Part shown: positions 1 through 10,083 of the stretch, one piece after another
Numbering within the stretch: the stretch's first letter is position 1
Layout: each line of letters begins with the position of its first letter
Source: Candidatus Wukongarchaeum yapensis
Lineage (GTDB): Archaea; Asgardarchaeota; Wukongarchaeia; Wukongarchaeales; Wukongarchaeaceae
Assembly: GCA_016840425.1 (NCBI GenBank)
Contig: JAEOSI010000063.1
Location: 1-10,083 of the forward strand
Reading direction: 5' to 3'
Length of the DNA stretch: 10,083 nt
Notes under the pieces: model-generated
The model's input: only the letters and a program-made list of their open reading frames with translations
The model's database searches: none
What the model was told of the DNA's origin: nothing
Translations under genes and position numbers: made by a program

Positions 1-1413
1 GGGTGCTTCGCGAACTAAACCAAACCGGTGAACCTTCGTCCTTAACCATGCTAGAAGGGTTTTGAGGTTGCCGTTAGATATCTCCTCTTCTAAATCTATA
101 ATTTCTCGTTTAGCTGCAGCAAAGATCTGCGCAGAGTATAGATGACCTAACATGTAACTTGGAAAATATCCAAAATAACCTGAGGACCAGTGAACATCTT
201 GTAGCACACCTTTGGTATTGTTCTCGGGCAAAATACCCAAATAATCCTGCATCTTAGCATTCCAAAGCTCTGGCAGATCTTTAACCTCTATCTCGCCTTT
301 GATTAGAGCTTCTTCTATTTCGAACCGAAACATGATGTGGAGACTGTATGTAACTTCATCTGCATAGATTCTAATCGGGGAAAGTTTCACGATGTTGATT
401 GCACGATAGAAGTCTTCTAATGGAATGCTTTCATAATAGGGGAAAATCCCTTGAAGTTTCGGGTAGAAAAACTTCCAAAAGGGGAGACTTCTACCCACAA
501 TGTTTTCCAACATTAGTGACTGTGACTCGTGAATACCCATTGAATACCCATTATCTAGATACAACCACTTCAACAGATGATCTATTCCCTGATCATAGAG
601 ACCATGACCGCCTTCATGCAGTGTACCGAATAAAGCAGGAGCCAGCTTCCCGTGCGTAAAGTGCGTTGTAACGCGGGCATCATCTGGTCCGATCGAGATG
701 GTAAAGGGATGATTGGTTTTATCCAGTCTTCCTTGATTAAAGTCGTAGCCAATTACCCTAAGAGCTTCCAAGGAGAGTTGCTTCTGAAGGTCTTCGGGAA
801 AGTGTCCTCTGAGAAGAGTTTCGTCTGGTTGATCTGATTGTTCTGTGAGTAACTTAACAAAGGGAACGAGATTTTTTCTAAGAGGTTTGATTATTCTTTT
901 GAGTTCTTCGCTGGTTATTCCTGGCTCATAGTTAGGTAAGAGTGCATCGTAGGGATTTTTATCATATCCATAGTGTTCGGCGAACTGACGTATAAAGCCG
1001 ATTATTTCTTCTAAAGCTGGTTGAAAATGTTTGAAATTCGATTTTTCTTTTGCTTTTACCCAAACATCATAAGCCCTTGCTTTAGCCTCATTGAAAGCTC
1101 TAAAAAGATCTTGCGGAATAGCTTTCGCTCTCTCATAGATGTTTCTTATCCGCCGAATCAGAGCCTGTTCTCCTGGATCAAGTTCTGTTTCCCTTCCAGA
1201 CAACTTTTCAATGGTTTCGCCTATTTCATGGGAAGTGAAAAGCTTGAACCATTCTGCTTTTACAGCCGCAAAAATTTCTGCTCTTCCCCTTGCTCCTTCA
1301 GTCGGCATCTTAGTTTGTTGATCCCACAACAATAGGTTAGACGCATAACCAAACTTACTAGCCCTCTTCAAAAAATCTGACAGCTTCTCGAGAAGACTTC
1401 TTGCTTCACTCAC
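1..1413 (-). CDS. Carboxypeptidase M32 (Taq/Pfu-type metallocarboxypeptidase), 3' end outside window
   Basis: Manual translation of the segments read gives one frame from GTG at 1413 (preceded by AAGGAG) to base 1. N-terminus SEARSLLEKLSDFLKRASKFGYASNLLLWDQQTKMP. Zinc motif HEGGH at 604-618, followed by MGIHESQSLMLENIVGRS, ADEVTYSLHIMFRFEIE and KGVLQDVHWSSGYFGYFPSYMLG, all M32 hallmarks. Absent from the ORF track because no stop codon lies in the window. Confidence 0.95.
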   Translation of the reverse strand, partial: MSEARSLLEKLSDFLKRASKFGYASNLLLWDQQTKMPTEGARGRAEIFAAVKAEWFKLFTSHEIGETIEKLSGRETELDPGEQALIRRIRNIYERAKAIPQDLFRAFNEAKARAYDVWVKAKEKSNFKHFQPALEEIIGFIRQFAEHYGYDKNPYDALLPNYEPGITSEELKRIIKPLRKNLVPFVKLLTEQSDQPDETLLRGHFPEDLQKQLSLEALRVIGYDFNQGRLDKTNHPFTISIGPDDARVTTHFTHGKLAPALFGTLHEGGHGLYDQGIDHLLKWLYLDNGYSMGIHESQSLMLENIVGRSLPFWKFFYPKLQGIFPYYESIPLEDFYRAINIVKLSPIRIYADEVTYSLHIMFRFEIEEALIKGEIEVKDLPELWNAKMQDYLGILPENNTKGVLQDVHWSSGYFGYFPSYMLGHLYSAQIFAAAKREIIDLEEEISNGNLKTLLAWLRTKVHRFGLVREAP

Positions 1414-1481
1414 TGTTTAAATCTCCTTTTCTCCTTCGTGTAATAAATAACGGCTTATTACCGTCTTACTTATAGTCTAAG

Positions 1482-1489
1482 TATAAAAA
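1482..1489 (-). promoter_or_regulatory. Putative archaeal TATA box (TTTTTATA) for the carboxypeptidase gene
   Basis: TTTTTATA on the minus strand ~70 nt upstream of the GTG start. The same TTTTATA motif lies upstream of other minus-strand genes (4300-4306, 7035-7041). Confidence 0.5.
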
Positions 1490-1545
1490 CCATTTCACCT
1501 ACAGCAAATGAGATAATATAGAAAATACTTATAGACAATTTCAAT

Positions 1546-1564
1546 AAAAAGAAAAAAGGGAAAA
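1546..1564 (-). terminator. Putative oligo-T terminator of the LVIVD gene
   Basis: The minus strand reads as consecutive T-tracts (T4-CCC-T6-C-T5) ~70-90 nt after the stop codon at 1634, typical of archaeal intrinsic termination. Confidence 0.4.
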
Positions 1565-1633
1565 GGAGGATTCAAACCCTTGATTATCTTGTAAACCAAC
1601 GTTACAGTTTTCCTGAGATATTTCGCCCTATTT

Positions 1634-4066
1634 TTATTCCTTTTTGAAGTATTTAAAATATGATACTATCGCACCGATTGCCGCTGCTGCAACTCCTATG
1701 CCTACACCTACCCAAAGCCACGGGAATCCTTCCTCTTCTTCCTCTGTTACCGTTTCATAACTAATGGAAAGATCAGATATTGTGGGCGTTTTCGAGGGGT
1801 TTGAAGTTGTTAAAACTGCTTTCCATTTCAACTGACTACCAGCATTCGTGAAGGAATGTTCTGATCCGGGATTGACTTGCTCCCAATGGGAACCATTATC
1901 CGGTGAAAGATAGTAGGTGATAGAACAGCCTGAAGGTATAAAATCATTACAAGTCAAATTTGCGCTAACCAATGATTCCGAACTGGAACCGGAAAAAACA
2001 GTTAAAGACTGAGCAACAGCAACAGATTCAAAGTAGTCCTTCACCACCTCTATAACCTGCAAACCAGAATCTCTGTCAGCTACGTAGGCGTAATCACCGG
2101 AAACAAAAACCCACCGAGCATAATCGGGGGTGTCGTAGACCCCGATTATGTTCGGGGTATCGCTGGCATTGGAAGGGTTTAGGGGATCACTAATATTAAC
2201 AACCTGCAAACCAGAATTTCCGTCAGCTACGTAGGCGTAATCACCGGAAACAAAAACACCCCAAGCATGATTGGGGGTGTCGTAGACGCTGGCATTAATA
2301 GGGTTTGCCGGATCACTAATATCAACAACCTGCAAACCAGAATTATAATCGGTTACGTAGGCGTAATCACCGGAAACAAAAACACCCATAGCACGATCTG
2401 GGGTGTCGTAGACGCTGGCATTAATAGGGTTTGCCGGATCACTAATATCAACAATCTGCAAACCAAAACTATGATCGGCTACGTAGGCATAATCACCGGA
2501 AACAAAAACACCCCGAGCATAACCAGGAGTGTCATAGGCGCTGGCATTAATAGGGTTTAGGGGATCACTAATATCAACAACCTGCAAACCAGAACCATCA
2601 TCAGCTATGTAGGCATAATCACCGGAAACAAAAACACACCGAGCAATAGAGGGGGTGTCATAGGCGCTGGCATTAATAGGGTTTAGGGGATCACTAATAT
2701 CAACAACCTGCAAACCAGAAAGTTCGTCGGCTATGTAGGCATAATCACCGGAAACAAAAACACACCGAGCATTATCGGGGGTGTCATAGGCGCTGGCATT
2801 AATAGGGTTTAGGGGATCGCTAATATCAACAACCTGCAAACCAGAACCCCAGTCGGCTACATAAGCGTAATCACCGGAAACAAAAACACCCCAAGCATCA
2901 TCGGGGGTGTCATAGGCGCTGGCATTGGAAGGAATTAGTAGATAATTGATATATAGAATCTGCAAACCAGAACCTCCATCGGCTACGTAGGCATAATCAC
3001 CGGAAACAAAAACACACCGAGCAATATTAGGGGTGTCATAGGAACCAGCAAAGGTAGGGTTTGCCGGATCACTAATATCAACAACCTGCAAACCAGAACC
3101 CCAGTCGGCTACGTAGGCATAATCACCGGAAACAAAAACACCAAAAGCAAGACTAGGGGTGTCATAGGCGCTGGCATTAATAGGGTTTAGGGGATCACTA
3201 ATATCAACAACCTGCAAACCAGAAACTTCGTCGGCTACGTAGGCATAATCACCGGAAACAAAAACATTACGAGCAATATCGGGGGTGTCATAGGCGCTGG
3301 CATTGGAAGGATTTGCGGGATCACTAATATCAACAATCTGCAAACCAGAATCTCTGCTGGCTACGTAGGCATAATCACCGGAAACAAAAACACCAATAGC
3401 ATTATCGGGGGTGTCATAGGCGCTGGCATTAATAGGGTTTAGGGGATCACTAATATCAACAACCTGCAAACCAGAACCAAAATCGGCTACATAAGCGTAG
3501 TCACCGGAAACAAAAACACACCGAGAAATATCGGGGGTGTCATAGGCGCTGGCATTAATAGGGTTTAGGGGATCACTAATATCAACAACCTGCAAACCAG
3601 AACCTGCATCGGCTATGTAGGCGTAGTCACCGGAAACAAAAACACCCTGAGCATTACCGGGGGTGTCGTAGGAGCCGGCGAGGCTAGGGTGTGTGGGATC
3701 ACTAATATCAACAACCTGCAAACCAGAACCCCAGTCAGCTACATAAGCGTAATCACCGGAAACAAAAACACCCCGAGCCTCACCAGGGGTGTCGTAGAAG
3801 CCGGTTAAAGGAGTGGGGTTGAAGAGGGTTATCCATGGGAGGTTGATGTTTCCAGAACCCCATCCTGAAACGTTTGTATTAGAAGGATCCATGTTGGTTG
3901 TCGTTGTGAAATCTTCAGAATAACTGTCAACAGCACTATTGACTGGTTTTACATTTGTTAGCAGTGTCAATGTGGAGAAGATTAAGACGGCTGAAATAAG
4001 GACGCTCCATCCTTTTCGAAGGTTTAGTTGTTTGTTATCCCTTTTCTCATGGTTTAAAACCATCAT
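1634..4066 (-). CDS. Membrane-anchored cell-surface protein with 14 LVIVD beta-propeller repeats
   Basis: 810-aa ORF with GAGGG RBS. Signal-peptide-like N-terminus (basic region, then WSVLISAVLIFSTLTLL). 14 repeats of ~42 aa, consensus YDTPxxAxxVFVSGDYAYVADxxSGLQVVDISDPxNP, from Y91. These are followed by a probable beta-sandwich domain, an EEEEE linker, a C-terminal hydrophobic helix and a basic tail KYFKKE. Confidence 0.93.
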   Translation of the reverse strand: MMVLNHEKRDNKQLNLRKGWSVLISAVLIFSTLTLLTNVKPVNSAVDSYSEDFTTTTNMDPSNTNVSGWGSGNINLPWITLFNPTPLTGFYDTPGEARGVFVSGDYAYVADWGSGLQVVDISDPTHPSLAGSYDTPGNAQGVFVSGDYAYIADAGSGLQVVDISDPLNPINASAYDTPDISRCVFVSGDYAYVADFGSGLQVVDISDPLNPINASAYDTPDNAIGVFVSGDYAYVASRDSGLQIVDISDPANPSNASAYDTPDIARNVFVSGDYAYVADEVSGLQVVDISDPLNPINASAYDTPSLAFGVFVSGDYAYVADWGSGLQVVDISDPANPTFAGSYDTPNIARCVFVSGDYAYVADGGSGLQILYINYLLIPSNASAYDTPDDAWGVFVSGDYAYVADWGSGLQVVDISDPLNPINASAYDTPDNARCVFVSGDYAYIADELSGLQVVDISDPLNPINASAYDTPSIARCVFVSGDYAYIADDGSGLQVVDISDPLNPINASAYDTPGYARGVFVSGDYAYVADHSFGLQIVDISDPANPINASVYDTPDRAMGVFVSGDYAYVTDYNSGLQVVDISDPANPINASVYDTPNHAWGVFVSGDYAYVADGNSGLQVVNISDPLNPSNASDTPNIIGVYDTPDYARWVFVSGDYAYVADRDSGLQVIEVVKDYFESVAVAQSLTVFSGSSSESLVSANLTCNDFIPSGCSITYYLSPDNGSHWEQVNPGSEHSFTNAGSQLKWKAVLTTSNPSKTPTISDLSISYETVTEEEEEGFPWLWVGVGIGVAAAAIGAIVSYFKYFKKE
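2039..3796 (-). repeat. Intragenic tandem array of 14 x 126-bp units
   Basis: Unit starts at 3796, 3670, 3544, 3418, 3292, 3166, 3040, 2914, 2788, 2662, 2536, 2410, 2284 and 2137 (unit 13 is 147 bp, unit 14 is truncated). The + strand 17-mer TCACCGGAAACAAAAAC and 10-mer CTGCAAACCA occur in all 14 units. Confidence 0.97.
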
Positions 4067-4299
4067 TTATCCCTCATAAAATCCTAAAAAGTTTTTAGAT
4101 TTCAGGAACTGTTTTGGTACAAAAATTAGGAAAAAAGAAAAGCGTAAAGGAAGGTGAATGTTTCATACCTTTCGAAGAACATTTTATTACCGATCGTTTA
4201 CGCGAAAACCGGTCAAAAAATGGGATCGCTGCTACTCCTTACAACTTACACTTTAAAGCGGGATACTATTTTGTACCAACTTAAGTTTAAGAAAAACTG

Positions 4300-4312
4300 T
4301 ATAAAACTTTTT
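4300..4312 (-). promoter_or_regulatory. Putative BRE/TATA element (GAAAAAG-TTTTATA) upstream of the LVIVD gene
   Basis: A purine-rich run directly precedes TTTTATA on the minus strand. It would imply a ~200-nt 5' leader, so the assignment is tentative. Confidence 0.35.
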
Positions 4313-4528
4313 CTTTAAGTGTTAGTAAGTATCAGTAGACTCCGAAACTAATTTTTTAGTCATTTTTAAAGGAAGGTGCTAGGGCAAAGATTTTGCAAGC
4401 GGTTCAATACTTTCACAAGTTTACTTAAAAGATGATTTGAAGAATAAGCGTGAATTCATCGATTTTCGAAAGGATTGTAAGAGAGATAACAGAGAAAATG
4501 TCGTGAAAGTGTAGTTTCATGACATTTT

Positions 4529-4788
4529 TCAAATAGTTGTTATGTCTAATATTTCTATCGCGGCTATGTCTCCTTTTTTATCATGGTGGAGGATTACTTG
4601 TCCATCGTCTGTTGGTTCGCCTTCTGTATGTTCTGCATGTTTAAACTTTATGTACAGGTCTCCTACATCCTCCCCGTAATCGGCCATAATCACTTTTCTG
4701 GAAAGTTTTAATCCATACTTTTTTCCACCAGCTCTAAAACCTCTCTTATGTTTATATCTAAGAGAGATTCAACTTTTTGAATCGCTTA
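4529..4788 (-). pseudogene. DUF2283-family small protein, frameshifted and lacking an upstream start codon
   Basis: 4687-4529 encodes MADYGEDVGDLYIKFKHAEHTEGEPTDDGQVILHHDKKGDIAAIEILDITTI*, matching the DUF2283 pattern (Y-D-x-x-x-D-x-L-Y-I-x-F ... I-x-x-I-E-I-L-D). The upstream segment AIQKVESLLDINIREVLELVEK is in another frame and joins it across an A6 run (T6 at 4719-4724). A GGGGAG RBS at 4792-4797 is followed by TAA rather than a start codon. Confidence 0.72.
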
Positions 4789-4845
4789 TATCTCCCCTGC
4801 TTTCTTTTCAAGCTTGTATGATATGTATTTCTAGTCTAATTAAGC

Positions 4846-4922
4846 GAATTTAGTTTCCAGTAAAAAAATCGTGTGACTGTTTAACTATAAAAGTTTGAAG
4901 GATTAGCTATTGTTGAGGATTA
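4846..4922. repeat. 77-bp imperfect direct repeat, copy A
   Basis: Ungapped manual alignment with 5858-5934 gives 64/77 identities, including an exact 18-mer TAAAAGTTTGAAGGATTA. Confidence 0.9.
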
Positions 4923-4958
4923 TGGGTGCTATTATATTGTAAGAACAAAAGAAAAGTT

Positions 4959-4985
4959 AAAAAAAGCGGTTTCGCTTCTGTTTTT
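4959..4985. terminator. Small hairpin flanked by A- and T-tracts (possible bidirectional terminator)
   Basis: AAGCG-GTTT-CGCTT stem-loop at 4964-4977, with an A7 run on the left and T5 on the right. The stem is short. Confidence 0.3.
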
Positions 4986-5141
4986 ATACATATCGTTAAA
5001 GAGCTACTGGTGACGGTTTATTGTCTTTGATGTTATAAACGTAAACGTAAAATAGAAATATTACCGGCAAACTAAGTAAGGATATTTGTAAGAGAAGTAG
5101 TAAAGGGTGATTTTTTATTCTTTAAAAATGGTTGGTGTTAT

Positions 5142-5336
5142 ATGTTGGAGGATTTTCAAGGGCAGTATATAGTGGATAAAAAGGGGAGGAGGATGGGTGT
5201 AATTCTTTCAATTGAGGAGTATGAGGAACTTTTAGAGGATCTTCACGATCTTTCTATTGTTGCTGAGCGTCGGGATGAGCCCACAACAACTTTTGAAGAA
5301 GTTAAGAAAAAGCTGAAAAAAGATGGGCTCTTATAA
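5142..5336 (+). CDS. Type II antitoxin (RelB/Phd-YefM-like), partner of the downstream RelE
   Basis: 64-aa protein with acidic core, QYIVDKKGRRMGVILSIEEYEELLEDLHDL...ERRDEPT..FEEVKKKLKKDGLL. It overlaps the toxin start by 14 nt, the usual antitoxin-first arrangement. Confidence 0.85.
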   Translation: MLEDFQGQYIVDKKGRRMGVILSIEEYEELLEDLHDLSIVAERRDEPTTTFEEVKKKLKKDGLL

Positions 5337-5589
5337 GGTTTTATGGAAAAAATCAGCGGAAAGAGACCTACGAAACATAGACCTCCAACAAATTCCAAGA
5401 ATAATTAAAGCGGTTGAATCCCTTGAAGATGATCCCTTCCCACCACAATCCCGTAAACTTAGGGGTTCAAAGCAAACTTACAGGATTCGCGTAGGGGATT
5501 ATAGGATAATATATCAAGCGGATATCAAAGCAAAAGTTGTAATAATCTATCATATACGCCACCGCAAAGTAACATATCGTAAACGATAA
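5323..5589 (+). CDS. relE: RelE/ParE-family toxin (RelE/StbE-like mRNA interferase)
   Basis: 88-aa basic protein: YKVLWKKSAERDL, DPFPPQSRKLRG, YRIRVGDYRIIY, HIRHRK. These are characteristic RelE motifs. Confidence 0.9.
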   Translation: MGSYKVLWKKSAERDLRNIDLQQIPRIIKAVESLEDDPFPPQSRKLRGSKQTYRIRVGDYRIIYQADIKAKVVIIYHIRHRKVTYRKR

Positions 5590-5857
5590 AAATTGATACA
5601 ACTATCCACCTAATAGCCCCCCAAATTTTAAGCCTGTATCTACTATTTATCCCATTTCTTGCCTCTAAACATGCTAATGTCTTCGTTTTTTTATGGGAGC
5701 CTTTTTTAACCCCTATTAAGCCTGGCTCTAATATTAGTTTAGCTGTTCTCTTATTCACCTATTCTGGATCAAAAAACCTTTCCTAAAGCACCCGTTAAAT
5801 GCTCGTATTTTTACGTGCTAAAATTTTTCAGGCGATACTAGCACCTTATAATCTAGG

Positions 5858-5934
5858 GAATTTAGTTTCAAATAAAAAAACCGTGAAACAGTTAAACAGT
5901 AAAAGTTTGAAGGATTAACCATCGTTAAGGATTA
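5858..5934. repeat. 77-bp imperfect direct repeat, copy B
   Basis: 64/77 identical to 4846-4922, same orientation, offset 1012 bp. Confidence 0.9.
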
Positions 5935-6018
5935 GGGCTATACTTTCGCAACAAGAAACAACTAATTAAAATATGAGACACTGAAAAGGGGTCCTTGGCT
6001 GTTGACTGGCACATTACT

Positions 6019-7002
6019 TTAAGGTTTCTCTTCTTTTTCTTCCTCTTTCTTTGTTATTTCTTGCTTTTTTTTATCTAGTATGATGTTTTGCATGAATTTC
6101 GTTGAGGTAAAAGCGCTTTCAACTTCGCCTACAGTTAGATCCTGTAGTTCTGAAACCGGTTCTACTTCTTCTTTCATTAAACCTTGTTCGGCAGCATATT
6201 CTAGAGAACTTAACTTTTGTCTTTCTGACCTTGTTTCTGTTCGTTGTAGATAGAAATGTGAAATCATGTGGAAAACTCTGCCATAGCCGTAAGGGAAAGT
6301 TATTGCTATGGGGGCTTCTCCGTATTTTTTTTCAAGTTCTTTGCTTGTTATTAGTACTTTAACCTTATTTTTGTCAAGGATTTGAATGGGATAACTTTGA
6401 CCTTCAAGCCACCAAACTGGCTCAGATTTTTCAGTTAGTAATCCTTGAACGAAAATATTGTCTGGATCAAGTATTTCGATTCGAACAACGTCATCTGGCG
6501 TCGGCTTTCCCGTGTATTTGGCGATGCCTGGAAATGCTTTTTCTATGATGAACTTGAGCGCCCAGTCTGTAGTGATCAAATATCCACCATTTTTAACGAA
6601 TTTACGGATAAGTTCCACGCCTTCTGGCATAATTTCGCTTCCCGGACAGTTTATGAAAAGGATCTGGTCTGATCTAATTTGGAGGTCTTCGACATCTATT
6701 GGGTCTATCACCGTGAAAGGGATTTCAGTTGGAGCGAATACTGTTTCTGCGTGATCGTAGCTTCCTCTTACGATTATTATGTCTGATTCGTTGACGTTGC
6801 GTAAAATTTCATAATCTTCTGGGGCTTCTTTTTTCATTTTTGCGAAGAGGAGTTTTGATGCTGCAGAGTATGCTTTTTTCATCTTTTCTGGAGTTTCTTT
6901 TCCCGTCTGTTCAACAGTTTGGAACTCTCCTTCAATGGTAATCGGTGGCTTTTTTTCTTGTTTTTTATTCTGAGAAATTTTTTCTGGATCAGGATTGTTC
7001 AT
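6019..7002 (-). CDS. Conserved hypothetical protein, possibly class I glutamine amidotransferase-like fold
   Basis: 327-aa ORF with GAGAGG RBS. The core (IIIVRGSYD...ILFINCPG...IRKFVKNGGYLITTDWAL...GYGRVFHMISHF) resembles GATase1/ThuA-like alpha/beta domains. The ends are charged and low-complexity. The fold call is pattern-based only. Confidence 0.75.
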   Translation of the reverse strand: MNNPDPEKISQNKKQEKKPPITIEGEFQTVEQTGKETPEKMKKAYSAASKLLFAKMKKEAPEDYEILRNVNESDIIIVRGSYDHAETVFAPTEIPFTVIDPIDVEDLQIRSDQILFINCPGSEIMPEGVELIRKFVKNGGYLITTDWALKFIIEKAFPGIAKYTGKPTPDDVVRIEILDPDNIFVQGLLTEKSEPVWWLEGQSYPIQILDKNKVKVLITSKELEKKYGEAPIAITFPYGYGRVFHMISHFYLQRTETRSERQKLSSLEYAAEQGLMKEEVEPVSELQDLTVGEVESAFTSTKFMQNIILDKKKQEITKKEEEKEEKP

Positions 7003-7033
7003 ATTTTTTTCCTCTCATGTTTCTTAGTTTGGG

Positions 7034-7042
7034 ATATAAAAG
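7034..7042 (-). promoter_or_regulatory. Putative TATA box (CTTTTATAT) for the 6019-7002 gene
   Basis: Located ~32 nt upstream of the start codon, in the divergent intergenic region. Confidence 0.5.
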
Positions 7043-7123
7043 GTAAGTTTGATATTTATGCATAACTACCGTTTAGCAGACTTAGGTATTATTTATTAAT
7101 TAGATTAATTAGGTGAAGGTTTC

Positions 7124-7870
7124 ATGGATATGTGGAAATATTATTATATTTGTCTTAAAAGACATTTTTTATGTAATCCGTTTAACAAGGAGAAGTTTGA
7201 AAAGTTTTGCAGTCTTCTAAGGCTAAAACGAGGAGCACGCGTCCTAGACATAGGTTGTGGGAAAGGTGAATTCCTGATAAGGCTAGCAGAACTATATGAT
7301 ATATCAGGCGTGGGCGTTGATTTATCTCCTTATACTGTTAAGGAGTTTTTAGAGAAATATCAAAAACTTATACCTAGATCTGATATTAAGATCTTAGAAA
7401 TGGACGGTGCAGATTATAAACCCGAATCCCTTGAGTCCTTCGATTTAACCATGTGCATAGGAGCAAGTTGGATATATGGTGGCTACCGTGGAACAATACA
7501 GGCTCTAAAAAAGATGACGAAACCCGGTGGATTAATAGCAGTAGGACAACCTTTTTGGTTGAAAGAGACAAGTGAAGAGTATTTGAAGGCTGAAGGATTA
7601 AAGAGAGAAGAGATTGGCAGTCACCAAGATAATGTAAAAGTAGGGGAAGAAGAAGGATTAACGTGTCTTTACACCATGGTAAGCAACCATGATGATTGGG
7701 ATCATTATGAGACGCTCCAATGGTGGGCAGTAGACGATTACGTGATGGCTAATCCTGATGATGAGGATATTCCAGAACTATTAGAGGGAAAAAGACGAGA
7801 AAAGGAAAACTATCTTAGCTGGGGTAGAGAGACACTAGGTTGGGCCATATATCTTTTCAAGAAACCATAG
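7124..7870 (+). CDS. Class I SAM-dependent methyltransferase, YjhP-like
   Basis: AGGTGA RBS. Motif I VLDIGCGKG, GVDLSP and LKKMTKPGG. CIGASWIYGG, GQPFW, WDHYE..QW and ANPDDED resemble E. coli YjhP as I recall it (not verified by alignment). Confidence 0.9.
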   Translation: MDMWKYYYICLKRHFLCNPFNKEKFEKFCSLLRLKRGARVLDIGCGKGEFLIRLAELYDISGVGVDLSPYTVKEFLEKYQKLIPRSDIKILEMDGADYKPESLESFDLTMCIGASWIYGGYRGTIQALKKMTKPGGLIAVGQPFWLKETSEEYLKAEGLKREEIGSHQDNVKVGEEEGLTCLYTMVSNHDDWDHYETLQWWAVDDYVMANPDDEDIPELLEGKRREKENYLSWGRETLGWAIYLFKKP

Positions 7871-7906
7871 ATATGTTGACTCACACTACTTTTATTTTAT
7901 ATCTCT

Positions 7907-8890
7907 TTATCTTTCTATTAGGGGGTTTTCTATCTTTTTTGCTTCTTCAATCAGCTCTGAGGGCCATTTCTCAAAAATCGTAGATGCCAGTTGCAGGTGT
8001 TCTGTTTTCATAGGGTCTTTTTCACACTGCTGGTGCACAAAGGCATCCAGCCATAGAGGGTCGTCACAATAATAGATCAATCCTTTGTTTTCTAGTACAT
8101 CATATGTGTATCCGAAGGGCGTTTTGTATTTTCCTGTTTTCCCTTCTACGATATAGCTGAGAGAGTTTATGCCTTCTACTATGCCAACAACGTTGAAAAT
8201 CGATCGATAAATCTTGTTAATGTCTGCAATGTTTTGACTCAAGTCTTTGTCTGCTTCGCCATGGTATGTATCTCTAGAATTATATCCTACATGTTCAGGT
8301 ATCAAACCAAACATGTTTTTTGTACACATAGAGAAAAATACTTTGAACTTAGCTAAGTTAATGAAAGTGCCTGTTCTCAATTCGTATAATTTCTCGGGTA
8401 AAAAACCATATAACTCGTCTCTCAATACCGGCGAAAATTTCTTTTCTACAAGTTCTTTCACGATCTCCTTGTCTACAGTTCTTTCGGCCAAAACCTCTTC
8501 GGTAATGTTAAGATACTCTATTCCAAGTTCGCTAATCACGTTCTTAGTTCCAGTTTCCTTTAAGAAGTCTTCTTCAGTTTTTCTTACGAAGTCTAATTGC
8601 TCTTCAGAAAACCTTGGACAGGGAGGCTTAATAAGGTCGAGCAGAGCCAGCATATTTCTCGCAGAATAAGACTCAACAAGGACAACCTTTCCTTGCTTAT
8701 GAAGAAACCTCAAAACCCATTCTAAGATTTTCGGGTCCGTGAAGTGACCATAGTCCCCGCATATCCAATTAGGCTTCACTATGAAAGGCTCCCTCAATTG
8801 TAATGAATCCATAAATTTAAAGAACTCTTTTTGAGTATGAACATTGTCTACAACCAGTTTTTTTCCTTTAAATTCAAACTCTTTCCGCAT
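7907..8890 (-). CDS. DUF362 domain-containing protein
   Basis: 327-aa ORF with IVKPN, FTDP, VLVES, INLAKFK and TKNMFGLIP motifs typical of DUF362. It converges on the methyltransferase gene. Confidence 0.8.
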   Translation of the reverse strand: MRKEFEFKGKKLVVDNVHTQKEFFKFMDSLQLREPFIVKPNWICGDYGHFTDPKILEWVLRFLHKQGKVVLVESYSARNMLALLDLIKPPCPRFSEEQLDFVRKTEEDFLKETGTKNVISELGIEYLNITEEVLAERTVDKEIVKELVEKKFSPVLRDELYGFLPEKLYELRTGTFINLAKFKVFFSMCTKNMFGLIPEHVGYNSRDTYHGEADKDLSQNIADINKIYRSIFNVVGIVEGINSLSYIVEGKTGKYKTPFGYTYDVLENKGLIYYCDDPLWLDAFVHQQCEKDPMKTEHLQLASTIFEKWPSELIEEAKKIENPLIER

Positions 8891-9066
8891 CTCAACACGC
8901 CCCTTTTATGTTTTCAGATGTTTTTGGCTTAAATTAAATAGAATAAATAAATCAAAAAATAAGTTTAACATGAACTTGGCTCTTTTGTTGTGATTGTTTT
9001 TTAAGTTTTTGAAGTCATATATTTTTAGTTCATTTGCTTTTTACTTTTTTTAGTGGTGAAGGGTTT

Positions 9067-10083
9067 TTGTTTGATTGTGTGATTGTGCGGTTTGGGGAGT
9101 TAACGCTTAAAAGTGAGCGTATTAGGCAGAAATTTCTCGATATTTTGAGGAGAAATATTTTTCAGGTTTTGGAAGGCTTGGATTTTCAAATAAGGGAGGA
9201 GAGGGGGAGATTTTTCGTAGATACTGGGTCTATAGCAGATGTTTCTAGTAGGCTTTCTAAGATTTTTGGCATAGTTTCTGTTTCTCCTGCTGCTAGAATT
9301 AGGGCGAATTTAGGGGTGATTGCTGATTTTTGTGTTAAAGTGGCGAAAATCCACGATTTTTCGGGGAAAAGTTTTGCTGTGAGGGTTGTTAAGCGTCTTG
9401 GGAAACATGATTTTTCCAGCATGGATTTGGCTAACGTTGTGGGGGAAAGAATTTTGAATGCTGTTCCTGACGCTAGGGTAGACCTTGGAAATCCTGATTT
9501 TGAGGTTTTTATAGAGGTTAGGGATGATGATGCTTATGTTTTTACGGAAAAAGTTGATGGTTTGGGGGGTTTGCCCTTGGGTAGTGAGGGAAGGCTTGTG
9601 TCCCTTTTTAGCGGTGGTATTGATAGTCCTGTTGCCGCGTTTTTGATGATGAAGAGAGGGTGTTTTTGTAATCTTTTATACGTTGATAACAGCCCTTTTA
9701 CTGATGAAAGCACCTTTAAAAGAGCTTTAGAAACTGCAAAAGTGCTCAAACAATACGATCCAAAACTTAGACTCTATGTTGTAAAACATGGTGAGAACCT
9801 TGAAAATTTCATAAAAAACGCGCCCAGATGGTTTACATGCATTCTTTGCAAACGCCTAATGTACAAAGTGGCAGAAAAAGTATGTTTGAAAACAGGTGCT
9901 AGAGGAATAGTTACAGGGGAAAGTATAGGTCAAGTGGCAAGCCAAACTTTAGAAAACCTCTTAGTAATAAATCAAGCAACAACTTTACCCATTTTAAGAC
10001 CTCTTATAGGCCTCGATAAGAGGGAGATTGAAGATATTGCAAGAAAAATCGGCACTTATGAACCAAGTCATAAAAGGGTTACG
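9067..10083 (+). CDS. thiI: tRNA 4-thiouridine(8) synthase ThiI, 3' end outside window
   Basis: TTG start at 9067 after a GGTGAAGG RBS, open to the window end. N-terminus FDCVIVRFGELTLKS. THUMP region (SFAVRVVKRLGKHDFSS, VDLGNPD), GLGGLPLG, PP-loop SGGIDSPVA, CILCKR, TGESIGQVASQT and RPLIGLDK. Absent from the ORF track. Confidence 0.96.
   Translation, partial: MFDCVIVRFGELTLKSERIRQKFLDILRRNIFQVLEGLDFQIREERGRFFVDTGSIADVSSRLSKIFGIVSVSPAARIRANLGVIADFCVKVAKIHDFSGKSFAVRVVKRLGKHDFSSMDLANVVGERILNAVPDARVDLGNPDFEVFIEVRDDDAYVFTEKVDGLGGLPLGSEGRLVSLFSGGIDSPVAAFLMMKRGCFCNLLYVDNSPFTDESTFKRALETAKVLKQYDPKLRLYVVKHGENLENFIKNAPRWFTCILCKRLMYKVAEKVCLKTGARGIVTGESIGQVASQTLENLLVINQATTLPILRPLIGLDKREIEDIARKIGTYEPSHKRVT

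Follow-up and report, generated by a model that had tools for sequence, protein, structure and literature searches.

LVIVD repeats were first described in surface proteins of Methanosarcina (Adindla et al., 2004, PMC2447325). Among β-propellers in general, the highly repetitive ones are delimited by a blade identity of >60% (Pereira & Lupas, 2022, PMC9218822) or at least 70% (Hu et al., 2017, PMC5587647); Pereira & Lupas read their repetitive propellers as fresh amplification from one blade, and Hu et al. reported that highly repetitive WD40 repeats keep diversity at predicted top-face hotspot sites. In fungal NLR proteins (HET-D/HET-E/HNWD), the WD40, ANK, and TPR repeats undergo concerted evolution, diversifying selection acts on about four codons of each repeat, located on the interaction face, and reshuffling of repeats or patches gives rise to new alleles (Paoletti et al., 2007, PMC1805685; Dyrka et al., 2014, PMC4986451).

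We analyzed a window of 10,083 nucleotides from the Asgard archaeon Candidatus Wukongarchaeum yapensis, in which a single open frame on the minus strand (1634..4066) encodes a putative LVIVD double-propeller surface protein of 810 amino acids, as judged from Pfam, NCBIfam, and an AF2 model. The gene probably encodes a cell-surface binding protein with two LVIVD propellers, a diverse top face, and a scaffold homogenized by intragenic recombination. This evolutionary mode is already known from WD40, ANK, and TPR repeats, and the present case extends the known principle to LVIVD.

The protein resembles the Methanosarcina LVIVD proteins in its Pfam repeat, its predicted propeller fold, and its likely cell-surface setting, and differs in having 14 blades in two predicted propellers and in coming from an Asgard archaeon. 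Its units are 74.7% identical in amino acid sequence (mean of all pairs), with 84% matches at the DNA level by TRF and 89% identity among nucleotides outside the variable codons, which places the gene above both thresholds for highly repetitive propellers. Nostoc Npun_R6612 WRAP (2ymu) likewise has 14 near-identical blades in two seven-bladed propellers, and, as in highly repetitive propellers, some nucleotides are common to the blades of one gene and different in the blades of its relative. However, LVIVD (PF08309) is a different sequence family from highly repetitive WD40, the likeness being structural only, and, unlike the WD40 domains of cytoplasmic STAND or kinase proteins, the LVIVD protein is predicted to be extracellular and membrane-anchored. 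The special features of units 7 and 14 are shared with relatives, which speaks for an old, homogenized array of 14 blades and against recent amplification from a single blade. Concerted repeats, and a few codons per repeat with dN > dS on what would be the interaction face, are common to the fungal NLR proteins and the LVIVD gene, and the reshuffling of patches in fungal alleles has its parallel in the blade 14 polymorphism described below. On the other hand, the LVIVD protein has no NOD/STAND module, cell-death effector, or RIP, it is predicted to be an extracellular archaeal protein encoded by a single gene rather than by a gene family exchanging repeats, and its internal amino acid identity (75%) falls short of the 85% that Dyrka et al. 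(PMC4986451) require.

Domain layout and the repeat array

The Pfam LVIVD model matched the 810-aa protein in 14 stretches (E = 4e-170, 551 bits against a cut-off of 20.2), and the NCBIfam choice-of-anchor B model also scored it above the cut-off. Besides LVIVD, the Pfam scan returned weak Beta_propel matches only; it found neither WD40 (PF00400, E up to 0.01) nor the NACHT and NB-ARC families of NOD/STAND modules. All features described below lie on the minus strand. The first 45 residues (3932..4066) read as a signal peptide or signal anchor, with a basic n-region, a hydrophobic helix at aa 20-36 (a helix in the AF2 model as well), and 'VNSA' ahead of the mature part, and the peptide is presumably cleaved. 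A conserved N-terminal segment follows (aa 46-86, 3809..3931, 'YSEDFTTT...NT..W'), in which E51, F53, T64, and W69 were invariant across 87 homologues and the pLDDT was 94 near aa 50-60. Beyond the propellers, a C-terminal β-sandwich domain (aa 686-775, 1742..2011) was delineated from the AF2 strands and family conservation; its pLDDT was mostly >90, and W728, G743, W748, and P761 were nearly invariant in the 87 homologues. No Pfam family matched this domain. Its look-alikes were generic surface-protein β-sandwiches, and structures with Reg_prop propellers have a C-terminal sandwich in common with the LVIVD protein; with a feature score of 0.78, short of the useful range, this is a lead only.

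The protein ends in an acidic stalk (EEEEE), a GFPW motif, a transmembrane helix, and a KK(E) tail (1637..1741), which may together form a C-terminal anchor or sorting-signal-like module. The NCBIfam CTERM models (PGF-CTERM, PEF-CTERM, and similar) did not match this tail. The same succession of acidic run, GFPW, transmembrane helix, and KK tail recurs at the C-termini of at least three further reading frames in the genome (at least four including this gene), and an Exosortase_EpsH-family gene lies on contig 41. The signal peptide, the stalk, and the transmembrane tail common to other reading frames point to surface display of the protein.

The array runs from nt 3796 (first base of unit 1) down to nt 2012 (last base of unit 14) in units of 42 aa (126 nt); TRF reported a 126-nt period with 13 copies at 2161-3797. 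The original prediction had listed 14 units and the residues of both patches, which we recovered exactly as given, and had placed the array at 2039-3796. The upper coordinate is the start of unit 1, but 2039 falls at position 33 of unit 14, whose true end is 2012. Units 1-7 make up propeller 1 (aa 91-384, 2915..3796) and units 8-14 make up propeller 2 (aa 385-685, 2012..2914). The linker of unit 7 is degenerate (LQILYINYLLIPS) and serves as the connector into propeller 2; this linker is degenerate also in the five homologues listed and, again at this place, in the 87-homologue consensus. Unit 14 has a position-specific C-terminal end, 'VIEVVKD...', and the unit alignment places a 7-aa insertion, DTPNIIG (aa 637-643, 2138..2158), between units 13 and 14, which is not present in the same-genus homologue and has a pLDDT of <50 at aa 635-640.

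Variation in the array is centered on 84 hypervariable (HV) codons, located at positions 5, 6, 8, and 9 (patch 1) and 22 and 23 (patch 2) of each unit within 2012..3796. For a unit starting at aa s, the codon of position p runs from nt 4066-3(s+p-2) down to 4066-3(s+p-1)+1, the units starting at aa 91+42k for k = 0 to 12 and at aa 644. Per-column entropy within the gene was 3.04 at position 22, 2.75 at position 6, 2.12 at position 23, 1.95 at position 8, 1.78 at position 5, and 1.52 at position 9. Positions 5 and 9 are semi-variable (mostly G/D/S/N/C), and the truly hypervariable ones are 6, 8, 22, and 23. The scaffold contains 17 invariant positions, several of them with one codon throughout the 14 units, and the linker (positions 35-42) varies moderately. 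That variation is concentrated in two patches, as originally proposed, was confirmed beyond chance in the six youngest units (2, 3, 5, 8, 9, and 10), where 14 of 18 HV nucleotides were variable versus 10 of 108 others (Fisher p = 3e-9). In the same units, all 12 HV first and second codon positions were variable versus 8 of 36 non-HV third positions (p = 2e-6), and the former differed at 0.48 per site versus 0.106 for the latter.

This pattern was also found in other LVIVD proteins. In 110 homologues, the highest within-protein entropy was at the same positions, and HV pN was 0.40-0.69 in 41 genes, whatever the scaffold pS (0.18-0.77); among the 15 genes whose scaffolds are most uniform, it was 0.40-0.56. 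The same HV pattern was present in the genes from long contigs and in one from a complete chromosome for which units could be extracted, and 14 was the commonest unit count among the homologues listed. The variable-face pattern is thus family-wide in bacteria and Asgard archaea and is a general habit of thousands of LVIVD proteins. Family-wide, HV residues were enriched in Y (2.7-fold), W (3.0-fold), R (2.6-fold), and H (2.0-fold) and depleted in P, V, and I, and those of this gene were enriched in R, W, D, N, and G. An enrichment in W/Y/F/R/D/H had been suggested for the patches; this held for Y, W, R, and H in the family and for R, W, and D in the present gene, but not for D and F in the family or for Y here.

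Predicted fold and the face of the variable sites

Sequence searches found no PDB relative of the 810-aa protein and no solved structure for LVIVD proteins, and the literature searched contained no tested function for them. The AF2 model had a mean pLDDT of 89.4 and a pTM of 0.79; across the blades the pLDDT was mostly 94-98 per 10-residue block, falling to 84 at the unit-7 connector, 54 in the 7-aa insertion, and 81 in unit 14. According to this confident model, the protein folds as two seven-bladed propellers with one blade per repeat. DSSP on the model gave 28 strands in propeller 1, four per unit, at unit positions 38-1, 7-13, 16-21, and 25-30, in agreement with the strands VFVS / YAYVA / LQVVDI / SAYDT of the original prediction. 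A further strand at aa 87-91, directly ahead of propeller 1, is probably strand D of blade 7 and would thereby complete the ring.

By VIA-align, model residues 86-374 superposed on the designer WRAP-T 7big, a seven-bladed WD40 propeller, with a Z of 37.8 and an rmsd of 1.5 Å over 265 residues. PkwA 5yzv (Z 36.9) and the 14-blade highly repetitive WRAP 2ymu (Z 35.6) also superposed on the model, and residues 372-679 superposed on RACK1/Asc1 and Gβ with a Z of about 35. In the superposition with Gβ, residues 42-340 of 1gg2_B corresponded to model residues 79-372; from the textbook Gβ topology, we take the strand at positions 38-1 to be the outer velcro strand D and the strand at 7-13 to be strand A. 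Patch 1 would then occupy the D-A loop and the start of strand A, patch 2 would occupy the B-C turn, and both would lie on one face because they are alternate loops of an up-down meander. The earlier assignment of both patches to the top face is accordingly supported by DSSP and by superposition on Gβ/WD40 propellers at the level of the model, top-face exposure being deduced from DSSP secondary structure and alignment ranges. The HV sites would fall at the places of the WD40 top-face hotspots R1-2, R1, and D-1 (PMC3419727).

Foldseek also aligned the model with PorZ of the type IX secretion system (5m11), BT4663 (4a2l/4a2m), and BT4673 (3ott), with E of about 1e-15 over 760-800 columns and 11-13% identity. 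These non-cytoplasmic proteins likewise consist of two seven-bladed propellers and a small β-sandwich, and the TM-scores are low (about 0.3) because domain orientations differ. However, their blades are diverged and not homogenized, and their ligands (glycans, A-LPS) are not transferable to the LVIVD protein. BT4663 and BT4673 are Bacteroides hybrid two-component sensor domains.

Divergence between species and exchange between blades

The 14 units of a same-genus homologue align one by one with those of the present gene, each with its own different patches. Blade for blade, the two genes agreed at 17 of 83 HV residues, no more than non-matching blades did (permutation p = 0.47), and none of the 14 patch-1 words (positions 5, 6, 8, and 9) was common to both species. 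HV pN was 0.516 and pS in the non-repeat parts was 0.372, giving a ratio of 1.39 (bootstrap 1.06-1.89; 1 or less in 0.8% of samples), an excess that is modest at a lower bound of 1.06 and that comes from pairwise counts with a single homologue; the ratio was 1.56 for positions 6, 8, 22, and 23 alone. The original prediction had contrasted ongoing diversification with a fixed specialization in which orthologs keep the same residues per blade at dN/dS < 1, and the opposite of the latter was found. Within the gene, HV dN was 0.84 and scaffold dS 0.29, and across the within-gene and homologue comparisons dN was 0.84-0.87 and dS 0.29-0.52; a within-gene dN/dS >1 alone is no proof of positive selection because conversion lowers scaffold dS. 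Orthology was assumed from best matches only, and the same-genus and Hermodarchaeota contigs had no synteny with the window past the gene itself. Transfer of patches between blades would raise same-blade dN.

Nucleotide identity among units outside the HV codons was 0.893 within this genome and 0.821 within the same-genus genome, and between the two genomes it was 0.773 for the same blade and 0.766 for other blades. In the unit tree, blades grouped by genome, and only unit 14 paired across the two genomes. Because the blades cluster by genome and not by position, this indicates concerted evolution. A PHI-like test gave no significant sign of mosaicism within the unit, as judged by the dependence of incompatibility on distance (p = 0.10), although 57% of the informative column pairs among the units were incompatible.

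The gene occurs in samples from marine sediment, seawater, and marsh. Contigs of metagenome runs contained a polymorphism at patch 1 of unit 14 (aa 647-652, 2111..2128). The window and run X1 read CCC GAT TAT GCT CGG TGG (P-DYARW), and run X2 reads CCA GAT CGT GCT ATG, which is the sequence of unit 12. Runs X3 and X6 carry G>T at 2126 and a loose end, CGT GCT ATG GGT (RAMG), again identical to unit 12. The flanks of the variant patch are identical to the window, with no difference over 705 nt in X2. A blade 14 with the patch of blade 12 in three other metagenomes (X2, X3, and X6) is a short-tract conversion polymorphism. Units 12 and 14 have only 14 nt in common upstream of the patch, which would be too little to create the variant as an artefact of a k = 31 graph. 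The short-read contigs of the four runs do not cover most of the array, with large gaps at about 2370-2466 and 3146-3533, and variants were seen only outside these intervals; two contig joints that skip 401 and 718 nt were disregarded, as they are not multiples of 126 and have short sides and low depth. The metagenomic check for within-population variation at the patches thus yielded this one polymorphism and no more where contigs cover the array.

Competing explanations and a proposed role

In the reading that we favor, the protein would be exported by the signal peptide and retained at the membrane by the acidic stalk and the C-terminal transmembrane tail, with the two WD40-like seven-bladed LVIVD propellers as its working part. 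Each blade would contribute about 4 to 6 top-face residues, which together would form a ligand-contact surface. Gene conversion or unequal exchange among the 126-nt units would keep the blade scaffold near-uniform within each species, while top-face residues would be held different from blade to blade and turn over fast between species. This would likely be driven by selection favoring binding surfaces that are new or that differ, with point mutation and short-tract patch transfer as the supply of variants, and the diversity would be preserved by selection rather than by a recombination barrier. The variable surface presumably binds a ligand, candidates being proteins or glycans that belong to a partner, prey, virus, or substrate.

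The main competitor of this reading, which we regard as rather unlikely, holds that the six positions are unconstrained neutral loops: conversion tracts would have both ends in identical scaffold segments and halt at the mismatch-rich patches, so that the scaffold is homogenized while old differences persist, with no selection for diversity and no recognition role. It would fit the observations that the HV positions are the least conserved across the whole family, that HV pN is close to saturation, on a plateau of 0.40-0.69, in all genes whether their scaffolds are young or old, that within-gene scaffold dS is deflated by concerted evolution, and that the between-species excess over pS is small. 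However, HV pN exceeds the pS of the unique N- and C-terminal regions, which are out of reach of intragenic conversion, and the observed conversion tract carries an HV patch, so the patches are no strict barrier. Residue usage is also non-neutral, with the 2-3-fold enrichment of Y, W, R, and H and the depletion of P, V, and I, and units 5 and 9 differ at 5 of 18 HV nucleotides but at 1 of 108 scaffold nucleotides.

Far less probable is a chimeric or mis-ordered short-read assembly of strains or paralogues, in which the blade differences would partly be stitched population variants. The MAG consists of 277 contigs and the unit order rests on this one short-read assembly, Logan contigs break all along the array, and a variant patch exists at unit 14. 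In addition, another assembly of the same gene has units 1, 2, 11, 13, and 14 only; this 431-aa version without units 3-10 and 12 is the sole near-identical record and is most simply a collapsed repeat assembly. No near-identical full-length variant was found, the best match being 58% identical, and an exact-sequence cluster look-up of the 810-aa protein returned no entry in the collection. Against an artefact, the run X1 contigs listed match the window exactly at 2081-2251, 2869-3008, and 3745-4090 (spanning the 5' end and reaching into unit 1), the distinctive sequences of units 7 and 14 stand at family-typical places, the unit count is the one commonest among the listed homologues, and the same-genus gene aligns unit by unit. 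The high pLDDT of the 2 x 7 blades and the recurrence of the pattern on long contigs and a complete chromosome also argue for a correct array. Least credible of all is a DGR or other directed mutator that rewrites the NNT codons of each blade. DGRs occur in some archaea, and positions 5, 6, 9, and 23 use NNT codons nearly throughout, which gives a superficial likeness to AAY template codons. However, the 92%-complete genome gave no RVT_1 match although control genomes did, it has no LVIVD unit outside the gene as a possible template repeat, and no DGR candidate was present among the reading frames of the window. The variation is not adenine-specific, the majority base in variable HV columns being mostly G, C, or T (an indirect test, with no template), with changes from CGG to CAG/TGG/ATG/ATT/TTT at position 8 and from GGT to TGT/AAT/TGG at position 9, and inheritance of an ancestral codon together with selection on amino-acid change would be expected to keep the third base fixed. 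Moreover, we know of no DGR target with 14 sites inside one propeller. Targeted mutagenesis is therefore largely refuted by the lack of a reverse transcriptase, a template copy, and adenine bias.

We return to the favored surface-binding protein. A six-frame genome search gave 14 LVIVD matches over the cut-off, all of them within the gene, and so no silent donor cassettes for switching of the antigenic-variation type were found in this genome. The earlier description of a combinatorially diversified variable receptor was overstated in that there is a single gene without silent cassettes or a reverse transcriptase and the pattern is family-wide; the excess of HV pN over silent divergence stands in its favor. 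As a working model for the LVIVD family, we propose a WD40-like double propeller with a scaffold under concerted evolution and a fast-evolving top face at hotspot positions, which names unit positions 6, 8, 22, and 23 as residues for mutation. More speculatively, LVIVD proteins with 14 blades, found in Asgard archaea and in many phyla of bacteria, might be prokaryote-wide extracellular, rapidly re-tunable recognition surfaces, the counterpart of fungal and bacterial NLR sensors with high internal conservation, in which intragenic micro-conversion moves top-face patches between blades and homogenizes the scaffold and the single Asgard copy serves specific contact with partner cells, prey, or viruses. 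Metagenomes contain thousands of LVIVD proteins. In an Asgard lineage near eukaryotes, an exposed, fast-evolving single binding protein would be a reasonable candidate for contact between cells or with viruses, and it would also represent a natural consensus-scaffold binder.

Architecture and predicted structure

The LVIVD gene (window 1634-4066, minus strand) is one uninterrupted frame of 810 codons on contig 27 of a 2.16-Mb, 92% complete MAG, and a search of this MAG found no second LVIVD gene. The encoded protein opens with a basic n-region and a hydrophobic helix (aa 20-36) with VNSA at its end. Next come a segment that is conserved (YSEDFTTT...NT..W) and, at aa 91-685, 14 tandem 42-aa units, the last two of which are separated by seven additional residues. 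An all-beta domain of about 90 aa follows, and the C-terminal tail is composed of an EEEEE run, GFPW, a hydrophobic helix and KYFKKE. The Pfam LVIVD model matched the protein 14 times (E 4e-170), the NCBIfam 'choice-of-anchor B' cut-off was exceeded, and TRF detected the 126-nt period with 84% matches. The insertion, DTPNIIG (window 2138-2158, minus strand), repeats the DTP of the unit start, is missing from the same-genus gene and is modeled with low confidence; it resembles what a slipped or partial duplication of a unit would leave behind. The G+C content is 0.46 in the array (window 2000-4000), where AT skew is strong, versus 0.33-0.40 in the flanking DNA, and family members from Asgard archaea and bacteria share about 50% identity, both of which could reflect transfer between domains or merely a shared consensus-like scaffold. 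Plus-strand open frames antisense to the array (e.g. window 2267-2560, 97 aa) are themselves repetitive and are by-products of the tandem array, not genes.

An AlphaFold2 model based on an alignment of 87 homologues had a mean pLDDT of 89.4 and a pTM of 0.79. Each unit has four strands in the model (unit positions 38-1, 7-13, 16-21 and 25-30), and 28 strands lie on each side of a long connector, the degenerate linker of unit 7, indicating two seven-bladed propellers. Foldseek matches were tandem propellers (AIP1, Utp21, PorZ and Bacteroides HTCS sensors). VIA-align superposed the model on the designer WRAP-T 7big (Z 37.8, rmsd 1.5 Å, 265 residues), PkwA 5yzv (Z 36.9), the highly repetitive 14-blade WRAP 2ymu (Z 35.6) and G-beta (1gg2_B residues 42-340 on model 79-372, Z 34.8), and each predicted propeller shows the geometry of a WD40 propeller. 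In G-beta, the first strand downstream of the N-terminal helix completes the final blade as its outer strand, and the chain terminates in strand C of that same blade. By this correspondence, 38-1, 7-13, 16-21 and 25-30 would be strands D, A, B and C, respectively, and aa 87-91 the velcro strand. Strand 38-1 is the least conserved of the four, as outer propeller strands usually are. The hypervariable (HV) unit positions form two patches, 5, 6, 8 and 9 (patch 1) and 22-23, which would map to the D-A loop plus the first residues of A, and to the B-C turn. As alternate loops of a meander, these necessarily share one face, so the predicted strands and the G-beta superposition agree with the original prediction that both patches lie on the 'top' face, where they would be exposed. 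Positions 6 and 8 would fall on the WD40 hotspots R1-2 and R1, and positions 22/23 on the hotspot of the B-C turn (Wu et al. 2012, PMC3419727).

Variation among blades and between species

The residues originally listed for the two patches were exact when rechecked on the 14 units, and entropy and a Fisher test on units confirmed that variation is concentrated there far beyond chance. Entropy within the gene peaks at positions 22, 6, 23, 8, 5 and 9, and 17 scaffold positions are invariant, some with one same codon in all 14 units. Among the six most alike units (2, 3, 5, 8, 9 and 10), which were used for nucleotide comparison, differences amount to 4.4% at non-HV nucleotides and 10.6% at non-HV third positions, and reach 48% at the first two positions of HV codons; variable columns make up 12/12 of these HV positions versus 8/36 non-HV third positions (Fisher p 2e-6). 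Between units 5 and 9, one of 108 scaffold nucleotides and five of 18 HV nucleotides differ. Nei-Gojobori comparison of the units gave an HV dN of 0.84, with scaffold dS and dN of 0.29 and 0.06. Half-patches recur, namely CGG TGT (RC) in units 3, 7, 9 and 10, TGG GGT (WG, positions 22-23) in units 1, 6 and 8, and AGA GAT (RD) in units 4 and 14. Incompatible pairs account for 57% of informative column pairs, and a PHI-like test among units was not significant.

The same-genus gene encodes 1082 aa, with extra Ig-like domains preceding the same anchor, and is colinear with the LVIVD gene, 14 units on 14. Between the two species, dN/dS is 0.19 for the scaffold and 0.4-0.6 for the N- and C-terminal domains. 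Fixed residues per blade in an ortholog, set beforehand as evidence against ongoing diversification, were not kept: HV residues are identical at 17/83, which is not above the level for blades in non-corresponding positions (permutation p 0.47), no patch-1 word is common to both species, and HV dN (0.87) exceeds dS (about 0.5). Uncorrected HV pN was 0.516 versus a pS of 0.372 in non-repeat regions (ratio 1.39, bootstrap 1.06-1.89), and the ratio for positions 6, 8, 22 and 23 only was 1.56 (1.16-2.13). Non-HV nucleotide identity is 89% within the LVIVD gene and 82% within the relative's gene but only 77% between genomes, whether or not blade positions match, and the unit tree groups units by genome, unit 14 excepted, which together indicate concerted evolution. 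Because the atypical linker of unit 7 and the distinctive terminus of unit 14 occupy the same places in the relatives compared, we read these sequences as homogenization of an old 14-blade array rather than new amplification from one blade, while re-amplification of internal blades is conceivable.

Patch transfer and competing explanations

Words of the gene occurred in 19 public runs from 15 studies (marine sediment, seawater, marsh, mangrove and other sediment), with only a small share of them in 11 of the 19. Logan contigs of four runs (X1, X2, X3 and X6) were placed on window 1400-4300; the flanks show no difference from the window in X1, X2 and X3, and the array is covered only in patches because unitigs break in repeats. 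The unit 14 patch reads CCC GAT TAT GCT CGG TGG (P-DYARW) in the window and X1 and CCA GAT CGT GCT ATG in X2, and X3 and X6 carry G>T at 2126 and a loose end CGT GCT ATG GGT. The variant is exactly the patch of unit 12, including a CCA proline codon unique to that unit. Since units 12 and 14 have just 14 nt in common upstream of the patch, the 31-nt words joining the unique insertion context of unit 14 to the patch of unit 12 should come from real molecules. This is a natural short-tract transfer of an HV patch from blade to blade in strains that are otherwise identical, seen as one event only.

We consider it probable that the protein would be anchored at the cell surface in a binding role, that selection would keep its top-face residues diverse and turning over, and that recombination between the 126-nt units would homogenize the scaffold and now and then shift a patch. 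The main rival, neutral loops combined with conversion tracts that halt at the mismatch-rich patches, is rather doubtful: it accounts for HV divergence reaching a plateau family-wide but leaves unexplained the HV excess over silent divergence of non-repeat regions, the biased HV residue usage and the observed patch-carrying tract. The variable receptor or adhesin originally proposed is partly supported, by the same-face patches and the HV divergence excess, and its binding role is putative.

An assembly artefact is an unlikely source of the pattern, because the contigs listed for X1 match the window exactly wherever they fall on the array, the relative's colinear 14-unit gene has its own, different patches, the structure model is confident and relatives on long contigs show the same pattern. 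In its favor, the unit order of this array is provisional and another assembly has a five-unit, collapsed version. This record (P0122, 431 aa, 25-kb contig) is the same gene, residue-identical where present, and retains only units 1, 2, 11, 13 and 14. The simplest reading is that the assembler collapsed the repeats, which calls for caution with every short-read copy of a family member. A DGR-like mutator was rejected, because the 92% complete MAG yielded neither a reverse transcriptase nor a template and the variation shows no adenine specificity; the fixed third base, which inherited ancestral codons predict, also counts against it.

The wider family and the genomic neighborhood

Among 8,000 candidates scored, more than 7,400 proteins matched at E <1e-10, and the 80 reference-genome loci kept span Asgard groups (Hod-, Hermod-, Thor-, Heimdall- and Promethearchaeota) and many bacterial phyla, in a sample skewed to consensus-like proteins because the repetitive query retrieves these first. 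Many matches have 14 units with internal identity of 65-74%; the scaffold consensus is particular to each protein, and the variable positions are shared. Mean within-protein entropy in 110 proteins ranks position 6 (2.71) above 8 (2.58), 23 (2.57) and 22 (2.43), family HV residues are enriched in Tyr, Trp, Arg and His, and across 41 genes HV pN is 0.40-0.69 throughout, with scaffold pS of 0.18-0.77. The 14-blade protein is present as three to five or more paralogues in certain bacterial genomes (loci L028, L036, L041, L043 and L056 in one Latescibacterota MAG; L029, L031 and L079; L039, L061, L064 and L101), and the genes of such multi-copy sets may exchange blades with one another; this archaeon and its congener each have a single copy.

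The evolutionary mode matches that of highly repetitive propellers (PMC9218822). Diverse hotspot sites were already noted in WD40 repeats (PMC5587647), and in fungal HNWD/NLR genes the repeats evolve in concert and are reshuffled, with positive selection on four codons of each repeat at the interaction face (PMC1805685). Unlike these families, the LVIVD protein is predicted to be extracellular and lacks the WD40 sequence signature and, compared with HNWD/NLR, the NOD module; it seems to work like them though not a member. A mode of evolution known from those repeats is thereby found in an LVIVD protein, and within the literature searched, papers mentioning LVIVD did not describe a uniform scaffold with a variable face.

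The tail, an acidic run, GFPW, a hydrophobic helix and KK(E/P), terminates at least four reading frames of the source genome (window 1637-1741, minus strand, and contigs 45, 154, 168 and 43, loci L108-L111) and also ends the same-genus homologue. Contig 41 carries an Exosortase_EpsH-family gene (278 aa), and none of the curated CTERM models in NCBIfam matched the LVIVD protein's tail. Judged by sequence, the tail may be an undescribed archaeosortase-type sorting signal. A toxin-antitoxin pair lies at window 5142-5589 (plus strand), where a Phd/YefM-like reading frame (5142-5336, 64 aa) overlaps the start of a RelE/StbE-family toxin (5323-5589, 88 aa; TIGR02385 E 5e-6, slightly below cut-off). 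Upstream of the LVIVD gene, a 54-aa frame (MIMADYGEDVGDLYIKF..., window 4529-4693, minus strand) lies in the AT-rich spacer and presumably resembles a small DUF2283-type protein.

Follow-up and report, generated by a model that had tools for sequence, protein, structure and literature searches.

Long target duplication as the most likely origin of direct repeats around a RelBE-type toxin-antitoxin operon in an Asgard archaeon

Introduction

How toxin-antitoxin (TA) pairs spread without a visible mobility gene is an old question. It arises in a particular form at one locus of Candidatus Wukongarchaeum yapensis, where a small TA operon stands between two similar, directly repeated stretches of non-coding DNA. 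The window analysed here is the entire contig C27, 10,083 bp in length, of a metagenome-assembled genome of 2.16 Mb that is 92% complete. A first-pass annotation of this DNA had offered two explanations of the repeats, namely a cassette delimited by recombination sites and mobilised in trans, or a promoter block duplicated in the course of tandem duplication and gene replacement. From the evidence assembled below we conclude that an old insertion, which duplicated its target and left this scar, is the most likely history of the locus; we do not regard it as an integron-type cassette.

Results

The repeat and its surroundings

The features on which the argument rests are the following (window coordinates).

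4313..6024, no strand: variable island with no counterpart in the same-genus genome G001
4529..4693, minus strand: left-hand neighbour at a distance of 144 nt from R1, a DUF2283 gene standing alone (54 aa; the family is antitoxin-like)
4837..4925, no strand: R1, first copy of the direct repeat, non-coding; A7/T7 run at 4862-4868, near-dyad ACTGTTTAACTAT at 4876-4888, two AGGATTA words 17 bp apart
4926..5848, plus strand: inter-repeat segment of 923 bp, read as inserted DNA
4962..4985, no strand: short G+C hairpin immediately following R1; T runs on either strand make it resemble a bidirectional terminator
5111..5129, plus strand: A/T-rich TATA-like boxes TTTTTTATT and TTTAAAAAT, 13-31 nt before the antitoxin ATG
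5142..5336, plus strand: antitoxin, 64 aa, RelB-like (PF18506, weaker Phd/YefM match)
5323..5589, plus strand: toxin, 88 aa, ParE/RelE superfamily (PF05016)
5686..5707, plus strand: T7 and T6 runs, about 100 nt past the toxin stop
5849..5937, no strand: R2, second copy of the direct repeat, 81% identical to R1
6019..7002, minus strand: right-hand neighbour, gene for a protein of 327 aa without a Pfam family; present once here and conserved in the congener

A repeat search of the window returned the two copies as direct repeat family D3, an ungapped pair of 89 nt with 72 of 89 positions identical and a start-to-start distance of 1012 bp. The description given in the first-pass annotation, of two ungapped non-coding copies that are 83% identical and enclose the TA operon, is accurate for a 77-nt core (4846-4922 and 5858-5934, 13 mismatches) within this fuller length. 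Since R1 and R2 match with E = 5e-18 in a BLAST search against the whole 2.16-Mb genome, their similarity is not due to chance. Neither copy is coding: stops interrupt all six frames, and no ORF reaches 40 aa. A MAFFT alignment hints at a longer repeat reaching to about 4963/5972 (some 125 nt); the extension is not significant when compared with shuffled sequences. The sequences flanking R1 and R2 share no homology on either side, and the repeat is therefore sharp-edged. The 17 mismatches (9 transitions and 8 transversions) are spread as chance would spread them, and the longest perfect run common to both copies is 18 bp (p=0.24). Such a distribution, together with the sharp edges, is the pattern expected from neutral drift of a scar.

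The structure is real and no artefact of assembly, since an independent JGI metagenome contig (Ga0209635_10032661, L032), 99.2% identical to window 3402-7618, carries R1 and R2 both unchanged. An ORF lying inside the unit is also encoded, with one residue changed, in a third assembly. The differences between the window and the JGI contig are themselves unevenly placed: 29 of 32 fall within 400 bp of the methyltransferase gene (7219-7615) and none in 4578-7218, a cluster resembling a tract brought in by recombination from a diverged allele.

A self-contained toxin-antitoxin operon

A Pfam scan of the window genes showed that the TA operon is the only intact content between the copies and that it runs antiparallel to its neighbours, as the first-pass annotation had stated. 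These neighbours, all on the minus strand, encode an M32 peptidase, an 810-aa LVIVD propeller protein, the DUF2283 protein and the 327-aa protein, the last of which has a Lys/Glu-rich tail; a methyltransferase, a DUF362 protein and ThiI are also encoded in the window. The scan likewise upheld the claim that the window holds no transposase or integrase; neither a tRNA nor an attI site or cassette array was found in it. Upstream of the LVIVD gene, window 4056-4312 is 70-74% identical to DNA upstream of its paralogues (C45:1975-2126 in the same genome, contigs C38 and C97 in G001) and is a conserved leader or promoter region of this gene family.

The antitoxin matches PF18506 with 28.9 bits (cut-off 27) and the toxin PF05016 with 48.1 bits (cut-off 23). 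The arrangement of a small antitoxin gene followed by a RelE/ParE-fold toxin gene, which overlaps it by 14 nt, points to a type II TA system of the RelBE type. Among solved structures the best relative of the toxin is aRelE PHS013 of Pyrococcus horikoshii (1wmi), followed by RelE3 of Methanocaldococcus jannaschii, Rv2866 and YoeB; the PDB matches include 1wmi, 3bpq and 3g5o. To judge from the sequence, the TATA-like boxes at 5111-5129 are a candidate for the pair's own archaeal promoter, and the T7 and T6 runs at 5686-5707 likely mark the end of the operon transcript. With a TATA-like box of its own about 27 nt upstream of the ATG, a putative T-run terminator and a terminator-like hairpin placed directly after R1, the operon looks self-sufficient, and R1 is unlikely to be its promoter.

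Within the inter-repeat segment, relatives in other Asgard genomes exist for the coding part only (about 5155-5577), and the operon is surrounded within the insert by 216 bp and 259 bp of orphan non-coding DNA, in which tblastn, tblastx and blastn detected no remnant genes. Next to R2 lies a 77-aa ORF, antisense to the 3´ end of the toxin gene, whose only relative among 5.8 billion proteins is a one-residue strain variant. R2 itself is situated 82 nt (its start) to 170 nt (its end) downstream of the stop codon of the minus-strand gene 6019-7002, and no long run of T precedes its minus-strand T7 run (5874-5880) on the way from that stop.

Close relatives of the toxin (49-67% amino acid identity) are scattered over four families, with none found in its own genus or order, which argues that the TA pair is horizontally mobile. 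No copy of the toxin was found on viral contigs. Flanking repeats were absent from the five closest homologous loci (the same 49-67% range).

A private repeat in a variable island

The first-pass annotation had asked how many copies of the repeat exist in the genome and its relatives. BLAST and a maximally sensitive nhmmer profile search both gave two copies only in the source genome. A sequence search of the congener G001 gave none, and in 400 Asgard genomes there were only weak matches of 20-45 nt, directed mostly to an A-rich stretch just outside the repeat. Exact-pattern scans of species-representative genomes, JGI metagenomes and viral contigs yielded nothing beyond the same locus in the 99.2% identical contig. 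A multi-copy element was considered and rejected: 18 GTDB matches to an 18-mer and more than 120 viral matches to a 16-mer stop at 18-29 nt and are chance hits.

G001 is the only other genome of the genus. Its genes corresponding to those that flank the locus are 87-92% identical, nothing in it matches window 4313-6024, and other genes occur instead; the TA pair evidently sits in a variable island. The right-hand neighbourhood is present twice in G001, both versions with other genes at the island's place. The 327-aa gene is found twice (C10 and C125), and since different genes follow each copy, its 3´ side is a hot spot of variation. Intergenic DNA of G001 is already unalignable here. Given this, and the lack of the island in G001, the divergence of R1 and R2 to 81% identity is compatible with insertion after the species split. 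According to the first-pass annotation, a count of only two copies combined with a lack of empty-site alleles would speak against its proposal. The count of two held in all searches; no empty-site allele was found either, the sole congener lacking the whole island including any single repeat copy, so that its site is not comparable. Judged by this yardstick, a recombination-site origin finds no support.

Neither fold nor paired recombination boxes

DNA folds of both copies on both strands reach -4.6 to -5.9 kcal/mol (z from +0.4 to +0.9 relative to shuffled sequences). With RNA parameters, only the minus strand of R1 has a negative z (-0.8), the other three strands lying between +1.4 and +1.6; of all eight folds, this is the single one that is better than shuffles, and marginally so. 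A structured RNA or tRNA remnant was rejected, since Rfam gave no match in the region up to E=1, a tRNA is lacking and none of the folds clearly beats shuffles. An attC site was rejected as well, hairpin and R''/R' box pair both being absent, which bears out the earlier impression that the repeats do not fit canonical attC. A search through the entire window for RYYYAAC...GTTRRRY pairs with paired ends, at a distance of 50-150 nt, gave no match on the plus strand and one weak, unrelated match on the minus strand (852-937). Each copy has a single box, GTTTAAC in R1 (fitting RYYYAAC) and GTTAAAC in R2 (fitting GTTRRRY), and the two are mutually reverse complementary.

The sole dyad in the repeat is ACWGTTWAACWGT, of 6-1-6 bp; among the 25 longest of 46 inverted-repeat pairs in the window, none lies inside R1 or R2 and no dif-like 11-6-11 site was seen. 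Terminal inverted repeats are absent at 4926/5848 and the unit is single-copy, on which grounds a MITE or other non-autonomous transposon was dismissed. The near-dyad and the AGGATTA pair with its 17-bp spacing are kept in both copies. A regulon for either motif was dismissed: neither is enriched, and the dyad and its shorter forms do not exceed in the genome their frequency in shuffled sequences. Apart from the repeat, the genome has just one AGGATTA-N-AGGATTA pair, on contig C121 (about 780-812, minus strand). It precedes a 244-aa ORF by roughly 50 nt, has a TATA-like word after it and is arranged in the same way as in the repeat. Three tyrosine recombinase (PF00589) genes are present in the genome, on contigs C133, C189 and C192, none of them near the locus.

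Repeat-flanked RelE-type loci in other Asgard genomes

Bracketing direct repeats, 30-120 nt on each side of the operon, were found at 12 of 29 RelE-type loci of other Asgard genomes, a set partly drawn from related genomes and not fully independent. As a control, a random 450-bp segment was bracketed in 8 of 500 random windows of the source genome (1.6%). No bracketing was seen in two further controls, namely 11 random loci from other Asgard genomes and 50 test centres within genus g29, to which five of the loci belong. The antitoxin at the repeat-flanked loci is of another type than that of the window pair.

These flanked loci are of two kinds, private duplications and multi-copy arrays. The former kind is seen in G050, a genome of genus g29, where a RelE-type operon (contig C168, L213) lies between private 36-38-bp duplicates at 1166-1203 and 1733-1768. 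In G051 (C75, L229) and G069 (C148, L230) the site is uninterrupted and the one copy present is the BRE/TATA region of the downstream gene. Comparison of G050 with these two genomes thus reveals a clean insertion polymorphism with target duplication. The locus in G048, set against G057, was considered as a second empty site; it is not clean, the repeat there being a multi-copy element.

At other g29 loci and in genera g36 and g39, flanking repeats are multi-copy, tens per genome, and recur at intervals of 1-5 kb along one strand of single contigs. In these arrays (L217, L205, L220, L223, L224, L225 and their matches) the repeats separate small two-gene units; some units fold to imperfect hairpins and others do not. 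The arrays are cassette-array-like and may correspond to the attC clusters described from Asgard archaea (PMC9668308). The background statement of the first-pass annotation, that TA pairs occur in cassette arrays, holds for other Asgard genera. The window repeat, being private and unstructured, belongs with the private-duplication kind.

Other repeats in the source genome

Repeat-flanked segments carrying ordinary genes also occur in the source genome, and for this reason the structure is not tied specifically to the TA pair. On contig C61, a private non-coding repeat of 123 nt (80% identity; 11131-11253 and 12737-12857) stands just upstream of the genes for ZnuA and an ABC-3 permease; placed at two unrelated genes of one metal-uptake system, it may be a duplicated regulatory block. 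A similar precedent of a shared promoter block, before the genes for a DtxR-like repressor and FeoB on C81, was dropped as this repeat pair belongs to a multi-copy family, with 6-7 partners in the genome. Other stretches (C77:2950-3200 and 5950-6200, C88:5650-5900, C62:6450-6900, C5:200-400 and about 15 more) have more than 20 matching partners each and may represent one dispersed family of 200-250-nt repeats or several.

Discussion

Origin of the repeats

We give about an even chance to the explanation that a long target duplication, made when the TA operon was inserted, left R1 and R2 as its two halves. According to this scheme, the ancestral spacer between the minus-strand 327-aa gene and the DUF2283 gene would have held a single 89-bp copy. 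A foreign piece of about 0.92 kb, bringing a self-sufficient RelB/RelE-type operon (its own promoter-like box, two overlapping genes and a T-run terminator), would have entered this spacer, and the 89-bp target would have ended up on both sides, for example because a widely staggered break was filled in, or through an equivalent recombination route. The 327-aa gene would thereby retain in R2 its 3´ flank, T7 run included, and the DUF2283 gene would retain in R1 its upstream region. As target copying left the flanks of both neighbours in place, the insertion would have done little harm. The copies would afterwards have drifted to their present identity. With a longest shared perfect run of 18 bp, recombination deleting the pair should by now be rare, and toxin release following loss of the pair would select against such loss.

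Several lines of evidence favour target duplication. The repeat is private and two-copy, has sharp edges, shows chance-like mismatches and does not fold. The TA pair is mobile, the polymorphism in G050 provides a precedent, RelE-type loci are enriched for bracketing repeats (12 of 29), and the same mode of entry has been published for restriction-modification systems. When set beside the definition of long target duplication in PMC2853133, the locus displays repeats longer than 30 bp (89 bp), an insert shorter than 20 kb (923 bp) with both genes intact, no mobility gene in or beside the insert, and a repeat that is two-copy rather than multi-copy. Every feature of that definition is present in the window except an empty-site genome, and this last one is present for G050 in the form of G051 and G069.

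There are also points against it. In the congener both the island and any single repeat copy are missing, so that we infer the origin of the repeat from target DNA instead of reading it from an empty site. The five closest relatives of the operon have no flanking repeats, and the flanked loci carry another antitoxin type and in several genera are bounded by multi-copy array elements. The 19% divergence implies that the event is old or that the copies were never identical.

Three other origins have to be weighed against target duplication. It is rather unlikely, in our view, that the copies first arose by a local duplication of non-coding DNA (for instance a tandem duplication of a gene flank) and that the TA pair later landed between them or replaced what was there, the bracket being a coincidence. 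Other private non-coding repeat pairs near unrelated genes, such as that before ZnuA and the ABC-3 permease on C61, the repeat-flanked segments with ordinary genes and the 216 and 259 bp of orphan DNA in the insert would all agree with such a history. However, no remnant of a duplicated gene or flank extends beyond the 89 bp, bracketing pairs are rare around random 450-bp segments (1.6%) and RelE-type loci are strongly enriched for them. The proposal of the first-pass annotation that a duplicated block was left by duplication and gene replacement comes close to our conclusion; we read the block as target copied at insertion and not as a duplicated promoter, the operon having its own TATA-like box and a terminator-like hairpin after R1.

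The cassette reading, in which the repeats are att-like or non-canonical attC sites and the 1012-bp unit moves as a circle by way of a recombinase encoded elsewhere, could draw on the enrichment of integron-type arrays in Asgard archaea, where TA pairs are common cassettes (PMC9668308), on the multi-copy repeats clustered at 1-5 kb around RelE-type pairs in g29, g36 and g39, on the three tyrosine recombinase genes on other contigs, and on the fit of GTTAAAC in R2 to GTTRRRY and of the R1 complement, GTTTAAC, to RYYYAAC. At the locus itself this reading fails on several counts and we consider it improbable: two copies only were found anywhere searched, the DNA folds at about -5 kcal/mol, weaker than shuffles, and forms no hairpin, the window scan showed no RYYYAAC...GTTRRRY pair in or near the repeats, recombinase, attI and array are absent from the window, and at 81% identity with random mismatches there is no conserved core. 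Very unlikely, finally, is a working regulatory or RNA-coding block kept twice. Examples would be an operator for the antitoxin, made up of the AGGATTA pair and the dyad ACWGTTWAACWGT, or a promoter that in R1 drives DUF2283 and in R2 an antisense RNA into the toxin 3´ end. The retention of the AGGATTA pair and near-dyad in both copies, the single further occurrence of the pair, before the ORF on C121, and TATA-like words on both strands would suit a function of this sort. Yet the dyad and its shorter forms are not over-represented relative to shuffles, mismatches are not clustered away from any motif, no conserved gene follows R2 on either strand (the 77-aa ORF has no relatives among 5.8 billion proteins beyond the near-identical strain variant), the repeat sequence has no RNA structure, and the TA pair has its own promoter-like box, with a terminator-like hairpin between it and R1.

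If target duplication is accepted, a wider pattern can be imagined. RelE-type TA operons of Asgard archaea could be small mobile units, reaching from promoter to stop codon, that copy 30-90 bp of target on entry; this generalization is put forward tentatively and we think it doubtful. The corollary is no firmer: the copied target would often be a promoter or terminator of the neighbour, so that neighbours stay expressed, and the window would be an old example. Were this true, long target duplication would be extended from bacterial restriction-modification to archaeal TA systems, and attention would be directed to break-repair or integrase activity. Whatever its generality, direct repeats around a TA pair are by themselves no evidence of an integron. 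Private duplications and multi-copy array repeats both occur in Asgard genomes, and should be distinguished by copy number and folding.

Comparison with known systems

Xer-dependent modules (pdif modules of Acinetobacter plasmids, IMEX) are small, often carry TA pairs, are bounded by short recombination sites and use a recombinase of the host in trans. Their pdif sites are 28 bp long, with two 11-bp arms around a 6-bp spacer, usually alternate in orientation and are multi-copy. The window resembles them in having a small TA module between sites; its repeats, in contrast, are direct, 89 bp long and private, and contain only the 6-1-6 bp dyad. The attL and attR sites of integrated archaeal plasmids and viruses are direct repeats of tens of bases flanking foreign DNA; they usually overlap a tRNA or a gene end, and the element encodes an integrase. 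The window differs from these in lacking both tRNA and integrase and in enclosing less than 1 kb.

Integron cassettes are closer in appearance. CALINs, clusters of attC sites without an integrase, have been described in Archaea by Ghaly et al. 2022 (PMC9668308), and the likeness to the window lies in a unit of about 1 kb, a TA pair between similar repeats and a phylum enriched in arrays. Whereas attC sites form an imperfect hairpin, have paired R''/R' boxes and occur in arrays, the window repeat has no fold, no box pair and two copies, with no integrase or attI nearby.

The best match is provided by the long target duplications of restriction-modification complexes in bacteria, described by Nobusato et al. 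2000 (as cited in PMC3874152), in which repeats of more than 30 bp, unique in the genome, flank the inserted complex and no mobility gene is present (PMC2853133; PMC3874152). In the survey by Furuta, Abe and Kobayashi 2010 no archaeal case passed (PMC2853133). Common to these insertions and the window are an addiction module that has no mobility gene and unique direct repeats of more than 30 bp in or next to gene ends, with a length that varies by locus. The published repeats are, however, nearly identical and each has its empty-site genome, whereas the window copies are 81% alike; the published modules are bacterial restriction-modification complexes, the present one a RelBE-type pair in an Asgard archaeon. 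As the trigger, the authors suggested that the restriction enzyme breaks DNA, something of which a RelE-type toxin is not capable. If our interpretation is right, the window locus and the clearer polymorphism in g29 represent in Archaea a mode of entry so far documented only for bacterial restriction-modification, one that leaves the signals of neighbouring genes intact. The locus is best filed as an archaeal TA case of a known rearrangement, long target duplication; as an example of the entry of selfish gene pairs into archaeal genomes it is modest but instructive.
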